NCBI GenBank assembly: GCA_021780815.1
Contig: JAJXYC010000015.1
Coordinates: 273,796-337,795, forward strand
Reading direction: 5' to 3'
Length of the DNA stretch: 64,000 bases
Source of the DNA: Bacteroidota bacterium
GTDB taxonomy: Bacteria > Bacteroidota > Ignavibacteria > Kapaibacteriales > UBA2268
In this document: piece by piece, positions 1-64,000 of the stretch
Numbering within the stretch: the stretch's first letter is position 1
Layout: every line of letters starts with the position of its first letter
The notes under the pieces: model-generated
What the model was told of the DNA's origin: nothing
The model's database searches: none
Seen by the model: only the letters and a program-made list of their open reading frames with translations
Made by a program: the position numbers and the translations under genes

Positions 1-804
1 ATCTTGCATCAATAAACCTGCTTTTTCAATTGTGTCTTTAACCAATTGCGGAACATAAGTTAAAGCATACTCATACAGTTTCCGCCCTTTCATCTTTAAA
101 TACAACCTGTTGTTTGGTAAATTTGGATTATATGATTTACCCATCGTAAGCAAATCAATATAATTTTTAGTGTCAGTTCTTGTTTTATGAGAAAGAATAC
201 CAACAGGTTCTTCACTTTGAACACCTTCAAGAATAACAGCACCAGAACCATCAGAATAAATCATACTGTCGATATCGTGTGGGTCTGATACTCTGGATAG
301 CGATTCTGCACCAATAACCAGAACTTTTTTTGCATCGCCTGATTTAATATAATAATCAGATTGAATTACGGCTTGTAACCAACCAGGACATCCAAAAGGC
401 AAATCATAAGCAACTGTATAAGGATTTTCTATACCTAATTTTGCTTTGATTCTTGAAGCAATTGTTGGAACTAAATCCGAATAAGGCATCTCGTTTGTTA
501 CATCGCCAAAATTATGTGCAACAATTATATAATCAAGAGTTTCCTTGTCAATCTGTTTATATTCCAAAGCCTGCAATGCCGCATAATAGCCAATATCAGA
601 AGTAACTTCGCTATCTTGAACATAACGCCTTTCTTGAATTGTCGTAATTTCTTGCAACTTATTTATGATTTCACTGTTGTCTTTATGAAATTTGTTCCCA
701 TCAGCATCGTAAAATTCATTGTGAAAGAAGTCTATATTTTTTACTACAACTGGTGGGATGTAACTTCCTGTTGAGGTTATTACTGAATAGATTTGTTTAG
801 ACAT
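1..804 (-). CDS. 3-oxoacyl-ACP synthase III (FabH-like), C-terminal part truncated by window edge
   Basis: The minus-strand reading frame starts at the ATG complementary to 802-804. The N-terminus MSKQIYSVITSTGSYIPPVVVKN and an FGCPGW active-site-Cys-like motif match the KAS III family. No stop codon occurs before the window start. Confidence 0.65.
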   Translation of the reverse strand, partial: MSKQIYSVITSTGSYIPPVVVKNIDFFHNEFYDADGNKFHKDNSEIINKLQEITTIQERRYVQDSEVTSDIGYYAALQALEYKQIDKETLDYIIVAHNFGDVTNEMPYSDLVPTIASRIKAKLGIENPYTVAYDLPFGCPGWLQAVIQSDYYIKSGDAKKVLVIGAESLSRVSDPHDIDSMIYSDGSGAVILEGVQSEEPVGILSHKTRTDTKNYIDLLTMGKSYNPNLPNNRLYLKMKGRKLYEYALTYVPQLVKDTIEKAGLLMQD

Positions 805-910
805 AATTTTTTTTTGTAATTATATAAAATACAAAATTACAGAAAAAAATAATCATAACCACTTAATTAAAAATAGGACAAAAACAAAAAAATCAGATAA
901 TGTAAAAGAG

Positions 911-1258
911 TTAATATTCGATTTGAGTGTGTAAAGCAATTTCTTCCAGAATAGAACTAACTTTGAGACACTCTAATAATTCGCCTTCGAACACAATTGC
1001 TTTTCCATTATTATGTACTGACCAAGCAATTGATTCTGCTTGTTGAGAATCGCAATTGATTGCCTTCATAAGTTGTAAAATTACTTCATCAAAGGTATGC
1101 CAATCATCATTAAATAATATTACTTTTGCAGGAAGAGTAACATTGCTTTCAACAATTATTTCAGGATTCTCTTCTGGCGAAGGTCCAAGAGCTAAATTGA
1201 TATTTAATCTTTGATTATTTGCTGGAATAAATATATCTTTGGAATTACTAAATTTCAT
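911..1258 (-). CDS. clpS: ATP-dependent Clp protease adaptor ClpS
   Basis: The 115-aa product carries the ClpS core motifs VILFNDDWHTFDEVI and AWSVHNNGKAIV. Its size is typical of the family. Confidence 0.8.
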   Translation of the reverse strand: MKFSNSKDIFIPANNQRLNINLALGPSPEENPEIIVESNVTLPAKVILFNDDWHTFDEVILQLMKAINCDSQQAESIAWSVHNNGKAIVFEGELLECLKVSSILEEIALHTQIEY

Positions 1259-1315
1259 AATTAATTTTAAAGAATTAAACTAAAATTTTTCAAAATTAAG
1301 AAACAATCCTTAAAT

Positions 1316-2737
1316 TTGAATTTATTTAATTTAAAAAATCAAAAAAAGACTTTGATACAAATTTCAACAATCATAATTATACTACTTCATCTTGCTGATT
1401 ATACATATATGTTTCAGTTATTTTCTATCGCCGGCTATGGTTTTACCTTCACTGATTTAATGTTTGTCATAGCTTATTTATCTGTTGCTTATCAATTCTT
1501 TGTGCAAAAAAGAGTTTTTACCTTTCTTGAAACCAAAGTATTATATTCCATAATACTATTAACTTTGTCTTTTATTCTTTCAGCCATAGGTCTAATGACT
1601 TGGGGAAATGATGCTAGTCTAATTCAATATTTTAAAACATTATCCCATTTTATTTATGTATCTTTATGGGGAGTATTTCTACTCGGTAGCGAAATCAAAC
1701 CTGATGCATATTTTAAATTAATTAGAGTGATACTTGTAGCTTCATTGCTCATCAATATATATGCTATTTATCAACTTTTTGCAAGAATTTACGATTTACC
1801 ATTAGCTTATATTCAAATATCAAATCAGCAATTTTTAACTCGTGGATTTGACAAAGAATTGGGCGAGGCTAATCAAATTGTATTGAAATTTGAAAATTTT
1901 TATAGAGCAACATCTATTTTTTCAGAACCTTCAGCACTTGCTTCATTTAATCTAATGAATGTTATCTTTCTTATCGTCCCAAAAGCTAGCAAAGTCAAGC
2001 CATTTATTCAAAAGAATTGGTTGAATAATTTAATTTTGATTTTTGTATTAATTGCTTTGATGCTTTCTTTTTCTTTAACTGGTCTATCTTTAATTAGTGT
2101 TTTCCTAATCTCTTTAATCGTTATAAATAAAATTAATATTACTAAAATTATCAAAAATTTTATAATTTTCGCAGTACTTCTTATTGTTGTCGACCAAATA
2201 GTAAGCAATTATACTAATATTAGTGTTCTCAATTTATTTTATCAAAGAGTAGAAGGTTTAATTGCAAATTCTCCCCAAAAAGGTGAAATGGTTGTTGGCG
2301 AATCTGCCCCTGATAGAATTGCCTCAATCAAAAATGCTATAACTTTATATAAAGAATCTCCAATTTTTGGTATTGGCTTAGGCAATACATATTTTCATCC
2401 TAAATCTACTGCAAGATTCGCTCAATCTGCTTTTTTTGGTGTTTTATCCGAAGCAGGTATAATCGGTGCTATTGCACTAATATTTTTCTATTTTAATAGT
2501 TTTAGAGGAAGTTTATTTGTTCATTATGAAACTTTTAATACACAAGCATTTTCTCCTGAATTAGCTACAATGCAAACTTTGCCTATCTTTATTCTTATTC
2601 TCACTATTGTGAGTGGTATATTGACAAGCGATACATTAATTACAACTTCGTATTGGAGTACTTTTGGTATTTTTGCAAGTACTTATAAATCTACCTTATT
2701 ATTAAAAAACAGGAACAGTCTTTCGGCTTCTTCTTAA
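1316..2737 (+). CDS. O-antigen ligase (Wzy_C) family polytopic membrane protein; start uncertain (TTG at 1316, first ATG at 1409)
   Basis: The product has more than 10 predicted TM helices. A periplasmic loop contains FGIGLGNTYFHPKSTARFAQSAFFGVLSEAGIIGAIAL, which resembles the Wzy_C ligase loop. Confidence 0.5.
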   Translation: MNLFNLKNQKKTLIQISTIIIILLHLADYTYMFQLFSIAGYGFTFTDLMFVIAYLSVAYQFFVQKRVFTFLETKVLYSIILLTLSFILSAIGLMTWGNDASLIQYFKTLSHFIYVSLWGVFLLGSEIKPDAYFKLIRVILVASLLINIYAIYQLFARIYDLPLAYIQISNQQFLTRGFDKELGEANQIVLKFENFYRATSIFSEPSALASFNLMNVIFLIVPKASKVKPFIQKNWLNNLILIFVLIALMLSFSLTGLSLISVFLISLIVINKINITKIIKNFIIFAVLLIVVDQIVSNYTNISVLNLFYQRVEGLIANSPQKGEMVVGESAPDRIASIKNAITLYKESPIFGIGLGNTYFHPKSTARFAQSAFFGVLSEAGIIGAIALIFFYFNSFRGSLFVHYETFNTQAFSPELATMQTLPIFILILTIVSGILTSDTLITTSYWSTFGIFASTYKSTLLLKNRNSLSASS

Positions 2738-2772
2738 AGCCTTCAACTTGAAGTCTTCTTAACATATTTTTT

Positions 2773-3215
2773 TACTACAAAAAAAATTTTAGGGTTAGAT
2801 GTAACTTTTTTCCTAAAAAATACTCTTATATATTTAAAAGGGTATTTTCTGAGTTCTTTGAATTTTGTAAAGATTTTTACTACAAAAAAAATTTTAGGGT
2901 CAGATGTAACTTTTTTCCTAAAAAATACTCTTATATATTTAAAAGGGTATTTTCTGAGTTCTTTGAATTTTGTAAAGATTTTTACTACAAAAAAAATTTA
3001 GGGTTAGATGTAACTTTTTTCCTAAAAAATACTCTTATATATTTAAAAGGGTATTTTCTGAGTTCTTTGAATTTTGTAAAGATTTTTACTACAAAAAAAA
3101 TTTTAGGGTTAGATGTAACTTTTTTCCTAAAAAATACTCTTATATATTTAAAAGGGTATTTTCTGAGTTCTTTGAATTTTGTAAAGGTTTTTACTACAAA
3201 AAAAAATAATAACTT
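2773..3215. repeat. Intergenic tandem repeat, 105-bp unit x about 4.2 near-identical copies
   Basis: The unit tactacaaaaaaaattttagggttagatgtaacttttttcctaaaaaatactcttatatatttaaaagggtattttctgagttctttgaattttgtaaagattttt begins at 2773, 2878, 2983, 3087 and 3192. Copies differ only by a few SNPs or indels. Each unit contains the imperfect inverted repeat aatactctt-N9-aagggtatt. Confidence 0.9.
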
Positions 3216-3411
3216 TATATTTTTTTTAATAAAAAAATGTCTATACAATTAATCAAATCAATTAATAAAATGTAGTAGTAAAAAATGTAGTAAAAATAGT
3301 TCATAGATTTGTTTATTTCAAAAATAATTCTTAATATTAAAGTTTAGGAAAATGCAAAATGCAAAAAACTAAATGTAAAATAAATAATTGTAATAATTAA
3401 GAGGTGATATT

Positions 3412-6400
3412 ATGTTTAAAAGACTTTACTACTTTGTAGTAAGTGTTGTAGCACTGGTAATGGTGGTAAGTGCTACGCAAGCACAACAGTTAGACATCAA
3501 CAAGATAAAGGAACAACTTCCTAAATTGCTTGGTGCCAACAATCAAGGCACAGAATTTGTGTTCGGTTTCCACCCTGCTTGGGAAGAAGTTGGACCAAAT
3601 AATGCGTTAAAAATTTATGTTTCATCAGGTGTTGCAACCGAAGTAAGGTTATACATACCTTATTTTAGTTCAGATCCTTTATATGTAAAAACTACAATAC
3701 CAAATGATGTAATTGAATTTAGTCTTTTACCTGCTACTGGACAACCGTATTCACGTGGAGCTGGTGGATTGGTTTCAACTTTGCAGCCAACCCAAGTATG
3801 GAAAGGTCGTGGAATTATTATAACAGCAGACGCTCCTATAATCTGTTATGGTGTAACACGTTATCAATATACGTCAGATGGCTTTCTTGCTATTCCAACT
3901 CAAGCACTTAGTAAGACATATATAATTTCTGCATATAGGGAAACAGCAGATTTTACATCACAGTCACTTACCCCTTACGGTGATATCATTGGAGTTTACG
4001 ACAATACAAAAGTAAGCTTTTCTATCGGTGGCAATAATAATACTTGGGTGAGAGATTTAAATCAAAAGAAATGGAGACCAACTCAAATTATGCAAGCAGT
4101 GATAAATAGAGGAGATTTTTGGTTGGTGGCTTCAGAAGGAGCACAATCAGATTTAGGCGGGAGTTATGTCCAAGCAAACAAGCCAATTTCTGTTTTATCA
4201 GGTAGCCACTGTGCTTATATCCCAACAGCAGTTTCGGCTTGCGATTTTATTAGTGAAGCAGAAATGCCGATACAAGCATGGGGTAAAAAATTATATATCA
4301 CACCAATATATGGCAGAAAAAACGGCTCTGTCTGTCGATTTTTTGCAAAAGAACCAAATACTACATTTAAAAGAGATGGTGTTGAGTTCTTGCAATTATT
4401 TGCAAATTGGGGAGTAGAAGGTGATGGTTGGTTGGAAAAAAGAAGTGACCCTGAAACAGGTTCTAACAAACCAGCTGTTATTACTGCGGATAAGCCAATT
4501 AATGTAGTTCAATATAATCCTGGTCAAAGCGATGATGGTGTTCCTTCCGATCCATTCCAATTAATGCTCACTCCTTATGAACAATTCCAGCATGAAATTA
4601 TCTTTAATACCCCAGGTATTCGTGGAGGTTATGGATTTCCTGTAAATTATATAAACGTAGTTTATCAATCAGATTCCACAGGCCAAATTCCAGACGATTT
4701 AATGTTTGGTGAAGTTGATGCTACACATCAAACAGTTTGGACAAAAGTTAAAGACAAAAGTTCTGCTCCTGGTTTAATGTTTAATGATCCTGACCAAATT
4801 GGTAAAAAAGAACAATTCTTTTCAAAAACTATTCAATTGATGTATGATGGAGTTTATAGATTACAATGCAATAGTCAAAAAATAGCAGCTTATTCTTACG
4901 GATTTGGCAATTACGATTCTTACGGCGAGCCAACCTCTGTTGCACTTGCTGATTTATCCAAACCCGATACAGTTGCTCCAGTGCCATATTACCATATTTA
5001 TTGCGATGGAAGTACTTTTGATAAAAATGGTAAAAATTCAGCTTATGTAACAGATATGCCAGATGATGATAGCATTCGTTCAAATATGTCTTTAATTATA
5101 TTTGACAGAAATAATAGCTATAACTATATTTTCAGTAATAATGATTTTATGCCAGGAGATGATAGAACTGTAAAATGGTCATTAAAAACAATTAACCCAT
5201 CACAAGATGCTCATGCAGTTATAACTTTTGCAGACAGAGCTGGAAATGATACAACAATAGTAATTGATTATTGGGCTATTAAATTATCTATTACTCCAAG
5301 CAATGTTTACTATGGAAATTTAAAAATTGGCGACCAAGTTACTAAAACTTTTGTAATTAAAAACGAATCAAAGACAAGTCCTGCATATTTACAAGAAGTC
5401 TCATTGCAAACTTTTAGAGAAAGTTTAGCTTCGCAAGGATTTAAACTTAGCTATAACTTTGATATTAATCAACCTTTATTACCACAAGATACAAGAACAT
5501 TTACAATTACATTTACAGCACCATCAGAAGGCGAATTCAAAGATTCTGTTGGCGTTGGCGATACCTGCTTCTATCAATATAAAGCATTGGTTAGAGCAAG
5601 TGTAGGAACTCCAATTATTGAAGTATCTGATGTCGATTTTGGTAAAAGAACAGTAGGTGTTCAAACTACTCCATTAATTGCAACTATTACAAATAATGGA
5701 ACAACTTCACTTGCAATTACGGGTTACACAAATAATACATTAAGTGTATTTACAAACGATTTACCAACCATTACTCCTGATAATCCATTAATTATTGATA
5801 AAGGTGGACAATATCAATTCCAAGTATTCTTTAAGCCTGACGCTGTCAAAAAATATTTAGACTCAATTGTCTTCCAAAGCGATGCAGGAACTAACATTGA
5901 TAATGTATGTATGATTCAAGGTGAAGGAATTGAGCCACAGTTACAAGCAACAGGTGATGATTGGGGACGTCGTAGAGCTCATTTAGCAAAATATGATACT
6001 TACCCTTATTATAAATTTACACCATACCCTGCACCAACAGGAGCTATTGTTCTTTCTAATCCAGGTAGTAAAGAAGTAACTATCAATAAAATTGACATCA
6101 TTCAAGATGTACAAGGTGAAGCTTTTGAAATTAATGTAGATGGTACATTACAACCATTGAAAAATTACGTTAATAGCATCGGTCAAATCAAAGATGTATC
6201 TGGTCAAACAATTACAGTAATACCTGCTGGTGGCTCTCGTACAATTCCTGTATTCTTCCACCCGAGAGCAGAAGGCCAATATACATTAGAAATCCAATAT
6301 GAAAGTGATGCTACTGATACTGTTACTTCAACATTAACAGGTATTGGAATTTATCCAAAAATTACTACTACTGATGTTGATTTTGGAACAAAAGTTATTG

Positions 6401-7917
6401 GTGAAGCACCTGTAACTAAAACAGTACGTTTTACAAATGAAACATGGGATTATCAAGATTCTTTAGTATTACAAGGATTAGATATTCAACCGAATGGTTC
6501 TATTAGCCCTGTGTTAGCTACTCCAGGCACTGAAGGATTTAGTTATGACAGTAAAAATATTGCTTTTGGATTTACTGGAATAGTTAATTTCCCTGTTACA
6601 TTACTACCAGGCGATTATATTGAAGTTACTGGTAATTTTGCCGCTGTTAAAACAGGTAATGCTGCTGGTAATATGACAAGTATTAGTGATGCTGATGTTG
6701 ATGTCACTTCTCATTGGACAGGCTTCGGTATTGCTGAATCTCTTGTTTTAAATCCAGGCAATGAACCATTCTTATGCTACAATACATTTGAAGATATTAC
6801 CTACACTTTGGTAAATAATGGCTCAAGCGATATTACAATTCCTGCTAATTCGGTTACCATATTAAATGATGCTGATAATTCATTCTCTTTAATTAGTGTT
6901 ACACGTGCTGATGGTTCTACAGTTGACTTTACTCAAGACTTCAAAATTGCAAAAGGTGAAACACTTACAATTACTGTTCGTTTCAGTCCATCTGCTAAAA
7001 CAAGCAACAATACAGAAGAATTACATCAAGCAACATTGCAAGTAAAAACTTTGGCTGTAACTCCTGCATTACAAACGTTGCAAGTTCCTGTTAAAGGTAG
7101 AGCAATACATTATACAAGAACGTCTGAATCTAAAATTAATGGTGAAAATCAAGTCATTGTTAATCCAGGACAAGATGTGTCTAAACAGCCTATTTCTTAT
7201 AGCATATACCTTACTCAAGGTGCTCAATTAGATTTAGCTAACCCAACTGAATTTACAGTTACTGTACAATACGAAAAGAACTTCTTAGCTATACGTAATA
7301 ATAATGACAAATATATGATTAGCGTGGGAAGTGATTTACCTGCAGATTGGATTGTTCAAGATTACAACTTAGCATTAGATAAAACAACTAACATTGAAAC
7401 TGTTACTATTCATTTGACTGGTTCTACTCCATTCAAGAGCTCAGCACGTTCTCAAATAGTAAAAATTGAATTCTTATCCTTCTTGCCTTGGACTTCCGAT
7501 AATGGACAAATGGTTGTGAAAGGAAAAACAGTGCAAATTAATCATTCAATAACTACAAACGAACAATGTGTTGACGTAATTGACCCAGTTCCAGTAAAAG
7601 CAACATTAACAGAAACTTGTATGGATCCTGTTCGTCAAATTGTTATTAGTGCTTCTGATTACAATTTAGGTACAGTTAATCCTAATCCAGTAGGAGCTAC
7701 TGGTACAGATATTCCTTTCAGCATCGCTTTCGATGGTTATGTTGAAATCCGTATCGTTAATGCCGCCGGTGAAGTTGTTAATACTCCAATTGCACAAAAT
7801 ATGAAAGCTGGTTCTTATTCCGTAAGAATTCCTGCTGACTTACCAAATGGAGCATATTTCCTTGAAATGACTTCTGGTGAATATAAACAATTACGTAAAT
7901 TTACAGTTGCTAAATAA
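3412..7917 (+). CDS. Large (1501 aa) secreted multi-Ig-like-domain surface protein with T9SS C-terminal sorting domain
   Basis: The product has a signal peptide (MFKRLYYFVVSVVALVMVVSATQAQQ) and a strong SD-like aagaggtga upstream. Reiterated DVDFG-K/T-x-VG...TITN-G/E segments resemble choice-of-anchor-D/ASH-type modules. The C-terminus (GAYFLEMTSGEYKQLRKFTVAK) is typical of a Por/T9SS CTD. Confidence 0.8.
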   Translation: MFKRLYYFVVSVVALVMVVSATQAQQLDINKIKEQLPKLLGANNQGTEFVFGFHPAWEEVGPNNALKIYVSSGVATEVRLYIPYFSSDPLYVKTTIPNDVIEFSLLPATGQPYSRGAGGLVSTLQPTQVWKGRGIIITADAPIICYGVTRYQYTSDGFLAIPTQALSKTYIISAYRETADFTSQSLTPYGDIIGVYDNTKVSFSIGGNNNTWVRDLNQKKWRPTQIMQAVINRGDFWLVASEGAQSDLGGSYVQANKPISVLSGSHCAYIPTAVSACDFISEAEMPIQAWGKKLYITPIYGRKNGSVCRFFAKEPNTTFKRDGVEFLQLFANWGVEGDGWLEKRSDPETGSNKPAVITADKPINVVQYNPGQSDDGVPSDPFQLMLTPYEQFQHEIIFNTPGIRGGYGFPVNYINVVYQSDSTGQIPDDLMFGEVDATHQTVWTKVKDKSSAPGLMFNDPDQIGKKEQFFSKTIQLMYDGVYRLQCNSQKIAAYSYGFGNYDSYGEPTSVALADLSKPDTVAPVPYYHIYCDGSTFDKNGKNSAYVTDMPDDDSIRSNMSLIIFDRNNSYNYIFSNNDFMPGDDRTVKWSLKTINPSQDAHAVITFADRAGNDTTIVIDYWAIKLSITPSNVYYGNLKIGDQVTKTFVIKNESKTSPAYLQEVSLQTFRESLASQGFKLSYNFDINQPLLPQDTRTFTITFTAPSEGEFKDSVGVGDTCFYQYKALVRASVGTPIIEVSDVDFGKRTVGVQTTPLIATITNNGTTSLAITGYTNNTLSVFTNDLPTITPDNPLIIDKGGQYQFQVFFKPDAVKKYLDSIVFQSDAGTNIDNVCMIQGEGIEPQLQATGDDWGRRRAHLAKYDTYPYYKFTPYPAPTGAIVLSNPGSKEVTINKIDIIQDVQGEAFEINVDGTLQPLKNYVNSIGQIKDVSGQTITVIPAGGSRTIPVFFHPRAEGQYTLEIQYESDATDTVTSTLTGIGIYPKITTTDVDFGTKVIGEAPVTKTVRFTNETWDYQDSLVLQGLDIQPNGSISPVLATPGTEGFSYDSKNIAFGFTGIVNFPVTLLPGDYIEVTGNFAAVKTGNAAGNMTSISDADVDVTSHWTGFGIAESLVLNPGNEPFLCYNTFEDITYTLVNNGSSDITIPANSVTILNDADNSFSLISVTRADGSTVDFTQDFKIAKGETLTITVRFSPSAKTSNNTEELHQATLQVKTLAVTPALQTLQVPVKGRAIHYTRTSESKINGENQVIVNPGQDVSKQPISYSIYLTQGAQLDLANPTEFTVTVQYEKNFLAIRNNNDKYMISVGSDLPADWIVQDYNLALDKTTNIETVTIHLTGSTPFKSSARSQIVKIEFLSFLPWTSDNGQMVVKGKTVQINHSITTNEQCVDVIDPVPVKATLTETCMDPVRQIVISASDYNLGTVNPNPVGATGTDIPFSIAFDGYVEIRIVNAAGEVVNTPIAQNMKAGSYSVRIPADLPNGAYFLEMTSGEYKQLRKFTVAK

Positions 7918-7948
7918 TTAAATTTAGCATAAACGTTTCATTCGCAAA

Positions 7949-7975
7949 GGTGGGTTAATAACCCACCTTTTTTTT
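7949..7975 (+). terminator. Rho-independent terminator after the 1501-aa gene
   Basis: A ggtgggtt-aata-aacccacc hairpin is followed by a T8 run. Confidence 0.7.
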
Positions 7976-8088
7976 ATCAGCTTACAAAAATTATTTTCAC
8001 CTATATTTATTTTTAGTCGCAACAAAATATTGTATAAGTTATTCCGTTTTTAATCTTAAATTATTTAATATTTTCAAGGAGTATAAAG

Positions 8089-8481
8089 ATGAGATATGTC
8101 CCTCTTACTGGAAGAATTTTGTTCGCAGCTATTTTTATGATGGCTGGGTTTGAACATATTTTTAGCAATGCTCCATTAGTAGCGTTTGCTCAACAATCTG
8201 GTGTTCCACTTGCCTCTCTTGCTGTACCGATAACGGGTATAATGATACTTTTAGGTAGCATAAGTATTCTACTTGGATATAAAGTTAAATTCGGTGCCGC
8301 ATTAATATTTATTTTTTTAATCCCTACTTCATTTATGATGCATAACTTTTGGGCAATGACTGACCCAATGGCAAAGCAAATAAATATGTTGATGTTTATG
8401 AAAAATATGTCTATGTCCGGTGGTGCTTTAATCTTATTTTATTTTGGTAGTGGTCCATTAAGTATGGATAAAAATAAATAA
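8089..8481 (+). CDS. DoxX family membrane protein
   Basis: The 130-aa product has four predicted TM helices. Its N-terminus MRYVPLTGRILFAAIFMMAGFEHIF is DoxX-like. Confidence 0.55.
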   Translation: MRYVPLTGRILFAAIFMMAGFEHIFSNAPLVAFAQQSGVPLASLAVPITGIMILLGSISILLGYKVKFGAALIFIFLIPTSFMMHNFWAMTDPMAKQINMLMFMKNMSMSGGALILFYFGSGPLSMDKNK

Positions 8482-8600
8482 TAGATTGATTTTTAACAAT
8501 GAAATTGAATTAATGTTGAAAAACGAAAAAATTCAAAAATGGACTTATTCGATTTTTAAATTTTTTAATTGTTTAGTTTACTAAAAAAAATAAAATAGAA

Positions 8601-8648
8601 AAGTTCCCTCTAACAAATAACAAATAAGTCATTAGAGGGAACTTTTCT
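8601..8648. terminator. Bidirectional hairpin terminator between convergent DoxX and OmpA-family genes
   Basis: A perfect 12-bp inverted repeat agttccctctaa...ttagagggaact is flanked by A-rich and T-rich runs. Confidence 0.6.
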
Positions 8649-8689
8649 ATAAGCCATAAAGGAATTATAAATATTTGATCTTTACCAAT

Positions 8690-9889
8690 TTACAATTTCA
8701 CAAATTCTACTCTCCTATTCAGTGCTTTATTTGAAACATTATCATTAGGAGCAATAGGTTGTGTTTCGCCCATACCATCAAATTCAATACGAGATGGTTC
8801 TATGCCAAAAGTTTTTACTAAATTATTCTTTACAGATTCTGCTCTTCTTTTTGAAAGATCCAAATTAGAAGCATCATTTCCATCACTATCAGTATGACCG
8901 ACAACTTTAATTCTTATTGAAGGATTTTCGTTTAAAATATCAGCAATTCCTTTTAATGTTCCATACGATTCAGGTTTCACAATATCTTTATTTACATCAA
9001 AATAAATCCCATAACTTACTAATTTTCCTTCTGTCAAAAGTTTACTTCGCATATCAGGCGCCGCATCAGTAATTCTAATATTTGATATATAAGAACCACA
9101 AGAAGCACCTCGGGATAATCTAAAACCAAAACGATTAAATTTTGTTCCCTCGTAAATATTAGTAGGCATATCTAAGACTTTTGCTCCTTTCTGGTAAATT
9201 CTCAGTCTTCTATTCTGCACCCAAATAATCACATGATTTACTTTTTCTGGTACAACGGGGTTTATTTTTGATGAACCTGTAATTTTTACATTTTCCCCTG
9301 CTTTGTAGCCCATAGTATTCCAGCTTTCTTTTTCAATACTAATCTGTAATCCGCTAACTCCTGAATTATAATTATTGTCCAATTCTAAATGTTTATTTTC
9401 CTGATACAATAATATCCCCGCGGCAATACGACCACCTGTTTTCTTCGGAACAATATCAAATTCAACGATGAAATTCGTTGGGAAATTAACATTTTGTAAA
9501 AAGCTATAATTTCCTTCTCCACTATTCAAATTAAACCAATGTCCCGGAGCAATATTTAGCGTATTAATCTCACCAGGAGCATTTGCTGTCCACAAAGCAG
9601 GAAAATCCCCTACGGCATCTTGACTAAAGTCTTCAAACAATATGACTTTTTCACCAGGGACAAAATCAAATTTAGAATAACTTTGCAAATCATTAGTTTG
9701 GGTTAATTCTTTGTTTGCTAATGTGTCTTTCTTAGATTCAGTTTTTTGGTTCTCTTTTGATTTTTCTTTTTCTTCAAATTGCTTCTCAATTTCCTTTGTA
9801 ACTTTTTTCTTTAAAAACTCTAATTGTGCATTAGAACTTAAAGACAATAGAAAAAACAATACAACAATAATGTAAGTTAACAACTTCAT
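8690..9889 (-). CDS. OmpA family protein (C-terminal OmpA-like peptidoglycan-binding domain)
   Basis: The product has a signal peptide and a K/E-rich linker. The C-terminus IKVVGHTDSDGNDASNLDLSKRRAESVKNNLV...NRRVEF matches the OmpA_C consensus. Confidence 0.8.
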   Translation of the reverse strand: MKLLTYIIVVLFFLLSLSSNAQLEFLKKKVTKEIEKQFEEKEKSKENQKTESKKDTLANKELTQTNDLQSYSKFDFVPGEKVILFEDFSQDAVGDFPALWTANAPGEINTLNIAPGHWFNLNSGEGNYSFLQNVNFPTNFIVEFDIVPKKTGGRIAAGILLYQENKHLELDNNYNSGVSGLQISIEKESWNTMGYKAGENVKITGSSKINPVVPEKVNHVIIWVQNRRLRIYQKGAKVLDMPTNIYEGTKFNRFGFRLSRGASCGSYISNIRITDAAPDMRSKLLTEGKLVSYGIYFDVNKDIVKPESYGTLKGIADILNENPSIRIKVVGHTDSDGNDASNLDLSKRRAESVKNNLVKTFGIEPSRIEFDGMGETQPIAPNDNVSNKALNRRVEFVKL

Positions 9890-10028
9890 ACCGATACCCC
9901 TCTTTAAATAAAGTCAAATATACGAATATTTTTTTAATATTATTCTATAAAATAATAATTTATTTGAGTAATAATTAATATTTTTAATATTTTAGATAAC
10001 ATTAAACATGTATTTTATTCAAAATAAA

Positions 10029-10072
10029 AACTGTTCGCAAGTAGAATATAAAGTATCTTACGAACAGCTTTC
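10029..10072 (-). terminator. Hairpin terminator downstream of the P5C dehydrogenase gene
   Basis: An inverted repeat ctgttcgcaag...cttacgaacag is followed by a T-rich run in the minus orientation. Confidence 0.5.
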
Positions 10073-10110
10073 TATAAAGAACATTAAGCAATTATAATAT
10101 TATCTTTAAA

Positions 10111-11655
10111 TTATAACAATTCAGTAGTTGCTTTCCCTTGCATAAACAAAAGTAAATAATCACGGCTACCAGCTTTGGAATCAGTTCCACTCATATTAAA
10201 ACCACCAAAAGGATGAACATCCACAATAGCACCAGTGATTTTTCTGTTGATATACAAATTACCAACATGGAAGTATTTTTTAGCCTTCATTATTTTTTCT
10301 CTATTAACACTAAAAATACCACCAGTTAAACCAAAGGAAGTATTGTTAGCAATTTTTAAAGCTTCATCGAAATCTTTTGCTTTGAAAACAGCCAAAACAG
10401 GTCCAAAAATTTCTTCTAATGAAATACGTGAATCAGGGGCTAAATCAGTAACAATAGTAGGTTCAATAAAGTAACCTGGTTTATTTAATTTATTCCCGCC
10501 TGTTAAAATTTTACCTTCTTTTTTAGCAATATCAATATATTCTAAAACAGTTGCCTCAGCAGATGAACTTACAACTGGACCAAAGCGAACATTATCCTCT
10601 GGTATTCCGATAGGCAATTCTTGAACTTGTTTAACTAATTTTTTAACAAATTCATCATAAATTTTTTCATCAACAACAACTCTTGAACAAGCAGAGCATT
10701 TTTGACCTTGAAAACCAAAAGCACTGACAACAGTAGCGTTGACAGCGGCATCAATTGAAGGAGTTTCACTATCCACAATTAAAGTATCTTTGCCCCCCAT
10801 TTCAGCAATAACACGTTTAAGCCAAATTTGACCTGGATTAACTTTAGCTGCACGTTCATTAATTCTAATACCAGTAGCTACTGAACCAGTGAAAGCAACA
10901 AAACGAGTTTTTGGATGGTCAACTAAATAATCTCCGGATTCTGCACCACTTGCAACAAAGAAATTCAAAACGCCATCAGGTAAACCAACTTCACGCATTA
11001 TGTTTGCAAACAAATAAGCCATCATTGGGGAATCTGAACTTGGTTTCAAAACAACTGTATTTCCTGAAACTATTGAAGCAGAAGTCATTCCAACCATTAT
11101 GGCAAATGGAAAATTCCAAGGTGGAACAACTACTCCTACTCCTAATGGAATATATGAATATTCATTATATTCTTGTATAAAAGGTGTTAATGGCTGACTT
11201 TGGGAATAGCGAATCATTTCACGACCGTAAAATTCCAGAAAATCAATGGCTTCTGCTGTATCAGCGTCGGCTTCGGCAAAATTTTTGCCAACTTCCTTTA
11301 TCATCCAAGCATTGATTTCCAATCTTCTTTTTTTGCATACTTCGGCAGCTTTAAATAAAAATTTTGCTCTTTCCTCGGCTGGGAAATATTGCCAAGTTTG
11401 AAATGTTTCCCAAGCAGTTTGAATAGCAAGTTCTGCTTGTTCTTTCCCACTTTTTTGAAATACTCCAATTATTTCTGATGGATTTGCAGGATTAAGTGAT
11501 TTGGTCTTTTTTTCAGAAAAGATTTCCTTACCCCCAATTATATTGGGATATTCTTTCCCAAGTTGAGAATTAACTTTTGATAATGCTTCTTTTTGAAGCT
11601 CAAAATTTTCTTTTTTGGTAAAATCTACATAAGTTTGACTTGAGTATGGTAACAT
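10111..11655 (-). CDS. pruA: L-glutamate gamma-semialdehyde (1-pyrroline-5-carboxylate) dehydrogenase
   Basis: The 514-aa product belongs to the aldehyde dehydrogenase superfamily. The catalytic-Cys motif FGFQGQKCSACSR and overall length match RocA/PruA-type P5CDH. Confidence 0.75.
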   Translation of the reverse strand: MLPYSSQTYVDFTKKENFELQKEALSKVNSQLGKEYPNIIGGKEIFSEKKTKSLNPANPSEIIGVFQKSGKEQAELAIQTAWETFQTWQYFPAEERAKFLFKAAEVCKKRRLEINAWMIKEVGKNFAEADADTAEAIDFLEFYGREMIRYSQSQPLTPFIQEYNEYSYIPLGVGVVVPPWNFPFAIMVGMTSASIVSGNTVVLKPSSDSPMMAYLFANIMREVGLPDGVLNFFVASGAESGDYLVDHPKTRFVAFTGSVATGIRINERAAKVNPGQIWLKRVIAEMGGKDTLIVDSETPSIDAAVNATVVSAFGFQGQKCSACSRVVVDEKIYDEFVKKLVKQVQELPIGIPEDNVRFGPVVSSSAEATVLEYIDIAKKEGKILTGGNKLNKPGYFIEPTIVTDLAPDSRISLEEIFGPVLAVFKAKDFDEALKIANNTSFGLTGGIFSVNREKIMKAKKYFHVGNLYINRKITGAIVDVHPFGGFNMSGTDSKAGSRDYLLLFMQGKATTELL

Positions 11656-11756
11656 TATAACCTCAAATTTTTGAAATTGTGAATTATTAAAAATGCAAAT
11701 TAGTTATAATTTTTGATTTGCAAAAATTTCAAGTTGTTCAGATATGGTTAAGTTGT

Positions 11757-12707
11757 TTATAAATTATAAGAAAAACCAATGCCAAGAGTTTGTTTAATTT
11801 GCAATCTTGGACCAACTCCAACAAAAGTTTTTGCTCCATTTATTGTTTTAAAAATTTGAACAGGAATGTCTTGGTCGTAAATCAAATGCAAAAATATACT
11901 TGCAGAAATATAGCTATTTACTTTCAAATTAACAGTAGTTTCAGAATTAACATCAATGTTTCTTCTATTCCCAATATTTGGATCGGTATAATTATTGTAT
12001 AAATCTAATTTAGTGGCGATATTAATATTTTCCATAGGAGAAAAAATATAATTAACCGAAGCGGCAACTCCAAAATCAAAACGAGAATGCTCTCCTGGCG
12101 AAATTATCTTGCCTGTTGAATCATATTTTGCAGCGGTAACTCCATAAGAACCAGCATTAGCAAGAGCATTATCTTCCACTAATATTAATCTACCTGAAAT
12201 TGGAGAAAAACTTACCGAAAAATTATTCGTTGGTTTAAAATCCATACCTAACGACAAAATAAAATATGCAGGAGCAAAAAATTTGGACACTATATTTGAA
12301 TCATCGGGATATTTGTACCCTTTATCAAATTGGGTTTGAAAAGAAAAACTTAAAGAATAGTAAAATTGCTGAATAGCACGATAACCTGTTCTTGAATCAA
12401 GTTCTAATTTATCTTCATTTTTACGATATGAATATTGGTCTGATGTTTGAAAACCGTAACCTGTTGAAAAAGCATTTTCCCAAATAAAATTAGAGTCTGG
12501 CGCATAATAATTAATCAAATAACCAAAAAGACCAGTCAATGCAACTTGCGATTCACCACCTTTGGCCCAATTACTTAATGTAACTTCATTTAAGAACAAA
12601 CTCGTATTGCCTTTTGTTATCCAACCATTAGATTTTAAATCATTATAGCCAAAGAACATAATTACAAGAGATAGAATAAGTAAAAAATTCCTTTTCTGCT
12701 TCTGCAT
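11757..12707 (-). CDS. DUF3078-like outer-membrane beta-barrel protein
   Basis: The product has a signal peptide. The N-terminal segment GWITKGNTSLFLNEVTLSNWAKGGESQVALTGLF resembles the DUF3078 signature. Alternating beta-strand character continues to the C-terminal NL. Confidence 0.5.
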   Translation of the reverse strand: MQKQKRNFLLILSLVIMFFGYNDLKSNGWITKGNTSLFLNEVTLSNWAKGGESQVALTGLFGYLINYYAPDSNFIWENAFSTGYGFQTSDQYSYRKNEDKLELDSRTGYRAIQQFYYSLSFSFQTQFDKGYKYPDDSNIVSKFFAPAYFILSLGMDFKPTNNFSVSFSPISGRLILVEDNALANAGSYGVTAAKYDSTGKIISPGEHSRFDFGVAASVNYIFSPMENINIATKLDLYNNYTDPNIGNRRNIDVNSETTVNLKVNSYISASIFLHLIYDQDIPVQIFKTINGAKTFVGVGPRLQIKQTLGIGFSYNL

Positions 12708-12892
12708 TTTTATTCCTCATAATAAATACGAAAACAAAATTAAGCATTAGTTTGTTTTCTACAATCTAGACCACAACACTAATTGACAAAAAATTGACAA
12801 AATTTAGTTTTTTTCTTAAAAAAGTAACTAATTTTAATCTTTTTTCGTATTTATATTTTTAAATTTTATTTTTAAAATTTTGAGGATTTATA

Positions 12893-14233
12893 ATGATAAA
12901 AAAAACAAAGTTATTACTACTTGTTTTAAGTAGCATATTGCTTTTTACGTCAATTGAAGCACAATCGGCAGATTTCAAGCCTGTTCCAATAGTAAAAGAT
13001 ACTTTACCAAATGGTTTGACTGTTGTGTATTCTATTGATAAATCTGCACCAATAATTGCAACAGTAGTGCATTATAAAGTTGGTTCAAGATACGAAGTGC
13101 CAGGGAAAACTGGTTATGCCCACTTTTTTGAACATTTAATGTTTGAATCTACCGATGCATACCCAAGAGCATCAATTGACAAATTTGTTGAAGAAGCAGG
13201 TGGTTCTTTAAACGCTCATACTGCATCTGATGAAACTGTTTTTTATTTAAAATTACCATCGAATAATTTAGAAATGGCATTATGGATTGAATCTTCAAGG
13301 ATGAGAGGACTTCATGTCGATACCATTGGAGTAAATACTCAAAAAGGTGTTGTATCGGAAGAATTAAAGATGAGACGTGAAAATACAGCATACGGAACTA
13401 TGATTGATAAAATGTCTGAATTCCTTTATAAAGGCACTAATTATGAATGGACTACAGTTGGTTCATTAGAAGATATTCAAAATGCGAAGAATTCTGATTT
13501 TAAAACATTTTATGATGAATACTATTACCCAAATAATGCTATTTTAGCAGTTGTTGGAGATTTTAACTTAGAAGATGCTCGTGTTTTAGTTAATAAATAT
13601 TTTGGTAGATTACCAAGGCATACAATACCACCAGAACGACCATTTGTTTTGCAACCTATTGAAAAACCAGTAAAAGAAACAATTGAAGATGCAAAAGCAC
13701 AATTGCCAGGTATATTCATTGGTTATAGAGGATGTAGCGAAATTGCTCCTGATAATTATCCTTTAACTTTACTTTCTCAAATTCTTGCGGCAGGAGAAAG
13801 TTCAAGATTTTATCAAAAATTAGTTGATAAAGACCAAATTTCAGTTGGAGCAGCTGTTTTCCCTTACTCACTTGAAAAAGCTGGTTCATTAATTTTCTAT
13901 TCAATTGCAGCCCCTGGAAAAAGTGTTGATGAAAATATTGAAGCAATTGATGGTTTGATTAAAGACGTAGTGAAAAATGGTGTAACAGACGAAGAATTGC
14001 AAAAAGCAAAAAATATTATGGAAGCATCTTTTATTAGTGACAAGAAGAACGTTCTTGAAAAAGCTGAAAGTCTTGCAAGTTATACTGCTTATTATGGCGA
14101 CCCATCTTTAATTAACACTGAATTAGATAAATACTTAAAAGTAACAAAAGAAGATATTCTCCGTGTTGCAAAGAAATACTTAGATACTGATAAAAGAATC
14201 GTCCTAATTTATATGCCAAAAGATAAATCTTAA
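12893..14233 (+). CDS. M16 family zinc metallopeptidase (insulinase/pitrilysin-like), catalytic subunit
   Basis: The product has a signal peptide and an inverted zinc-binding motif HFFEHLMFEST (HxxEH). Its length (446 aa) is typical of an M16 subunit. Confidence 0.8.
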   Translation: MIKKTKLLLLVLSSILLFTSIEAQSADFKPVPIVKDTLPNGLTVVYSIDKSAPIIATVVHYKVGSRYEVPGKTGYAHFFEHLMFESTDAYPRASIDKFVEEAGGSLNAHTASDETVFYLKLPSNNLEMALWIESSRMRGLHVDTIGVNTQKGVVSEELKMRRENTAYGTMIDKMSEFLYKGTNYEWTTVGSLEDIQNAKNSDFKTFYDEYYYPNNAILAVVGDFNLEDARVLVNKYFGRLPRHTIPPERPFVLQPIEKPVKETIEDAKAQLPGIFIGYRGCSEIAPDNYPLTLLSQILAAGESSRFYQKLVDKDQISVGAAVFPYSLEKAGSLIFYSIAAPGKSVDENIEAIDGLIKDVVKNGVTDEELQKAKNIMEASFISDKKNVLEKAESLASYTAYYGDPSLINTELDKYLKVTKEDILRVAKKYLDTDKRIVLIYMPKDKS

Positions 14234-14255
14234 ACTAAATAAAGGAAAAAACATA

Positions 14256-16496
14256 ATGAAAAATACTAATTTTAAATTTGCAATTATATTAATTTTGTTT
14301 GCATCGCTTTTATCAACAAATTTGTTTGCACAAAGAACAACCAAGAAAAGCAAAGTGCCTGAAAAAGTTCAACAAGTTGAACAAGTGCAAACAGCTCCTG
14401 CTACGAAAACAAACCCAGATGTTCAAACTCAACAAGTTGATAAAACAACACCGAAATACGCATTTTCGTTGCCACCATTTCCAAAGCCAAAACCTCAACC
14501 TGCAAAAGATTTTGTGTTTCCATCATATAAAACTGTGACATTATCTGATGGATTAAAAGTTTATTTAATCAAAGATGATGAACAACCTGAAATTACTTTG
14601 CATTTGATGCTTGCAGGTGGTCAAAATTTAGATGGGAATAAATCAGGGCTTGCTGATATTGCAACATCTTTAATGACAAAAGGTGCAGGCAAAAGAAACG
14701 CCCTCGAAATTGCTCAAAAACTTGACGGAATTGGTGCCGGTGTTTCTGTTTCTGCTGGACAAGATAATATTTCTGCAACTGGTAGTTCGCTAACAAAACA
14801 TTTTGATGAAATGTTCGAAGTATTCGCAGATGTTGTTCTTTCTCCAAAATTCCCAAAAGATGAATTTAACAAATTAATCGACCAATCAATTGCTGGCGTA
14901 AAAATGCGTAAAGCAAATTCAGGAACACTCGCTTCATTGCTTGCATCGATTGCTACCTACGGTGAAAATCATCCTTATTCAAAATTTAATACTGAATCTT
15001 CTCTTAAATCAATTACATTAGATGATGTTGAAAATTATTACAAATCTACTTTTATACCAAACAATGCTACTTTGGCTGTAATTGGGGATTTTAATGAAAA
15101 AGATTTGATTAAAAAATTAGAATCTCGTTTTAAAGATTGGACTAAAGGACCATTACCAAAATTAGATGTTCCAGATCCAAAACCTCTAAAAAGAGGTGTG
15201 TATTTTATACCAAGAGCAGGCTCTAAACAATCTTCAGTTGATATTTCTGCTTTAACTGTACCAAAGAACCATCCTGATTACCTTGCATTGCGTCTTACAA
15301 GTGCATTAATGGGTGGTGGATTTGGTTCAAAACTTTTCCGTACATTACGTGAAAAATATTCTTTCACTTATAGTCCTTTTGCACGTGAAACTGGTTATAA
15401 ATTTGCAAATGAATTTTTTGCTGGTTCAGAAGTTAAAAATGATAAAACAGATTCTTCTATTACAGTAATTTTAGACCAATTCAAGGCGTTATACCAAGAA
15501 AATGGCGTTACACAAGAAGAACTTGAAAGAGTAAAAAGCAATGTTATTGGCAATTATCAAATGGCTTTTGAAAACTCAGAATTTGTTGCTTCATTACTTC
15601 AAAATGCAGATTTTTACGATGAACCAATTGATAATTATAAACATTATGCTCAAAGAATTGAAGCACTTACAACACTTGATGTTGCAAAAGTTGCCGATAA
15701 ATATTTGAAAAATGACCGTTTAGCAATAGCTGTTGTGGGATTACCTGCTTTGAAAGACAGCCTTGCACAATTTGGTCCTGTTTACGAATATACAATGGAT
15801 TTGGAATCCACTGATGCTATTGCTGCTGCTACTCCTATTGATATTAAACCAGAAGAATTAATTGAAAAATATATTAAAGCTATCGGTGGAAAAGAAGCTT
15901 TAAATTCTATTAAAACAATTAAAATGGATAGCAAATTACAATTAAAACCACAAGGTCAAATTATTAATGGTACTTCCGAAAAGATAATTAAATATCCTGA
16001 TAAAGAATACACATTAGTTCAAACTCCAATGTTTAGACAAGAATCTTGGGTGAATGGCGATAAAGCATGGAGACGTAACGGCAACAATATTGAAGCAGTT
16101 ACTGGTGATGAACTTAAAGAAGCTACTAAAGTTAAATTCTTTGTTAATGAAATTGCTGACTTAATTACTAATGGCTACAAATGCGAAGTCCTTGGAGTAA
16201 AAGATGGATTAATCAAGCTCAAATATAAAAGCAAAGATGGTAATGACGAAGGTACTTATTACTTTGATAGGAACACTTTCTTACCTATGAAATCCGTAAT
16301 TTCTGTTGAAGGTCCACAAGGTCCTGTTGAAATTTCCCAAGAATATTCTAACTTTGAAACATTTAATGGCGTAAAATTACCGATGACTATTGTTGTTACT
16401 AATCCTTATTATTCAAGTGAACTTAATAATAACTATTGGATTAATCAAGATATAGACGATGCAATATTTACACCAAAAGATGAAAATAAAAAATAA
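14256..16496 (+). CDS. M16 family peptidase-like protein, probably the non-catalytic partner subunit, with a C-terminal extension of about 260 aa
   Basis: The product has a signal peptide followed by a Q/P/K-rich linker. The core resembles M16 but has no HxxEH motif. The gene follows the catalytic M16 gene after a 22-bp gap. Confidence 0.65.
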   Translation: MKNTNFKFAIILILFASLLSTNLFAQRTTKKSKVPEKVQQVEQVQTAPATKTNPDVQTQQVDKTTPKYAFSLPPFPKPKPQPAKDFVFPSYKTVTLSDGLKVYLIKDDEQPEITLHLMLAGGQNLDGNKSGLADIATSLMTKGAGKRNALEIAQKLDGIGAGVSVSAGQDNISATGSSLTKHFDEMFEVFADVVLSPKFPKDEFNKLIDQSIAGVKMRKANSGTLASLLASIATYGENHPYSKFNTESSLKSITLDDVENYYKSTFIPNNATLAVIGDFNEKDLIKKLESRFKDWTKGPLPKLDVPDPKPLKRGVYFIPRAGSKQSSVDISALTVPKNHPDYLALRLTSALMGGGFGSKLFRTLREKYSFTYSPFARETGYKFANEFFAGSEVKNDKTDSSITVILDQFKALYQENGVTQEELERVKSNVIGNYQMAFENSEFVASLLQNADFYDEPIDNYKHYAQRIEALTTLDVAKVADKYLKNDRLAIAVVGLPALKDSLAQFGPVYEYTMDLESTDAIAAATPIDIKPEELIEKYIKAIGGKEALNSIKTIKMDSKLQLKPQGQIINGTSEKIIKYPDKEYTLVQTPMFRQESWVNGDKAWRRNGNNIEAVTGDELKEATKVKFFVNEIADLITNGYKCEVLGVKDGLIKLKYKSKDGNDEGTYYFDRNTFLPMKSVISVEGPQGPVEISQEYSNFETFNGVKLPMTIVVTNPYYSSELNNNYWINQDIDDAIFTPKDENKK

Positions 16497-16523
16497 TTTA
16501 CCTTGGATTAACTAATCTCAAAG

Positions 16524-16549
16524 GGTTGCCATTAGGCAACCTTTTTTTT
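16524..16549 (+). terminator. Rho-independent terminator after the M16 gene pair
   Basis: A ggttgcc-atta-ggcaacc hairpin is followed by a T8 run. Confidence 0.7.
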
Positions 16550-16750
16550 GCTTATCTTTTATCGACATATTACCCAAAGTAATATTTATTGGTTCTTATT
16601 CCCATTATTTTATTAAATTATTTAGTACTCAAATTAATTTAAATATTTTTTGAGTAGTGAAATAATTGAAACACTTTAAATACGTATTAATTCAATATTG
16701 AAAATTTAATTAATACATATTTTATTTCAAAGCAAAAAAACAGTAATTTT

Positions 16751-19606
16751 ATGAAATATATAAAAATACTTCTTATAATTTTTATTTGTTTTATTTTACA
16801 ATATAAAAACACTTATTCAAGTGAGCCAAACCAGATAAAAGATTCATTGATTGTAAAAATAAAAGTAAATTTTTCTAATATTGATTTGTCTCCTTTTTTT
16901 TCAGAATACCATTTACAAAAGTTAATAGATTCCTCATTGCTTGATTTTAGTACTTATAAGAATTATAAAAACAAAAAAACATCAAATAAATTACAAAGTT
17001 ATTCTCAATCACTTTCTCATATATATTTACTCGAATATAAAAGTAAAATTCAAAAACAGAAATTAATTAGCACATTAATGCAAACTGGCTTTTTTGATTA
17101 CGTAGAATATTACCCTGCAAGATATTTATGCTTTATTCCGAATGATTCACTTTTTTCAGAACAATACTATATGAATAATTTAAAAGTTCCTCAGGCTTGG
17201 GATACATTAAAGAAGAAGCATCTGGTATTAGTTGGAGTTGTGGATACTGGAGTTGATTATACACACCCCGATTTAATGAATAGTATATGGGAAAATCCTG
17301 GTGAAATTGGATTAGATTCAAATGGTAATGACAAGAGGTTTAATGGCATAGATGATGATAAAGATGGATATATTGACGATTGGCATGGCTGGGATTTTAA
17401 TTCAAGCGATACAACAGGTAATGGACAAGACAACGACCCAATGCCTGGACATCCTCATGGAACACATGTATCAGGGACAATTGCCGCAACAATAAATAAT
17501 CAAATTGGAATTGCAGGTATGTGCGATTCTATAAAAATTCTTCCTGTAAAAATTGGTAGTGATAATCCATATAGCACATCTTTAATCAACTCTTATGACG
17601 GAATGTTATATGCGGCAAAGATGGGCGCCGACATTATTAATTGCTCTTGGGGTGGCTCTTCAAGTTCTATTACTGAACAAGAAGTAATTAACACAGTATT
17701 GAGTCTTGGCTCTGCTGTTATTGCTGCCGCAGGTAACAATAATTCAGATTCTCCTTTTTTCCCCGCAAGCTACGACGGTGTAATTTCTGTTGCAGCGTCA
17801 GATAGTACTGATAAACGTGCTTTCTTTTCTAATTATAATTCTGCCGTAGATGTTCTTTCACCTGGTGTCGATATTATTTCAACAATCCCGGGTAATAGTT
17901 ATGAAAAAATGATGGGAACTTCAATGGCAACTCCAATCACTGTTGGTGTTGCATCTATGATTAAAATGTTGCACCCCGAATACTCACCAATTCAACTTGG
18001 TCAACATTTAATGGCTACTACCGACAATATGGACTCTCTTAATCCTGATTATGTTGGAAAATTAGGCAGTGGCAGAGTCGATGCTTTGAAAGCTGTTTCA
18101 ACATTAAAACCAAAAAATATTTATATCAAACAAATTAACGTGCAAGACCAAACTTCAGGGGCTGAATTTAAAAGTAATGATAATTGCAAAATTAGCTTAT
18201 TACTAGAAAATGTTTTAAATGATATTGATAATTTACAAATTTTCGTTTATTCTACAAATTATCCTGATGTTAATTTTTCTCCAAAAATTTTAAAATATGG
18301 TAAGTTCTTACAAAATTCTGTATTAAATCTTGATACAGCAATCTCATTTACACTTCCACAATTTGATATATTAGATGGAAAATTTGAGATAGAATTAGTG
18401 TTCTATGATTCAGATACTTTACTGGCAAGAAAAATCTACTCTTTCTTTGTAAATCCTTCATATTTGACTTTCAAGAACAATTTGTTGCAAGTTACTTTTA
18501 ACAGCAAAGGAAATATTGGATTTAATGACTACCCAAGTAATGAGCAAGGAAATGGTTTCATTTACAACCAAAGTCCAAATTTGTTGTTTGAAGGTGCTTT
18601 AATGGTATGTTCTGACACATTACTTTCTGATGTGGCAAGAGATGCTACGCAAGATTCACAAGACCATTCTTTTTATACAAACAAACAAATTGATTTCTTG
18701 CCGCTTGCAAATCCTTTATTGCTTGAAGGTATTACTAAATTTACTGACAACTCGATTCTTTCAAACAACTTTATCAATATTAATATCAACCAAACTATTA
18801 TTCAACCAACTTCACCAAATAACGCAATATATACAATTTATGATGTTGTAAACAATACTAAATTTATTCGTGATAGTTTATATTTAGGTCTTTATTTCGA
18901 TTGGGATATTGGTATTTCTGGAACAGACAATATAACTTATTGGGATGATTCCACTCAATCGGCTATTGTTCAAAATGTAAAAGTAGATTCTTTGCCAGTA
19001 ATTGGTATAAAAATGCTCTCAAATTTTAATAATAATTTTTGGGCAATAGATAACGATGGTTCAACTAATGACAATCCTGGAGTTTGGGATGGATTTACAA
19101 AAGACGAAAAAATAAGAATGCTAACTTCGGGAATAGGTCGTGCAAAATCTTCCATTACTGATATCTCTAATGTTATTTCTGCTGGTCCTATCTTCTTAGG
19201 ATCTTATGACACTGTCCGAGTATGCTTTGCTATGTATGCAGAAAAAAATGTTGTTAATTTGCTCAAATCCTTATCTGGTATTAATAATTTCGCCATTAAT
19301 GGAAATATTGCAAATGGTACTTATAATCCATTAATTCCTGAAACTAAGTATAATTCAATTTATCCAAATCCAGTTAGCAAAGACCAAACGCTTAATATGA
19401 TATTTCAAATTGCAAATAATAATACTAATTTTTCTATTGAACTTTATGATAATTTAGGAAATCTTGTGCAGAAGTTTTTAAACCAGAATTTAAATAAAGG
19501 AATTTATTTAAAAAAATATTTGTTACCTAATTTATCTACTGGTGCATATTATATTGTATTTAAAGAGAATAAAATTTTATCCACTTTCCCGTTAATAGTT
19601 GAATAA
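16751..19606 (+). CDS. S8 family subtilisin-like serine peptidase with T9SS C-terminal sorting domain
   Basis: The catalytic triad is present in the motifs VVDTGVDYTHPDL (Asp), HGTHVSGTIAA (His) and GTSMATP (Ser). The product has a signal peptide and ends in a Por/T9SS-type CTD (GAYYIVFKENKILSTFPLIVE). Confidence 0.85.
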   Translation: MKYIKILLIIFICFILQYKNTYSSEPNQIKDSLIVKIKVNFSNIDLSPFFSEYHLQKLIDSSLLDFSTYKNYKNKKTSNKLQSYSQSLSHIYLLEYKSKIQKQKLISTLMQTGFFDYVEYYPARYLCFIPNDSLFSEQYYMNNLKVPQAWDTLKKKHLVLVGVVDTGVDYTHPDLMNSIWENPGEIGLDSNGNDKRFNGIDDDKDGYIDDWHGWDFNSSDTTGNGQDNDPMPGHPHGTHVSGTIAATINNQIGIAGMCDSIKILPVKIGSDNPYSTSLINSYDGMLYAAKMGADIINCSWGGSSSSITEQEVINTVLSLGSAVIAAAGNNNSDSPFFPASYDGVISVAASDSTDKRAFFSNYNSAVDVLSPGVDIISTIPGNSYEKMMGTSMATPITVGVASMIKMLHPEYSPIQLGQHLMATTDNMDSLNPDYVGKLGSGRVDALKAVSTLKPKNIYIKQINVQDQTSGAEFKSNDNCKISLLLENVLNDIDNLQIFVYSTNYPDVNFSPKILKYGKFLQNSVLNLDTAISFTLPQFDILDGKFEIELVFYDSDTLLARKIYSFFVNPSYLTFKNNLLQVTFNSKGNIGFNDYPSNEQGNGFIYNQSPNLLFEGALMVCSDTLLSDVARDATQDSQDHSFYTNKQIDFLPLANPLLLEGITKFTDNSILSNNFINININQTIIQPTSPNNAIYTIYDVVNNTKFIRDSLYLGLYFDWDIGISGTDNITYWDDSTQSAIVQNVKVDSLPVIGIKMLSNFNNNFWAIDNDGSTNDNPGVWDGFTKDEKIRMLTSGIGRAKSSITDISNVISAGPIFLGSYDTVRVCFAMYAEKNVVNLLKSLSGINNFAINGNIANGTYNPLIPETKYNSIYPNPVSKDQTLNMIFQIANNNTNFSIELYDNLGNLVQKFLNQNLNKGIYLKKYLLPNLSTGAYYIVFKENKILSTFPLIVE

Positions 19607-19693
19607 TTTTAAATAAATTATTAAGTTATCTTTATTTTTTATTAATTTGTATTTTGATAAACAAATTAATTAATAAACAAATAAAGGATTTTT

Positions 19694-20968
19694 ATGAAAA
19701 AGTTTCTTTTAATATTTTTTTTAATATTATCAGTTTCATTATTATCAACGTCTTTATTTTCAGAAGAACCAAACCAAAAGGATTATCGAATATTTGGAAC
19801 AGTGTATGTCCGACCTAATATGGATGGCAGAGACTTTTCTAATTTAACGCACCCATTATATTACACAGTACAGCGTATTTCTATTGGCATAGAAAAAGAA
19901 TTAACCCCCAATATCACAATTTTAGCAGAAGCAATGGACAGTCGTGTTTGGGGACAAGAACAAAATGTTCGGAAAAGTATTGCAAATATAGATTTACATC
20001 AAGGTTTTTTGAAAGTGCTAAATATTTTCAATGTGCCTATCGATTTAAAAATTGGACGATTTGAATTGGAATATAATAAAAAAGTTATAGGACCTTCAAA
20101 TTGGCAAGATGTTCCACGTGCCTTTGATGGCTTCGATATTACTTTAATATCTTCCCCCGATTTAGTTTTTGATTTCTTTACTTTGCAAGTGGTAAATTCA
20201 ACCAACTATATATCTGCTGTTGTTCCAAATAATTACGCTTATCCTGCAAATCCAGACCAAGCATATTATGCACCGGGGGTGACTTTCAAATACAAATTTA
20301 ATAAAGATTTTTTCTTGCAACCTATTGTTTTATATGAATCATCTGGTAAAAGCACAAATTATGCTGAATTCTCCAAAACAACAGCGGCAATTGATTTAAT
20401 TTACAAAATAAAAAAATGGGATATGTGGTACCATCTTGGGTATCAAACTGGTAAAACAGGTTCTAAAGATTTATCTGCTTATGGTGGTCATGCTTTTATT
20501 GGTTATAGTTTTGGCTCTATTAAGCCAATGATTGTTCTGGATGTTAATTCAGGGACTAAACCTTCTGAACAATCCACCAAAGATCATCTATATTTCAATA
20601 ATTTCGGGAACAAACATATCTTTTGGGGAAATGCCGATTATTTTGGAAATTTATCTACAGAAACTGCCGGGTTGGGGCTTAATCAATATGGTTTAAAATT
20701 ATTCTTTAATGAAAATAAACCGCTTTCATTTCTATTAGAAGCCGATTATTTTACTACAAATGTTGCAAATCTTAATAATAAATGGGATTTAGGCGAAGAA
20801 ATTGATTTGATTTTCAAATATACATTCAATAAGAAAATGTTCGTTGATTGGGGCTTAACAGCTTTTCTTCCAGGCGAAGTAATGAAAAATATTTATACAA
20901 CTTCTAACGGAATACAAAGGGAAGATATAGGCTTTTATTCTTATTTAAGATTTATGTTTAATTTTTAA
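19694..20968 (+). CDS. Hypothetical outer-membrane beta-barrel protein (alginate-export/porin-like)
   Basis: The product has a signal peptide, an aromatic-rich alternating pattern and a C-terminal MFNF. Confidence 0.35.
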   Translation: MKKFLLIFFLILSVSLLSTSLFSEEPNQKDYRIFGTVYVRPNMDGRDFSNLTHPLYYTVQRISIGIEKELTPNITILAEAMDSRVWGQEQNVRKSIANIDLHQGFLKVLNIFNVPIDLKIGRFELEYNKKVIGPSNWQDVPRAFDGFDITLISSPDLVFDFFTLQVVNSTNYISAVVPNNYAYPANPDQAYYAPGVTFKYKFNKDFFLQPIVLYESSGKSTNYAEFSKTTAAIDLIYKIKKWDMWYHLGYQTGKTGSKDLSAYGGHAFIGYSFGSIKPMIVLDVNSGTKPSEQSTKDHLYFNNFGNKHIFWGNADYFGNLSTETAGLGLNQYGLKLFFNENKPLSFLLEADYFTTNVANLNNKWDLGEEIDLIFKYTFNKKMFVDWGLTAFLPGEVMKNIYTTSNGIQREDIGFYSYLRFMFNF

Positions 20969-20976
20969 ATTAAATT

Positions 20977-21804
20977 TCATCTAATTGCTTCCCATTCTTT
21001 GGAATAGGATTTCCCTAATATTATTATAGAAATAGAATTTAAAATCCAGAACCAAATTGTTTTGAAATATCCGTATTTTCTAAATCTTCTTGGAGATTCC
21101 AAAACAACTAATTCCGGTTCAAATTTAATTTTAGTAAATTTTGATAAGCGCCTGAACAAATCGAAATCTTCGCCAGCAACAATTAAAGGATTATATCCAT
21201 TTACTTTTTGAAATAATTCTTTTTTTACTATTTGGCATTCCCCTCGCCCCATACCAAGGTGGATTCTATTTAAAAAACTAACATAAGCATTATGAATTGT
21301 ATAAAATAGTTTATCGGATTTGGTCATTTCGTCAGGGAAACCAAGCACATAGCAAGCAATAGCACCGAAAGAGTCATTTTTAATTTCAGCCCATTGTCTA
21401 ATATAAGTAAAAAAAGTATTTACATCTTGCGGGTAAGTATCTGCATTAATAAATACAAGAACATCGCCTGCGGCAACTTCTGCTCCTTTATTCCGTCCTT
21501 CCGAAATAGTTTGGCGATGTTTTCCTTTATGTACAACTATTTTATCGGCAAAAGAACATGCAAATTCAACAGTTTTATCATTGCTTCCTCCGTCAGAAAG
21601 AATTACTTCAAAGTGAAATTGTTTTTTAACTTCAGCAGTGTAAATTTGTTTTAATTGCCCGATAATTTTTTCTTCCTGAAAAGCAGGTATAACTATGCTG
21701 ATTAATTTCTTCTTGGCTAATTGTCCATTATAATTAAAATAACCATCGTTAGGTTTATTTTCAATATTAGTAAATGTCCGCCTTATTTCTGGTTCTTGAT
21801 ACAC
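20977..21804 (-). CDS. Family 2 glycosyltransferase
   Basis: The ISIVIPAFQEE opening and the SDGGSNDKT (DxD-region) motif are characteristic of GT-A fold GT2 enzymes. Confidence 0.7.
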   Translation of the reverse strand: MYQEPEIRRTFTNIENKPNDGYFNYNGQLAKKKLISIVIPAFQEEKIIGQLKQIYTAEVKKQFHFEVILSDGGSNDKTVEFACSFADKIVVHKGKHRQTISEGRNKGAEVAAGDVLVFINADTYPQDVNTFFTYIRQWAEIKNDSFGAIACYVLGFPDEMTKSDKLFYTIHNAYVSFLNRIHLGMGRGECQIVKKELFQKVNGYNPLIVAGEDFDLFRRLSKFTKIKFEPELVVLESPRRFRKYGYFKTIWFWILNSISIIILGKSYSKEWEAIR

Positions 21805-21873
21805 AATATTAAAATTTAGTAAATTACAAAATTAATGATTAAATTAATTTTGAATAAAATTTAAAAGAAAAAA

Positions 21874-22197
21874 TTACAGCATACCTAAAATTAATTTAGC
21901 TTCTTCGGTCAATAAAGATGGATCCCAAGGAGGGTCAAACGTAAGTAAAACTTTTGCACTTGAAATTTCAGGGATTTGTTTAACTGTTTGTTCCACTTCA
22001 ATAGGCAAACCACCAGCAACTGGACAAGTAGGTGCAGTCAAAGTCATTAATATCACAACTTCACTTTGTTCAGTTATTTTAATATCATAAATTAATCCAA
22101 GGTCATATATATTTACAGGAATTTCAGGGTCATATATTGTTTTTAACGTATCTATAACTTTTTGCTCTAATTCAATAGCAGATAATATTTCACTCAT
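21874..22197 (-). CDS. Fe-S assembly SUF-system protein (DUF59/MIP18 family, SufT-like)
   Basis: The 107-aa product contains IYDPEIPVNIYDLGLIYDI and a conserved Cys in TAPTCPVAG. Confidence 0.7.
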   Translation of the reverse strand: MSEILSAIELEQKVIDTLKTIYDPEIPVNIYDLGLIYDIKITEQSEVVILMTLTAPTCPVAGGLPIEVEQTVKQIPEISSAKVLLTFDPPWDPSLLTEEAKLILGML

Positions 22198-22215
22198 AAT
22201 ATACCATACAAAACG

Positions 22216-22665
22216 TTAATTTCCTTTGTTATTATTTTTATCAATTGCATCTAAAAAAGTATGCCACGCAAGTGAAGCACATTTTACACGGCTTGGATAA
22301 TCTTTTACTCCACAAAAAATTTCTAAATTCTCATTCGAAAGTTCAGAGTCAGCACAACCGTGTGTAATAATTTCATGGAATTCATTATATATTTCTTTTG
22401 CTTCATCTAATGTTTTTCCTTTCATCAATGTTGTCATAATTGATGCAGAAGATTTAGAAATTGCACAACCTGTTGCTTGAAATTTTATATCAATAATTCT
22501 ATCGTTCTCTATTTGAACATATAAATTTATGTGGTCTCCGCATAATGGATTAAACCCTTCAGACGCATTAGAAGGGGTTTCTATTATTCCCCAATTTCTG
22601 GGATTTTTATTATGGTCAAGAATTATTTCTTGGTAAAGTTCGTTTAATTCGCTCATTTTAATCAA
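22216..22665 (-). CDS. sufU: SufU/IscU-like Fe-S cluster assembly scaffold
   Basis: The opening LYQEIILDHNKNPRNWG and conserved cysteines (CGD, GCAISKSSA) match SufU. Confidence 0.75.
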   Translation of the reverse strand: MIKMSELNELYQEIILDHNKNPRNWGIIETPSNASEGFNPLCGDHINLYVQIENDRIIDIKFQATGCAISKSSASIMTTLMKGKTLDEAKEIYNEFHEIITHGCADSELSNENLEIFCGVKDYPSRVKCASLAWHTFLDAIDKNNNKGN

Positions 22666-23896
22666 AAATTGAAATTACTTCTTTAATACTATTAATAAAA
22701 ACGTTTATATCATCAATTGTATTGTAGAAAGCAAAAGAAGCACGAGTAGTTGCAGGTATGTTAAAATGTCTCATAACTGGCTCTGTACAATGTTGTCCTG
22801 TGCGAACAGCAACTCCAAGTTTGTCAAAAATTGTACCTACATCATGCGGATGAACATCTTCAATAATAAAAGAGATAACACTTGCCTTTTCTTGGGCTGT
22901 CCCTATTATTTTTACTTGTGGTATTTCAAGAACACGACTTGTAGCATAATCTAATAAAGAATGTTCATATTTTGCAATATTTTCAATTCCTAAGTTATTC
23001 ACATAATTTATTGCCGCACCTAAACCGATTGCTCCTTCAATATTTTGTGTGCCTGCTTCAAATTTTCCGGGAACTTCCGCAAATAATGTCCTTTCAAAGG
23101 TTACAGACAAAATCATATCCCCACCTGTTTGGTAAGGTTCCATCTTCTTTAACAAATCTAATTTACCATATAATACTCCTATTCCAGTTGGACCATAAAT
23201 TTTATGACCTGAAAAGGCTAAAAAATCACAATTCAATCTTTGAACATCTATTTGGGTATGTTGAATAGATTGAGAAGCATCTAAAACAGTCACTGCTCCA
23301 AATTCTTTTGCTTTATCAAAAATATATTTAACTGGATTAATTGTCCCTAATGAATTAGATATATGAACAACTGAAACAATTTTAGTTTTATTACTCAACA
23401 TTTTTTCATACTCATCTAATAATAATTCCCCATTGTCATTCATTGGTATATAGCGTAAAACTAATTTCTTCTCTTTTGCAAGTTGTTGCCAAGGGACAAT
23501 ATTCGCGTGATGTTCCATCTCAGTAACAATAATTTCATCACCTTCATTCAAAAAATAACGCCCGTAAGAATAAGCAATCAAATTAAGCGATTCTGTTGCA
23601 CCACGAGTAAAAATAATTTCCTTTTCACTTTGTGCATTAATATATTTTTTTACTGCAAGCCGAGCTTCTTCATACTTATCAGTAGAAAGTTGTGAAAGAA
23701 GATACACTCCCCTATGAATATTTGCATAATAGTTTGAATATAAATCAGTAATTGCATTGATTACTGATTTTGGCTTTTGTGTAGATGCTGCACTATCAAG
23801 ATAAACCAAAGGCTTACCATTCATTTGTTTGCTTAATATTGGGAAATCTTGTCTTACAAGATTAACATCAAAATTACAATCAGATTCTATTCTCAT
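22658..23896 (-). CDS. sufS: Cysteine desulfurase SufS (class II aminotransferase). The start is placed at an internal Met (MRIESDCNF) because the upstream 24 codons look non-coding.
   Basis: Matches include FPILSKQMNGKPLVYLDSAASTQKP and the PLP-Lys region SGHKIYGPTGIGVLY. The 3' end overlaps sufU by 8 bp. Confidence 0.8.
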   Translation of the reverse strand: MRIESDCNFDVNLVRQDFPILSKQMNGKPLVYLDSAASTQKPKSVINAITDLYSNYYANIHRGVYLLSQLSTDKYEEARLAVKKYINAQSEKEIIFTRGATESLNLIAYSYGRYFLNEGDEIIVTEMEHHANIVPWQQLAKEKKLVLRYIPMNDNGELLLDEYEKMLSNKTKIVSVVHISNSLGTINPVKYIFDKAKEFGAVTVLDASQSIQHTQIDVQRLNCDFLAFSGHKIYGPTGIGVLYGKLDLLKKMEPYQTGGDMILSVTFERTLFAEVPGKFEAGTQNIEGAIGLGAAINYVNNLGIENIAKYEHSLLDYATSRVLEIPQVKIIGTAQEKASVISFIIEDVHPHDVGTIFDKLGVAVRTGQHCTEPVMRHFNIPATTRASFAFYNTIDDINVFINSIKEVISIFD

Positions 23897-23990
23897 TTTG
23901 TTCTCGTAATTTATTATTTTATTTAGAATTAAAATACAAAAATATGAATTACAAATGTAATTATTCACAAAAAAATAAAATTATGAAAAA

Positions 23991-24848
23991 TTATTCAGTG
24001 ATTGTAATTATTTCTTTTACCTTGTAATTTTTCCCTTTATCGTCTAATGTGATTTTAGCAGCTTGCTTGCTTTTATCGTGTTCAAATATAATAATCCACT
24101 CATTTTCCGCAATGATCGGCAAAAATTTCTTCTTTTCATCTAAAGTAATTAATGGCTTATTGTCATAAGCCATAATGTAAGGGAAAGGCAAATGAGCCGC
24201 AGTAGGCATAAAATCCGATGTATATAAAAATGTATTATTCCCAAGTACCAATTTTACCATCTGCAAAGCAGTTGTATGACCAAAAGACAATAGGAAACTC
24301 ACCCCTGGAAACAATTCTCCTTCACCTTCAATCAATTTAAGAATTCCTTTTTCATATAAAGGCAAAAAATTATGCTTTATAAAAGAACCTGTGTCTTTTT
24401 CACTTGAATTAATTGCATAGTTGAAATGCTCTTTTTGGACATAATATTGAGCATTAGGAAAAGTTGGGACAAAATCATCTCTATAACGAAAAGTAGAGCC
24501 CCCTGTGTGATCAAAATGAAGGTGCGTAAGAATTACATCAGTAATTTCATTTCTTGTTAATCCAAATTTTGTTAAAGTATTATCAAAATTAGAAGAATAT
24601 AAATCAAATCCATACATTTCTATTTTCTTTTCATCCCAGTTCAATCCATTGCCTGTATCAATTAATATTTTTTTATCATTCATTTGCAATAACACAATTC
24701 TTGCTTGCAATGGAATTCTATTGTTTGTATCACCGGGATCATAAGATTTTGACCAAAGAGGTTTCGGAATAACGCCAAACATTGCTCCACCATCTAAACC
24801 AAAAAGTCCAGTTTCAATTACGTCTATCTTAATCTTATTTATTTCCAT
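23991..24848 (-). CDS. MBL-fold metallo-hydrolase
   Basis: The HLHFDHTGG metal-binding motif is present. Confidence 0.7.
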   Translation of the reverse strand: MEINKIKIDVIETGLFGLDGGAMFGVIPKPLWSKSYDPGDTNNRIPLQARIVLLQMNDKKILIDTGNGLNWDEKKIEMYGFDLYSSNFDNTLTKFGLTRNEITDVILTHLHFDHTGGSTFRYRDDFVPTFPNAQYYVQKEHFNYAINSSEKDTGSFIKHNFLPLYEKGILKLIEGEGELFPGVSFLLSFGHTTALQMVKLVLGNNTFLYTSDFMPTAAHLPFPYIMAYDNKPLITLDEKKKFLPIIAENEWIIIFEHDKSKQAAKITLDDKGKNYKVKEIITITE

Positions 24849-24919
24849 ACTTCTTTCAAATTTAAAAATTTTTTAAACGTTTAAAAATATTTACTATTTT
24901 TAAAAATGGGAAATTAGTG

Positions 24920-25654
24920 ATGAGTGAAGCAGTAAAAACAATGTTTAGCAATATATCTGGGAAATATGATGCAATGAATGACATTCTTTCCTTTGGGATC
25001 CATCGTTTATGGAGAAGAATAACTGTAAAAAATGCAAAATTAAAACCTCATTTTAAAGTTTTGGATTGTGCAACAGGAACAGGAGATTTAGCAATTGCTT
25101 TTAAGAAAAAATTAATAAGAAAAAATGAGATGAATAACTTCAAAAAGGATTTAATGAATAAAGATGAAAGTATCGTTATTGGAACTGATTTCTGTGAAGA
25201 TATGTTGGTATTAGCGCAAAGCAAAACAAAAGAAAAAAATATAGATGTGAAATTTGAATTTGCCGATGTTATGAACTTACAATTTCCAAATGAATATTTT
25301 GATGTTTCAAGTATTTCTTTTGGAATTAGAAATGTAGATAATCCAAAGCAAGGAATAAGCGAAATGGCACGTGTAGTAAAATCTGGTGGTAAAGTTCTAA
25401 TATTAGAATTTGGACAACCAACAGGGTGGTTCGCTATTCCATACAAATGTTATAGCAATAAATTAATGCCCTTTTTCGGTAAATTAATAACAGGCAATGA
25501 ATTTGCTTACACATATTTACCTGAAACAGCCGCAAAATTTCCGTCGGCTGAAAAATTCCTTGAAGTAATGAAAGGAACAAATGCTTTTACCTCAGTTTCT
25601 TATAAAAAACTTTCTTTTGGTATTGCTTTCTTATACATTGGAATTGTAAAATAA
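24920..25654 (+). CDS. ubiE: Demethylmenaquinone/ubiquinone C-methyltransferase UbiE/MenG (class I SAM MTase)
   Basis: The UbiE signature FSNISGKYDAMNDILSFGIHRLWRR is followed by the SAM motif LDCATGTGD. A K-rich insertion of about 25 aa follows motif I. The ATG at 24920 is preferred over the GTG at 24917 used in the ORF track. Confidence 0.75.
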   Translation: MSEAVKTMFSNISGKYDAMNDILSFGIHRLWRRITVKNAKLKPHFKVLDCATGTGDLAIAFKKKLIRKNEMNNFKKDLMNKDESIVIGTDFCEDMLVLAQSKTKEKNIDVKFEFADVMNLQFPNEYFDVSSISFGIRNVDNPKQGISEMARVVKSGGKVLILEFGQPTGWFAIPYKCYSNKLMPFFGKLITGNEFAYTYLPETAAKFPSAEKFLEVMKGTNAFTSVSYKKLSFGIAFLYIGIVK

Positions 25655-25705
25655 AAGAATTATTTAACTAACATTAATCATTAATTTTGTCAATTATTCC
25701 AAAAG

Positions 25706-26194
25706 TTATTGTCTGTATTTTTTTTTTAGTTCTTCGGCTACAACTTTTGGCACAAAATCACTGACGTCTTCGTTGTATTTGGCTAATTCTTTGACAATAC
25801 TCGAATTCAAATAAGTATATTTTTCATTTGGAAGTAAAAAAATAGTATGTACATCTGGTTCAATTTTTCTATTCATTAAAGCAATTTGGAATTCATATTC
25901 AAAATCACTTATTGCTCGAATCCCACGAATTATAATATTAGCTGATACTTCACGAGCAAAATCAACTGTTAATTTGTGTGATGCACTAACTGCAACATTC
26001 GGCAAATGCTTTAAACTTTCCTTGGCTAATAGCAATCTTTCTTCTTCTGAAAATAGACTTACTTTTTTAGAGTTTATTGCAATAACTACATAAATTTGAT
26101 TAAACATTTGTGCCGCTCGTTCAATCACATCAACGTGTCCATTTGTGATTGGGTCAAAAGACCCTGGATAAATTGCAATTCTTGTATTTTCCAT
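25706..26194 (-). CDS. coaD: Pantetheine-phosphate adenylyltransferase
   Basis: IAIYPGSFDPITNGHVDVIERA is the canonical CoaD N-terminus. Confidence 0.9.
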   Translation of the reverse strand: MENTRIAIYPGSFDPITNGHVDVIERAAQMFNQIYVVIAINSKKVSLFSEEERLLLAKESLKHLPNVAVSASHKLTVDFAREVSANIIIRGIRAISDFEYEFQIALMNRKIEPDVHTIFLLPNEKYTYLNSSIVKELAKYNEDVSDFVPKVVAEELKKKYRQ

Positions 26195-26210
26195 ATTATT
26201 TCTTTCCCTC

Positions 26211-27014
26211 TTATTTAATCACATAAAGGAATAAAATAACAGCAATAGCAAGAACGATTCTATAATACCCAAAACTTTTAAAGTTGTGTGTTGAAATAAA
26301 TTTCATAAACATCTTTATAACAAATAGCGCAACTATAAAAGAAGTTACAAAGCCAATAATCAAAAGCAATAATTCATTATTTTGAAAAGCAACACTATGC
26401 TTGTATAAGCTATAAACAAATGCCGCAAACATAGTTGGAATTGCTAAAAAGAAAGAAAATTCAGCGGCAACCACTCTATTTGAACCAAGTAGTAATGCTC
26501 CAATTATTGTAGCCGCAGAACGTGATGTTCCAGGAATCATTGAAAGCGTTTGAATTAAGCCAATATATAATGCAATTTTATATGTTATTTCAGTAGTAGA
26601 ATTTATTTTTTCTTTTCTTCTCTGATTTTCTATTATTATTAAAGCAACACCTCCAATAAACAACATTATTGCAACAGTCGCAGGATTAAACAAATACTTT
26701 TGTATTTTACTCCCAAACAGACCACCAATTATAATTGCAGGAATTACCGCTACGATAGTTTTTTTCCATAAATCATAAACAACATTTTTTTGTTCTGGCG
26801 ATATCGTTGTTTGAAATGGATAAATTCTTTTCCAAAAATAAAAAACAACGCTCATAATTGCACCTAATTGAATTACAACGTCAAAAGTATTTTGAAACTG
26901 TTCGGAAAAAGAAAAAAACTGATTAAATATGATTAAATGACCTGTTGATGAAATAGGTAAAAATTCAGTTATTCCTTCAACTATTCCAAGAATTATTGCA
27001 TTAATTATATCCAT
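26211..27014 (-). CDS. uppP: Undecaprenyl-diphosphatase
   Basis: VEGITEFLPISSTGHL is the UppP/BacA signature. The product has eight predicted TM helices. Confidence 0.85.
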   Translation of the reverse strand: MDIINAIILGIVEGITEFLPISSTGHLIIFNQFFSFSEQFQNTFDVVIQLGAIMSVVFYFWKRIYPFQTTISPEQKNVVYDLWKKTIVAVIPAIIIGGLFGSKIQKYLFNPATVAIMLFIGGVALIIIENQRRKEKINSTTEITYKIALYIGLIQTLSMIPGTSRSAATIIGALLLGSNRVVAAEFSFFLAIPTMFAAFVYSLYKHSVAFQNNELLLLIIGFVTSFIVALFVIKMFMKFISTHNFKSFGYYRIVLAIAVILFLYVIK

Positions 27015-27156
27015 AAAATTCCAATTATTATTATTGCAAAATTAAGAATAAAACCACGATAAAATGTTTGATTTTAGAATAATGAAAAAATTAAAATGTG
27101 GTTTTTATTATTGAACAAAATGTGGCACAAATTTTTATAATATTATTTTTATAATA

Positions 27157-27705
27157 TTATAGATTAATTATTCTATCGGGATTTTTTGTAACAAAATCAC
27201 TCCAAGAGCGTATTCTTTTTTTATTTCCCGCAGTCCCTTGTTTGTAAAAATGAGTAATTGCAATAGCAAGAGCATCAGTAGCATCAAAGAATTCAGGAGT
27301 TTCTGAAATATTTAAAATATTGCGAACCATAAATTGAATTTGTTGCTTGCTAGCATTGCCTCTTCCAGAAACAGATTTTTTTATTTCCATAGGAGCATAC
27401 TCAATAATTTCAATATTGTAGTTAGCAACAGCAATAATGGCAGCTGCACGAGCTTGCGCAAGTTTGATAAGTGATTGAGCATTTTTATGGTAAAACATTG
27501 TTTCAAAAGCAACCACATCAGGCTTGATTCTTTGAATAATTTGACTGACTTTAAAATTAATTTCGAGCAATCTTTTATTATATTCTTCCTGAATTAATTT
27601 TGCTTTAATAACACCGTATTCGAGTAAAGAAATAGAACTACCCTGACTTTTAATTGCACCAAAACCGAGCAAAACAGAGCCAGGGTCAATCCCAAGAATA
27701 ATCAT
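27157..27705 (-). CDS. ruvC: Holliday junction resolvase RuvC
   Basis: The opening MIILGIDPGSVLLGFG and the size match RuvC. Confidence 0.85.
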   Translation of the reverse strand: MIILGIDPGSVLLGFGAIKSQGSSISLLEYGVIKAKLIQEEYNKRLLEINFKVSQIIQRIKPDVVAFETMFYHKNAQSLIKLAQARAAAIIAVANYNIEIIEYAPMEIKKSVSGRGNASKQQIQFMVRNILNISETPEFFDATDALAIAITHFYKQGTAGNKKRIRSWSDFVTKNPDRIINL

Positions 27706-27753
27706 AGAAATAATAGTTAAAGTTTAAAGATATTAAAAATCTTAATGTTGCAA

Positions 27754-28503
27754 TTAATCTAATTGCTCGGCGATTGCATCGTCAATTTCCATATTGGTAA
27801 AAACATTCTGAACGTCATCATGTTCTTCAAAAGCATCGACGAACTTCATAATTTTTTTAGCAGTTTCCAAATCAGATATTTTTACTGTGTTCTGTGGAAG
27901 ATATTCAAGTTTACTTTCAACAAGTTGAAAATTATTGTCAGATAAATATTTATTAACAGCACCATAATTTTCCATAGCACAAATAATACGAGTAGAATCT
28001 TCATCATACTCGATATCATCAGCACCTGATTCTAATGCAACTTCCATTAAACTATCTTCTGATTTACCATTAGTAGCAATCGCAATAACTCCTTTTCTAG
28101 TAAAGTTCCAAGCAACGGAATTAGTTTCACCCATATTGCCACCAAGTTTTCCAAACATAGAACGAATTTCAGCAACAGTTCTATTTTTATTGTCTGTGGC
28201 AACTTCTAAAATAACAGCCACGCCGCCCGGAGCATACCCTTCATAAACATATTCTTCAATAGTTGCGCCTGCAATTTCACCTGTTCCTTTCTTGATTGCA
28301 CGGCTAATATTATCATTCGGCATATTCACAGAACGTGCATTTAGCATCGCAAGTCTCAATCGTGGATTTGCGTCGGGATCACCACCACTTTCACGTGCCG
28401 CAATTGTTATTTCTTTTGCTATACGAGTAAATATTTTACCCCGCATTGCATCTTGTTTTCCTTTTCGGTGCTTTATATTCGCCCATTTACTATGTCCTGA
28501 CAT
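27754..28503 (-). CDS. YebC/PmpR family DNA-binding regulatory protein
   Basis: MSGHSKWANIKHRKGKQDAMRGKIFT is the family signature. Confidence 0.9.
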   Translation of the reverse strand: MSGHSKWANIKHRKGKQDAMRGKIFTRIAKEITIAARESGGDPDANPRLRLAMLNARSVNMPNDNISRAIKKGTGEIAGATIEEYVYEGYAPGGVAVILEVATDNKNRTVAEIRSMFGKLGGNMGETNSVAWNFTRKGVIAIATNGKSEDSLMEVALESGADDIEYDEDSTRIICAMENYGAVNKYLSDNNFQLVESKLEYLPQNTVKISDLETAKKIMKFVDAFEEHDDVQNVFTNMEIDDAIAEQLD

Positions 28504-28713
28504 CGCTTACCTTTTATTATTTTTTAATTTTCTGTTTTTATAAACTTGCAAATTAATTAATATTTAAAAAATACATATAACTTTTTTGCATTTTTTGTAG
28601 TTTGCCATTTTTATTTTTTCTTATTTGTTTTGCATATATTATAAATATTTCACTGTTTCTCAAATTTTGTGTAATTTTAAGTTTTTGCAAATGTAATTTT
28701 TAATAAATCATTT

Positions 28714-29835
28714 ATGCTTTTAAAGTTTACGAAATTTAATTTTGCTATAATACTTTGCAAACACTATAAAAAATATGTTCCAATCTTAATTGCAATTGTA
28801 TTAGTCGGAACAACAAGCTGTAAAAAAGACATTAAATCTGATGAAGCATTACAGGATTCGTTAGCTTCACACAAAGAAGAACCATTGCCTAAAATAGACA
28901 CATTCCCAAAGATTAATTATAATTTGATTAAGTTTACCAGCAATAGTCGGAAAAAACATTTTTTTGATTCACTAAGTAATGTTCCAAACTTTTCACAACA
29001 TATTTTAATGACCCTAAATAGAAAAGACTGGAATTATATATTAAGTTCAAAAGAAATTTTAGTACCAGAAAAATTTGTAAGCGATATTCGTGCGTATTCG
29101 TTCTTCCCTTTGCTTTATCCTGGCGCTCGACATTTGAAAAAATTCATTATTATGTCTGCACATTATCAAGGTGTAGCATTTTATGAGTATGGAGTGTTAA
29201 TTCGTTTTGCGGCAGTAAACTCAGGTAAAGAAAAAACTCAAACATATCCCGGTCGCTACGCTTTAACATTTAGGCAACTTGAACGACACTCTTCAATAGA
29301 TAGCAATTGGGTTATGAAATATTATTTTAATTTTCACCCAGAAGCAGGAATGGCTTTTCATCAATTTACAATGCCTGGCTATCCCGCATCTCACTCTTGT
29401 TCACGAATGTTCGAAAAAGATGCTATGTGGCTTTATTCTTGGGGCGAAAGAGCAAAATTAGATTCTTCAAAACACAGAATTCCTCTTTCTGGAACACCCG
29501 TTGTTATTTTAGACCATTATCCCTTTGGTGTTGAATATAGACCTTGGATGCAATTCAAAAGTAATAAAGATATTATTTTAAAATTACCCGATGACCCAAT
29601 GAAAGTTGATGAACCTCTTATCCCTATTTCTCAAATCCCCGAAGATGTTCGTGGAATGCTGCGACATAGAGAAAGGTTTATTATTGCCGAAGATTCTTTG
29701 CGAAAGTTAGGAATTATTCGTCCAGAAGTTGAAATTACTAAATCTGTTAATTTCAATAAACTGCGAAGAATTAAAAAAGCACTCGAATTGAAAAAGAAAA
29801 AAGAAATGCTTAAAGAAAAAGAAGATGATTTTTAA
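28714..29835 (+). CDS. L,D-transpeptidase (YkuD) domain lipoprotein
   Basis: The lipoprotein-like signal (LVGTTSC) is followed by the catalytic region HQFTMPGYPASHSCSRMFEKDAMWLY, which resembles the YkuD His/Cys motif. Confidence 0.5.
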   Translation: MLLKFTKFNFAIILCKHYKKYVPILIAIVLVGTTSCKKDIKSDEALQDSLASHKEEPLPKIDTFPKINYNLIKFTSNSRKKHFFDSLSNVPNFSQHILMTLNRKDWNYILSSKEILVPEKFVSDIRAYSFFPLLYPGARHLKKFIIMSAHYQGVAFYEYGVLIRFAAVNSGKEKTQTYPGRYALTFRQLERHSSIDSNWVMKYYFNFHPEAGMAFHQFTMPGYPASHSCSRMFEKDAMWLYSWGERAKLDSSKHRIPLSGTPVVILDHYPFGVEYRPWMQFKSNKDIILKLPDDPMKVDEPLIPISQIPEDVRGMLRHRERFIIAEDSLRKLGIIRPEVEITKSVNFNKLRRIKKALELKKKKEMLKEKEDDF

Positions 29836-29850
29836 CTTTTTAATTCTTGT

Positions 29851-30297
29851 TTATATAAATTTTAATGATTTTAACTTGTTTCTTGTTTCTTCTTTTAAAT
29901 CATATATTGAAAGTTCATTCAACATTTGATAAATATCTTTTCTTATTGTTCCCCATTTACTATGCATAGGACAAGGATGTTCATCACTACAATTGGGAAA
30001 CCCAAATATACATTGATTAAAAATACCTAATCCATCAATTGCTTCGACAATTTGAAGAAGAGTGATTTTTTGATTTTTAACTGGTAAAAAAAAACCCCCA
30101 TTTTTACCTTTTTTTGAATTAACAATATTTTTATAAACTAATTCTTGTAAAATCTTTGCCGCAAACATTTTAGGAACTTGCAATTCTTTGGCTATTACCC
30201 TGACATCTACGCACTGTTCATTTTCTTGCGTTGTTAGATATAGCACTGCTTTTATTGCAATTTCTGCTTTTCTTGAAAATAATACTGTCATTCCCAT
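29851..30297 (-). CDS. Rrf2 family transcriptional regulator (IscR/NsrR-like)
   Basis: The N-terminal wHTH SRKAEIAIKAVLYL...VIAKELQVP and C-terminal Cys residues (CSDEHPCPMH) match the family. Confidence 0.75.
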   Translation of the reverse strand: MGMTVLFSRKAEIAIKAVLYLTTQENEQCVDVRVIAKELQVPKMFAAKILQELVYKNIVNSKKGKNGGFFLPVKNQKITLLQIVEAIDGLGIFNQCIFGFPNCSDEHPCPMHSKWGTIRKDIYQMLNELSIYDLKEETRNKLKSLKFI

Positions 30298-30425
30298 AAT
30301 TTTTCAGATTTTTTTATCTTAATTTATGCAAAATTAATAATTTTTTTATAATTTTGTATTTAATAAGATTAATTTATCTGATTATATTTTTTTATTTATT
30401 GCTTTTATTTTACAATAGGTATTGT

Positions 30426-32057
30426 ATGCAATCTCTTTTATATAAAAATAATAAAATTGAAAATTTTGATAGCATTGCCCTTGTTAGTGAAAATTCTAAA
30501 ATAAAAACATCAAAAAGACCTTCTAAACATAAATTTAGAAAATTGTTCAAAAAAATTCATCGATATTTAGGATTTACTCTATCAATTTTAATTCTAAATT
30601 TCGCAATTTCAGGAATAATTCTTGAACATCGCAATTTTTTTTCAAAAGTTGATATTCCAAGAAAAATACTTCCAATAGGTTATCAATTTAGAAATTGGAA
30701 TAATGCGGCAATAAAAGGAAACATTCAATTACAACAAAATGCAAATTTAATTTATGGTGCAATTGGTATTTGGAAAGAAGAAAATGATAATTTCCAAGAT
30801 TTTAATCAAGGCTTTCCAAAAGGTACAGATAATTATAATATTCAATCTTTATATAAATCAAATCAAGGGAATTTATATGTAGGAACACTTTTCAATTTTT
30901 ATTTTTATAATCAAAACTCAAAGGTGTGGCAAAAAATTCAACTTCCCACAAAAGAGCAAAGAGTAGTAAAAATTCTTGAAAACAATGGGAAAATATATTT
31001 ACTCACTCGTTCCAACTTCATTACAATGAACGATAATATTGACCAGCCTAATTTCAAAATTGAGAAATTAAAAGCTCCGCTTGGTTATAAAAAACAAAAT
31101 AGTTTATTTCAACCATTATGGCAAATCCATAATGGTAGTCTGTTTGGTATTGCAGGAAGATTCTTTATGGATTTAATGGCACTTGTATTTATTTTTTTAG
31201 TTATTACGGGAATAATAAAATGGTATTTCCCTAAAACTTATAAAAAAATCGCCACCATTAATAAGAGTAAATTAATATCTCGCAAAAAATTAGTCTTACA
31301 ATCGTTGCATTGGCATAATAAAGTATCACTATGGACTATTGCTTTTTTAATAACTTCAACTTTAACCGGAATGTTTCTAAGACCTCCACTTTTAATTTTA
31401 ATCGCAGATTCAAAGGTCGCACAAATCAATGGTACAAATTTATCACAAAACAATGCTTGGTACGATAGGCTAAGAAACTTTGTTTTCTTTAATAATAAAA
31501 TTATCTTTGCAACTGATGAAGAAATGTATTCGGTAAATGAGGATTTCTCAACAAATCCTACTAAATTTAATGGTCATCCTCCAATAAGTGTTATGGGTGT
31601 GAACGTTTTAGAAAACAAAGATAATAATGGTATTTTAGTTGGTTCATTTACAGGATTATTTTTATGGTACCCTGAAACTAATCAAGTGTTTAACTATGTA
31701 ACAAAAGTTCCATATATTCCGTTAGAAACAAGTGGACCTCCTGTTGGAGATTTTAAAGTATCAGGGTTTGGCAAATTTGCTAATAATAAAGAATATTATT
31801 TTGATTACGATTTAGGGGCTGTTCCTTTAAATTCCGATAAATTTTATTATAAAATGCCTAATCAAATAATAAACGAATCAAAAATCTCAATTTGGAATTT
31901 AGCATTAGAATTTCATACTGCTCGAATTTTTCAAGCAATAATTGGAGATTTTTATATACTAATAATCCCACTTGGTGGACTTTTGATTTTCTTTACTTTA
32001 ATTTCGGGTTTAATTGTTTGGTTCTTGTTTTATTATGGTAAAAAACTAATAAAATAA
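30426..32057 (+). CDS. Membrane protein with N- and C-terminal TM segments and a large extracytoplasmic region (PepSY-associated-TM-like); function unknown
   Basis: The ORF is taken from the first plausible ATG (MQSLL). The TM pattern and His-containing TM helices support the call. Confidence 0.3.
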   Translation: MQSLLYKNNKIENFDSIALVSENSKIKTSKRPSKHKFRKLFKKIHRYLGFTLSILILNFAISGIILEHRNFFSKVDIPRKILPIGYQFRNWNNAAIKGNIQLQQNANLIYGAIGIWKEENDNFQDFNQGFPKGTDNYNIQSLYKSNQGNLYVGTLFNFYFYNQNSKVWQKIQLPTKEQRVVKILENNGKIYLLTRSNFITMNDNIDQPNFKIEKLKAPLGYKKQNSLFQPLWQIHNGSLFGIAGRFFMDLMALVFIFLVITGIIKWYFPKTYKKIATINKSKLISRKKLVLQSLHWHNKVSLWTIAFLITSTLTGMFLRPPLLILIADSKVAQINGTNLSQNNAWYDRLRNFVFFNNKIIFATDEEMYSVNEDFSTNPTKFNGHPPISVMGVNVLENKDNNGILVGSFTGLFLWYPETNQVFNYVTKVPYIPLETSGPPVGDFKVSGFGKFANNKEYYFDYDLGAVPLNSDKFYYKMPNQIINESKISIWNLALEFHTARIFQAIIGDFYILIIPLGGLLIFFTLISGLIVWFLFYYGKKLIK

Positions 32058-32073
32058 TAATAAATTAAATATT

Positions 32074-32544
32074 CTATTTTGCTTCTTTTACACTTTCTTG
32101 AAATAAATTGTACAGATCTTTGAAATCTTGATTGCCTTTATTTGCAAATTCAGGATTCCAAACTGCTCTGAAACGAATTCCCATATTATCATTTACAAAT
32201 TCATAATAATCGGATATATCGCTGGGAACATTTAATGCTTGTGCTTTTAATATGTTTTCTTTGGATTTAGAAATTAATTGGCAATATTTTTCAGCCGAAA
32301 TCTGACCAATATATTGTTTTTTGGCAACACTATTGTTATTTTCAACATATAAATAAATTTTACAATCAGTTCCAAGTTCATAATAAACATCACTACTATT
32401 TATTTTATTAAGTTCACCCCAACGCACAATAATATTTTTTTCACTTTTTGACAAACATTTTGGCGCTACCAACTTGGTAGAAGAACAATTAGTAAACAAA
32501 AAAAATAATAGTAAAGATAAAATTATTAAAAGCAAATTTTTCAT
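32074..32544 (-). CDS. Hypothetical lipoprotein
   Basis: The start is at an internal Met giving the lipobox MKNLLLIILSLLLFFLFTNC. The longer ORF-track extension would overlap the TonB receptor start. Confidence 0.45.
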   Translation of the reverse strand: MKNLLLIILSLLLFFLFTNCSSTKLVAPKCLSKSEKNIIVRWGELNKINSSDVYYELGTDCKIYLYVENNNSVAKKQYIGQISAEKYCQLISKSKENILKAQALNVPSDISDYYEFVNDNMGIRFRAVWNPEFANKGNQDFKDLYNLFQESVKEAK

Positions 32545-32725
32545 ATTTTTAGAGTTAATTTTGAAAGTATTAAACGAATTAAGTTTTAAATAATTGATTA
32601 ACAATTGTCTTTTACTGCTTAATAAAAAGCGAAAAATTAAATATTTTTTTATTGAGGGCGTCTCTAAAAATATATTTAACAAGACATAAATTAATATTTT
32701 GCAAAAACTAAAAAAATCGGAACAA

Positions 32726-35005
32726 ATGAAAAACATTATCCTTACTTTAATTTTTATTACTATACCAATTAGTTCTTTTTTATATGCTCAAAATAATGGT
32801 ATAATTGAAGGAAAAATTATAGATAAAAAAAGTGGACAACCTATTATAGGCGCAATAGTAAAAATAATTGGAACAGATATTGGAGCAATTGCAAATTCAA
32901 GAGGTGAATATAGAATAAAGAATTTACCAACAGGAATTTATACTTTACAATTTTCTACAATTGGTTTTGAAACCTTAACAGAAGCAAATATATCGGTAAC
33001 AAACGCAAGACCGACAATCATCAATGAAGAGATGATTGAAACTGTTATACAAGGGAAAGAAATCCAAGTTACTTCTTCTTATTTTAATAAAGATGTTGAA
33101 AATAGTCCGAGTACTCAATCATTAAATTCACAAGATATTCGTAGAGCACCAGGTGTTCAAGAAGATGTAATAAGAGCAACGCAGTTGCTTCCTGGTGTTG
33201 GAATTAGTTCAGCAGGAAGAAACGATTTAGTAGTTCGTGGTGGCGCTCCTTTTGAAAATTTATTTATAGTGGATAATATTGAAGTTCCAAATATTAATCA
33301 TTTTGGCTCACAAGGCTCAACAGGTGGTCCATTATCATTAATTAATATTGACTTTATTAAAAATGTAGAGTTCTCTTCTGGTGCATTTGCTGCAAATTAC
33401 GGAGATAAAACTTCTTCGGTTACCAAAATAACTTTAAGGAATGGGAATGATGCAATGTTTGGTGGACAAGCAAATTTATCGGCAACAGGTTTTGGATTAA
33501 ACTTTGAAGGACCAATTTCATCAAAGGGTTCTTACTGGTTTAGTGCAAGGAGAAGTTATCTTGATTTTATTTTTAAACTTGCCGGGCTTGCTTTTATTCC
33601 TCAATATTGGGATTTCGCCGAAAAAGTAAACTATAAAATTGATGAAAATAATACTTTGGATTTCTTAACTATTGGAGCATTGGATAATGTTCAACTTGAT
33701 AACTCTTCCTCTTCTGATTTATACAGCAATAGTCGAGTGGCTATTCCTAATTTAAAGCAGTATTTTTCTGGATTGACTTGGAAACACTTTGATGAAAATG
33801 GTTATTCTAATCTTACTCTTGGCGAAACTTTTAGTTTATTTAACACTTTTCAAAACGATTCATTAGGTGTTCGTGTTTTCAATAATGATTCCAAAGAAGC
33901 CGAAACATCTTTAAAATATGATTATTTTTGGCAATTAAGTAAAACCTCTAATTTGTCATTTGGTTCACAACTCAAATATGCAACTTCATTAAAATATAAT
34001 ATTACAATCCCAGGTAATTTACGTACTAATTTTGAAGGTCAATTTGAACCACTAAATATAGATACAAGTTATCACGCATTAAAATCTGGGACTTATATTA
34101 CATTTTCACAAGATATTGAAAGATTTTCATATACAATTGGCGGAAGATTTGATTATTATAATTTTATCAATAAAAAATTATATTTTTCACCAAGAGCATC
34201 AATTAATTATCAAATAAGTGAATTGACAAATTTAGGATTAAGTGCAGGAACATTTTATGAATCACCATCATATATTTGGATGATTGGAGACCCACAAAAC
34301 AGTAATTTAAATGCGTTCCAAGCAAATCAAGTAGTATTTTCTTATATATATAATCCACGTAATGATACAAAAATACAACTTGAATTTTATCAAAAGTGGT
34401 ACAAGGATTATCCGGCAAGGATTTTCAGACCTTATGCAGTTCTTTCCCCTAGTGGTTTTGACGATTTAACAAGTGATATTCCTTTTGGTCTAGAACCACT
34501 TTCCAGCTCAGGAATTGGATATTCACATGGAATTGAATTATTCATTCAAAAAAAATATAGCGAAATCCCAATTTACGGATTAATGAGTTTAACAATTAGC
34601 GATACCAAATTTAAATCCCTTCTCGGTGGTTATATAGAAGGAGCATATAATACCCCAATAATCTTTAATTTATCGGCAGGTTATAGAATTTCAAATTTAT
34701 GGGAAGTTAGTGGTAAATTTAGATATGCCTCTGGATTACCAACTACTCCATATCTTCAAACAGGTCAGCTTGATTTTACTAAATATAATCAAGGTGGACG
34801 TTTACCTGCTTTCCATTCCCTTGATTTAAGAGTTGATAAACGTTGGGCATTGTCTAATTTATCATTAATCACTTATATTGATGTTCAAAATGTATATGGC
34901 AGATTAAATGTTTCGGGAGTACGTTGGAATTACGAAACCAACAAACCTGAATATTTGCAATCTATCGGAGTTTTACCAAGTATAGGCATCAATTTTGAAT
35001 TTTAA
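32726..35005 (+). CDS. TonB-dependent outer-membrane receptor with N-terminal carboxypeptidase-regulatory-like domain
   Basis: The product has a signal peptide and a CarbopepD_reg-like segment (GIIEGKIIDKKSGQPIIGAIVKIIG...RGEYRIKNLPTGIYTL). The plug motif DVIRATQLLPGV is present and the C-terminal beta-barrel ends in NFEF. Confidence 0.8.
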   Translation: MKNIILTLIFITIPISSFLYAQNNGIIEGKIIDKKSGQPIIGAIVKIIGTDIGAIANSRGEYRIKNLPTGIYTLQFSTIGFETLTEANISVTNARPTIINEEMIETVIQGKEIQVTSSYFNKDVENSPSTQSLNSQDIRRAPGVQEDVIRATQLLPGVGISSAGRNDLVVRGGAPFENLFIVDNIEVPNINHFGSQGSTGGPLSLINIDFIKNVEFSSGAFAANYGDKTSSVTKITLRNGNDAMFGGQANLSATGFGLNFEGPISSKGSYWFSARRSYLDFIFKLAGLAFIPQYWDFAEKVNYKIDENNTLDFLTIGALDNVQLDNSSSSDLYSNSRVAIPNLKQYFSGLTWKHFDENGYSNLTLGETFSLFNTFQNDSLGVRVFNNDSKEAETSLKYDYFWQLSKTSNLSFGSQLKYATSLKYNITIPGNLRTNFEGQFEPLNIDTSYHALKSGTYITFSQDIERFSYTIGGRFDYYNFINKKLYFSPRASINYQISELTNLGLSAGTFYESPSYIWMIGDPQNSNLNAFQANQVVFSYIYNPRNDTKIQLEFYQKWYKDYPARIFRPYAVLSPSGFDDLTSDIPFGLEPLSSSGIGYSHGIELFIQKKYSEIPIYGLMSLTISDTKFKSLLGGYIEGAYNTPIIFNLSAGYRISNLWEVSGKFRYASGLPTTPYLQTGQLDFTKYNQGGRLPAFHSLDLRVDKRWALSNLSLITYIDVQNVYGRLNVSGVRWNYETNKPEYLQSIGVLPSIGINFEF

Positions 35006-35071
35006 TTCTTTCAAAGATATAAATTTATTATCCCAAAATTCGTCTAAAATTTATTTATCAATACGGATTTT

Positions 35072-36388
35072 ATGGAAACAATACCTAATATACCTCTTTG
35101 GACTTCTATCCCGTTTGTTTTAATGTTAGCCTCAATTGCAATATTACCGATTGTTGCAGAAAAGTTCTGGGAACATAATAAAAACAAATTAATTGTTTCT
35201 TTAATATTAGGCGTTCCTATAGTATTTTATTTGATATTCAATGGAATGTCAGTGGAACTTGAACATTCTCTACTTTTTGATTATTTGCCATTTGTAATTT
35301 TGCTTGGCTCTTTATTTGTAATAACAGGTGGAATTTTTGTTGATGGAGATATTCAATCTACACCAAAGAACAATACAATCTTACTCGCCATAGCATCAGT
35401 TCTCGCTTCACTTATGGGAACAACTGGTGCGGCTATGTTGCTTATCAGACCACTTTTAAAAATTAATTCTGAAAGAAAATTAAAAACTCATACAATCTTG
35501 TTTTTTATTGCTATTGCCGCAAATACAGGTGGTTTATTAACCCCAATTGGAGATCCACCTTTATTTATACTTTATTTACGTGGAGTCCATTTTACTTGGT
35601 TCCTTCATTTGTTACCTGAATGGTTTGTAACAAACGGTTTACTGTTACTGATTTATTATATTTTCGATACTTTTCAATATAAAAAAGAGAAAACAGAAGA
35701 TATTGCCTTCGATATGACAAATATACAGCCTATCAAAATCTACGGTAAATTAAATTTCTTATGGTTACTTGGAGTAATTCTTTCCGTTGCTTTAATCAAT
35801 GATAATATAATCCCATCTTTAAAAAGTTCGCCTTACATCTCTTTTATTCGTGAATTTGTTATATTAATATTGCTATTATTATCGCTTACCTTTACAAAAA
35901 AGGAAGTTCGCAAATCAAATAAATTCACTTGGCAACCAATAACCGAAGTAGCCTATTTATTTTTAGGAATATTTATTACAATGGTACCAGTAATAATATA
36001 TTTGGAAGCAAATGCAATTTCATTAGGTGTAACAAGTTCTATTCAATATTATTATGCTGCAGGTGCTTTAAGTTCGTTTTTAGATAATACCCCAACAGCA
36101 GTAACATTTTATTCGCTTGCATTAGGTTTGGTGCATCAAGAACCACAAATATTTGCAAATGTTCCTATGGTTGCAGGAATACCTGCTAATATTCTTTCCG
36201 CAATTGCAACAGGCGCTGTTATGTTTGGTTCTATAACTTATATCGGAAATGGACCTAATTTTATGGTAAAATCAATTGCCGAAGAACAGAAAATACCTAT
36301 GCCGCATTTCTTTGCTTATATGTTAAAATTTTCTTTAATTGTGCTGTTACCAATTTTTATTTTAGTTCAATTGATTTTTATTCATTAA
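35072..36388 (+). CDS. ArsB/NhaD-superfamily permease (putative Na+/H+ antiporter NhaD-like)
   Basis: The product has about 12 predicted TM helices. The motif GGLLTPIGDPPLF is typical of the ArsB/NhaD family. Confidence 0.55.
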   Translation: METIPNIPLWTSIPFVLMLASIAILPIVAEKFWEHNKNKLIVSLILGVPIVFYLIFNGMSVELEHSLLFDYLPFVILLGSLFVITGGIFVDGDIQSTPKNNTILLAIASVLASLMGTTGAAMLLIRPLLKINSERKLKTHTILFFIAIAANTGGLLTPIGDPPLFILYLRGVHFTWFLHLLPEWFVTNGLLLLIYYIFDTFQYKKEKTEDIAFDMTNIQPIKIYGKLNFLWLLGVILSVALINDNIIPSLKSSPYISFIREFVILILLLLSLTFTKKEVRKSNKFTWQPITEVAYLFLGIFITMVPVIIYLEANAISLGVTSSIQYYYAAGALSSFLDNTPTAVTFYSLALGLVHQEPQIFANVPMVAGIPANILSAIATGAVMFGSITYIGNGPNFMVKSIAEEQKIPMPHFFAYMLKFSLIVLLPIFILVQLIFIH

Positions 36389-36452
36389 AATTAAGCACAT
36401 TTATATAAGAATATCTGCAGAATATTCGTTTAATTACTTTACTTGTATTTAA

Positions 36453-38516
36453 TTAAACTACTTCGTTTTTCATTACTCTTTGAACCACAAGTTCAGCTAT
36501 TGCTGTTATTAACGCTAATATTATTAATACTTGCCAAAGTTCAGAGCCTGTTCTTACTTTCTCAATTCTCTTATTCAAAGAGGTAAAATCGTCGATAAAC
36601 GAAACATTGACACTGCTACCAAATTTCTTTTGAAGTAAAGATACAATTTTATCATTGTCTATTGGTTGCAAATCAGATTCAAATTTAGATAAATTAGCTG
36701 ATACAATAGCAACAGGTTCATTAGAAACATTGTAAATAATATAGTTACCAGGCAAAATAAAATCTTTTAAACTTATGATTACTCCGCTTGGCAAATATGG
36801 AGCATATAGATAAAATTCATTTCCTTTCGGATCAACAACTTTGAAATTTGAACCTTTGGCAAATCTTTCAGGTATTATAATCTGAGCATTCTGTCCGATC
36901 ACCACATCTTTTGATAATTCTGGTAACATAGACAGATACAGAATACTACGGTAAATAATCACAGGAAACAATGTAGAAGTAGGCAAATTACTCCATTTCG
37001 TATCAGGGAAAACCCCTAAAAAAATCATTTTCCCACTTCCTATATTTTGTTCCGAAAGCAAAACACCGTCTGTCGTCTCAATAATTGGAATTCCTTTATT
37101 TACAACTGCAAACTGATTAATTTTAATATTGTCCGGTGAATTCTCTTCTGATTTATTTAAAAATACACCTTCAAAAAGAGTATTATTCTTGTTTATTTTA
37201 GTAATCACTGCGTTTGTTCCAAATTTGAAATTTAAATTTAGATTATTAATTTTTTGGAAAATAGCAGAGTTATTTTTTAATTCATCAGTTGGGAAAAACA
37301 AGGCTTTTCCTCCGATAGATAGATATTTATTAAGTTTATCCATTGATAAATTTGTATATGAAGCAACTATAATTGCATCATATTTTTGAATATCTTGATT
37401 GTTGAAATCATTTGGCGAAAACACATCAGTTTCACAATATGAATTAGGGTTATTATAAAGCAAAGCGGTAAGAAGAAAAGGATTTTTCTCATCTTCAATT
37501 AAAGCAACTTTTGGCTTTTTAGGAATAATAATTCCAAAATACCTTGTATTATCTTCAATTAAAGCATCACTTTGCAATTCCACTTTTCCATTAATTATCT
37601 TTTCATCACTTAAATTTGTTGAAAGTTCAATTGCTTTATCAGAAGCTTTGCTAATATCAAATGAATGTTGAGCAACTTTTTCATTACCAAATGATAAAGA
37701 AATAGAGGACTCAGCTTGCTCGGATTTAGAGTGGTTGTGAACTATTGCATTTAATAAAATTGGTTTATTTGGTTGGAATATATGCGTAATAAAATTCAAA
37801 GAATCAACAGATAAATTTTTCAATGTAACTTTGGAGTTAGCCCCAATTGCTAAAAAATAAAACGCTGGTCTTATCTTTTGAACTTTTGATGAATCAAAAT
37901 TATGGAAATTAATTGATTGATTATCAGAAATTATATATATTTCTTTATTGATATTTTTTGAATTTTCAAAAAGAGAAAAACATAAATTTAATGATTGAGA
38001 AATGTTTGCAACGGAATAAGAGATTTGAATTTTATTCACTTGTTCACTTAAAGAACGCAAATCACCAGTAAATTGATAATCTTCCAGTTTTTTATTGCTT
38101 GCCATATCAATTATAATTACTTCATCCCCTGAATGAATTTGGTCAAGTAATTTTTTGGCAACTCTTTTAGCTAAATTAAATCTATTACCATATTCATCGG
38201 AATAATTCATACTTGGGCTATTATCAACCAAAATAATTGCACTTGTTTTAGCATATTTTGTAAGACCAGGTAAGGTGCCTTTTATTACTGGACGAGCAAA
38301 TGCCAACACTATAAAAATAATTAACAATGTCCGTAAAATCAATAATAACAATTGTCTTAATTTTACTTTTCTGATTTGAGAGCGTTGCAGCTCTTTTAAA
38401 AATTTCAAGGTTGAAAATTCTAATTTTTTTACACGTCTTAAATTAAGAAAATGTAAAATAATAGGGATACTTGCGGCAATTAAACCAAATAATACTAATG
38501 GATTTAAAAAAATCAT
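36453..38516 (-). CDS. BatA-like protein: N-terminal double-TM domain plus von Willebrand factor A domain, long C-terminal extension
   Basis: MIFLNPLVLFGLIAASIPIILHFLNLRRVKKLEFSTLKFL matches the TIGR02226-type N-terminal domain. The vWA MIDAS-like sequence IILVDNSPSM follows. Confidence 0.6.
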   Translation of the reverse strand: MIFLNPLVLFGLIAASIPIILHFLNLRRVKKLEFSTLKFLKELQRSQIRKVKLRQLLLLILRTLLIIFIVLAFARPVIKGTLPGLTKYAKTSAIILVDNSPSMNYSDEYGNRFNLAKRVAKKLLDQIHSGDEVIIIDMASNKKLEDYQFTGDLRSLSEQVNKIQISYSVANISQSLNLCFSLFENSKNINKEIYIISDNQSINFHNFDSSKVQKIRPAFYFLAIGANSKVTLKNLSVDSLNFITHIFQPNKPILLNAIVHNHSKSEQAESSISLSFGNEKVAQHSFDISKASDKAIELSTNLSDEKIINGKVELQSDALIEDNTRYFGIIIPKKPKVALIEDEKNPFLLTALLYNNPNSYCETDVFSPNDFNNQDIQKYDAIIVASYTNLSMDKLNKYLSIGGKALFFPTDELKNNSAIFQKINNLNLNFKFGTNAVITKINKNNTLFEGVFLNKSEENSPDNIKINQFAVVNKGIPIIETTDGVLLSEQNIGSGKMIFLGVFPDTKWSNLPTSTLFPVIIYRSILYLSMLPELSKDVVIGQNAQIIIPERFAKGSNFKVVDPKGNEFYLYAPYLPSGVIISLKDFILPGNYIIYNVSNEPVAIVSANLSKFESDLQPIDNDKIVSLLQKKFGSSVNVSFIDDFTSLNKRIEKVRTGSELWQVLIILALITAIAELVVQRVMKNEVV

Positions 38517-38618
38517 TGTGCTGTTTTTATTGTAAATAAATAAATATGACGAAATACAATAAATATTCTTAATATATTGAGTTTTTTTTTATTAAATTTG
38601 TGAAAATAATAAATTTTT

Positions 38619-39464
38619 ATGCCAAAAATTCAAATAGAAATATTAGAAAAACTTTATGAAATTGCTTATAGTCTAGCAAAACAATTAAAAGAAAATCCTG
38701 AATTTGTAATTTCAAGCGGCTCTGGATTTTCGGGAGTATGGGACAAATTCAATATTCTCCAAAGAATCAGTTTTAATGAGATTAATTCAATGCCAACTGT
38801 CAATGTTGAAGGTCATGGCAACGAAATTGTGGTTATACAACATTCAGGGAAAATCGGTTTGGTCTTTACAGGTCGTTTCCATCTTTATGAAGATTATTCC
38901 ATAGAAGAAATACTTATTCCTATCATTATTCCTTGCTTATTTGGAGTAAAAAATTTCATACTGTTCAATGCAGCCGGGGGATTAAATCCTAAATTCAATG
39001 TTGGCGATATTATGATTATTGAGGATATTATTAATTTTACTTCTAAAAAAATACAAAATATTTTTAATAGTTCTTTTCTTACTGATAAGGATTTTAGTTG
39101 CGATATTTTTGCAAAACAATGGATTAGTAGGACAGAAGTAATGCTGTCTGAAAATAAAATTTCTTATCACAAAGGAACATATATTGAAGTTACAGGACCA
39201 ACTTACGAAACACGAGCAGAAGTTAAGATGTTCCGTACTTTTGGTGGTGATGCAATTGGTATGTCCACCGCTCTGGAATCTATCGCCGCTTCTTTGCTTA
39301 AAACAAATGTCCTTGCCTTTTCTATTATTACCAATCAATTAAAAGAGGTTAAAAAAAATGGCATTTCTCATCAAGAAGTTTTGAACGCTGTATTATCAAA
39401 ACAAAGTGATATTGAGAAAATTATTGATTTTGCAATCCAATCAATAGATTTAAGTTATATGTAA
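38619..39464 (+). CDS. Purine nucleoside phosphorylase (PNP/MTAP family)
   Basis: GRFHLYEDY and GPTYETRAEVKMFRTFGGDAIGMSTA are canonical PNP family motifs. Confidence 0.8.
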   Translation: MPKIQIEILEKLYEIAYSLAKQLKENPEFVISSGSGFSGVWDKFNILQRISFNEINSMPTVNVEGHGNEIVVIQHSGKIGLVFTGRFHLYEDYSIEEILIPIIIPCLFGVKNFILFNAAGGLNPKFNVGDIMIIEDIINFTSKKIQNIFNSSFLTDKDFSCDIFAKQWISRTEVMLSENKISYHKGTYIEVTGPTYETRAEVKMFRTFGGDAIGMSTALESIAASLLKTNVLAFSIITNQLKEVKKNGISHQEVLNAVLSKQSDIEKIIDFAIQSIDLSYM

Positions 39465-39545
39465 TTATCAGTTCATATTAAATTATGAATAATAATTCAA
39501 ATATTTTATTAATGAAATACGTTTTTAAAATAAAGCGAGGACAAA

Positions 39546-42500
39546 ATGTTTATAATACAAATCATTTATAATATCGGGTTTTTAATCTCACTAAGCATTT
39601 TGTCAATTTTTTTAGATAAAAAATTTGATAAAAACACATATTTAGGACAAATCATACAAGGAACATTATTTGGTCTTGTTACAGTATTCGGTATGATGAA
39701 TCCTTTTATATTATCTCAGGGAGTAATTTTTGATGGTAGAACAATTGTATTAAGTCTGGTATCTTTGTTTTTTGGAGGTTTTGCTGGGATAATTGCCGGA
39801 GCAATAGCATTAATTTATCGTCTTATCATCGGTGGTGCAGGTCTTTATATGGGAATATGGAACATAGTCGTTCCTGTGTTTGTTGGGTGGCTATATTTTA
39901 AGATTTTAAAAAAGCAATCAAAAAAGATTAATGAAGGAAGACTTTATTTAATGGGACTTATAGTACATATCCTTTTCATTCTTTCAATTATTTTATTGCC
40001 ATCTAATTTTTCTCACCTTGTATTTGTTACTGTTATCTTCACTGTTTTCGTGGTTTACCCAATTGGAACTGTAATTATAGGAAAAATATTATTAGTCGAA
40101 CAAGAAAATTATAGCTTTATCAAATATTTAAAAAATGAAAAAGATAATTTAGCAATTACCATTAATTCCATTGGCGATGGTGTAATAGCAACAGACTATG
40201 ATGGCAATGTTGTGTTAATGAATCCAGTTGCAGAAAAATTAACAGGTTGGAAATTAAATGAAGCTTTTGGCAAACCTTTATCTTCAATTTTTAATATAAT
40301 TAATGCCCTTACACGTAAAGCAGTTGAAAACCCTGTTAATAGAGTTGTTCAAACAGGTAAAATCATTGGTCTTGCTAATCATACTGTCCTGATTAATAAA
40401 AATGGAACAGAGTTTCAAATTGCAGATAGCGCATCTCCAATAATTGATAATTCAGGTAGTATTAATGGTATTGTACTCGTTTTTTCTGATGTTACCGATA
40501 AATATATTATACAAGAAAAACTAAAAGAAAGTGAAGTTGTTTTTAGACGATTGTTCGAAGCATCTGTTGACCCGATTTTACTTTTAAATGATATCGGTTT
40601 TATTGATTGTAATGAGGCAACATTAAAATTACTTGGATACGAAAATAAAAGCGATTTTTTAAATAAACAACCTTGGGAAATTTCTCCTGAACTTCAACCT
40701 GATGGAACTCCTTCTTTCGATAAAGCAATTCAAATGATTCGCAAAGCTATTGATGAAGGATATAATATATTTGAGTGGGTACATAATAAAAAAAATGGCA
40801 ACGAAGTTATTGTTGATGTTATGCTCACCCCTATTATTCTTGATGGCAATCAACTTTTTTACACCACTTGGCGTGATATTACTAATAGAAAAAAAACAGA
40901 AATCGAATTACGAGAAAGTGAACAAAAATTCCGTGATATTTTTGAAAAGCATTCAGCAATAGAATTTCTCATCGAAGCCGATACGGGAAATATTGTTGAT
41001 GTGAATGAATCTGCAATTAAATTTTATGGATATACTTACGAGCAATTTTTAAAAATGAATATCACTGATATAAACATATTACATCAGGAACAGATCCACT
41101 CAAAAATGGATTTAGTACAAAAAGGACAAAAAAATAATTTTGAATTTAAGCATAGATTAGCAAATGGGAAAATTATTGATGTACAGGTATTTTCTTCAAC
41201 AATTAAAATAAAAGATAAAAATTATTTACATTCAATAATTACTAATATATCAGATAGAAAAGAAGCTGAAAAAAATTTAAAATTGCTTCATCAAGCAGTA
41301 GAACAAAGTCCAATTATTATTGTCATCACAGATGTTGATGGGAAAATTCAATATGTAAATCCCAAATTTACTGAAATTACCGGTTATACTTTTGAAGAAG
41401 CTTTTGGACAAAAACCAAATGTATTAAAATCAGGAATTTATACAACAGAATTTTATGAAGATTTATGGAGAACAATTCTTTCAGGAAATATATGGCAAAA
41501 AGAATTAATGAATAAGAAAAAAGATGGAACTTCTTATTGGGAAAATGTTTTAATTTCCCCTATTTTAGATGAAGAAAATAATATTGTGAATTTTATAAAA
41601 ATTGGAGAAGATGTAACCGAAAAGAAAAAAATTATTGAAGAAGTAATTTTTGCCAAACAAAAAGCAGAAGAAAGTGAAAGATTAAAAACTGCTTTTCTAC
41701 AGAATATGTCACACGAAATTCGCACCCCACTTAATGGAATTATAGGTTTTGCAAATTTATTGAATCAAAAAGATTTGTCTTCAAAAGATATTTATGAATT
41801 TACTTCAATTATCCAAACAAGTTCCAAAAGATTGTTAGAAATTGTAAACAATGTATTAGATATGTCAAAAATCCAAACAGGACAAATAAAAATCAATGAA
41901 ACAACCTTTTCTTTAAATTCATTACTTCATACACTGTTTAGTTTATTTCAATTAATTGCCGAAGGAAAAGGAATAAAATTAAAGTTTTCTACCTATCTTG
42001 CCGATACTTTAAGCAGAATAATTTCAGATGAAACGAAAATTCATCAAATTTTGTCAAACTTAATCAATAACGCAATTAAATTTACAAAAAAAGGCGAAGT
42101 AGAATTTGGTTATGAGATAAAGGAACACAATATACAATTTTACGTAAAGGATACTGGTATTGGCATACCACCCGAAATGCAAGAAAAAATATTTGAAAGA
42201 TTTGTACAAGCAGAAATGGGAGTAACACGTGAATTTGAGGGAGCAGGACTCGGTCTTTCAATATGCAAAGGTCTTGTTGAAATTTTAGGTGGAAAAATTT
42301 GGCTTGAATCGGAGCTTAATAAAGGTACTACTATTTATTTTACTTTGCCTTATAAAACAGATAATGGAAATAACGAAATAAAAAATATATCGGAGCAAAC
42401 TACTATGGACAAATTATCAAAAACAGTTCTAATTGTAGAAGATGATTTTACAAGCTATTTGTATTTAAGAATTATATTAGAAGATATGGGCATTAATTCG

Positions 42501-42776
42501 CTTTATGCTCCTGATGGTAAAGATGCCATAGAGATAATCAAGACAACAAAAGATATTGCTCTAATTTTGATGGATATCAGGATGCCAATTATTAATGGAT
42601 TAGAAGCAACAAAGCAAATTAAAGCAATCAATCCAGAAATCCCAATTATTGCTCAAACAGCTTACGCATATAGCGAGGAAAAGGAAAAAGTATTGGCTAT
42701 CGGTTGCGATGATTATTTAGCTAAGCCAATTGAAAAAGAGACATTAGAAAAAATGATGAAAAAATATTTGCAATAA
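39546..42776 (+). CDS. Hybrid sensor histidine kinase/response regulator with N-terminal 5TM (LytS-type) sensor region and multiple PAS domains
   Basis: There are about 5-6 N-terminal TM helices and at least 4 PAS-like segments. The HisKA H-box SHEIRTPLNGI is followed by an HATPase_c domain (G-boxes GLGLSICKG). A C-terminal receiver domain (VLIVEDD...MDIRMP) is present. Confidence 0.85.
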   Translation: MFIIQIIYNIGFLISLSILSIFLDKKFDKNTYLGQIIQGTLFGLVTVFGMMNPFILSQGVIFDGRTIVLSLVSLFFGGFAGIIAGAIALIYRLIIGGAGLYMGIWNIVVPVFVGWLYFKILKKQSKKINEGRLYLMGLIVHILFILSIILLPSNFSHLVFVTVIFTVFVVYPIGTVIIGKILLVEQENYSFIKYLKNEKDNLAITINSIGDGVIATDYDGNVVLMNPVAEKLTGWKLNEAFGKPLSSIFNIINALTRKAVENPVNRVVQTGKIIGLANHTVLINKNGTEFQIADSASPIIDNSGSINGIVLVFSDVTDKYIIQEKLKESEVVFRRLFEASVDPILLLNDIGFIDCNEATLKLLGYENKSDFLNKQPWEISPELQPDGTPSFDKAIQMIRKAIDEGYNIFEWVHNKKNGNEVIVDVMLTPIILDGNQLFYTTWRDITNRKKTEIELRESEQKFRDIFEKHSAIEFLIEADTGNIVDVNESAIKFYGYTYEQFLKMNITDINILHQEQIHSKMDLVQKGQKNNFEFKHRLANGKIIDVQVFSSTIKIKDKNYLHSIITNISDRKEAEKNLKLLHQAVEQSPIIIVITDVDGKIQYVNPKFTEITGYTFEEAFGQKPNVLKSGIYTTEFYEDLWRTILSGNIWQKELMNKKKDGTSYWENVLISPILDEENNIVNFIKIGEDVTEKKKIIEEVIFAKQKAEESERLKTAFLQNMSHEIRTPLNGIIGFANLLNQKDLSSKDIYEFTSIIQTSSKRLLEIVNNVLDMSKIQTGQIKINETTFSLNSLLHTLFSLFQLIAEGKGIKLKFSTYLADTLSRIISDETKIHQILSNLINNAIKFTKKGEVEFGYEIKEHNIQFYVKDTGIGIPPEMQEKIFERFVQAEMGVTREFEGAGLGLSICKGLVEILGGKIWLESELNKGTTIYFTLPYKTDNGNNEIKNISEQTTMDKLSKTVLIVEDDFTSYLYLRIILEDMGINSLYAPDGKDAIEIIKTTKDIALILMDIRMPIINGLEATKQIKAINPEIPIIAQTAYAYSEEKEKVLAIGCDDYLAKPIEKETLEKMMKKYLQ

Positions 42777-42803
42777 TTTTTGAAATATTTTTGCAAATAT
42801 TTC

Positions 42804-42842
42804 AAAAAAAAATGGCTGTCTTGTAAGGCAACCATTTTTTTT
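42804..42842. terminator. Imperfect bidirectional hairpin between the convergent histidine kinase and cytochrome genes
   Basis: The sequence is A8-aatggctgtcttgtaaggcaaccatt-T8. Confidence 0.45.
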
Positions 42843-42865
42843 GTGTTTTTATATATGAAAAAGTA

Positions 42866-43972
42866 TTACACTATGTTCATCTTAATTGTTCCTAAATAAG
42901 GTCCTGCAATCATACGGCAGAAATAAACTCCTGGTACCAAACGTTTACCTTCGTCATCCATACCATTATAAGTAATTGAATAAGTTCCAGGTTGATATAA
43001 TTCATAATCTATTAAAGTAGCGAACACATCACCACGCATATCATAAACTTCAATTTGAACTTTTTCTTCTTTCGGAATAGAGAATTGAATTGTTGTACTA
43101 CCAGAGAATGGATTAGGATAATTTTGCATAATTTTATATTCGCTTGTACTCTTATTCATATTTTCAATAACACCAGAAGTATGTGGATTTGGGTGGCAAG
43201 TTGAACATTCCATATGAGTAAATACATTTGCTTGTCCCGAAGAACCATGACAAGATAAACAACCATTAACTCCATCAGTATCTTTAAATGTAGCAACAAA
43301 AGTTTTATTGAAATATGCATTAAGAATTTCAACAGTTTTAGCGGCAATATCACCAACTATTCTAGAACAACGTTCTTTACGCTCTGTATCTCCTGTTTTT
43401 TTCTTTGCAACAAAGCACCATTGACTCACTGATGGGTGACATAAAGGGCTACCTGAAACATTGCTTACTAATGGGTCGTTATATTTTTGTACAGTATATT
43501 TTCCTTGAACTGCAAAATCATTTGCAGTTTGAGTAGGCATACTTTCAGTCATATAATAACCCCAAAGTTCATTAATTAAAGCAGTGGAATCGTTTTTATT
43601 AACACACAAACTAATCATAGCTGCACCACCATTTAAAGTACCGCATAAAGTACCCCAAGAAGCACCGCCGCCACGTCCGTAAAGTACAACTTCCATTGGA
43701 ATATTAGTCCAAGGAGCACCTACTGCTTTTTGAAGCAATGTTAATAATGCTCCAAAAACACCTGACGAACAATCTTTATCATTCCAATAAAGGTCATGAC
43801 CAATAATTCTTGCTTGGTCCGGATCTAAAATAGCATAAGTCCATGGCCATGGATAAGTATCGTCTGCAAATATTTTAGTGGCATTCATTCCTGCTACACC
43901 AATTGCAGCACCAAGAGCTATTTTGCCTCCATTTTTTAAAAATTCTCTTTTTGATATTGTAGTAAGTTCCAT
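42866..43972 (-). CDS. Exported Cys-rich protein with two CxxCH heme-c binding motifs and a T9SS C-terminal sorting domain; Tat-like (KR) signal
   Basis: The N-terminus is SKREFLKNGGKIALGAAIGVAGMNA. Heme-binding motifs CLSCH and CSTCH are present. A C_GCAxxG-like segment (LCGTLNGGA) is present. The C-terminal CTD (GVYFCRMIAGPYLGTIKMNIV) is of the Por-secretion type. Confidence 0.6.
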   Translation of the reverse strand: MELTTISKREFLKNGGKIALGAAIGVAGMNATKIFADDTYPWPWTYAILDPDQARIIGHDLYWNDKDCSSGVFGALLTLLQKAVGAPWTNIPMEVVLYGRGGGASWGTLCGTLNGGAAMISLCVNKNDSTALINELWGYYMTESMPTQTANDFAVQGKYTVQKYNDPLVSNVSGSPLCHPSVSQWCFVAKKKTGDTERKERCSRIVGDIAAKTVEILNAYFNKTFVATFKDTDGVNGCLSCHGSSGQANVFTHMECSTCHPNPHTSGVIENMNKSTSEYKIMQNYPNPFSGSTTIQFSIPKEEKVQIEVYDMRGDVFATLIDYELYQPGTYSITYNGMDDEGKRLVPGVYFCRMIAGPYLGTIKMNIV

Positions 43973-44480
43973 ATTTTATAATCCTCCAAAAAAAATGTAA
44001 TTTTTATAAAAACAAAAATAAAATAATGATTTTAAATAACAATGATAATTATTAAAAATTAATTATTTATGTAATCTTAAAATATTTTATAGTCAATTTT
44101 AAATCAATTCATTTAGTTGAATAAATGTATTTCTTTGTATTTAAACAAATTAAATTATTTAAATATATCCATTCAAAAAATAGTAAAAGTCATTATTTAT
44201 TTAAATTTTATTAAAATTAAATAATAAATTAATTTTATAATACTCTTTAATTATTAAAATTAATTAATTGATAATTTAAAAATATAAAAAATTTCAACCA
44301 TTATTTTCACATATTATATTAGAAATAGTTGAGTATTGCTCTTAAATCAACCTTTGCAAAATATTAATAAGATAAATTAAAAAGTCAAACAAATTTTTAA
44401 TATTTTTTTTAACAATTTTTTGTAGTTTGGAAAAAAAATATTAAATTGCTTTTTTCTTTGTTAAAAATTCTGGGGGGAAA

Positions 44481-44912
44481 ATGCAAAGAATTGAAATCAT
44501 ATCAAATGATTCAGTCCAAGAAAATGATATTTTATTACCACTTTACAGTATGAGTGTATCGGCGGGAATTCCTTTACCTGTTGAAGAGGATATTGAAGAT
44601 GAAATTGATTTAAACTCATTTTTGATTCAGCACCCAAATTCTACATTCTTCGCCAAAGTAATTGGAGATGCAAAAAATTTTGAAGGAATTCGAGATGGAG
44701 ATTTACTTATAGTAGATTCATTTTGTCGTCCAGAAGATGGGAAATTAATTCTGGTGCAAATAAACCACCATCTTGCAATTCGTCGTTATAGAGTTTTTGA
44801 AGGGACTGAATACTTTGAAACTCCTTTAGGACAATTTATCCCGATTCAATCTAATTTTTTTGATACTTTAGATTTCATTGGTGTGGTGAGGCATTTAATA
44901 CATTCTTATTAG
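44481..44912 (+). CDS. UmuD-like S24 peptidase-fold protein that keeps the Ala-Gly cleavage site but lacks the catalytic Ser and Lys (pseudo-peptidase)
   Basis: The product aligns along its whole length with E. coli UmuD. [39 protein letters not shown] corresponds to [39 protein letters not shown]. The nucleophile GDSM is replaced by GDAK and the general-base Lys position reads R (LAIRRYRV). The cleavage-site context [10 protein letters not shown] is retained. Confidence 0.7.
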   Translation: [143 protein letters not shown]

Positions 44913-45001
44913 TTTTTTATTGATATATATATTTTTTATTTTGTTGTGCTTAATGGCACAATATTTGTTATTCTCTTATATAAAATTAATTTAAAAACAG
45001 T

Positions 45002-45430
45002 ATGAAAGCAACACCAAAAGGCAAAATTAGACAAAAATACGGATTTGAAGCTCCTCTTATTCCTGCTAAAACTACAAAGAATAAGGATTATGAAATTTCT
45101 TTGCAAAGTTTGAATGAGAAGTTTAATATTTATAATTTATTAAAAGGCAATCCCCGAGATTATTATTTGGTGCGTGTAAATGGTGAAAGTATGATAAATA
45201 TCGGTATTAACGATGGTGATACTTTAATTGTTAATGCTAACAAACAACCTCAAAACGATAGTATTGTTATTGCCTCATTAAATGGAGAAATGCTTGTCAA
45301 AACATTAAAATTAATTGATGGTAAAATTTATTTAATAGCACAAAATGATAAATTTCTACCAATTGAAATTTTCCCAGAAGAACATTTCCAAATCAAAGGA
45401 ATTGTAGAGTTTGTAATACACAATTTATAA
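45002..45430 (+). CDS. UmuD-like S24 peptidase with intact Ser/Lys dyad but non-canonical cleavage-site region
   Basis: VRVNGESMINIGINDGDTLIVNA carries the Ser nucleophile and GEMLVKTLKL carries the Lys. The N-terminal region (QKYGFEAPLIPA) has Tyr rather than Ala/Cys before the Gly. No HTH domain is present. Confidence 0.7.
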   Translation: MKATPKGKIRQKYGFEAPLIPAKTTKNKDYEISLQSLNEKFNIYNLLKGNPRDYYLVRVNGESMINIGINDGDTLIVNANKQPQNDSIVIASLNGEMLVKTLKLIDGKIYLIAQNDKFLPIEIFPEEHFQIKGIVEFVIHNL

Positions 45431-45480
45431 CTCAAATTCATATTGGTATTTGTATTATTTATATTAACAAAATAAGAGAT

Positions 45481-47373
45481 TTAATCTGCGTTGTTTTTGA
45501 AATAATCCAAAATTTGATTTGTATCTTTTTCAGAAACTATTTCTTTTAATTGCTCAAAATTTGCTTGCCGAATTTGCTTGACAGAGCCAAAATGCTTAAT
45601 CAGTTTTTCAGACTTCTTTTTTCCAATACCTTGGATTTCTTCAATTTGAGTATGAATAATTCTTTTTTCACGTAATTTGCGATGATAAGTAATAGCAAAT
45701 CTATGTGCTTCATCTCGTATCTGCTGTAATAACCGCAAGCTACTTGAACTTTTGGGTAAAATCAAAGAATCAGATTTTTCTGGGAAGAAAATTTCTTCTA
45801 ATCTTTTTGCAAGACCTATAATTGTAATTTTGTTTTGAATTTGCAATTCATTAAGAACTTCCCAAGCAGCAGAAAGTTGCCCTTTTCCCCCATCAATAAC
45901 AATCAAATCAGGAAGTTGAGATTTTTCACTTAAAAGTCGTGTATACCTTCTCATTACAACTTCTTTCATAGTAGCAAAATCATCATTCTTATTCACTGTT
46001 TCATTCTTGAATTTTCTATAATCGGATTTCTTCGGCTTACCATTTTCAAAAACAACTAATGAAGAAACCAAGTCAGAACCTTGAATATGCGAATTATCAA
46101 AACATTCCATTCTTACAGGTGCTTTATTTAAATGTAAATCTCTTTGTAAAGAAAGAACAGCTTTGGAAATAATTTTTTCTCTACTTTCTAAAGCGGCAAT
46201 ATGGTCTTGCAATATCAATTCAGCATTAGAATTAGCCATCTCAATTAATTTACGCTTTTCTCCAATTTGTGGTATACTAACATTAACTTGTGATTTAAAC
46301 TTTTTTTTCAGCCAATCTGTAATATACTCTAAATCTTCTGGTTCAGTAGGTAAAAATATCTCGTTAGGTAAGAACTCATTATTGATATACCAATTTTCAA
46401 TAGTTTTTTGGATAATTTCACTGCTATCTGCTTGCAACAAGTTTTTAATAATAAAATGTTTTCTCCCGAGCAGTTTCCCTTCCCGTACAGTAAAAATTAC
46501 TGTGCATACAAAATCATCTAATGCTGCCATTCCAAACACATCTCTATTTTTTAAATCTGTTGAAACGATTTTTTGATTTGATGAAAAGTCTTTTAATACA
46601 TATAATTTATCTCTAATTTCTTTGGCTTCTTCGAACTTCATTTCTTCTGCTAATTTATCCATTTGACTTTCAATAAACTTTTCTACTTCCTTTGTTTTCC
46701 CAAGCAAAATTTGAATACCTTTTTTTATATTTTCATTATATTGCTCTTGTGAAATATAACTTACGCAAGGTGCTTGACATTTATGAATATGATAATCTAA
46801 ACATACTTTAAATTTATCTTTTTGAATGCTGTCTTTGGTCAATTTTAAATTACAACTTCTCACATAAAACAAGCTTCTGATAATTTTTAACATATTTTTC
46901 ATTAATCGCAAATCGGTATAAGGTCCAAAATATTTCGCACCATCTTTAACTAACCTACGAGTAGAAAAAATTTTAGGGAACTCTTCGTTTGTTACTTTAA
47001 TATAAGGAAAAGTCTTATCATCTTTAAGCAAGATATTATATTTTGGTTTATATTTCTTAATTAAATTATCTTCAAGAATAAAAGCTTCATTTTCAGTATC
47101 TACAACTATATAATCAAAATCGACAATATGCGAAACCATTGCCTTAGTTTTAGCATCTACAAGTCTTCCCTGCTGAAAATATGATTTAATCCTATTTCGC
47201 AAATTTTTTGCTTTTCCAACATAGATAATTTTATTATCTTTATTTTTATGTAAATACACTCCCGGTTTAGTTGTTAAATTCTTAATTTTTTCTAAAAGTT
47301 GATTGCTAATTCCTTCTATGAATTCGATTTTTTCTTCTAAAAGAGATTGCTTGATATTATTAGGAATTTCCAT
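45481..47373 (-). CDS. uvrC: Excinuclease ABC subunit C
   Basis: The GIY-YIG N-terminus PGVYLHKNKDNKIIYVGKAKNLRNRIKSYF is present. A UvrBC-interaction region, an RNaseH-like endonuclease domain and a C-terminal HhH (IQGIGKKKSEKLIKHFGSV) follow. Confidence 0.9.
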   Translation of the reverse strand: MEIPNNIKQSLLEEKIEFIEGISNQLLEKIKNLTTKPGVYLHKNKDNKIIYVGKAKNLRNRIKSYFQQGRLVDAKTKAMVSHIVDFDYIVVDTENEAFILEDNLIKKYKPKYNILLKDDKTFPYIKVTNEEFPKIFSTRRLVKDGAKYFGPYTDLRLMKNMLKIIRSLFYVRSCNLKLTKDSIQKDKFKVCLDYHIHKCQAPCVSYISQEQYNENIKKGIQILLGKTKEVEKFIESQMDKLAEEMKFEEAKEIRDKLYVLKDFSSNQKIVSTDLKNRDVFGMAALDDFVCTVIFTVREGKLLGRKHFIIKNLLQADSSEIIQKTIENWYINNEFLPNEIFLPTEPEDLEYITDWLKKKFKSQVNVSIPQIGEKRKLIEMANSNAELILQDHIAALESREKIISKAVLSLQRDLHLNKAPVRMECFDNSHIQGSDLVSSLVVFENGKPKKSDYRKFKNETVNKNDDFATMKEVVMRRYTRLLSEKSQLPDLIVIDGGKGQLSAAWEVLNELQIQNKITIIGLAKRLEEIFFPEKSDSLILPKSSSSLRLLQQIRDEAHRFAITYHRKLREKRIIHTQIEEIQGIGKKKSEKLIKHFGSVKQIRQANFEQLKEIVSEKDTNQILDYFKNNAD

Positions 47374-47393
47374 AGATTAAAAAATAATTATAT

Positions 47394-47807
47394 CTAAAAT
47401 GCTCTCCATTTGGGAACTACAAAGTTAGGTTCCTCTATATAAACTTTACCGTTCATTTCCATAATGTTAAAGGTTTGGAGACTCTTAATTCCAACTTCTT
47501 GATTAATGTTTTCACCTGTTTGCAAAAGATAAGTCCACCCGTGTTCAGGGCAAGTGACAGTCCCATCTTTAATAAAACCTTCAAAAATTCTATCAATATG
47601 TTTATGTGGGCAGATATTAGATAAGCAATATAAATTATTATTTACATAAAAGACTGCAACTTGGTAATCAAAATCCTCCCCTAATTGAACTTTTATGCCT
47701 TTATTTTTAACTAGAACTTCAATATTTACAATTTCCCAAAAAACTTTATTGTCATATTGTATTTTGGGAAAATCATAGAAGCCAAGATTATCAATATTTT
47801 TTTCCAT
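47394..47807 (-). CDS. Rieske [2Fe-2S] domain protein (NirD-like small ferredoxin subunit)
   Basis: The CPH and CPEHG cluster-binding motifs are present. Confidence 0.7.
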   Translation of the reverse strand: MEKNIDNLGFYDFPKIQYDNKVFWEIVNIEVLVKNKGIKVQLGEDFDYQVAVFYVNNNLYCLSNICPHKHIDRIFEGFIKDGTVTCPEHGWTYLLQTGENINQEVGIKSLQTFNIMEMNGKVYIEEPNFVVPKWRAF

Positions 47808-47810
47808 AGA

Positions 47811-48239
47811 TTAATGAGGAATTTTAAAAACTAATCTAAAACAAGTGCCTTCACTACTTGTAGAAATTTCAAATTTATCAGATAAGCTTTGCATAATGAA
47901 AATACCACGGCCACTATCTTTCAATAGATTTTCTTCTTTCGTGCAATCTTCTAATTCATCAGGGTCAAATCCGCCGCCTTCATCTTGAACAACAATATCT
48001 AACAATTCATTCATATAAGTAACTTCAAATTTTACTTTTTTATTTATTTGGTAATGATTCCCGTGAGAAATTGCATTGTTAATTGCTTCTGTGATTGCTA
48101 CCAAAATATTAAAATAGCTATCTTTAGAAATATTAAATCTATTTCTAATTTTTTCAATAATATTTTCAGCTATGTCTAAAGAAGATTGTTCGCTTGGTAA
48201 TATTACTTTCTCATTATAATAATTTTCTTCCATTAGCAA
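47811..48239 (-). CDS. RsbW/SpoIIAB-like anti-sigma-factor serine kinase (HATPase_c)
   Basis: The N-box AITEAINNAISHG and the G-box VQDEGGGFD are present, and the product is 142 aa. Confidence 0.65.
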   Translation of the reverse strand: MLMEENYYNEKVILPSEQSSLDIAENIIEKIRNRFNISKDSYFNILVAITEAINNAISHGNHYQINKKVKFEVTYMNELLDIVVQDEGGGFDPDELEDCTKEENLLKDSGRGIFIMQSLSDKFEISTSSEGTCFRLVFKIPH

Positions 48240-48248
48240 TAATTTAAA

Positions 48249-50162
48249 TTATAAATTAATATTGACTAAAATTGATAAATTTGCTACTTCTCTTTTAGTT
48301 CCTTGATTAATCGTTTGAAATTCATACCAACCATTCAAATTTAAGGTGTAATTCTTATAGACGTAATTAATTATAATTTCAGGTGCAAGTGATTTTAATT
48401 GATAATTATTGCTATTATTGAATAAAGTCGTTTGAAAATAGTTAAAATATTTGCAACCTGCTCCAACTGATACATCTTGACTAAAATTCCTCTTTAAAAT
48501 GCTATTAATATATATTTCATAAATACCGTTCTGAGGAGATTCACTAAAATCGTGCCAATATAATATACTTCTTGTACTATATTTAAAACTTAAATTATTT
48601 TCTGAAACAATCAAATCACTTAATGCAATACTAATTGAATCTAAATAAGATATTTGCCTAAAACTAATACTTTTTAAGCTACTATAATTATTTTCATAAT
48701 CATAAATAGTATAATTTGCGAGAACTTCTGCTTTCGGATTCATAGAAAATCCATTTAAATTAAAATGAATTTGTGGCGAAAATCTATAAATAATATTCCA
48801 ATTATTCAAAGAACTTCTTTCGCTGAATATATAAACTGTATGCGCCTTATCGTTTTCAAAATCGACGGTAAAATTAAGATTTTCCGAAAATTTGTGGTAG
48901 TATTTTAAATTTAAAATACTATTAAATTCATCTCGGTCATCATAATTTAATTGGCTGGGAGTATCATATTTAAAAATCTGAACATTGTAAATTCCAATAA
49001 AAAATGATTTACTATCCATTTGGAATTTTGTGTTAGATAAAAAAATTAGTTTAGATGAATTGTTATCCCTTTGAGATTCAATAGATTGATATTTCTCAAA
49101 ATCACTTGAATTTGAAGGAAAATTCTGATAAAGCAAATTGCTTTCATTCCTTGATGAACCATCCAATTCAAAGTTTTGATGTAATTTACCAATTTGAAAA
49201 CTTGTTCCCGAATTAACATCTAATTCAAATTGCTGAGCTTGACGAATATAAGAAGAATAAGGTATATCAGCTAAATAATTTTTATACTGTCGGGATACAT
49301 TAACCGTATTCAAATTGATATTCGCATATATATTAATTTTTGGCATAATTTGATAATTAATATTTAAATTAGCTGCTAAATCCTTTTCATTTCGCATCTC
49401 TATTGGTAAGATATCTTCTTGAAACGAATAGGACAAAAGATCGTTTTGTAAATTTTTATATGAAATATCAACATTATAATTTGTAGAATCATTGAAATCT
49501 TTAAATATCTTAAAGAAAGCAAAAATATCATTGTTCTTCCTATTTTCATTCAAAGACAAAAAGTTCCCATTGATTTGCGAGTAAATATTAACGTTTTCAT
49601 AGTTTAAGTTATTCACTAATGAATTGAAGGAAATTAATTTCCCATTTGAATGCAAATTTAATTGGTTGTTGTCCTCAATTCCATATAGACCAGACACTGT
49701 AAAGATATTTTGATACATATATTTCAAGCCGGCCGCACCGTTTAATCTCATTAATTGATTTATCCCGATATTTCGGCTATCAGAAGAAAATATCCAATTA
49801 TTTTGAAAAATAAAATTAAAATTATACAAAATAGGCTTCTCATATTTAAAATTCCAAACTTCATCATCACGAAAAGGGTTATCCTCAACTTTCAAACTAC
49901 TCCCTTGATAATTTTGAGATAGTTCGAAAGTCCCAAAATCATTTGTCTCTTGGTAATATACTGAATTTATCAATGTGAAGATATTAGCAAATTTGGAGAA
50001 ATTAGTTTGAAAATGATTGTTTGGTAAATTAAACAGTTTGTTAGTATATAAAAGAGAATCTGGCTGATAATTTGATAAATCATTAGAATATGACGAAAGA
50101 GTTAGTACTATCAAGATTAATGATGATTTTAAAATATTAAGCAATATTTTCATCTTTATCAT
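48249..50162 (-). CDS. Hypothetical N/Y-rich outer-membrane protein (predicted beta-barrel)
   Basis: The product has a signal peptide and amphipathic beta-strand periodicity. No recognisable enzymatic motif is present. Confidence 0.4.
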   Translation of the reverse strand: MIKMKILLNILKSSLILIVLTLSSYSNDLSNYQPDSLLYTNKLFNLPNNHFQTNFSKFANIFTLINSVYYQETNDFGTFELSQNYQGSSLKVEDNPFRDDEVWNFKYEKPILYNFNFIFQNNWIFSSDSRNIGINQLMRLNGAAGLKYMYQNIFTVSGLYGIEDNNQLNLHSNGKLISFNSLVNNLNYENVNIYSQINGNFLSLNENRKNNDIFAFFKIFKDFNDSTNYNVDISYKNLQNDLLSYSFQEDILPIEMRNEKDLAANLNINYQIMPKINIYANINLNTVNVSRQYKNYLADIPYSSYIRQAQQFELDVNSGTSFQIGKLHQNFELDGSSRNESNLLYQNFPSNSSDFEKYQSIESQRDNNSSKLIFLSNTKFQMDSKSFFIGIYNVQIFKYDTPSQLNYDDRDEFNSILNLKYYHKFSENLNFTVDFENDKAHTVYIFSERSSLNNWNIIYRFSPQIHFNLNGFSMNPKAEVLANYTIYDYENNYSSLKSISFRQISYLDSISIALSDLIVSENNLSFKYSTRSILYWHDFSESPQNGIYEIYINSILKRNFSQDVSVGAGCKYFNYFQTTLFNNSNNYQLKSLAPEIIINYVYKNYTLNLNGWYEFQTINQGTKREVANLSILVNINL

Positions 50163-50172
50163 AATCCAAGAA

Positions 50173-51384
50173 CTATTTAAATCGTAATGCTTGAATTGGA
50201 TTTATTCTTGAAGCAATATATGCAGGAATTAATGTAGCAATAAAAGATAGCGAAGTAGCAATTAAAATCACAGATACATAGTGCCATAAAACAATTTGCA
50301 CAGGCAAAATATCTAAGAAGTAAATATTTCCATTTAATTTAATTAAACTATAATTTTTTTGAAGAATACAAAATAAGAAAGTTAAAGCAGAACCAATTAA
50401 TGAACCAAAAAAGCCAAGTTTAACACCAAGTCTTATAAAGATTGAAATAATTACTTTTTTATTAATCCCCAAAGCCCTGAGAATTGCTATTGACTTTAAT
50501 TTTTCAACAACCAAAATAAATAAGGTAGTAATCACATTAAAAGCGGCAATAATAATAATTAAACCTAACACAATAGGTATTGGCTCTTTTTGCAAGTCAA
50601 TCCAAGCAAAAATCGAACGATGCAAATCATAGACAGTAAGTGCATAGAAAGGATACCCCAATTTTTTCTCAATTCGATGTGCAATTAATGAACTTTTATT
50701 TATGTCGTCAAGCATAATTTCAAAGTTTGAAATTTCATTTGTACCATAACCAAATAAATTCCGAGCTGATCTAATATTAATATAAGCAATAATATCATCG
50801 TATTGAGCCATATTTGATTCAAATATACCTGTAATTTTAAATTTCCCTGCTTTATATTTAATATTGGTTAAAGAATCAACATCTCTGACACCAAAAATTG
50901 TAACAAAATCCCCTACTTGCACATTAAGTTTGGTTGCTAATCTTTGACCTATAATAATAGAATTATCCTGTGTAAGATTAAAGTTCCCTTGCTTTAAATC
51001 ATTTGAAAATACAGAAAAGTTGTAATTTGTATCCACTCCTCTTAAAAAAATTCCTTCAACTTGGTTTGGAGATTGAATCAAAGCTTCACTTTGAATTATC
51101 GGTTGAGTTTGCACAATATCAGGGAAATTTTCTCTTAATTTGGTTTCAACAAGAGGAAAATTACTTATCTTTCCACGATTAAAATTTTGTAAGTTGATAT
51201 GAGCAGAAAATTTGATAGCATTTTTTCGTAGCTCTTTATCGTAACCTTCTAAAACTGATAAAGATAAAATTAAAGCTAACGTGCCAATAATTATGCTTGC
51301 CAAAGAAAAATAACGAGCAAAATTAACAAATTTTCTGTTTTCCGTATCCCAAAAGTGAGATGAAATAAAATTGGATAAATTCAT
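50173..51384 (-). CDS. ABC transporter permease, FtsX/MacB/LolCE family (no cognate ATPase in window)
   Basis: The product has an N-terminal TM helix and a MacB-like periplasmic domain. Three C-terminal TM helices carry an FtsX-like signature. Confidence 0.65.
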   Translation of the reverse strand: MNLSNFISSHFWDTENRKFVNFARYFSLASIIIGTLALILSLSVLEGYDKELRKNAIKFSAHINLQNFNRGKISNFPLVETKLRENFPDIVQTQPIIQSEALIQSPNQVEGIFLRGVDTNYNFSVFSNDLKQGNFNLTQDNSIIIGQRLATKLNVQVGDFVTIFGVRDVDSLTNIKYKAGKFKITGIFESNMAQYDDIIAYINIRSARNLFGYGTNEISNFEIMLDDINKSSLIAHRIEKKLGYPFYALTVYDLHRSIFAWIDLQKEPIPIVLGLIIIIAAFNVITTLFILVVEKLKSIAILRALGINKKVIISIFIRLGVKLGFFGSLIGSALTFLFCILQKNYSLIKLNGNIYFLDILPVQIVLWHYVSVILIATSLSFIATLIPAYIASRINPIQALRFK

Positions 51385-51438
51385 TTAGCAAAAATAATAA
51401 AATTAATGCAAACAAGGTAATTTTATAATTAGTATTAT

Positions 51439-52530
51439 TTAATATATGGTGTAATATTTTTCTTTCAAAGAATATACATAAGCTAGAACTTGAGCAACAG
51501 CTTTATATAAATTTTCGGGTATTTCTTCGTCAACATCCACATTAAAATAGATTTGGCGGGTTAATGGAGGATTTTCAACAATTGGGACATTATTTTCAAT
51601 GGCAATATCCCGAATTTTCATAGCTAAAAAATCAACACCTTTTGCAACTACTTTTGGAGCAGACATTTCACCTTGTGCATATTTAATTGCAACAGCATAA
51701 TGTGTTGGATTCGTTAAAATTACGTCAGCACTCGGAACATTTTTAATCATCAATTGCCTTAATTTGCTCCTCATAATAGCACGTACTCTTGATTTAATGA
51801 GGGGATCACCTTCAATTTGTCTGAATTCATCTTTTAGTTCTTGTTTGGTCATCTTCATATCCTCGTTGAAACGCCACTTTTGATAAAAATAATCTATCAG
51901 TGCAATAACAATATAAGTTAGACCCATTTTCCAAACAAGTTCAAAGGAGGTATAGAATATAAAATTTGCAACTTCTACAAAAGGCTGCGTTACAAGTAAT
52001 GCAATCTTATCTGCTTTGTTTTCAAGTACTGAATAAGCAATTAAGCCTATTATCATAATTTTTAAGATACCTTTTCCTAACTCAAATAGTGAATTTTTAG
52101 AAAAAATTACTTTTTTAATTCCTTTAAATGGATTAAAAACTTCTTTAAATCGTAATCCTTCGGTAAATTTTTTATTTGCAAACTTAAAACCAACCTGTCC
52201 GACTTCCCCAGCAATGGCAATAACCGTAATTGCAATAAGAATCGGAGCAACAATTCCACTTACAAAACCAACAAGTTTATAAGAATAATCAATAACATTT
52301 GTATCAGTAAAGGCGATGTTAGATAAGTTTATAAATAAACTTTTTGTAAAACCCATCAAATTTGTTGAAATCTTAGTACCAAAGAAAAATATACTTAACC
52401 CACCAATAAGTAAAATAGCAGAAGTAGTAATATCTGTACTTTTAGCAACTTGTCCTCTTTCACGAGCTTCAAGCAACCGCTTCGGGGTCGCTTGCTCGGT
52501 TTTTTCCATTCCATCTGGATTTTCTGCCAT
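51439..52530 (-). CDS. flhB: Flagellar export apparatus protein FlhB
   Basis: Four N-terminal TM helices are followed by a cytoplasmic domain with the autocleavage motif NPTH (VILTNPTHYAVAIKY). Confidence 0.85.
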   Translation of the reverse strand: MAENPDGMEKTEQATPKRLLEARERGQVAKSTDITTSAILLIGGLSIFFFGTKISTNLMGFTKSLFINLSNIAFTDTNVIDYSYKLVGFVSGIVAPILIAITVIAIAGEVGQVGFKFANKKFTEGLRFKEVFNPFKGIKKVIFSKNSLFELGKGILKIMIIGLIAYSVLENKADKIALLVTQPFVEVANFIFYTSFELVWKMGLTYIVIALIDYFYQKWRFNEDMKMTKQELKDEFRQIEGDPLIKSRVRAIMRSKLRQLMIKNVPSADVILTNPTHYAVAIKYAQGEMSAPKVVAKGVDFLAMKIRDIAIENNVPIVENPPLTRQIYFNVDVDEEIPENLYKAVAQVLAYVYSLKEKYYTIY

Positions 52531-52531
52531 T

Positions 52532-53329
52532 TTATACTCTTCCTGGATTTAAAGACATTAATAATCTCATTGTTAAATCTTGAAAATTTTGAAGTGAATA
52601 TTTTGTTACATACACAAGCATTGGAGCTGTAATAAATAATAAAACTAATCCTACTGCAACTTTTACTTGAAAACTTAATACAAATATATTAGTTTGTGGG
52701 GCTATTCTTGCCAATAAAGCCAAAGCCAAATTTGTTATAAATAAAGCAAGTAATACAGGGGCAGCTATTTTTATTGCAATAATAAATATAGAAGTAGAAA
52801 ATTCTGCTAACAATTTAACTGTACTTTCTGTAACCGCAAAAGTGTTAATAGGAACTGCTCGCATACTTACAAATAAGGCTTCTATCAAGTAATGATGACC
52901 ATTAATAACCAAAAATACCATTAAAACAACCAATTCTTTTAATTCTCCGATTAAAGTCGGAGTTGCCGATGCAGGATCAAATAACATTGAAGTATGAAAG
53001 CCCATATCAAAATCTATTAAACCACCAGCAAATCGTGCCGCAAAAAAAACAAGTTGTGCAGAAAATCCTATTGCTATACCTATCATCATTTCTTTAAATG
53101 CCAGTATAGTTAGTAACCATAAGTGCATATCTATTTTTGGCTGGTCATTCCAAAAAGTAGAAGTAAGAATTAAAGTCAATAAAATTCCTAACATTATTTT
53201 AACATGTGGAATAATGGCTGATTGTTGAAACATAGGCGCAGTGAATAAAAACCCACTCACACGAAAAAAAATCAAAAGTCCAATTAAGAACTTGCCCATT
53301 AAAATTGTTATAGTTGCCGAATCCAACAT
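52532..53329 (-). CDS. fliR: Flagellar biosynthetic protein FliR
   Basis: This 265-aa polytopic membrane protein is positioned between fliQ and flhB. Confidence 0.75.
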   Translation of the reverse strand: MLDSATITILMGKFLIGLLIFFRVSGFLFTAPMFQQSAIIPHVKIMLGILLTLILTSTFWNDQPKIDMHLWLLTILAFKEMMIGIAIGFSAQLVFFAARFAGGLIDFDMGFHTSMLFDPASATPTLIGELKELVVLMVFLVINGHHYLIEALFVSMRAVPINTFAVTESTVKLLAEFSTSIFIIAIKIAAPVLLALFITNLALALLARIAPQTNIFVLSFQVKVAVGLVLLFITAPMLVYVTKYSLQNFQDLTMRLLMSLNPGRV

Positions 53330-53333
53330 ATTT

Positions 53334-53597
53334 CTACATCGTTTGTATTAAGTTAAAAATTCTAATTGTGAAATCTTTTAATTGAGTAATAATAAAAGGC
53401 AAAAGCAATAAGATTACAACAAAAATAGCAACTAATTTAGGCACAAAAGTTAATGTTTGTTCTGAAATGGACGTCGCCGCTTGAAATATTGAAATAATCA
53501 ATCCTACAATTAAAGAAACAAGTAAAATTGGTCCTGCAACTAACATTGTATAATAAAAAGCTTCTTTAACTAAACTTACAACCATTATTTCAGTCAT
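53334..53597 (-). CDS. fliQ: Flagellar biosynthetic protein FliQ
   Basis: This 87-aa protein has two TM helices and lies between fliP and fliR. Confidence 0.75.
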   Translation of the reverse strand: MTEIMVVSLVKEAFYYTMLVAGPILLVSLIVGLIISIFQAATSISEQTLTFVPKLVAIFVVILLLLPFIITQLKDFTIRIFNLIQTM

Positions 53598-53609
53598 TGT
53601 TCAACTCCT

Positions 53610-54413
53610 TTAACCTGTTTTTACAATACTATTTATTAATGAAGTAATAATTAAATTCCAACCATCAACTAAAATAAATAAAAGAATTTTAATTGGCAAA
53701 GAAATTAATTGAGGTGGCAAAAGGAACATCCCAAGCGACATTAAAGTGCTGGCTATTATCATATCTAACACCAAAAAAGGAATAAAAAGTAAAAATCCAA
53801 TTTGAAAAGCAACTTTAAGTTCTGAAATTGTATAAGCAGGAATAATCGTCATTGTTGAAACATCATCAATTGATTTAGGTTTATTTGCACCACTTAATTT
53901 TATAAATAATCCTAAATCTTCTTCACGAGTATGCTTCAACATAAAATTTCTAAAAGGTTGGATAATATTATCCACTGCTTGTTGTTGTGTTATTTCTTGT
54001 TTAAGATACGGCTGTATTCCTTTTTGATTAGCTTCATTTAAAACTGGTTGCATAACAAAAAATGTTAAAAATAAAGCCAATCCTGTTAATACTTGAGATG
54101 GTGGTTGAGTAGTTGTTCCTAAAGCTTGTTTTAAGAATTGAAACACAACGATAATTCTTGTAAAACTCGTCATCATTACAAGTATTGACGGCGCTAATGT
54201 TAGAACCGTCATTATTGCCAATATTTGTATTGTTAGCACTAAATCATTAGATTTATCTGCCATATCTACATTTATTGACAACTTCGGTATTGGCATTGTA
54301 TTCTTGGGTATTGCCTCCGCAAAACTAAACGACTGCGCCCCAAGAAAAATCAGTCCAATAATAACCAATAACTTTATAGCAAACCTTGATTTCTCAAGAT
54401 AAAAATGTATCAT
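53610..54413 (-). CDS. fliP: Flagellar biosynthetic protein FliP
   Basis: The signal sequence is followed by the FliP signature TIIPAYTISELKVAFQIGFLLFIPFLVLDMIIASTLMSLGM. Confidence 0.85.
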   Translation of the reverse strand: MIHFYLEKSRFAIKLLVIIGLIFLGAQSFSFAEAIPKNTMPIPKLSINVDMADKSNDLVLTIQILAIMTVLTLAPSILVMMTSFTRIIVVFQFLKQALGTTTQPPSQVLTGLALFLTFFVMQPVLNEANQKGIQPYLKQEITQQQAVDNIIQPFRNFMLKHTREEDLGLFIKLSGANKPKSIDDVSTMTIIPAYTISELKVAFQIGFLLFIPFLVLDMIIASTLMSLGMFLLPPQLISLPIKILLFILVDGWNLIITSLINSIVKTG

Positions 54414-54455
54414 CCGTGATAATATTCTCCAATTACAATCAAAAATATCAATTAA

Positions 54456-54471
54456 ACAACAAATATGCCAA
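54456..54471 (-). promoter_or_regulatory. Candidate sigma-54-type -24/-12 element upstream of fliP (TGGCAT-N5-TTGT)
   Basis: The minus strand reads tggcatatttgttgtt. It lies about 45 nt upstream of the fliP ATG in the correct orientation. The -12 element is TTGT rather than the consensus TTGC. Confidence 0.3.
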
Positions 54472-54737
54472 AAAAATTATTTTCTTTTTTAATTTTTCCG
54501 CAAATTAATTATATTTAATAATTTAGCCTGAAATGCTACTATTTTTCATTACAATTCATATTATTTACAATTTAAAAATAGATTTCAAGAACAACTGAAT
54601 TATGAAAAGATATTTTTTTGAATTGTATTTCACACTATATCGACGATTAAATCTATATTGAAAAGTGAACATCAACTGTACTAAATCAAAACAATTTTAG
54701 ACAACTTTTTATTACCAATTTGAAACTTTTTTTTATT

Positions 54738-54793
54738 CTTTGAATAAATTAAAGTAACCTTTGAATAAATTAAAGTAACCTTTAGATAAATAT
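54738..54793. repeat. 21-bp tandem direct repeat x2.6 (ctttgaataaattaaagtaac) in the fliP/response-regulator intergenic region
   Basis: Copies lie at 54738-54758 and 54759-54779, with a degenerate third copy. Confidence 0.8.
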
Positions 54794-55060
54794 TTGAGGA
54801 TTATTCAAAATTTTACAAATTTACTTCTTGTTTATTTAAAATTAATTACTTAATTTGCATTATGAAATTTTATCATTTTAAAATTTATTTGATAAAATCA
54901 GGTTGAAAATTAAGTTCTTTATATGTAACTTTTAATATAAAAGTACACGAGCGAAATTTATAAAACAATGCTAACTGGCTTTTTTGATTAATATCAAAAA
55001 AATCTAAATTAATATAAATTAACAAAAATAAATTGAGGAAAATAAATTGAGGAAGTGTTT

Positions 55061-55741
55061 ATGCGATTAGAGACAAAAGAAGAGACCTCCGGAATCTTAA
55101 TTGCTGATGACCACAAAGTAGTGGCAAATTTACTAAAAGCACATTTGGAAGATATTAATTTATTCCAAACAATTAAAACTGCTTTTTCTTGTAAAGAGGC
55201 TATTGAATCAGCAAAAGAGAACAAAGTTGATGTTATTTTATTAGACATCATCTTGCCTGATGGCAATGGGATTGAAGTTGCAAAAGAAATTATGAAATTC
55301 AATCCTAACGTCAAGATTATCTTTTTAACTTCACTTTGTAGCAAAAGTTTAATTATGGAATGCTTTGAAGTGGGGGCAAGAGGCTTTTTACTTAAGACAG
55401 CAAATTTTGACGAAACTATTGAAGCAATCAAAATTGTCAAAAAAGGGGACAAATATTTTTGCAAAGATTGCCTTAGAGCATTAGTTGAAGAAGATTACAA
55501 AAATGACGAATATGTTAACTATATCAAACATTCGTTAGACTTATCTGACCGAGAAAAAGAAATTTTAAGGCTTTTAGTTGAGGAGTTTTCGGTCCCTGAA
55601 ATTGCTGAAAAACTATATCTAAGTTCTCGCACTGTTGAATCTCATAAAAGAAATATAATGACAAAATTCGGAGCTAGAACTGTTATCGGCCTTGTAAAAA
55701 TGGTTCTTACTAAAAATTTAATCGAAGTGGAAGAACAATAA
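55061..55741 (+). CDS. NarL/FixJ-family response regulator (REC + LuxR-type HTH)
   Basis: The receiver domain ILIADDHKVVANLL...DVILLDIILPDGNGIE is followed by the LuxR HTH LSDREKEILRLLVEEFSVPEIAEKLYLSSRTVESHKRNIM. The ATG at 55061 is preferred, with an SD gagga 8 nt upstream. Confidence 0.85.
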   Translation: MRLETKEETSGILIADDHKVVANLLKAHLEDINLFQTIKTAFSCKEAIESAKENKVDVILLDIILPDGNGIEVAKEIMKFNPNVKIIFLTSLCSKSLIMECFEVGARGFLLKTANFDETIEAIKIVKKGDKYFCKDCLRALVEEDYKNDEYVNYIKHSLDLSDREKEILRLLVEEFSVPEIAEKLYLSSRTVESHKRNIMTKFGARTVIGLVKMVLTKNLIEVEEQ

Positions 55742-55798
55742 CTCCTTTTAACTCACCAAAATCCAGCAAAAAGAAAATTAAGGGGGAAAATAAAATTA

Positions 55799-55820
55799 TT
55801 AAACTGAAATATCAGTTTAA
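55799..55820. terminator. Palindromic hairpin between the convergent response regulator and sensor genes
   Basis: aaactgaaatatcagttt is a perfect palindrome. Confidence 0.4.
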
Positions 55821-55864
55821 TGTATCCTATATTTTTAATTTTCAGTATATTTCCAAAAATCAAT

Positions 55865-56926
55865 CTAAAATATACCTTCCGAAACCTTTTTTATTTTTTC
55901 CGTTGCTTGTAAAATTGGTTTTATTATTAATTTTAATATAAACAAATAGAACACCCCTATTAATAGTGTAAAGCCAATTATAAATCCTACAATAAAGTAC
56001 ACCATTTTATTATTTACTGCTTCATATTCTTTTATATTATTTTCCGCAAATAAATAATATCCAATTTTGACATTATTAAAATCGTAAATAGGAAGAATTC
56101 CAAAAGTCATCTTGTGCATAGAGAATACATTGATTGTATTTGTACTATCTAAAATACTTACAAAATTTTGGTTGGTCAAAGAGTTTAAGTTTAACCAAGA
56201 CACATTAGTTTTAGCAAAATAATATCCATTAAATTCAGTAGGATACGATTTTTCCAGTACTGATTTTTCAAATAATTTATCAGCTAAATCACTTTTAATT
56301 AAAGTTATAAAGATAGAATTGTTGTTTTGGCTTTGCTTAGAAAGCAAATTTAATAAATCATCGGGAGAATAAAAATATTCTACAGAACCAAGATAAGAGT
56401 TGTTTTTATTAAAAATTGGAACAATTCCTCTAATTGCAAATCCTCCTATACCAAGTTCAATCCCTGTAATAGGTTTTCGAGTTTTATATACTTCCATTAT
56501 AGTTTGACGAAAACCCGATAAATCATCACCCCGCCTTTTTGTCCAAGAACGCACAAAACTTTGCGCTGGTGGTTTATGAAAATGTATTTGATAATTCTTT
56601 GCATCATCGGGTAATTTCTTAATAATTCTTGCAATTTCATTTTGTAAAAATATAGCGGCAGAATCTTCATTTTGTTTTGTATAAGCATCATTTACAAAAT
56701 CATAACTACTAAATAACGTAGCAAATTCTTGTGCTAATTTTAAATGATAATGTATTGAATTATTGAAATAGTTAATTTCGCTTTGCATTTTGGCTGTATT
56801 TTTATCTTTCAATGCACTCTCTAATAAACTATAAATAATAAACACACCCCCAATAAACATAACAAGCGAAGTTGGAAGTAAAACTAACAACAATTTATTT
56901 TTTACTGACAAGTTGGCAAAAAACAT
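55865..56926 (-). CDS. Membrane sensor-domain protein (TM, Cache-like periplasmic domain, TM) that ends inside the HAMP-like segment; possible truncated MCP/histidine kinase
   Basis: TM1 runs approximately from residue 13 to 35. A periplasmic region of about 280 aa contains ...KPITGIELGIGGFAIRGIVPIF..., which is Cache-like. TM2 is followed by IIKPILQATEKIKKVSEGIF and then a stop. The downstream frame has another stop after 9 codons. Confidence 0.5.
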   Translation of the reverse strand: MFFANLSVKNKLLLVLLPTSLVMFIGGVFIIYSLLESALKDKNTAKMQSEINYFNNSIHYHLKLAQEFATLFSSYDFVNDAYTKQNEDSAAIFLQNEIARIIKKLPDDAKNYQIHFHKPPAQSFVRSWTKRRGDDLSGFRQTIMEVYKTRKPITGIELGIGGFAIRGIVPIFNKNNSYLGSVEYFYSPDDLLNLLSKQSQNNNSIFITLIKSDLADKLFEKSVLEKSYPTEFNGYYFAKTNVSWLNLNSLTNQNFVSILDSTNTINVFSMHKMTFGILPIYDFNNVKIGYYLFAENNIKEYEAVNNKMVYFIVGFIIGFTLLIGVFYLFILKLIIKPILQATEKIKKVSEGIF

Positions 56927-57023
56927 TTTAAGTTCCTCCTAAAATTTCATGTAATTTAATAAATAAAATGAAACAAACACAAAAATTTTTCGTAAAATAA
57001 ATCAAAAACAAAAGGTTCACAAA

Positions 57024-58022
57024 ATGCAAAAATTCTATAAGTTATTTGTCTCAGCAATATTTATTTTCATTGCGGGATTTACTCTCGTTTTGGCACAAGA
57101 AAATACAAACCAAGAATCAAAAAACAAAAAACAGAATCCTTCTGATTCTGAAAAAGTTCAAATTTTGCCAGATTCTGATTTTGATTTTAATTTTGATGAT
57201 GAAGATAACTTCAACATCAATTTTTCGTTTCATAAAAAAGAACAAAAGCCTGATTGGACTTATTTGCCTGAAAAACCTTACATTTCTTTATTTTGGGGTA
57301 ATTCAGTATTAAAAAATAAAGACTTCAATAATTTAAATTTTAACGATAATAATCAAGTTTATTTAGCATTAGGTTATTATCACAGGAAAGAACATAATAA
57401 AAGTCTTCTTACTAAAACTTCTGTTTCAGAATTTTATATTTCAAATTTTGATGAATTTGGAAACACCAGTAGCAACAACAACAAAATTAAGACTAAAAAT
57501 TGGAGTGCTGGATTTGATTGGGGAAAAGGATATGGATATAAGTTCTCTAATTATTTAGGATTAAATTTTATCTTTAAAGAAGGGTTGAATTGGTCTTACA
57601 TGCAATTTAATCCAAATAATTATATATCACCAGTAAATTCAAGCGACACTATCAATTTCAATACATATAACGAAGCATTGCGATTTGGCGAACATTTTGA
57701 ATCCGTTGCTTCTATTGAAGTTCTCAAATATTTTGCAATAAGTGCAAGTTACGAAAGAATAAATGTCTATCCAAGACATTTGTTCTGGTATTGGGCTGGT
57801 GGAAAGATTATTGAAGCAGCCGGACAAGGATTATTAACAGAATTTATCAATGAAATTCAAAAATATTCACCTGAATTTACTCCAATTTTTAATATTCTTT
57901 TAAAAACAGGGTTTTCTTATGGTATATACGAGCTAAGAAGAAAAAATATGAACTGGCCTTTTGATACTGCTCCACCTTTTACTTTCGAGAATGTGAAGTT
58001 CGGTATGACATTTATTTTTTAA
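57024..58022 (+). CDS. Hypothetical secreted/outer-membrane protein
   Basis: The product has a signal peptide and an N/D-rich low-complexity N-terminal region. The C-terminus is aromatic-rich and ends in TFIF. Confidence 0.4.
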   Translation: MQKFYKLFVSAIFIFIAGFTLVLAQENTNQESKNKKQNPSDSEKVQILPDSDFDFNFDDEDNFNINFSFHKKEQKPDWTYLPEKPYISLFWGNSVLKNKDFNNLNFNDNNQVYLALGYYHRKEHNKSLLTKTSVSEFYISNFDEFGNTSSNNNKIKTKNWSAGFDWGKGYGYKFSNYLGLNFIFKEGLNWSYMQFNPNNYISPVNSSDTINFNTYNEALRFGEHFESVASIEVLKYFAISASYERINVYPRHLFWYWAGGKIIEAAGQGLLTEFINEIQKYSPEFTPIFNILLKTGFSYGIYELRRKNMNWPFDTAPPFTFENVKFGMTFIF

Positions 58023-58111
58023 CTTTTTACATATTGTATTTATTATATTTACAGAAGGCAAAATTACGAGAAAAATTATTCGTAATTTTGTCTTTTTAAA
58101 CAAAGCAAGAT

Positions 58112-58747
58112 ATGAAATTTATAAACGATGAACATCGTGATTATGGTAAAAATACACAAGAAGAAAAAGTAACAGTCAATAATCCTATTGAATTATTTGA
58201 AAAATGGTTCCAACAAGCAAAAGGAAGTAACTTACTTGATTACAATGCATTTGTTCTTTCAACAGTTTCCAAAGAAGGACAACCATCTTCACGAGTGCTA
58301 TTATTAAAAAGTTATAATGAAAATGGATTTGTTTTCTTTACAAATTACGAGAGTAGGAAAGGACAAGAATTATCTGAAAATCCAAAGGCATCTATGTTGT
58401 TTTTTTGGCCACAACTTGAAAAACAAATTAGAGTGCAAGGAACAACTGAAAAAATTTCCCCCGAAGAATCTTATGAATACTTTAAAACTCGCCCTTACAC
58501 AAGTAAAGTTGGAGCTTGGGCTTCAAAACAAAGTGAACCTTTATCCAGTCGTTTTCACTTACTACGTGAAGTTGCTGTGATAATGATGAAAAATCCTAAT
58601 GAAGTACCGCTTCCCCCATTTTGGGGTGGATATAGGTTAATCCCTGATGAAATTGAATTTTGGCAAGGAAGACCAAGTCGCTTGCACGACCGTTTTCAAT
58701 ATCAAAAAGATACTAACGGCTGGCAAATAAAAAGACTTTATCCTTAA
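58112..58747 (+). CDS. pdxH: Pyridoxamine 5'-phosphate oxidase
   Basis: The motifs RVLLLKSYNENGFVFFTNYESRKG and the C-terminal IEFWQGRPSRLHDRFQY match PdxH. Confidence 0.85.
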   Translation: MKFINDEHRDYGKNTQEEKVTVNNPIELFEKWFQQAKGSNLLDYNAFVLSTVSKEGQPSSRVLLLKSYNENGFVFFTNYESRKGQELSENPKASMLFFWPQLEKQIRVQGTTEKISPEESYEYFKTRPYTSKVGAWASKQSEPLSSRFHLLREVAVIMMKNPNEVPLPPFWGGYRLIPDEIEFWQGRPSRLHDRFQYQKDTNGWQIKRLYP

Positions 58748-58960
58748 TAATTGATATAAAGCATTTGAAATTATTTACCCAATTACTAATAGTGAATTTT
58801 GCAGACATAATTAATCGAACACTTATTATTTATACAACGTAAATTTCATATTGCAAGGTTAATAAATATATTTAGATATTCGTCAAATTTTATTGAAAAA
58901 AATCAAATAAGAAGAGTTCGGCTATTATATTGTTTTTATATAAAAACTAATGATATATAT

Positions 58961-59419
58961 TTATTTTTCCTTGTGTCTACTTTTGTCAAGAAGACGATTT
59001 AATTCATTTACTTCTTTGAGTGTTAAATTATTGAGCAATGTGTCTGCTTTAAGTTCGCAATTGTACATTTTATCCAAAAGGTCGAGACCTTTTTCTGTTA
59101 TTTCTACCATTTTATGTCGTCTATCATTTGGATTTTCACTCTTTATTAAAAATCCTTTTTCAAATAATCTGTCAATAATTCTACTAACGTCAGAATCTCT
59201 ATCCAACATTCGTTCTTTAATAAAATTAATAGAAAGTGGAGCTTCGGAACGAAATCCACGCAAGATACGGAGAACATTATACTGTTGTTCGCTTATGCCA
59301 TAAACTTTAAGTGATTGATAAAACTCATAACTCAATTGCTTAACAGTATAAGTCAGGTTAATCAAACCTTTGTGGTATTCGTTCCTAAACCGCCCTTTTA
59401 TTTCTTCTTCAATCTTCAT
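58961..59419 (-). CDS. MarR family transcriptional regulator
   Basis: The wHTH region GISEQQYNVLRILRG...LSINFIKERMLDRDSDVSRIIDRLFEKGFLIK is present. Confidence 0.75.
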   Translation of the reverse strand: MKIEEEIKGRFRNEYHKGLINLTYTVKQLSYEFYQSLKVYGISEQQYNVLRILRGFRSEAPLSINFIKERMLDRDSDVSRIIDRLFEKGFLIKSENPNDRRHKMVEITEKGLDLLDKMYNCELKADTLLNNLTLKEVNELNRLLDKSRHKEK

Positions 59420-59450
59420 TTTATTTCAACTTGAAAAATTCAGGTGTTCT

Positions 59451-60008
59451 TTATTTTCTTATCGTTTTAAGTGCAGTTCCCCAACTGATTAACTGGTCGA
59501 GCATCGTATTTAGGTTCGTTTCGTGCAATGCTGCTGGCTTAAAGACGCTAAAGTTTTCGAAATCAGTGAATAAAGAAAGTAAAACTTGTGTGCGAACATC
59601 TGCTACTTGAAGTTCTCCCATTATTAAACGAAGATGCTCAACGGCTCTTGCACCACCGGCTGAACCATAACTTACAAAACCTGCTGCTTTATTATTCCAC
59701 TCGGCGTAAACGAAATCTAAAGCATTTTTCAAAGCTCCGGGCAATGAATGATTATACTCGCCGTTGACAAAAATAAATCCATCGAGCGATTTAATTTTTT
59801 CTGCCCATACTTTTGTATGTTTATTCATATACTGTCCGAATGAAGCAGGATAAGGCTCGTCGAGTAGTGGCAAGTTAAAGTCTTTGATATCAACCAATTC
59901 ATATTCTGCATCGTTTCTCCTTGATGCTAAATCATATACCCATTTGGCAACTTGTTCTGCGTTGCGCCCCGGACGGGTACTCCCGATAATAATTCCAATT
60001 TTTAACAT
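59451..60008 (-). CDS. NAD(P)H-dependent FMN reductase family oxidoreductase (flavodoxin-like fold)
   Basis: The opening MLKIGIIIGSTRPGRNAEQVAKWV is followed by DGFIFVNGEYNHSLPGALKNALD. Confidence 0.75.
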   Translation of the reverse strand: MLKIGIIIGSTRPGRNAEQVAKWVYDLASRRNDAEYELVDIKDFNLPLLDEPYPASFGQYMNKHTKVWAEKIKSLDGFIFVNGEYNHSLPGALKNALDFVYAEWNNKAAGFVSYGSAGGARAVEHLRLIMGELQVADVRTQVLLSLFTDFENFSVFKPAALHETNLNTMLDQLISWGTALKTIRK

Positions 60009-60036
60009 ATTTTTCTCTAAAAAATTTTAAAATTTG

Positions 60037-60258
60037 TTATTTAATTTTTCCTTCGATAGCATCTAACCGGTCATTTGCATTATGTATCATCATTGTTACT
60101 CTTACAAAAGGTAAACCTAAAAATAGCAATGCAAGCGATGTAATCAAGCCAAACAAGTTGAAGTTAATTATATTAACCACAACGCCAACCAACCCTATTA
60201 GGGCAGCAAAAATTCCACCTGGAACTCCGAGTGGACAACGTAATTTCTTCTTTTCCAT
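60037..60258 (-). CDS. Small two-TM membrane protein, function unknown
   Basis: The 73-aa product has two hydrophobic helices. It is tightly spaced within the thioredoxin/FMN-reductase/MarR gene string. Confidence 0.35.
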   Translation of the reverse strand: MEKKKLRCPLGVPGGIFAALIGLVGVVVNIINFNLFGLITSLALLFLGLPFVRVTMMIHNANDRLDAIEGKIK

Positions 60259-60271
60259 AATACTCCTTTAA

Positions 60272-60544
60272 TTAATTGGATAAATATTCATTTAATTTAT
60301 TAATAAGTTCTTGTTTTGTCGGAACACTTTTAAATACGATTTTATCGTTTATCAAAAGCGTTGGAACTGAATAAATCCCATATTTCAATGTTTTAACCAT
60401 ACCAAATGGCATACTCGCATTAGTTTGTTTAAATTCAAATGCATCTTTAAAATCTGGAAGAACTTCTTCCATCAACCGTTTCATAGTTTTGCAATTCGGG
60501 CAAGATAGCGTATAAAACAATTCTAAATTCACTTTTTTATTCAT
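60272..60544 (-). CDS. Thioredoxin-fold small redox protein (CPNC active site)
   Basis: The 90-aa product carries the CxxC-type motif YTLSCPNCKTMK near the N-terminus. Confidence 0.6.
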   Translation of the reverse strand: MNKKVNLELFYTLSCPNCKTMKRLMEEVLPDFKDAFEFKQTNASMPFGMVKTLKYGIYSVPTLLINDKIVFKSVPTKQELINKLNEYLSN

Positions 60545-60689
60545 ATTTCAATCAAATTTTAATATTCAATTTAGAATTTAGACGAAATTAAAAATTATTT
60601 GTTGCAACAAATATTATTTTTTGTGAAAAATTAATTCGAGAGATGGGAAAAAATATATAAGATACAATCCAAAAGCCTAATATAAGAAG

Positions 60690-61013
60690 TTAATGGGTTG
60701 TTTTGCTTTTGAATTCTCGATAATCGAAGAAAAGAGAAATTAAAAGTGCCAAGCTCCAAAGAATATCAACAGCATTCCAAATAAATCTACCAAGGACTGC
60801 TTTATAAAAAGGATTAATTAAAAGAGCGGAAAAAAACCAAATGAAAACAATCGTTTTATCTTTCTTTTCAAAATCTAAATAAGCAAGAATGATAAAACCC
60901 GCCATACCAACATAATGTACCAATTGATAATATCCATATGGCATACGTAAAAGACATAGTAAAAACAGCAGAGATAAAACAATTTTCACAGCAAATTTAG
61001 AAATCATTTTCAT
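60690..61013 (-). CDS. Hypothetical membrane protein (about 3 TM)
   Basis: The call rests on a hydrophobicity pattern only. Confidence 0.3.
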   Translation of the reverse strand: MKMISKFAVKIVLSLLFLLCLLRMPYGYYQLVHYVGMAGFIILAYLDFEKKDKTIVFIWFFSALLINPFYKAVLGRFIWNAVDILWSLALLISLFFDYREFKSKTTH

Positions 61014-61050
61014 AATTGAAAATAGAAAATATAAAACAACTTAAATTTCA

Positions 61051-63258
61051 TTATTTTAATATAATGGTAATTGCATCTTCAGGTATAAAAAGCTTCTCAA
61101 TAATAGTTGCAATTCTTGACATACACATTGATGCAGAAATGTTTATATGAATAAAAAGTTCATCATCATTGACTTCTTTAAGATTTTGCCAAACCTTACT
61201 ATCAAAGTTTTTATATCTTTTGGATATCTCTATATCGTTATCTACAATCTCTTTTAATTCACTCCATTCAAGTATAACGTTGTCACGTTTAAATAATTCT
61301 ACTTGATTATCAATAATGAATTGAAAATCGAAATCAGGTTTTACCCGCAGATAATTTAAAAATTTAATGAAAACATCTTGCCATGTATTTACTTTAATAT
61401 GTTCATTGAAAATGATAAGTTCACTTGGCTTATTACCTTCTGCAATATTTCCAGCATCAGTATCTAAGGGGGAAAACAAAGTGGTTTCGTTAATTTGCGT
61501 GTTCCAGTTAGACTTATCTTTATATTCTTCTGGTAATGGAAAAGTATCAAGAAACCAATTTATCAATGTGTCCTGATGCTGTTTAATACTTTCTTCATCC
61601 CATCGTTCTTTATCAAGAACACAAGTTCGGTAATATAGAGAAGATAAGGATAGTTTTCTTTGCTTTTCTTCAAATGCTTTATTCCCAATTTCGCTATTAA
61701 ATTCTGTTAAAATCAAATTACCAATATTGTGTAAGTAATTTTTATGTATTTGTTCGAAATTATTGCCCAAATCTCTTTTCCAATTATCATCTAATTTTTG
61801 AGGCATAATATGTTCAATTGTAATTTTTGGGTCTCGAAAATCAACTGAAACTTTTGAATTGTGTTCTTCTATTTTACCTAATATGAACTTTGAATATTGC
61901 TTTAAATTTTCATAAAAATTCATACTTATGAGTGCGTTTTTAATCTCAAAATCATTTGGAAGCCTTAACCTATAAGACATACCTGTAAGAAGTTCAAGCA
62001 TTGACACTTGCCCTTTTGCTAATTCCTCAATTCTTTTGCTTAATAAAACAATATTTTTATTTTCGCCTTGTGTTAGACCTAATATTCTTCTTCTAATTAA
62101 ATATGTTCTTATTGTTTTCAAAAAGGAAATGAGTAACTCATCGCTGAGTTTTATATTATTTATGGTATATTGATGGTATTCTAACAATCCTAATACAAAA
62201 GGCTTAAAGGCTTCAGATTTGATATCGTGAAAAATATTTCTTAACAATTCTTTAATTTCTTTGTCATTTTTACTATTACTGGAAATGGTATCATTATTAA
62301 TTTCTTGTATAATCCATTTATAACATTTTACATAACGGATAATATCTTGAATAAAATCATTATGGCTTTCAAATGCGTTTTCAACAACAAAATCCTTAAA
62401 TTGTTGGTAAAGTTCCTTTGTATTATTGTCGCTTACAACTTTTAAAGAACTTAATTTTTTATATTGCAAATAATCTCGGAAAAATCTTGAAGTATTTTCT
62501 TGAAAAACATTTTCAATCGATGGATACCAAGTATTTTCATAAATATCAGATTGTTGATCGCTGTTCATTTGTAAAAGCACAAAATTTCTCACAAGATCAG
62601 ATAAAGTAAGTGGCTTACCTAATGAATTAAGAGTTTCAAAAATAATTTGAGGGTCTTCACCTTTGAATGGTCTTTCATCTAAGAAAATTACTGCTACATT
62701 CATTCTTTGTAACGCAATAATATAATGGTCAAAATTCACTTCTTTTCTCAATTCTGAATTTTGCTTAATTAGTTTTTTTAATAACTCATAAGCATTTTTG
62801 ATAATACTTGGCTCAGAAATTTCACCTCCTTTAACTAATTTTATATATGCCTCCCAATCTCTTGTTACTTGTTTTAGTTTAATTTTATCTTGAAATGTCG
62901 ATGCATTATTTATTAAATAATTTTGTGTTATATAATTTTGCTTTTGGTGGTCTTGCTCTAAATCTCTTAAAGCAATCAAAAAAAGTAGTGTTGTTGTTAT
63001 CCTTTGTTGTCCATCAACAATAACAGATTTATTTGCAAAACCAGATTTTTCTTCTTTTATTACAATTGTCCCGAAAAAATGCTCTAATTTATCATTTTGA
63101 TTAGAATCTAATTCGGAATCGATAATCCTAAAAACATCAATAAAGTATCTTTCTATTTCAGGTCGTCCCCACGCAAAAGCTCTTTGAAATGGCGGAATGA
63201 AAAAAGATGTTGCATTTTGTGCTAAAACATCATGAATTGAATGATTTTCTGTTTTCAT
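61051..63258 (-). CDS. GmrSD-like DUF262 + DUF1524 protein (putative type IV modification-dependent restriction endonuclease)
   Basis: The N-terminal DUF262/ParB-like region contains FFIPPFQRAFAWGRPE and DGQQRITT. The C-terminal His-Me finger region contains KITIEHIMPQKL...HNIGNLILT. Confidence 0.75.
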   Translation of the reverse strand: MKTENHSIHDVLAQNATSFFIPPFQRAFAWGRPEIERYFIDVFRIIDSELDSNQNDKLEHFFGTIVIKEEKSGFANKSVIVDGQQRITTTLLFLIALRDLEQDHQKQNYITQNYLINNASTFQDKIKLKQVTRDWEAYIKLVKGGEISEPSIIKNAYELLKKLIKQNSELRKEVNFDHYIIALQRMNVAVIFLDERPFKGEDPQIIFETLNSLGKPLTLSDLVRNFVLLQMNSDQQSDIYENTWYPSIENVFQENTSRFFRDYLQYKKLSSLKVVSDNNTKELYQQFKDFVVENAFESHNDFIQDIIRYVKCYKWIIQEINNDTISSNSKNDKEIKELLRNIFHDIKSEAFKPFVLGLLEYHQYTINNIKLSDELLISFLKTIRTYLIRRRILGLTQGENKNIVLLSKRIEELAKGQVSMLELLTGMSYRLRLPNDFEIKNALISMNFYENLKQYSKFILGKIEEHNSKVSVDFRDPKITIEHIMPQKLDDNWKRDLGNNFEQIHKNYLHNIGNLILTEFNSEIGNKAFEEKQRKLSLSSLYYRTCVLDKERWDEESIKQHQDTLINWFLDTFPLPEEYKDKSNWNTQINETTLFSPLDTDAGNIAEGNKPSELIIFNEHIKVNTWQDVFIKFLNYLRVKPDFDFQFIIDNQVELFKRDNVILEWSELKEIVDNDIEISKRYKNFDSKVWQNLKEVNDDELFIHINISASMCMSRIATIIEKLFIPEDAITIILK

Positions 63259-63651
63259 ATTATTTCTTTTTTCCGTTCTTTTCTTTTTTACAAATTTAAT
63301 TATTTTTATCGTAATTAACTTTTATTATTTTCAAATATATTTTTGTTTTTTTGCAAGATAGTAATATTTAATTATCTGATATTAAAGCATTTCCAAATAT
63401 TTAAAATTTAAAAAGTGTCGAAAAAATATCTCTTATTGTCTAATCTTGCGTCCCGTTCGGGTAGAAGCGAGTGTCATCTTTTGACAAACTTTTTACTGAA
63501 ATTATATTTACCAGTCTATTTACAATATTGGTTTCAAATGGGAAATTTATCATTTTAATATAATTATAACAGTAACCTTAATATTTTACAAATATTATAT
63601 CAATAATTTTTATTTAATTCGTTTTTTTATAAAATTAAACAAGAGGTAAAA

Positions 63652-64000
63652 ATGTTAAAGCTTCAATATCTTAGTCATTCTGCCTTCATTTTTGATGATG
63701 GACAAAATCAAGTTATAATTGACCCGTTTATTAGTGGTAACCCAAACTCTCCAATAAAATGGGAAGATGTAAAAGCACGATTCATAGTTTTAACTCACGG
63801 ACACGGTGACCATTTTGGGGATACCTTGCAAATTGCTAAAAAGAACGATGCAGTTGTTATTGCTATTAATGAATTAGCCAATTATGTTGCCAAAAGAGGA
63901 GTAAAAACACATAATATGCATATTGGTGGTTCATGGAACTTTGATTTTGGACGTGTAAAATTTACAGTAGCTCATCACGGCTCATCTCTTGACAATAATG
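63652..64000 (+). CDS. MBL-fold metal-dependent hydrolase (UPF0173-like), 3' end beyond window
   Basis: The metal-binding motif VLTHGHGDHFGD is preceded by an SD aagagg. The reading frame stays open to the window edge. Confidence 0.65.
   Translation, partial: MLKLQYLSHSAFIFDDGQNQVIIDPFISGNPNSPIKWEDVKARFIVLTHGHGDHFGDTLQIAKKNDAVVIAINELANYVAKRGVKTHNMHIGGSWNFDFGRVKFTVAHHGSSLDNN

Follow-up and report, generated by a model that had tools for sequence, protein, structure and literature searches.

The DNA between a Wzy_C-family membrane protein gene and a gene for a 1501-aa surface protein, in an uncultured Kapaibacteriota bacterium, carries a tandem array of 105-bp units that is real, that has homologous counterparts at the orthologous gene of two further lineages and that contains no perfect promoter box. 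By its structure the array is a bacterial promoter-region VNTR, or minisatellite, a known kind of element: the unit is at least 10 bp long, the copies are highly identical, and the array is non-coding and co-oriented with the downstream gene. The reading that we favour, with somewhat better than even confidence, is that this minisatellite arose by tandem amplification of a stretch of about 105 bp from the distal upstream control region, that it is driven by recombination, and that it probably tunes expression of the surface-protein gene.

In the window, the whole 64-kb stretch of DNA that was analysed, the array takes up 65% of the 674-nt intergenic gap at 2738-3411. Its parts, with the upstream neighbour, are as follows.

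1316-2737, plus strand: Wzy_C-family membrane protein gene (Pfam Wzy_C, E 4e-9)
2769-3205/3206, plus strand: tandem array (TRF: period 105, 4.2 copies head to tail, 98% matches, 0% indels, score 853)
2769-2873, plus strand: unit u1, 105 nt
2874-2978, plus strand: unit u2, 105 nt, with a single T>C change
2979-3082, plus strand: unit u3, 104 nt, with one T lost
3083-3187, plus strand: unit u4, 105 nt, with the final base changed (A>G)
3188-3206, plus strand: terminal partial copy, TTTTTACTACAAAAAAAA(A), 18-19 nt
2772-2783, 2877-2888, 2982-2993, 3086-3097 and 3191-3202, plus strand: five copies of the TTACTACAAAAA box
2798-2843, 2903-2948, 3007-3052 and 3112-3157, plus strand: four copies of the core module GATGTAACTTTTTTCC-N8-ACTCTTATATATTTAAAAGGGT

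Every unit contains a single conserved TACTACA box together with a single conserved AT-rich core module, ATGTAAYT6-7CC...ACTCTT(A)TATATTTA. Searching with a 58-nt unit core at up to one mismatch returned four matches, against none in 100 shuffles. The first-pass annotation had described a near-perfect fourfold array of 105 bp at 2773-3215, which is only a few bases off, and had assigned to each unit an AT-rich core, inverted-repeat arms and an A8 or T8 tract; these features are found in every unit, as AATACTCTT, ATATATTTA, AAGGGTATT and the A8 tract, with AATACTCTT/AAGGGTATT forming an imperfect palindrome inside the core module. The terminal partial copy at 3188-3206 and the start of the array at 2769-2786 constitute an 18-nt direct repeat, and this same repeat bounds the single unit of the one-unit alleles described below. 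Intrinsically curved DNA was considered and rejected, the AA/TT (A-tract) periodicity at 10.5 bp not being significant; a periodicity peak at 9.5 bp reflects a harmonic of the repeat period.

Assembly error does not account for the array. Same-clone Logan k=31 contigs (L014, L015) end precisely at the last unique 31-mer 5′ of the array, and others (L003, L004) begin at the first unique 31-mer 3′ of it, a pattern of breaks that implies at least two units in the samples SRR17201898, SRR13178628 and SRR13170451. Over 10.7 kb, L003 differs from the window at a single base, which is the last base of the last unit. Other contigs contain one unit within a 360-nt gap (L001/L012, L013 (MEGAHIT k141) and L002 (NCBI MAG)) against the 4.2 copies of the window, and their flanks are identical to the window at every aligned base, up to 13.7 kb. 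Thirty-six 141-mers of the one-unit contig cannot come from a four-unit genome, and since no k-mer recurs within a four-unit array at k≥119, collapse at k=141 is not expected. All one-unit alleles come from short-read assemblies, however, and all k-mers of the one-unit contig at k≤99 occur in the four-unit allele, so a collapse at lower k could have been carried forward by the assembler. We conclude that the variation between one and four units is likely to be genuine. A change of copy number by recombination or slippage, as the first-pass annotation had proposed, is likely the best reading of the identical flanks of one- and four-unit contigs, the breaks at the array edges and the concerted evolution of the units. 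Nearly all short-read assemblies examined are broken or scaffolded at this locus, a warning for comparisons based on MAGs, and the locus offers a ready-made marker of strains.

Downstream of the array, the plus strand carries the features below.

3207-3411, plus strand: proximal upstream region, 98.5% identical to that of a lineage at 89% protein identity, as against 87% for the gene
3271-3277 and 3286-3292, plus strand: two proximal TGTAGTA boxes, the reverse complement of the array's box
3304-3311, plus strand: candidate core promoter -7 box TAGATTTG, the only perfect TAnnTTTG upstream of the surface protein gene, 98 nt 3′ of the array
3331-3369, plus strand: leader/proximal block TTAATATTAAAGTTTAGGAAAATGCAAAATGCAAAAAAC, kept in orthologues down to 63% protein identity
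3412-7917, plus strand: surface protein gene, 1501 aa (IgGFc_binding, choice-of-anchor D and Ig-like domains, T9SS type A sorting domain)
3426-3442, plus strand: palindrome TTACTAC-TTT-GTAGTAA, inside the signal-peptide codons (YYFVV)

We presume that the gene at 3412-7917 is the target of the array; its family counts roughly 230 homologues. Its product is, by sequence, a T9SS cargo protein, with a C-terminal type A sorting domain (TIGR04183, 25.3 bits versus a cutoff of 23, residues 1423-1499) and an N-terminus, MFKRLYYFVVSVVALVMVVSATQAQ, that looks signal-peptide-like by eye. The N-terminal 500 aa are 73-80% identical between lineages, versus 89-96% for the rest of the gene, and such a divergent N-terminus next to a 98.5% identical proximal upstream region would fit the profile of a contingency-type (variable) surface gene. 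The palindrome at 3426-3442 uses the rare TAC codon and is conserved at the nucleotide level in three lineages. The neighbouring genes encode Wzy_C, ClpS, FabH-like (ACP_syn_III family) and DoxX proteins, and the Wzy_C-family gene is the upstream neighbour only in the window's lineage and the 89% lineage.

Bacteroidota-type -7 boxes (TAnnTTTG) sit 19-40 nt before about ten start codons in the window. The array lies outside both the promoter spacer and the reading frame, ending 98 nt before the only -7 box and 206 nt before the ATG. The proximal TGTAGTA boxes are located just 5′ of, and overlapping, the -33 position of the candidate promoter. No sigma-54 arrangement (GG-N10-GC) was seen by eye in 3207-3411. 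The unit as a derivative of the proximal promoter (a 'spacer promoter') was also rejected, local alignment being no better than with shuffles (P ~0.26).

The earlier proposal that the array is a cis element tied to the downstream surface-protein gene is supported. Homologous arrays precede the orthologous gene in two further lineages. In the lineage at 89% protein identity the units are 105-106 bp long and number at least 3.5 (L016), with three more contigs (L017-L019) beginning inside the array. In the lineage at 74% protein identity the units are 94-95 bp long and number at least 4.7, and the array adjoins a VitK2_biosynth gene instead of the Wzy gene; one contig (L020) has 2.8 units, a 100-N gap and about one further unit, and in another (L021) 2.8 units are followed by a 100-N gap and a further 1.9. 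These copy numbers are lower bounds, because every contig of the relatives either stops within the array or is interrupted by a 100-N gap at that point. No array is present in the sequence that was read or aligned for L007-L011, which represent four more distant lineages (56-68% identity, gaps of 183-312 nt). The conservation of the array as an array in three lineages, and the origin of its unit in the gene's ancestral upstream region, go beyond what the first-pass annotation had described.

That origin is shown by the core module, which the repeat units of the three lineages have in common and which stands as a single copy upstream of the gene in L007 (68% lineage); judged from these sequences, the unit is derived from the gene's own distal, conserved upstream DNA. 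In the unit alignment five to six differences are fixed across all copies within a lineage, which points to homogenisation or repeated amplification and indicates that the array copies evolve in concert within lineages. Across seven orthologous loci, the 260 nt upstream contain 12 copies of the heptamer TACTACA/TGTAGTA versus 0.32 expected, an enrichment with a nominal P of 2e-15 for loci that are not phylogenetically independent. Units of the 74% lineage are devoid of the TACTACA box, so that amplification of this box cannot be the common function of the arrays. Between the window and the 89% lineage the unit diverges by about 8%, which greatly exceeds the 1.5% of the proximal region and is not clearly below the 12% of another intergenic spacer, so the unit sequence is under modest constraint.

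A mechanism consistent with our favoured reading would start from the simplest allele, a single unit bounded by the 18-nt direct repeat TTTTTACTACAAAAAAAA. Misalignment of the two copies of this repeat, either by replication slippage or by unequal recombination, is likely to have produced the first duplication, after which unequal homologous exchange among the 105-bp units would drive expansion, contraction and homogenisation. The number of units would then set the count of putative upstream protein-binding modules ahead of the promoter at 3304-3311, and, with 105 bp corresponding to about 10 turns, the modules would all face the same side of the helix. As units are gained or lost, expression of an exposed, fast-diversifying surface protein may be graded or switched. 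The regulatory effect, the binding of protein to the modules and the effect of copy number on transcription are inferred.

The principal alternative is that the array is a neutral minisatellite: an upstream region rich in A/T runs and bearing short direct repeats would be a hotspot of slippage and recombination, where arrays come, homogenise and vanish with no effect on expression. We consider this the less probable explanation, although it has to be taken seriously. Arrays in three lineages and their absence from the four more distant ones (56-68% identity) are what a neutral slippage hotspot would also predict, the length and boundaries of the unit vary by lineage (94-95 versus 104-106 bp), the unit sequence is conserved far less than the proximal promoter region, and the unit carries no promoter, RNA structure or coding signal. 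However, neutrality sits less easily with the persistence or recurrence of arrays at one gene across about 12-26% protein divergence despite altered neighbours, with units that hold upstream parts conserved in single-copy relatives, with two unit lengths that are both near whole numbers of helical turns, and with a gene whose profile is that of a variable surface antigen.

A more far-reaching version of the tuning hypothesis, which we regard as possible but rather doubtful, is that the array is a selected, copy-number-tunable scaffold. The module would have been amplified repeatedly in a Kapaibacteriota clade in units of whole turns (94-95 bp for about 9 turns, 104-106 bp for about 10), one face of the DNA would be occupied by an oligomerising regulator or nucleoid protein, and unit gain or loss by recombination would switch or grade expression of the rapidly diversifying surface antigen. 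If this is true, the locus would be a case of phase variation based on a minisatellite, undescribed in the Bacteroidota/FCB group.

The first-pass annotation had also suggested a reiterated promoter, in which every unit has its own promoter and extra units add transcription starts reading into the gene. This proposal did not survive, and we consider it improbable. Perfect TAnnTTTG boxes, present before many genes of the window, are absent from both strands of the array, and the only such box upstream of the gene lies downstream of the array, at 3304-3311. Each unit does contain two 7/8 near-matches to the -7 consensus, TATATTTA and GAATTTTG (the latter to be compared with the organism's common TAATTTTG), as well as a weak 9/12 sigma-70-like site on the minus strand. 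The GAATTTTG near-match, however, is lost in the units of the 74% lineage, the sigma-70-like sites are not above expectation (9 versus 5.4 +/- 2.2 in shuffles) and all those of the units are on the minus strand, facing away from the gene, and similarity between the unit and the proximal promoter region is not significant.

Three further explanations can be given almost no weight. The array could be a mobile or dispersed element, that is, a MITE, an IS end or a REP/ERIC-like family clustered by chance, and the AT-rich unit with its imperfect 9-nt palindrome would suit such an element. Membership in a MITE or IS had been named in the first-pass annotation as a finding that would overturn its proposal, and the outcome is negative: the 64-kb window has no copy besides the four units of the array itself, a 22-nt core gave one chance match in 185,579 species genomes and matched only the orthologous locus in JGI metagenomes, a degenerate pattern of 25 bases, taken from elsewhere in the unit, had no match in IMG/VR, and there are no terminal inverted repeats, target-site duplication or nearby transposase, the unit ends being direct repeats.

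Equally remote is an invertible promoter switch, in which a recombinase would flip a segment flanked by the 12-nt inverted repeat ATTTTTACTACA/TGTAGTAAAAAT: perfect repeats of this kind do lie between each unit junction and 3286-3297, and the TACTACA...TGTAGTA arrangement is conserved in part among orthologues, but the inverted repeats do not enclose the -7 box at 3304-3311, all independent contigs have one and the same orientation, no recombinase gene is adjacent and several orthologues have direct box copies only.

Finally, a transcribed product, be it a tandem small RNA, a structured leader or a repetitive K/F-rich peptide, is very hard to reconcile with the data, even though both strands have short open frames (plus strand, 47 and 61 aa; minus strand, 87 aa) and no intrinsic terminator was detected between the Wzy_C gene and the array, so that read-through RNA could cover it: no Rfam family reaches the gathering threshold and ARAGORN finds no tRNA, the z-scores of the unit folds (-0.3 to -1.2) do not set them apart from shuffles, the palindrome loses one pair in the 89% lineage with no compensation, and, in agreement with the earlier judgement that the open frames are not genes, the 104-nt unit u3 breaks the frames and the 87-aa product is nowhere a called gene in the collection.

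Should copy number tune expression, the locus would be the first large-unit promoter-region VNTR contingency switch for a T9SS surface protein in Kapaibacteriota, a Bacteroidota-related candidate phylum. The three lineages compared here would then also offer a natural series, in unit length as well as unit number, for the effect of module dosage and helical phasing on a Bacteroidota-type promoter. A search of the literature on the regulation of T9SS in Kapabacteria found nothing specific.

Among known systems, the promoter tandem repeats (PTRs) of Mycobacterium tuberculosis have units of 57 bp (dop), 58 bp (lpdA) and 54-56 bp (cysG), vary in copy number, and lie 12-29 bp from the gene with promoter elements included (PMC12817950). 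The present array resembles them in having units of tens to about 100 bp, arranged head to tail in non-coding DNA directly upstream of a gene, in a copy number that differs among otherwise near-identical genomes (here likely, from short-read contigs), in its tendency to be hidden by short-read assemblies, and in graded or phase-variable expression as the proposed consequence. Unlike the PTRs, it ends 98 nt before the candidate -7 box with no promoter inside, its unit is about twice as long, and three species-level lineages retain homologous arrays before the orthologous gene.

The intergenic VNTR/MIRU-type minisatellites used in MLVA typing have near-identical copies of units of about 50-130 bp and change by slippage or unequal recombination. 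Unit size, intergenic site, near-identical copies and the proposed mode of expansion and contraction are shared with the present array; MIRUs are dispersed over many loci, whereas this unit is found at one locus and is linked to one gene family. A more distant parallel, by analogy only, is the Xenopus rDNA spacer, where promoter-like 60/81-bp enhancer repeats in tandem serve Pol I and evolve in concert. In both cases upstream cis-modules are amplified in tandem, homogenised per lineage and variable in number, but the Xenopus system is eukaryotic and its repeats are promoter-like, while the present unit has no significant similarity to the proximal promoter.

The contingency loci built on simple sequence repeats offer another parallel. 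Repeat number in the 7-bp tracts of Haemophilus influenzae hmw1A/hmw2A and in the TAAA tract of Neisseria meningitidis nadA modulates transcription of the adhesin, at nadA by altering the geometry of regulator binding. As in those genes, the repeat tract described here precedes the promoter of a gene for an adhesin-like surface protein. Its units of 104-106 bp place it outside the definition of an SSR contingency locus (a unit of 1-9 bp). In SSR loci, units of 4-7 bp change by polymerase slippage at a very high rate, whereas a 105-bp unit would change mainly via homologous misalignment, each step adding a full set of sites together with 10 helical turns.

Tandem Repeats Finder reported a single strong array in the 64-kb window (2769-3205, period 105, 4.2 copies, 98% matches, no indels, score 853). 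The 58-nt core of the unit gave four matches in the window at up to one mismatch, versus none in 100 shuffles. The locus is laid out as follows:

1316-2737, + strand: upstream gene with a Pfam Wzy_C match (E 4e-9)
2769-2873: first unit (u1), 105 nt
2874-2978: second unit (u2), 105 nt, one T>C change
2979-3082: third unit (u3), 104 nt, one T missing
3083-3187: fourth unit (u4), 105 nt, last base A>G
3188-3206: partial fifth copy, 18-19 nt, TTTTTACTACAAAAAAAA(A)
3412-7917, + strand: 1501-aa gene with IgGFc_binding, choice-of-anchor D and Ig-like domains and a T9SS type A sorting domain

The three changes listed for u2, u3 and u4 are the only differences among the four full units. Every unit contains AATACTCTT, ATATATTTA and AAGGGTATT as well as an A8 tract, and the sub-features listed in the first-pass annotation are present in all of them. 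The sorting domain of the 1501-aa product is TIGR04183, matched at 25.3 bits (cutoff 23). The observation of a tandem array ahead of a T9SS surface-protein gene is confirmed. Of the 674 nt separating the Wzy_C gene from the 1501-aa gene, the array takes up 65%. The interval from the Wzy_C stop to the array (2738-2768) has no detected intrinsic terminator and holds only a weak imperfect hairpin, CTTCAACTTGAAG, so transcription of the Wzy_C gene may read through into the array.

Independent contigs were found by exact-protein look-up of the 1501-aa and Wzy_C products, and their flanks equal the window at each aligned base, up to 13.7 kb. Logan contigs are built at k=31; L014 and L015 stop 61 nt past the Wzy_C stop, at the last 31-mer retaining a unique left-flank base, while L003 and L004 start at the first 31-mer with the base that separates the array exit from the internal junction. 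Because breaks at the array edges arise only with de Bruijn graph branching, these contig ends indicate that SRR17201898, SRR13178628 and SRR13170451 must contain at least two units. L003 matches the window over 10.7 kb except at a single position, the final base of the last unit (A; G in the window). We conclude that the array is a real minisatellite.

One unit, flanked by an 18-nt direct repeat, lies in the 360-nt gap of three contigs: L001/L012 and L013, which are MEGAHIT k141 contigs, and L002, an NCBI MAG contig. These may be collapses at lower k that the assembler carried forward, a reading that fits with every k-mer of the one-unit contig at k ≤99 occurring in the four-unit allele. However, at k ≥119 all k-mers of the four-unit array are unique, which makes it linear in a k=141 graph, and 36 141-mers of the one-unit contig are not obtainable from a four-unit genome. 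On balance we regard the one-unit alleles as likely to be real. If so, unit number would be changing more quickly than point substitutions accumulate in this clone, whose flanks show zero SNPs over 13.7 kb.

Across three lineages, almost all short-read assemblies of the locus are interrupted by the array, through a break at it or a 100-N scaffold gap inside it (L020 2660-2758; L021 2545-2644; starts of L003, L004, L006, L017-L019 and L022; ends of L014-L016). Target-gene upstream regions are therefore systematically absent or unreliable in MAGs.

Relatives, named here by the protein identity of the target-gene product, differ in their upstream regions:

89% lineage (L016; L017-L019): at least 3.5 units of 105-106 bp; neighbour a Wzy_C orthologue (92% nucleotide identity)
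74% lineage (L020, L021; L006, L022): 94-95-bp units; upstream neighbour a VitK2_biosynth gene
L020 array (74% lineage): 2.8 units, 100 N, about 1 unit
L021 array (74% lineage): 2.8 units, 100 N, 1.9 units
68% lineage (L007): no array; core module once; upstream neighbour unlike the window's
56-64% lineages (L008-L011): no array; gaps of 229-312 nt; upstream neighbours unlike the window's

The JGI contig L016 runs from the Wzy_C orthologue into the array and terminates within it, and L017-L019, which carry the orthologue with 89% protein identity, begin within the array from the opposite side. L020 and L021, two NCBI MAGs, hold the array between the orthologue and a different upstream gene, each with a 100-N scaffold gap inside it, and the Logan contigs L006 and L022 likewise break there. 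The 74% unit aligns with the window unit over most of its length (unit alignment A3), with A8TTT, RATGTAAY then T6-7 plus CC, CACTCTT(A)TATATTTA and TTCYTTGAWTTTT in common; it lacks the TACTAC segment, and one TTACTACAAAAAA box follows the array instead. In L007 the core module occurs once, with TACTACA boxes ahead of it. No array was found in L008-L011, and synteny is different in every one. The arrays at orthologues beside differing neighbours, together with the single module in L007, show that the array goes with the target gene rather than with its neighbourhood and that its source is the ancestral distal upstream DNA of that gene. Between the window and the 89% lineage, 5-6 unit differences are fixed across every copy in one lineage, versus 1-3 within a lineage (unit alignment A2), which points to concerted evolution or repeated re-amplification as the basis of unit homogeneity.

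In L007 the target orthologue is preceded by an apparent tRNA gene end on the minus strand (3560-3590, TGCTCTACCAGCTGAGCTAA), and beyond it (1-3357) are an HTH_17 gene and a type I restriction subunit; an integrated element may lie beside this locus.

We tested the defining features of an SSR contingency locus, a MITE, an inverton, a tandem promoter and a known RNA, and the array did not show them. It has no Rfam or tRNA match, its units fold no better than shuffles, and the palindrome proposed in the first-pass annotation loses one pair in the 89% lineage with no compensation. The same annotation doubted the open frames, rightly so: the 104-nt unit interrupts them, and the collection contains no called gene for the 87-aa product of the array ORF. 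It had also asked for a search for the unit elsewhere, as a dispersed family or MITE. No dispersed copies appeared in the collections searched: there were no further copies in the window, none in 185,579 species genomes except one chance match, and only the orthologous locus in JGI metagenomes, and a separate unit-derived pattern had no match in IMG/VR. As for an inverton, the 12-nt inverted repeats (unit junctions versus 3286-3297) leave the -7 box outside, the orientation is the same in every contig, and no recombinase gene is nearby.

The Bacteroidota -7 box is TAnnTTTG. Perfect copies lie 19-40 nt ahead of about ten start codons in the window, most commonly as TAATTTTG, and on this basis the promoters of the source organism appear to be of the Bacteroidota type. 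Among distant homologues of the 1501-aa protein the labels are Kapabacteria, Ignavibacteria or Chlorobi, and one member of the 74% cluster comes from a MAG named Candidatus Kapaibacteriota bacterium. Neither strand of the array contains TAnnTTTG, and the sole copy upstream of the target gene, TAGATTTG at 3304-3311, is a candidate -7 box 98 nt downstream of the array. Sigma-70-like matches are weak and overall not above shuffles, and those in the array units point away from the gene. The earlier interpretation is partly supported: it holds for the array, while a promoter reiterated in each unit is not supported. A block at 3331-3369 (TTAATATTAWAGTTTAG...ACAAAATGMAAAAA), 45-80 nt before the ATG, is kept in orthologues down to 63% protein identity despite quite different neighbourhoods (upstream alignment A1), and would be a conserved 5′ leader element or else belong to the promoter.

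The 260 nt preceding seven orthologous loci contain the heptamer TACTACA/TGTAGTA 12 times, versus 0.32 expected from the rest of the same loci (nominal P 2e-15, the loci not being independent). Seven of the 13 copies in the window fall within 520 nt before the target gene, five in the array on the + strand and two just before the promoter (3271-3292) in reverse orientation. An eighth forms, with a TTACTAC half-site (3426-3432), the perfect palindrome TTACTAC-TTT-GTAGTAA (3426-3442) inside signal-peptide codons (YYFVV) that use the rare TAC twice (18% of Tyr codons). The window and L006 of the 74% lineage keep this palindrome at the nucleotide level, L007 almost does, and because its heptamer is that of the upstream boxes it may be an intragenic operator.

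Nucleotide identity between the window and the 89% lineage (L017 for the target gene) is distributed as follows:

Wzy_C gene, last 900 nt: 92.4%
205 nt before the ATG: 98.5%
Target gene, codons about 32-530 (IgGFc_binding region; window 3507-5001): 73-80%
Rest of target gene: 89-96%
Next intergenic spacer (target gene to DoxX): 87.6%
DoxX gene: 94.9%

This mosaic pattern suggests diversifying selection on, or allelic exchange of, the exposed domain. Such a pairing of a strictly conserved promoter-proximal region with a strongly diversified exposed domain typifies surface proteins on which diversifying selection acts, and contingency repeats are frequent at their genes.

The minisatellite derives from conserved upstream DNA, is homogenised within lineages and has no promoter of its own, with 98 nt between it and the candidate -7 box downstream. 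The first duplication would have arisen by misalignment of the pair of 18-nt direct repeats bounding a single unit, and later changes by unequal exchange among units. The modules would be bound by a protein, and unit number would tune transcription. Unit lengths of 104-106 bp and 94-95 bp (window 2769-3206; L016 1-374; L020 2392-2822; L021 2284-2821) are near 10 and 9 turns of 10.5 bp, which would hold all modules on one helix face; with two lengths compared, such phasing is only suggestive, and A-tract periodicity in the array is not significant. A neutral slippage hotspot is the chief rival: the more distant lineages have no arrays and sequence constraint on the unit is modest, and both facts fit neutral and regulatory readings equally. 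The recurrence of the array across lineages and its concerted evolution are notable.

Among described systems the nearest are the M. tuberculosis promoter tandem repeats, in which units of 54-58 bp ahead of dop, lpdA and cysG vary in copy number between and within near-isogenic populations (PMC12817950). The array shares the architecture of these repeats and probably their dynamics. Unlike them, it lies upstream of a promoter that is outside the array, its unit is about twice as long, the repeat is confined to a single locus, and it has been retained as an array at the orthologous gene in three lineages.

Follow-up and report, generated by a model that had tools for sequence, protein, structure and literature searches.

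A conserved pair of UmuD-like S24 genes in Kapabacteria/Ignavibacteria that may divide the substrate and protease roles of UmuD between two paralogues

UmuD is the textbook example of a protein that is protease and substrate at once. The 64-kb stretch of DNA analysed here (hereafter, the window) contains two adjacent genes for UmuD-like proteins, genes A and B, which raises the question of what two such proteins do together at a locus where the original prediction had noted no polymerase gene. Our analyses confirmed both open reading frames and a complete uvrC gene (with GIY-YIG, UVR, two RNase H-like and HhH domains in Pfam), in agreement with the predicted arrangement of two UmuD-like S24 genes followed by a convergent uvrC. 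The layout of the locus is as follows.

42866-43972, minus strand: gene for a T9SS-secreted C_GCAxxG redox protein, on the other flank of the 508-bp spacer
43973-44480, no strand: divergent intergenic spacer, 508 bp, 13% GC; not a conserved leader
44481-44912, plus strand: gene A, UmuD-like S24 protein of 143 aa; proposed substrate subunit
45002-45430, plus strand: gene B, UmuD/LexA-CTD-like S24 protein of 142 aa; proposed enzyme subunit
45481-47373, minus strand: uvrC, convergent with gene B, recognised by its Pfam domains; an incidental neighbour outside the system

Both proteins belong to the Peptidase S24 superfamily (PF00717; E 3e-14 and 53 bits for A, E 2e-22 and 79.5 bits for B, cut-off 23.3 bits), and this is the sole Pfam domain in either of them, with no HTH or other DNA-binding domain found. 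Against the NCBIfam UmuD model NF007621 they score 75.4 bits (A) and 89.7 bits (B), both below the cut-off of 110. The closest PDB sequence match of A is E. coli UmuD (8gmt_B, E 4e-21), and the best Foldseek matches of both AF2 models are UmuD' and UmuD; the model of A resembles UmuD', and that of B matches it with a TM of 0.85-0.91 (target-normalised) and an rmsd of 1.7-1.8 Å. The N-terminal arms of the two proteins are at most 40 residues long and mostly of low pLDDT in these models. As paralogues, A and B are about 20% identical when compared end to end, and identity in the core averages about 38%. The original prediction had taken both for ordinary UmuD homologues, a view that does not hold at the level of the functional residues, as the catalytic dyad is missing from A and the cleavage site from B. 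The positions concerned are listed below.

44562..44567, plus strand: Ala28-Gly29 of A, codons GCG GGA; aligned with the UmuD scissile bond Cys24-Gly25 (ungapped HMMER alignment)
44670..44672, plus strand: Ala64 of A, codon GCA; position of the UmuD nucleophile Ser60
44781..44783, plus strand: Arg101 of A, codon CGT; position of the UmuD general base Lys97
45188..45190, plus strand: Ser63 of B, codon AGT; nucleophile within GESM
45299..45301, plus strand: Lys100 of B, codon AAA; general base within VK

The A protein of the window has an SAG sequence at the cleavage site, and carries GDAK and IRR in place of the GDSM and VKK of UmuD. The A family comprises 28 homologues and 62 orthologous loci, and an Ala-Gly pair is present in all 62 orthologues, where it lies inside a V-[SAP]-A-G-x-P motif. 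The catalytic Ser is kept in just 15 of these orthologues, and on an NJ tree no fewer than 21 changes are needed to account for the nucleophile column, in which A, N, E, D, F, T, R and S all occur, while the Lys97 column holds Lys in 48/62 and Arg in 14/62. Some A proteins may still be active, since 12 of the 15 that bear the Ser combine Gly-x-Ser with the Lys. Gene B presents the reverse picture. Its Ser63 and Lys100 are invariant in 20 homologues and at 65/65 loci, no Ala/Cys-Gly cleavage site was found in the B protein of the window, and its N-terminal arm, which is basic, has a conserved and distinct sequence of its own (MKAxxxxxIKQKYxFEAP). An Ala-Gly pair does occur at the aligned position of this variable arm region in 13 of the 65 B orthologues, four of them with KAGKP, and these B proteins might thus be cleavable.

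The A and B proteins are therefore complementary: by its residues A should be cuttable and catalytically dead and B active and uncuttable, and neither protein of the window unites the cleavage site and the Ser-Lys dyad in one polypeptide. This pattern is conserved. The A>B tandem is present in about 60 of 66 species-level Kapabacteria/Ignavibacteria genomes, and in 60/60 paired loci A has the Ala-Gly and B has the Ser and Lys, with A lacking the Ser in 46 of the 60. The loss of catalytic residues from A, along with the position of both proteins below the UmuD cut-off noted above, could also be read as redundancy, with A a decaying and functionless umuD duplicate and B serving an unlinked Pol V as its functional UmuD. 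However, A has stayed intact in 62 genomes, at 141-150 aa, and 25 of its alignment columns are invariant, among them the whole cleavage-site region and an N-terminal strand; a decaying gene would not hold an invariant scissile bond across so broad a clade. Moreover, because B is without a cleavage site, it cannot mature into a UmuD'-like form. We disfavour this reading and regard it as very unlikely.

The division of residues between the two proteins can be compared with the cryo-EM structure of the RecA*-UmuD2 complex, which is asymmetric, with the inside protomer acting as the enzyme and the outside protomer as the substrate (PMC9926225). In UmuD numbering, the substrate-side positions V22 and P27 are each kept in 62/62 A proteins, an aromatic residue at F18, the anchor on the intact N-terminal arm of A, is found in 62/62 A vs. 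18/65 B proteins, and A24-G25 in 62/62 vs. 13/65. The enzyme-side and RecA-groove positions G58, S60, M61, V54 and K97 are present in 65/65 B proteins, among which E93 is acidic in all 65 (vs. 28/62 in A) and G92 is kept in 60/65 (vs. 28/62 in A). As judged from these alignments, the residue split between A and B matches the asymmetric structure. Cleavage of UmuD is known to be intermolecular, and efficient trans cleavage has been obtained with an engineered heterodimer that pairs UmuD S60A with an active UmuD whose arm is truncated (PMC5342242). The same combination of domains also recurs in rare fused double-S24 proteins, single polypeptides of 246-301 aa in which the halves follow the A>B order. 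Among 16 representatives, the N-terminal half has the site in 15, the Ser in 3 and the Lys in 6, and the C-terminal half has the site in 1 and the Ser and Lys in all 16; like the pair, these fusions thus join a cleavable, mostly dead N-terminal module to an active, uncleavable C-terminal one. The asymmetry of the RecA*-UmuD2 complex, the trans-cleaving engineered heterodimers and the fused analogues together support an enzyme/substrate heterodimer of A and B.

The explanation that we favour, and consider moderately probable, is that A and B form a two-gene operon for an obligate, asymmetric UmuD-like heterodimer in which the two roles of UmuD lie on separate paralogues and B cleaves A in trans. 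B would be the protease, with Ser63/Lys100, the acidic residue of the RecA groove that it retains, and no scissile bond of its own; A would be its dedicated substrate, with the arm and the Ala28-Gly29 site, and with Ala64/Arg101 at its own dyad positions. With the pair bound to a RecA-ssDNA filament, B in the inside position would cut, in trans, the arm of A in the outside position, releasing a propeptide of 28 residues and leaving an A'-B complex. By analogy with UmuD/UmuD', the most likely task of this complex would be to manage a DNA polymerase whose gene lies in another part of the genome, be it UmuC, DinB or Pol III. Our observations comprise the complementary residues and their conservation, the operon layout, the separation from polymerase genes and the fused analogues in umuC operons; from sequence patterns we infer heterodimer formation and cleavage in trans, and likewise dependence on RecA and the downstream target.

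The conservation of the Ala-Gly in A could instead reflect binding of an uncleaved arm in the cleft of B. The corresponding reading, in which B retains a perfect active site after losing its own cleavage site and A retains the substrate determinants, is that A is never cleaved and that its V-S-A-G-x-P arm plugs the active site of B as a regulatory plug or adaptor, the substrate of B being a third protein such as a non-self-cleaving repressor. Two loci (L005 and L060) do encode, near the pair, S24 proteins of 203-213 aa whose N-terminal domains are unrecognised, but the neighbouring genes include no conserved third-party substrate. In addition, a plug would tolerate or favour non-cleavable variants, whereas the scissile Ala-Gly is found in 62/62 A proteins, and the fused analogues in umuC operons also keep an (A/C)-G pair. 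We consider a pseudo-substrate role of A unlikely and retain the cleaved heterodimer as the preferred reading.

The statement of the original prediction that the pair is without a Y-family polymerase in the window is upheld. A UmuC/DinB HMM search of all window open reading frames of at least 60 aa gave a best E of 0.46, and when the window was queried with DinB and UmuC by six-frame tblastn the best E was 0.58, with positive controls in other loci being detected; no IMS, DnaE or LexA domain was found by Pfam in the other sizeable open reading frames of the window. The unlinked state is conserved in the relatives, where umuC follows the pair at 0/66 related loci and a convergent dinB is present at 2, and in the same scan canonical umuD genes had umuC downstream wherever the contig was long enough. 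This orphan status was established for the 64-kb window and for up to ±10 kb around the pair in relatives. In the fused proteins, umuC is directly downstream in 7/7 examined, and the occurrence of the same design in umuC operons argues for a polymerase-related function of A and B. That the unfused pair, unlike the fusions, is never followed by umuC nevertheless counts against the favoured reading.

The genes around the pair are housekeeping genes (viz. rnhA, a MiaB-like gene, an MFS transporter gene and uvrC) that vary between loci. The adjacency to uvrC, although real in the window, is not conserved, being confined to contigs from this one organism and absent from the 66 related loci; we have accordingly rejected uvrC as a functional partner. 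The rnhA gene, which is divergently upstream at 21/64 loci, was likewise rejected as a partner, synteny within sub-clades being the simplest explanation. No PADLOC match was obtained, and phages and plasmids carry canonical UmuD only, at no more than 41% identity. These results bear on the function that had been suggested originally, a translesion synthesis (TLS)-independent S24 pair engaged in SOS-type signalling or in the control of a mobile element or toxin, with a long AT-rich leader or small RNA in 43973-44480. The lack of a Y-family polymerase in the window or after the pair at 66 loci speaks for such a role, as does the precedent of uncleaved UmuD, for which a checkpoint function and an action on Pol III are known (background given in PMC5342242). 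Against it, the variable housekeeping neighbours, the lack of a PADLOC match and the absence of close phage or plasmid relatives do not support regulation of a mobile element or toxin, A and B are without a DNA-binding domain, and the fused analogues examined are linked to umuC. The leader component of this suggestion concerns the region upstream of A, in which the following elements were identified.

44442..44449, plus strand: TAAATTGC box, promoter-like (TAnnTTGC / TATATT type), with the G-run about 22 nt further downstream; from an alignment of the 10 closest loci
44472..44477, plus strand: GGGGGG run, separated from the ATG of A by 3 nt; Shine-Dalgarno-like; characteristic of gene A throughout the clade

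The spacer was correctly described as about 500 bp long, AT-rich and devoid of open reading frames (none of at least 40 aa was found inside 43973-44480). Its GC content is 13% (10-12% in the centre) vs. 29.5% for the window, and it is the fourth longest intergenic region of the window; as other intergenic regions of the window have 14-28% GC, its AT-richness is just moderately unusual. A long regulatory leader or small RNA is not supported. Spacer length differs between loci (the median of 62 is 179 bp, and the closest relative, L001, has 140 bp), the last ~50 nt before A are the only conserved stretch in blastn comparisons with more than 90 loci, and 44431-44478 is the sole part that aligns to L001 and L005. 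Rfam returned no match on the spacer at the gathering threshold or at E<=1, and a repeat search found AT low-complexity pairs only. Taken with the neighbourhood of the pair, these observations make the original reading as a whole quite unlikely in our view.

Within the conserved block, the TAAATTGC box is a putative promoter, and many other loci have an analogous TATATT/TAnnTTGCA box, located 6-25 nt ahead of the G-run. The G-run itself is distinctive: at 46/62 loci the 120 nt preceding A contain GGGGG, as against 2.4% of 636 other genes, and across about 1 Mb of related DNA the combination of a G-run, 3-12 nt and a start codon is almost exclusive to A. The window as a whole has no excess of GGGGG (18 copies, with 20 expected by chance), and the copy before A is the only one that fronts a gene. 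The G-run lies in a hairpin loop at 24/53 loci vs. 9.5 expected from flank shuffles, a modest excess given the phylogenetic non-independence of the loci and a mean z-score of -0.3. A leader peptide following a far-upstream G-run was considered and rejected, as frames and start codons are inconsistent between loci.

The absence of the G-run upstream of the neighbouring dinB or S24 genes that were checked also bears on whether the pair is a LexA- or UmuDAb-like regulator controlling an SOS regulon. Bacteroidota are without canonical LexA and use non-canonical S24 repressors instead (PMC8565304), and the arm of B is basic, both of which would suit such a role; the known Bacteroidota regulators carry HTH_3, however, and the short, low-confidence arms of A and B (≤40 residues) come with no HTH or other DNA-binding domain. 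No LexA box, which had been proposed as a search target in the leader, was recovered, the Bacteroidota motifs CTAA-N5-TTAG and GGA-N5-TCC not being evident in the conserved block, in which no operator was found. We regard control of an SOS regulon by the pair as extremely unlikely. Two further elements lie between A and B.

44942..44963, plus strand: hairpin TGTGC-TTAATG-GCACA with a T-rich tract, terminator-like (terminator scan); overlaps the -24-like element
44954..44969, plus strand: TGGCACAATATTTGTT, sigma-54-type -24/-12-like motif (GGCAY-N5-TTG), 47 nt upstream of B

The stem of the hairpin is kept in L001 and L005 with a compensatory change (ATGC/GCAT) and is not conserved more widely. 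The motif GGCA[CT]N5TTG is found within 130 nt upstream of B at 24/65 loci vs. 0.56% per random 130-nt window and at 0/62 loci upstream of A, and a like motif, TGGCATATTTGTTGT, is located 44 nt upstream of fliP in the same window; TGGCACAATATTTGTT may represent a sigma-54-type promoter element. The sigma-54-like motif and the terminator-like hairpin, at about a third of loci, suggest that separate expression of A and B is possible, with which a strict 1:1 co-production fits less neatly. More speculatively, in a Bacteroidota lineage that has neither canonical LexA nor a linked umuC, A and B could be a RecA*-triggered two-protein proteolytic switch freed from Pol V. Its A'-B form would target the replisome or DinB directly, either managing the polymerase or serving as a DNA-damage checkpoint; B would perhaps be under a sigma-54-type promoter, and the G-run in the 5' UTR of A would provide operon-specific translational control. 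This is a tentative extension, which we think rather improbable as a whole.

If the favoured reading is correct, the A/B split is a natural experiment on trans cleavage, at a time when the asymmetric cleavage of UmuD on the RecA filament has only recently been seen structurally. The fixation of this asymmetry as two genes here, and as a fused pseudo-dimer elsewhere, would provide independent evolutionary support for the mechanism and an example of enzyme/substrate subfunctionalisation after duplication, in which each paralogue keeps one half of the function. Having a single arm and a single active site, and being free of homodimer background, the pair would also be a cleaner system for studying RecA*-dependent cleavage and the roles of the cleaved and uncleaved arm. 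The conservation of an unfused pair without an adjacent polymerase gene bears on DNA-damage responses in the poorly studied Kapabacteria/Ignavibacteria, in which annotation pipelines label A and B "DNA polymerase V" or "S24 family peptidase" and so hide the distinction between them. In the open-access literature searched, we found no earlier description of tandem or fused UmuD, orphan UmuD or Kapabacteria UmuD, nor of fused double-S24 proteins upstream of umuC, which does not prove that none exists.

Among known systems, E. coli UmuD resembles A and B in its length (about 140 aa), its lack of a DNA-binding domain and its C-terminal beta fold, and it shares with A an N-terminal arm with an (A/C)-G site; its cleavage, moreover, takes place in trans between the protomers of the dimer, which differ in function on the RecA filament (PMC9926225). 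The roles that UmuD holds in one gene are, in the reading proposed here, divided between two paralogues with no umuC after them. Acinetobacter UmuDAb/DdrR and the non-canonical LexA proteins of Bacteroidota (CI-like HTH plus S24) similarly show S24 proteins in non-standard roles in LexA-less lineages, but these have DNA-binding domains and are single self-cleaving repressors, whereas A and B have no such domains. The fused tandem UmuD proteins, which share the modular design of the pair, differ from it in being often found in mobile-looking contexts (with Fic, methylase, HerA and TnsA-like genes), in contrast to the housekeeping context of the window pair, and in adjoining umuC in all seven cases examined, vs. 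none of the 66 loci of the unfused pair. The closest parallel in logic is provided by the engineered heterodimers of UmuD S60A with non-cleavable or arm-truncated partners (McDonald et al. 1998/1999, as cited in PMC9926225; PMC5342242), in which, identically to the scheme proposed for A and B, the cleaved subunit is catalytically dead and the active one that cuts it cannot be cleaved itself. Those heterodimers are laboratory mutants of one protein, whereas A and B are natural and evolutionarily fixed in about 60 genomes.

Our analyses have identified two adjacent genes, A and B, whose UmuD-like S24 proteins are mirror images of each other in their residues, the cleavage site being retained in A and the catalytic dyad in B. 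ORF and Pfam scans place both S24 genes and the convergent uvrC exactly where the original prediction had located them, and they bear out its description of the spacer in front of A as AT-rich and non-coding, no ORF of ≥40 aa lying inside it.

43973-44480: spacer 5′ of A, 508 bp, 13% GC versus 29.5% in the window
44481-44912, + strand: gene A, 143 aa, Pfam Peptidase_S24 match
45002-45430, + strand: gene B, 142 aa, Pfam Peptidase_S24 match
45481-47373, − strand: uvrC, full length, convergent with B (Pfam)

On its other side the spacer is flanked by a divergent gene for a T9SS-secreted C_GCAxxG protein. Immediately 5′ of uvrC and co-oriented with it are genes for a Rieske-type [2Fe-2S] protein and an anti-sigma-factor-like HATPase_c_2 kinase (47394-48239, − strand), and with gaps of 3 and 20 nt between the Rieske-type gene, the HATPase_c_2 gene and uvrC, the last appears to belong to that operon. 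The window also contains a gene for a GmrSD-type restriction endonuclease (GmrSD_N and GmrSD_C; 61051-63258, − strand), which would target modified DNA.

Protein A is closest to UmuD (E 4e-21 to E. coli UmuD, 8gmt_B, versus 3e-07 to LexA), B resembles the LexA C-terminal domain and UmuD′ to about the same degree, and the AF2 models of A and B can both be superposed on UmuD′, their N-terminal arms being of low confidence. In an ungapped alignment, the scissile bond is kept in A (V-S-Ala28-Gly29-I-P opposite UmuD Cys24-Gly25); the nucleophile Ser60 is replaced by Ala64 (GDAK for GDSM) and the general base Lys97 by Arg101. The dyad of B is intact (Ser63 in GESM, Lys100 in VK), and its arm lacks Ala/Cys-Gly and carries a conserved motif of its own, MKAxxxxxIKQKYxFEAP. 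Neither protein reaches the curated NCBIfam cut-off for UmuD, combines dyad and site in one chain or is encoded in an operon with umuC, and both fall outside UmuD on these three counts. Nor is either protein a repressor of the LexA or UmuDAb type, and a rival reading of the pair as a transcriptional regulator is very unlikely. Other S24 proteins of 203-213 aa, whose N-terminal domains of ~110 residues have no Pfam match, are encoded 1.5-2 kb from the pair in two loci (L005, 11746-12387, − strand; L060, 12013-12624, + strand) and are candidate LexA-like regulators of this clade.

A locus scan using one genome per species yielded 80 loci, with L001-L066 belonging to Kapabacteria, Ignavibacteria and related Bacteroidota MAGs; all of the loci come from MAGs or metagenomes, and the counts given here, which cover related genomes, do not represent independent events. 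According to family-specific HMMs, A directly precedes B in the same orientation in ~60 of L001-L066. Complete genomes with the pair include JAVSMQ010000001.1, OY761611.1, OY762428.1 and OW818654.1. Many of the MAGs with the pair bear the titles "uncultured Hyphomicrobiales" or "Chloroherpeton", and several record titles are evidently wrong. The A and B genes of these MAGs group with those from loci labelled Kapabacteria or Ignavibacteria, their GC content is similarly low, and the record taxonomy looks unreliable. Positions corresponding to the substrate side, enzyme side and RecA groove of UmuD were tabulated in both families; the numbering of the E. coli UmuD sequence used as the ruler agrees with a PDB alignment to A.

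Conservation of UmuD positions (E. coli numbering) in the A (n = 62) and B (n = 65) families
F18, aromatic, substrate side: A 62/62; B 18/65
V22, substrate side: A 62/62; B not conserved
A24-G25 (Ala-Gly at the scissile position), substrate side: A 62/62; B 13/65 (variable arm region)
P27, substrate side: A 62/62; B not conserved
P29, substrate side: A 49/62; B not conserved
V54, enzyme side: A has Ala instead in 57/62; B 65/65
G58, enzyme side: A 57/62; B 65/65
S60 (nucleophile), enzyme side: A 15/62 (otherwise A, N, E, D, F, T or R); B 65/65
M61, enzyme side: A 17/62; B 65/65
V96, enzyme side: A 33/62 (the rest Ile/Leu); B 65/65
K97 (general base), enzyme side: A 48/62 (Arg in 14); B 65/65
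G92, RecA groove: A 28/62; B 60/65
E93, acidic, RecA groove: A 28/62; B 65/65

The paired loci without exception (60/60) take their cleavage site from A and their dyad from B. On a rough NJ tree, the nucleophile column of A requires at least 21 state changes, and at least 10 switches between Ser and non-Ser; these changes and the residue counts together indicate that catalysis in A is essentially unconstrained and that its scissile bond is under absolute constraint. A rival reading of A as a decaying duplicate is very unlikely. The tabulated pattern extends the division of labor between A and B past the catalytic residues, and the division maps onto the inside/outside asymmetry of the solved UmuD2-RecA complex. 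UmuD cleavage is intermolecular, and in the cryo-EM structure of UmuD2 on the RecA filament the inside (enzyme) protomer contributes Ser60/Lys97, the pocket for RecA F203 and the D91/E93 acidic patch, and the outside (substrate) protomer contributes F18 and the cleavage-site region, its Cys24 carbonyl lying 3.0 Å from the Ser60 of its partner (PMC9926225).

The best-supported model for these observations is an obligate A-B heterodimer in which A is cut by B in trans. B would be docked inside the groove of RecA* and would cleave A at Ala28-Gly29, giving a complex of B with the shortened chain, A′, analogous to UmuD′-UmuD. An engineered UmuD heterodimer of an S60A chain and an arm-truncated active chain supports efficient trans cleavage (PMC5342242). 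The residue patterns, their conservation, the gene order, the absence of linkage to a polymerase gene and the fused analogues described below are observed; dimerization, cleavage, the need for RecA and the target are inferred. In a much less likely rival reading, A is never cut and is a pseudo-substrate of the trans-acting protease B.

The target of the A′-B complex would most likely be a polymerase encoded elsewhere. As originally predicted, the 64-kb window encodes no Y-family polymerase: all of its ORFs of ≥60 aa were searched with an HMM of verified UmuC sequences, the best E being 0.46, and six-frame tblastn with DinB and UmuC queries returned only noise while recovering the positive controls. 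In Pfam scans the remaining sizeable ORFs of the window are housekeeping genes, with LexA, ImuB and DnaE2 absent. A umuC gene follows the pair in 0/66 loci, and a convergent dinB-type gene (359 aa, without DUF4113) is present in 2/66 (L018 and L056); behind the canonical umuD genes caught by the same scan, umuC follows wherever the contig is long enough. A TLS-independent signalling role for the pair is an unlikely alternative; this lack of linkage speaks for it, and the umuC-linked fused proteins described below speak against it. A canonical umuD-umuC cassette of Ignavibacteria (L081-L083; S24 gene of 142 aa), followed by an SRAP gene and DinB_2/DinB-family genes, adjoins phage-type integrase and SduA_C/SMC-like genes and therefore looks like an integrated island.

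The neighbors of the A-B pair vary among loci (e.g., an MFS transporter, a MiaB-like enzyme and a DUF1460 protein), and the adjacency to uvrC is confined to the window organism. In 21/64 loci (L011, L013, L018, L019, L026, L031-L033, L035, L036, L038, L042, L044-L046, L048, L049, L055, L056, L065 and L066) rnhA, encoding RNase HI as called by eye from sequence motifs, is divergent from A and shares its promoter region, an arrangement that may reflect synteny alone or a tie to replication and repair. The suggested association with a mobile element or toxin found no backing, as PADLOC gave no match and phage and plasmid collections held no close relatives of A or B; the pair is a chromosomal stand-alone operon.

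The proposal of a long AT-rich leader or small RNA likewise found no support. Equivalent spacers range from 3 to 731 bp around a median of 179 bp, and that of the closest relative measures 140 bp. Of the 508 bp in the window, only 44431-44478 can be aligned to relatives; the spacer matches nothing in Rfam, contains no repeats of note and is not conserved as a leader. The following elements were recognized upstream of A, between A and B, and before fliP:

44442-44449: promoter-like box TAAATTGC, inside the conserved block
44472-44477: GGGGGG run, 3 nt 5′ of the A start ATG
44942-44963: small hairpin with a T-rich tail, between A and B
44954-44969: sigma-54-type -24/-12-like motif TGGCACAATATTTGTT (also YGGCAYAATAWTTGC), overlapping the hairpin
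54457-54469, − strand: like motif TGGCATATTTGTTGT, 44 nt upstream of fliP

The 120 nt preceding A include GGGGG in 46/62 loci, compared with 2.4% of 636 other genes, and the runs in L001-L066 are of 5-7 G. Across ~1 Mb of related DNA, A is almost the sole gene with a G-run at the Shine-Dalgarno position. The run is at -9/-10 in roughly half of the loci; in the others it is 30-88 nt upstream, a few to ~25 nt past a TATATT-like box. It often lies between short complementary arms (TTC...GAA and longer; 24/53 loci versus 9.5 expected). We infer a strong SD-like ribosome-docking element, the SD being otherwise rare in these genomes. A second motif, (C)AGCATAAA, is also enriched upstream of A (31% versus 2%).

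The stem of the hairpin is kept in the two closest relatives (L001 and L005) through compensatory change, and the hairpin could be a partial terminator or attenuator. GGCA[CT]N5TTG precedes B in 24/65 loci, essentially where the A-B spacer measures 35-117 nt, and precedes A in 0/62; given a background of 0.56% per random 130-nt window, it is ~66-fold enriched before B. In part of the clade, B may therefore be driven by a promoter of its own, which would point to separate control of the protease gene. Transcription would be expected to begin at about 44455-44465 for A and about 44980 for B. The gene fliP (53610-54413, − strand) is the first of a fliP/fliR-like (Bac_export_1)/flhB flagellar export operon, and the motif before it fits sigma-54 dependence of flagellar genes in the window organism.

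A search of 1.84 billion representative proteins with the family A profile recovered, besides single-domain relatives, ~17 double-S24 proteins, 220-301 aa in length. Of 16 representative clusters, 15 carry the (A/C)-G-F-P-S-P site in the N-half, where 3 have Ser and 6 have Lys; in the C-half, 1 has a site and all 16 have both Ser and Lys. The order and complementarity are those of A>B, but in one chain, and these proteins constitute Rosetta-stone evidence that A-like and B-like modules work jointly as a pseudo-dimer. Unlike the unfused pair, the fused genes have a umuC homologue directly 3′, overlapping or a few bases off, in 7/7 cases with readable contigs, and their position in front of umuC indicates that the asymmetric design is compatible with Pol V and is used for it elsewhere. 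The fused proteins (P0194-P0327, loci L088-L095; 246-301 aa) are rare and metagenomic, their genes often lie among mobile-looking genes (Fic, DNA methylase, HerA and TnsA-like), and they seem to represent "covalent UmuD pseudo-dimers" not described before. In the searchable literature, the coverage of which is incomplete, we found no account of an asymmetric UmuD that is naturally split or fused. Among known systems, the A-B pair would work like UmuD and, specifically, like the S60A/non-cleavable heterodimers made in the laboratory.

Follow-up and report, generated by a model that had tools for sequence, protein, structure and literature searches.

Results

Two adjacent genes for UmuD-like S24 proteins

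The locus lies in a 64-kb stretch of DNA, which is called here the window. It holds two open reading frames, ORF1 and ORF2, whose coordinates, sizes (143 and 142 aa) and 89-bp spacer were confirmed as initially annotated (Table 1).

Table 1. Features of the ORF1-ORF2 locus (positions in the window)
Feature	Position	Strand	Description
G-run 'GGGGGGAAA'	44472..44480	+	Directly before the ORF1 start codon
ORF1 (143 aa), family 1	44481..44912	+	Substrate-only UmuD-like subunit (proposed); cleavable N-terminal arm (predicted), dead catalytic site
Ala28-Gly29 codons of ORF1 (gcg gga)	44562..44567	+	Predicted scissile bond; aligned to UmuD Cys24-Gly25
Ala64 codon of ORF1 (gca)	44670..44672	+	Position of the UmuD nucleophile Ser60
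Arg101 codon of ORF1 (cgt)	44781..44783	+	Position of the UmuD general-base Lys97 (1umu alignment)
Terminator-like hairpin, then a T-rich tract	44942..44963	+	In the 89-bp spacer; 1 site found versus 0.3 expected
ORF2 (142 aa), family 2	45002..45430	+	Enzyme-only UmuD-like subunit (proposed); Ser63/Lys100 dyad, no cleavage site
Ser63 codon of ORF2	45188..45190	+	Predicted nucleophile for the ORF1 Ala28-Gly29 bond; G-E-S-M invariant
Lys100 codon of ORF2	45299..45301	+	Predicted general base; V-K invariant

Both products match Peptidase_S24 (PF00717, gathering score 23.3), ORF1 with an E-value of 3.4e-14 (53 bits) and ORF2 with an E-value of 2.1e-22 (79.5 bits), and neither has an HTH match in Pfam or NCBIfam, which agrees with their initial description as UmuD-sized S24 folds devoid of an HTH. 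The top NCBIfam model is PRK10276 (UmuD) for both, with scores of 75.4 bits for ORF1 and 89.7 bits for ORF2 that stay under the cut-off of 110, while TIGR00498 (lexA) is matched over its C-terminal half only (43.6 and 72.3 bits, respectively, versus a cut-off of 110.95). Since neither ORF has a DNA-binding domain, an identity as LexA-like repressor was rejected. Foldseek comparison with UmuD' (1umu/1ay9/8gmt) gave TMt values of 0.90-0.94 and an rmsd of 1.2-1.3 A, and chain-level fold searches of the PDB and BFVD returned single-domain matches only. Regarding the features that define S24 membership, the pair contains one dyad, in ORF2, and one Ala-Gly site, in ORF1.

ORF1 keeps the cleavage site and has lost the catalytic dyad

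Among PDB sequences, ORF1 is best matched by E. coli UmuD itself (8gmt_B, E-value of 4.2e-21), the alignment covering residues 13 to 136, N-terminal arm through C-terminus. In this alignment, 'GDAK' of ORF1 falls on 'GDSM' of UmuD (Ser60 to Ala64), 'LAIRRY' on 'FTVKKL' (Lys97 to Arg101) and 'SVSAGIPLP' on 'LVQCGFPSP' (Cys24-Gly25 to Ala28-Gly29). The Ser-Lys dyad of peptidase S24 is thus absent, its positions being occupied by Ala64 and Arg101, and both profile and structure-based alignments bear out the initial claim that these two substitutions coexist with a preserved cleavage site. A displaced Ser/Lys dyad, which had been raised as an objection to this claim, is not conserved in family 1 (ORF1 and its homologs). 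Cleavage at the predicted site would leave a product of 115 aa starting with G-I-P-L-P. The AF2 model of the ORF1 monomer has a core pLDDT of about 80-90 and a disordered arm. For ORF1, 28 homologs were collected (39-100% identity). The constant residues of family 1 are those of the cleavage site, the structural Gly/Pro/Asp, Thr55 (equivalent to UmuD Thr51) and His141.

ORF2 keeps the dyad and has no cleavage site

ORF2, for which 42 homologs were collected, matches LexA and UmuD' structures in the PDB with E-values of 7e-16 to 1e-13, the best one being a LexA C-terminal domain (8b0v, 7e-16). Its N-terminus carries the conserved motif MKAxxxxxIKQKYxFEAP, in which 'FEAP' aligns with the UmuD strand F15-P16-L17-F18. 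The position equivalent to Cys24-Gly25 is occupied by Lys26-Asn27, 8 residues past Pro18. The initial annotation was therefore right about the intact GESM/VK motifs and the missing cleavage site, but not about Tyr-Gly-Phe as the homologue of that site. 'YGF' as a mutated cleavage site was thus rejected: its position is wrong and its Gly is not conserved, the residue before 'FEAP' being G, S, T, P, D, N, Q, Y or F in family 2 (ORF2 and its homologs).

The complementary pattern is conserved in relatives

Of 55 species-level genomes from Ignavibacteria/Kapabacteria/Chlorobiota, 53 carry the same ordered pair in unrelated flanks, and its dead and live members have the same polarity as in the window. 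The spacer has a median of 53 nt and measures 30 nt or less in 24 of 56 cases, with some genes separated by 3 nt or overlapping. Ala-Gly is present in all 54 distinct family-1 sequences. At the Ser position of the same 54 sequences, we found A (14), N (14), S (8), M (6), D (5), E (4) and K, G and T (1 each), corresponding to an entropy of 2.69 bits; 46 of them have lost the Ser, which gave way to 8 different residues in ~17 separate changes along the tree. This indicates that the position is under relaxed constraint and has not been taken over by a new catalytic residue. The general-base position holds K in 37 and R in 17 sequences (n = 54). The 8 Ser-retaining members, 7 of which also keep the Lys, are scattered over the tree. 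On the side of the partner, Ser and Lys are both present in 53/53 family-2 sequences, while a homologous Ala-Gly is found in only 9 of 56 members, next to remnants such as SVPAG, SVPIG, SIQRG and SIPTG. Cleavage in cis or within homodimers is possible in the lineages that keep the Ser in family 1 or the Ala-Gly in family 2.

The arm is better conserved in family 1 than in family 2 (entropy of 1.23 versus 2.43 bits), and the core has a similar entropy in both (1.47 versus 1.27 bits). The distances within the two families correlate with r = 0.84 (53 pairs), a value inflated by shared phylogeny. No copy of the pair appeared in a scan of viral contigs. Given its recurrence in about 55 genomes, the complementary pattern is far beyond chance.

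Role-specific residues and a two-domain model

The cryo-EM structure of the RecA-UmuD complex shows that UmuD cleavage on RecA filaments is intermolecular and asymmetric, and it assigns residues to an outer (substrate) or an inner (enzyme) protomer (PMC9926225). Residues of the substrate protomer are kept in family 1 (F18 as an aromatic in 54/54 sequences, P27 in 53/54 and P29 in 48/54) and those of the enzyme protomer in family 2 (E93 is acidic in 53/53 and D91 is N or D in 51/53), each family being variable at the residues typical of the other role. Family 2 thus appears to retain the RecA contacts of the enzyme protomer, and family 1 those of the substrate arm.

ORF1 and ORF2 were also modelled as a single chain with AF2, using an alignment made of the concatenated window proteins and 16 natural tandem proteins (see below). 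The pTM of 0.76 exceeds what a single ~105-residue domain could contribute in a 285-residue chain, so the packing of the two domains appears to be modelled with confidence. In this model, residues 19-27 of the ORF1 arm form a beta-strand with a pLDDT of only 55-64, and residues 29-36 have a pLDDT below 50.

Tandem S24-S24 proteins share the same division

A comparable arrangement occurs within single polypeptides. In 16 diverse tandem S24-S24 proteins, the N-domain carries an AGFPSPA arm and has lost the Ser in 12/16 cases, while the C-domain is armless and has both Ser and Lys in 16/16. The N- and C-domains are each other's closest relatives in 6 of the 16, which implies that these duplications were independent. 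Examples include proteins of Bacteroides thetaiotaomicron (WP_129655751.1), B. ovatus (WP_050486416.1) and Leucobacter (WP_336653530.1), a Fibrella plasmid (P0097) and Parabacteroides (P0256/P0297). The tandem form is common in B. thetaiotaomicron and B. ovatus, where one copy lies on a mobilizable plasmid, and a UmuC-type polymerase gene was directly downstream of the tandem gene in the three cases checked (3/3). Their annotations go no further than 'S24 family peptidase', 'LexA family protein' or 'umuD protein'. A phage search with a tandem query retrieved single-domain umuD matches only.

Genomic neighbourhood and upstream region

A tblastn search with E. coli UmuC (from L076) detected no UmuC in the 64-kb window or beside the pair at 55 loci. 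Over the window and the FCB-group loci, the same query matched only a canonical umuDC (L081) and DinB-type polymerases (L022 and L038); the latter are convergent genes downstream of the pair and are devoid of DUF4113. Clustering of neighbours across loci revealed clade synteny only, e.g. RNase H at 22 loci and an AmiA-like gene at 17.

The spacer hairpin overlaps a clade-conserved element, GGCAyAATAwTTG (L004, L012, L005, L006, L007 and L009), whose stem displays a compensatory change (ATGC/GCAT versus GTGC/GCAC). This hairpin may adjust how much ORF1 is made relative to ORF2, or it may be the sign of an internal promoter; because it resembles a terminator, the two genes may not be strictly co-expressed in the window. 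The G-run that precedes ORF1 is probably a ribosome-binding site in this clade; in distant clades, the same G-run lies 40-80 nt upstream. Scanning the locus, G-run included, against Rfam gave no match. The upstream regions carry the G-run and a Bacteroidota-type -7 box; no SOS-box-like palindrome was seen by eye in 54 distinct upstream regions, and GGA-N5-TCC is absent upstream of the pair in the window.

Discussion

ORF1 and ORF2 are probably paralogous UmuD-type S24 proteins that share out one autoproteolytic reaction. The division of labour between a substrate-only and an enzyme-only protein, as proposed initially from the window, is supported by the alignments, by its recurrence as 53 of 55 pairs, by the tandem fusions and by the role-specific conservation of each family. 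We give a probability of about 0.7 to the view that the two products form an obligate heterodimer in which ORF2 cuts ORF1 in trans. In this scheme, the adjacent genes would be co-expressed and their products would assemble into a UmuD2-like heterodimer, with a RecA-ssDNA filament as the most likely trigger, as for UmuD. ORF1's N-terminal arm would be placed across the active site of ORF2, whose Ser63/Lys100 would cut the Ala28-Gly29 bond in trans, freeing a 27-residue peptide and baring a UmuD'-like arm on ORF1. The processed heterodimer would then manage a Y-family translesion polymerase encoded elsewhere, which is the most likely outcome yet the least certain step. The pair would have originated by duplication followed by complementary degeneration. 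Since cleavage in the UmuD dimer is already intermolecular and asymmetric, each copy could shed one half of the reaction harmlessly, after which the pair was locked as an obligate unit.

Other explanations are worth considering. ORF1 may be a pseudoenzyme that is never cleaved and whose VSAG arm binds ORF2 or RecA as a pseudosubstrate, inhibitor or decoy, thereby regulating a conventional activity of ORF2. ORF1 is indeed catalytically dead, its arm is modelled with low confidence only, and ORF2 alone is complete as an S24 enzyme, the substrate site apart. However, S24 enzymes cut an Ala-Gly bond that is seated in an intact Ser/Lys site, and the invariance of both Ala and Gly in family 1 is the signature of a scissile bond. 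In addition, the sole arm of the umuC-adjoining tandem fusions sits on the dead domain; in E. coli, it is the cleavage of the UmuD arm that activates Pol V. Finally, when UmuD-S60A, whose arm can be cut but whose site is dead, is paired with UmuD-delta18, which has a live site and an uncleavable arm, the engineered heterodimers display efficient cleavage in trans in vitro (PMC5342242), which makes a never-cleaved ORF1 unlikely. It is even less probable that ORF1 is cut by another protease, either a LexA-like S24 repressor or a housekeeping enzyme, with ORF2 acting independently. In L012 and L054, a third, LexA-like S24 protein (203-213 aa) is indeed encoded at a distance of 1.3-2 kb, and L055 harbours a Ser-less family-1 gene with no adjoining family-2 partner. 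Yet the third S24 gene is limited to these 2 loci, and the adjacency and order maintained in 53/55 genomes despite unrelated flanks, the co-divergence of the families, the fusions in other phyla and the role-complementary conservation all tie ORF1 to ORF2.

Two further alternatives dispense with a joint function. ORF1 and ORF2 might form separate homodimers for different partners, ORF1 relying on an unconventional chemistry for self-cleavage. E. coli UmuD is homodimeric, and some bacteria are reported to possess several umuD genes (PMC13062779). Nevertheless, family 1 conserves no alternative nucleophile, with 8 different residues, including Ala, Gly and Met, in place of the Ser; ORF2 paired with itself would lack a substrate; and dead and live domains have been fused repeatedly, which points to a heteromeric unit, so that we hold separate homodimers to be very improbable. 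As for the idea that the pair is a neutral tandem duplicate, with ORF1 on its way to becoming a pseudogene, the loss of both catalytic residues from ORF1 would fit, but this explanation is refuted by conservation and keeps practically no credit: family 1 is full-length and intact across 55 species, even where identity falls to 35-40%, no frameshift or stop was seen, decay is limited to the active site, and the arm is better kept than that of family 2.

Building on the preferred heterodimer with trans cleavage, a broader proposal can be made, albeit tentatively. UmuD-type proteins may be intrinsically asymmetric, in need of just a single arm and a single active site in each dimer. This property would have been exploited repeatedly, with at least seven independent origins of dedicated substrate and enzyme units (one gene pair and several fusions). 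The Ignavibacteria/Kapabacteria pair could in addition be a UmuC-free, RecA-triggered proteolytic switch, in which the uncleaved arm of ORF2 (the motif described above) and the cleaved arm of ORF1 act on another client, e.g. DinB/Pol IV, the replisome or the clamp.

The debate over the cis and trans modes of UmuD cleavage, and over the need for both arms of UmuD'2, has drawn on engineered mutants, NMR models, a cryo-EM structure of 2023 and AlphaFold models of 2025. The lineages described here, which span ~55 species, seem to retain the trans route only, each dimer having a single arm and a single active site, and the umuC-adjoining fusions of unrelated lineages have converged on the same solution. 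By comparison across lineages, this would be evidence that cleavage in trans and function with a single arm suffice in vivo. The pair also offers a candidate case of subfunctionalisation, in which an autoprotease was resolved into an enzyme and a substrate, creating an obligate heteromer. Regarding annotation, pipelines label such proteins 'S24 family peptidase', 'LexA family protein' or 'DNA polymerase V', although half of them cannot be peptidases. The tandem form in Bacteroides may be relevant to damage-induced mutagenesis of gut commensals. Besides, a two-component system could serve as a tool, as the roles of enzyme and substrate would be separately mutable and titratable. No publication on such an arrangement, which was initially not known to have been described, or on tandem S24-S24 proteins was found in a full-text literature search, which leaves out most subscription-journal papers.

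Comparison with known systems

E. coli UmuD shares with both ORFs the fold, the size and the lack of a DNA-binding domain, and with ORF1 a homologous cleavage site and the UmuD'-like arm (G-Phi-P-x-P...IDLN). However, it is a single gene encoding both enzyme and substrate, whereas the roles are distributed here over two products that would be mutually dependent, and umuD is adjoined in its operon by umuC, which encodes a Y-family polymerase with a DUF4113 tail, unlike the pair. HumD of phage P1 is another UmuD relative that lacks part of the autoproteolytic cycle; it is a pre-truncated UmuD' analogue, with no arm and no need for cleavage, while ORF1 keeps an invariant cleavage site. The HumD model of NCBIfam is weakly matched, with 49.2 bits for ORF1 and 26.7 bits for ORF2 versus a cut-off of 120. 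LexA, lambda CI, UmuDAb and the non-canonical LexA of Bacteroidetes (PMC8565304) have the S24 catalytic domain in common with the ORFs, but the LexA and CI types carry an N-terminal winged-HTH or CI-like DNA-binding domain that is missing from ORF1 and ORF2. Tandem S24-S24 proteins present the same order, the arm and a degenerate site coming first and the intact Ser/Lys second; they differ from the pair by their single polypeptide, armless C-domain, independent internal duplications and adjoining umuC.

The proposed complex of ORF2 with processed ORF1 (ORF1') resembles the UmuD/UmuD' heterodimer, which also combines one intact and one cleaved arm. In E. coli, the latter is transient and inactive in mutagenesis, its intact arm delivering UmuD' to ClpXP (PMC5342242). 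As ORF2/ORF1' would be the sole processed form, the asymmetry of the arms should be functional, or else the arm of ORF2 has another role. The closest parallel in logic comes from engineered UmuD heterodimers, in which a live but uncuttable subunit cuts a cleavable one with a dead site (Murison et al. 2017, PMC5342242); heterodimers that combine UmuD-S60A and an arm-defective or non-cleavable partner are likewise credited to McDonald et al. 1998 (PNAS 95:1478). All of these come from one gene mutated in the laboratory, whereas the pair would be a natural, conserved and anciently fixed version of the same design.

Complementary losses of catalytic residues and cleavage site in two adjacent UmuD-like proteins

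As the initial annotation proposed, ORF1 (the presumed substrate, family 1) and ORF2 (the presumed enzyme, family 2) are adjacent genes separated by 89 bp, and their coordinates, orientation and UmuD-like sizes agree with those reported. Both exceed by far the Pfam gathering score of Peptidase_S24, a DNA-binding domain was found in neither of them, in line with the S24 fold without HTH that had been described, and PRK10276 (UmuD) is the top NCBIfam model for both, although under its cut-off. In a PDB sequence search, E. coli UmuD (8gmt_B) aligned with ORF1 from the N-terminal arm through the C-terminus (E 4.2e-21). In this alignment, UmuD LVQCGFPSP pairs with SVSAGIPLP, the scissile bond Cys24-Gly25 corresponding to Ala28-Gly29, and GDSM pairs with GDAK, the nucleophile Ser60 being replaced by Ala64. 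Similarly, FTVKKL is aligned with LAIRRY, where Arg101 takes the place of the general-base Lys97. Since the UmuD/PDB alignments display the same substitutions together with the preserved VSAG/IPLP context, the residue-level description of ORF1 is correct. Concerning ORF2, the intact GESM and VK motifs and the predicted absence of a cleavage site were recovered, but the 'YGF' previously taken for its mutated version is not the homologous position. Indeed, FEAP aligns with the UmuD strand F15-P16-L17-F18, the preceding Gly is freely variable across family 2, and the counterpart of Cys24-Gly25 is Lys26-Asn27, located 8 residues past Pro18.

Coordinates of the features discussed in this section
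Feature	Sequence	Positions	Strand	Details
ORF1	window	44481-44912		143 aa; Pfam Peptidase_S24; co-directional with ORF2
ORF2	window	45002-45430		142 aa; Pfam Peptidase_S24; co-directional with ORF1
G-run GGGGGGA(A)	window	44472-44480		abuts ORF1 start codon in window clade
Spacer hairpin	window	44936-44975		conserved in spacers of loci L004, L012, L005, L006, L007, L009
MKAxxxxxIKQKYxFEAP	window	45002-45058		ORF2 residues 1-19
uvrC (excinuclease)	window	45481-47373	(-)	GIY-YIG, UvrC RNase H, HHH domains
Secreted C_GCAxxG_C_C redox-type protein	window	42866-43972	(-)	upstream neighbour
DinB-type Pol IV	L022	6821-7900	(-)	overlaps pair end by 4 nt
DinB-type Pol IV	L038	5125-5982	(-)	converges on pair
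Third S24 protein	L012	8259-8900	(-)	203-213 aa
Third S24 protein	L054	8446-9057	(+)	203-213 aa
Tandem S24-S24 class	L084	5001-7057		class also includes proteins P0074-P0194 and P0245-P0297
Tandem S24-S24 class	L085	4001-6316
Tandem S24-S24 class	L087	4001-6095
Lone family-1 gene	L055	4356-4781
Pair with complete family-1 autoprotease	L056	5968-6842

The pair is a conserved two-gene module

Homologs of ORF1 (28, 39-100% identity) and ORF2 (42) were recovered. Scanning the family-1 profile over one genome per GTDB species yielded 55 loci from Ignavibacteria, Kapabacteria and Chlorobiota MAGs, ranked before genuine enterobacterial umuD. A same-strand family-2 gene directly follows the family-1 gene in 53 of these 55 loci; the exceptions are L014, whose sequence stops 246 nt past family 1, and L055, where the family-1 gene is truly alone. 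The spacer has a median of 53 nt, is ≤30 nt in 24/56 cases, and is reduced to 1-4 nt or to an overlap in several. Flanking genes differ by clade, the window's pair having uvrC beside it and locus L001 having RNase H and an M13 peptidase, and this lack of relationship between flanks indicates that the two genes move together as a unit of their own. The pairwise distances of one family correlate with those of the other (r = 0.84, 53 non-identical pairs), a value inflated by shared phylogeny. The pair is a conserved two-gene module, and its conservation in relatives, which the initial annotation had suggested checking, is thereby established.

L055 is the sole complete locus against the pairing rule. 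Its family-1 protein carries Asp instead of Ser and retains Ala-Gly, and an opposite-strand LRR protein gene stands where family 2 would be. A few of the 55 loci bear obviously wrong bin labels. Many of the pair-bearing 'binchicken' MAGs (L013, L015, L018, L020, L030, L041, L044, L048, L050, L051 and L058) are entitled 'uncultured Hyphomicrobiales' or 'Chloroherpeton'. As their sequences are clearly Ignavibacteria/Kapabacteria-like, these public taxonomic labels are probably wrong.

Each family retains the residues of one role

Every member was aligned to E. coli UmuD, giving 54 (family 1) and 53 (family 2) distinct sequences. Ala-Gly is present in all 54 family-1 sequences, and the nucleophile position is occupied by A (14), N (14), S (8), M (6), D (5), E (4) and K, G or T (1 each); with an entropy of 2.69 bits, it ranks in the top eighth of core positions for variability. 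At the Lys position, 37 sequences have K and 17 have R. Conversely, family 2 displays Ser and Lys in 53/53, and Ala-Gly is retained in only 9/56, the other sites being remnants of an ancestral SVxAG (SVPIG, SIQRG, SIPTG, SIPLS) or having left no trace.

These patterns can be compared with the 3.3-Å cryo-EM structure of UmuD on the RecA filament, an asymmetric dimer (PMC9926225, PDB 8GMT). The outer protomer's cleavage-site region occupies the inner protomer's active site, with a distance of 3.0 Å between the C24 carbon and S60 Oγ; this region is held by RecA contacts via L21, Q23, F26 and P29, and outer F18 sits in a RecA-L2 pocket (PMC9926225). The inner protomer, whose own arm is disordered, contacts RecA through Y52, F94 and an acidic D91/E93 patch (PMC9926225). 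Family 1 keeps the outer, substrate set (aromatic F18 54/54, A24, G25, P27 53/54, P29 48/54) and varies at E93 (E15, N14, D11, T4, H3, G3). Family 2 keeps the inner, enzyme set (acidic E93 53/53, N or D at D91 51/53, S60, K97), and all its arm positions are highly variable (about 3 bits), the mean arm entropy being 1.23 bits in family 1 versus 2.43 bits in family 2. At the sequence level, each family thus retains the residues of a single role, substrate or enzyme.

How family 1 lost its dyad may be considered in several ways. The hypothesis of a decaying duplicate is rejected given the maintenance of the ordered pair across species-level loci. A switch to a new nucleophile is likewise rejected: Thr55, which is also present in UmuD, is the only other Ser, Thr, Cys or Lys that family 1 conserves, and the displaced Ser/Lys dyad that would have overturned the initial proposal is not conserved across the family. 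Because the Ser position underwent ~17 changes on the family-1 tree and Ser-keeping taxa (L056, L044, L015, L051, L013, L026) are scattered over it, the pattern looks like relaxed constraint on a redundant active site.

Locus L056 looks like an evolutionary intermediate as far as its residues tell. Its family-1 protein keeps AAG, GESM and VK, i.e. a complete autoprotease, and its family-2 protein has already lost the P1 Ala, reading T-G (SIPTG). Both proteins are unusually alike, and the family-1 member clusters with family 2 in the joint tree, as paralogs should.

Natural fusions display the same polarity

The family-1 profile matched 12,312 of 1.84 billion representative proteins, and the best 150 were inspected for two-domain proteins. 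Among these 150, 16 contain two S24 domains (220-301 aa). Their N-domain has a near-invariant AGFPSPA arm with A/C-G in 15/16, has lost Ser in 12/16 and often Lys too; their C-domain is armless with Ser and Lys in 16/16. In a wider set of 51 tandem sequences, near-duplicates included, all 51 C-domains have the dyad and 47 of the 51 N-domains lack the Ser. Tandem proteins share the dead-N/live-C polarity of the gene pair. In six of them, N and C domains are mutually closest relatives, so that the internal duplications took place independently, several times over. A Y-family polymerase gene lies directly downstream in 3/3 cases examined, two encoding the UmuC-type IMS/IMS_C/DUF4113 architecture (Pfam), and the fusions are accordingly the UmuD-equivalents of Pol V-type operons. 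As Rosetta stones, they are also evidence that the dead substrate unit and the live enzyme unit function as a single physical entity.

The B. thetaiotaomicron tandem WP_129655751.1 was seen on 842 contigs, and other carriers are B. ovatus, Parabacteroides, a Fibrella plasmid and Leucobacter. One Bacteroides (B. thetaiotaomicron/B. ovatus) tandem gene is located on a mobilizable plasmid. Database names are only 'S24 family peptidase' or 'LexA family protein'.

Structural predictions and proposed mechanism

AF2 predicts a UmuD' core for ORF1 alone (pLDDT about 80-90) with a disordered arm (residues 9-38). ORF1 and ORF2 were also modelled as one concatenated chain, which matches natural fusion P0074 in architecture and length (285 aa), using an alignment of 16 natural tandem proteins. 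The model reached a mean pLDDT of 75 and a pTM of 0.76, higher than possible for one ~105-residue domain in 285 residues, hence indicating confident domain packing. Both domains align structurally with UmuD' (TMt 0.90-0.94). ORF1 residues 19-27 form a β-strand (pLDDT 55-64) and the ORF2 arm is disordered; the modelled geometry of the ORF1 arm and ORF2 active site is no more than suggestive.

Sequence comparison assigns one dyad and one scissile site to each pair. UmuD cleavage is intermolecular, and efficient trans cleavage is described for UmuD-S60A/UmuD-delta18 heterodimers (PMC5342242, citing McDonald 1998). We propose that the products of the two genes associate as a UmuD2-like heterodimer, in which RecA-ssDNA would place the ORF1 arm on ORF2 and Ser63/Lys100 of ORF2 would cut Ala28-Gly29 of ORF1. 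The cut would expose a UmuD'-like arm on ORF1, comparable to GFPSPAADYVEQRIDLN of UmuD'. The published Pol V model has only one UmuD' arm inserted in UmuC, the second being exposed to solvent (PMC11791011), which would explain why one arm per dimer is enough.

The client polymerase is the least certain step. A search for umuC found none near the pair in the 55 loci and none in the whole window. In two divergent loci (L022 and L038), the pair is abutted by a convergent gene for a DinB-type Pol IV, encoding IMS, IMS_HHH, IMS_C and a C-terminal QLSLDF clamp motif without DUF4113, and E. coli UmuD binds DinB (PMC6511836). These two loci are the most divergent pair-bearing ones.

Surrounding elements

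The G-run occurs upstream of family 1 in most loci (including L001, L015, L018, L022, L030, L036, L038 and L044), and a TAnnTTTG-like -7 box of Bacteroidota type comes before it. Distant clades have the G-run 40-80 nt ahead of the gene, where it is often part of a small hairpin or next to one, with a conserved 'AGCATAAAG' between G-run and ATG. No Rfam family fits the G-run region, and visual inspection upstream of family 1 revealed no SOS-box-like palindrome. The spacer hairpin shows a compensatory change (GTGC/GCAC in the window versus ATGC/GCAT in L004 and L012). Behind the hairpin come the conserved GGCAyAATAwTTG and a T-rich tract, and the scan classed it as terminator-like; it could be an attenuator setting the substrate:enzyme ratio, or an internal promoter.

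The N-terminal MKAxxxxxIKQKYxFEAP motif is conserved throughout family 2, the remaining arm being hypervariable and never cleaved. This region is disordered in AF2 models; candidate roles are a degron, a clamp-binding or a polymerase-binding motif. The third S24 gene of L012 and L054, 1.3-2 kb away from the pair, encodes a ~115-residue N-terminal domain without Pfam match and may specify a LexA-like repressor of non-canonical type. uvrC, convergent with the pair and 50 bp away from it, is a neighbour in the window lineage only; other clades do not conserve this adjacency. The secreted neighbour combines CxxCH-like motifs with a C-terminal sorting domain of the T9SS, which supports an origin in the Fibrobacteres-Chlorobi-Bacteroidetes group.

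Comparison with known systems

The pair belongs to the S24/UmuD lineage and would work as UmuD does. Unlike autoproteolytic UmuD, ORF1 has no dyad and ORF2 no cleavage site, and the pair is devoid of umuC linkage. The arrangement had been presented as undescribed; accordingly, neither a natural pair with split roles nor the tandem fusions turned up in the surveyed literature on UmuD, Y-family polymerases and Bacteroidetes SOS, a survey for which most subscription-journal papers were beyond reach. Neither the chemistry nor the trans geometry is novel; what appears to be new is their repeated evolutionary fixation as dedicated enzyme and substrate genes or domains.
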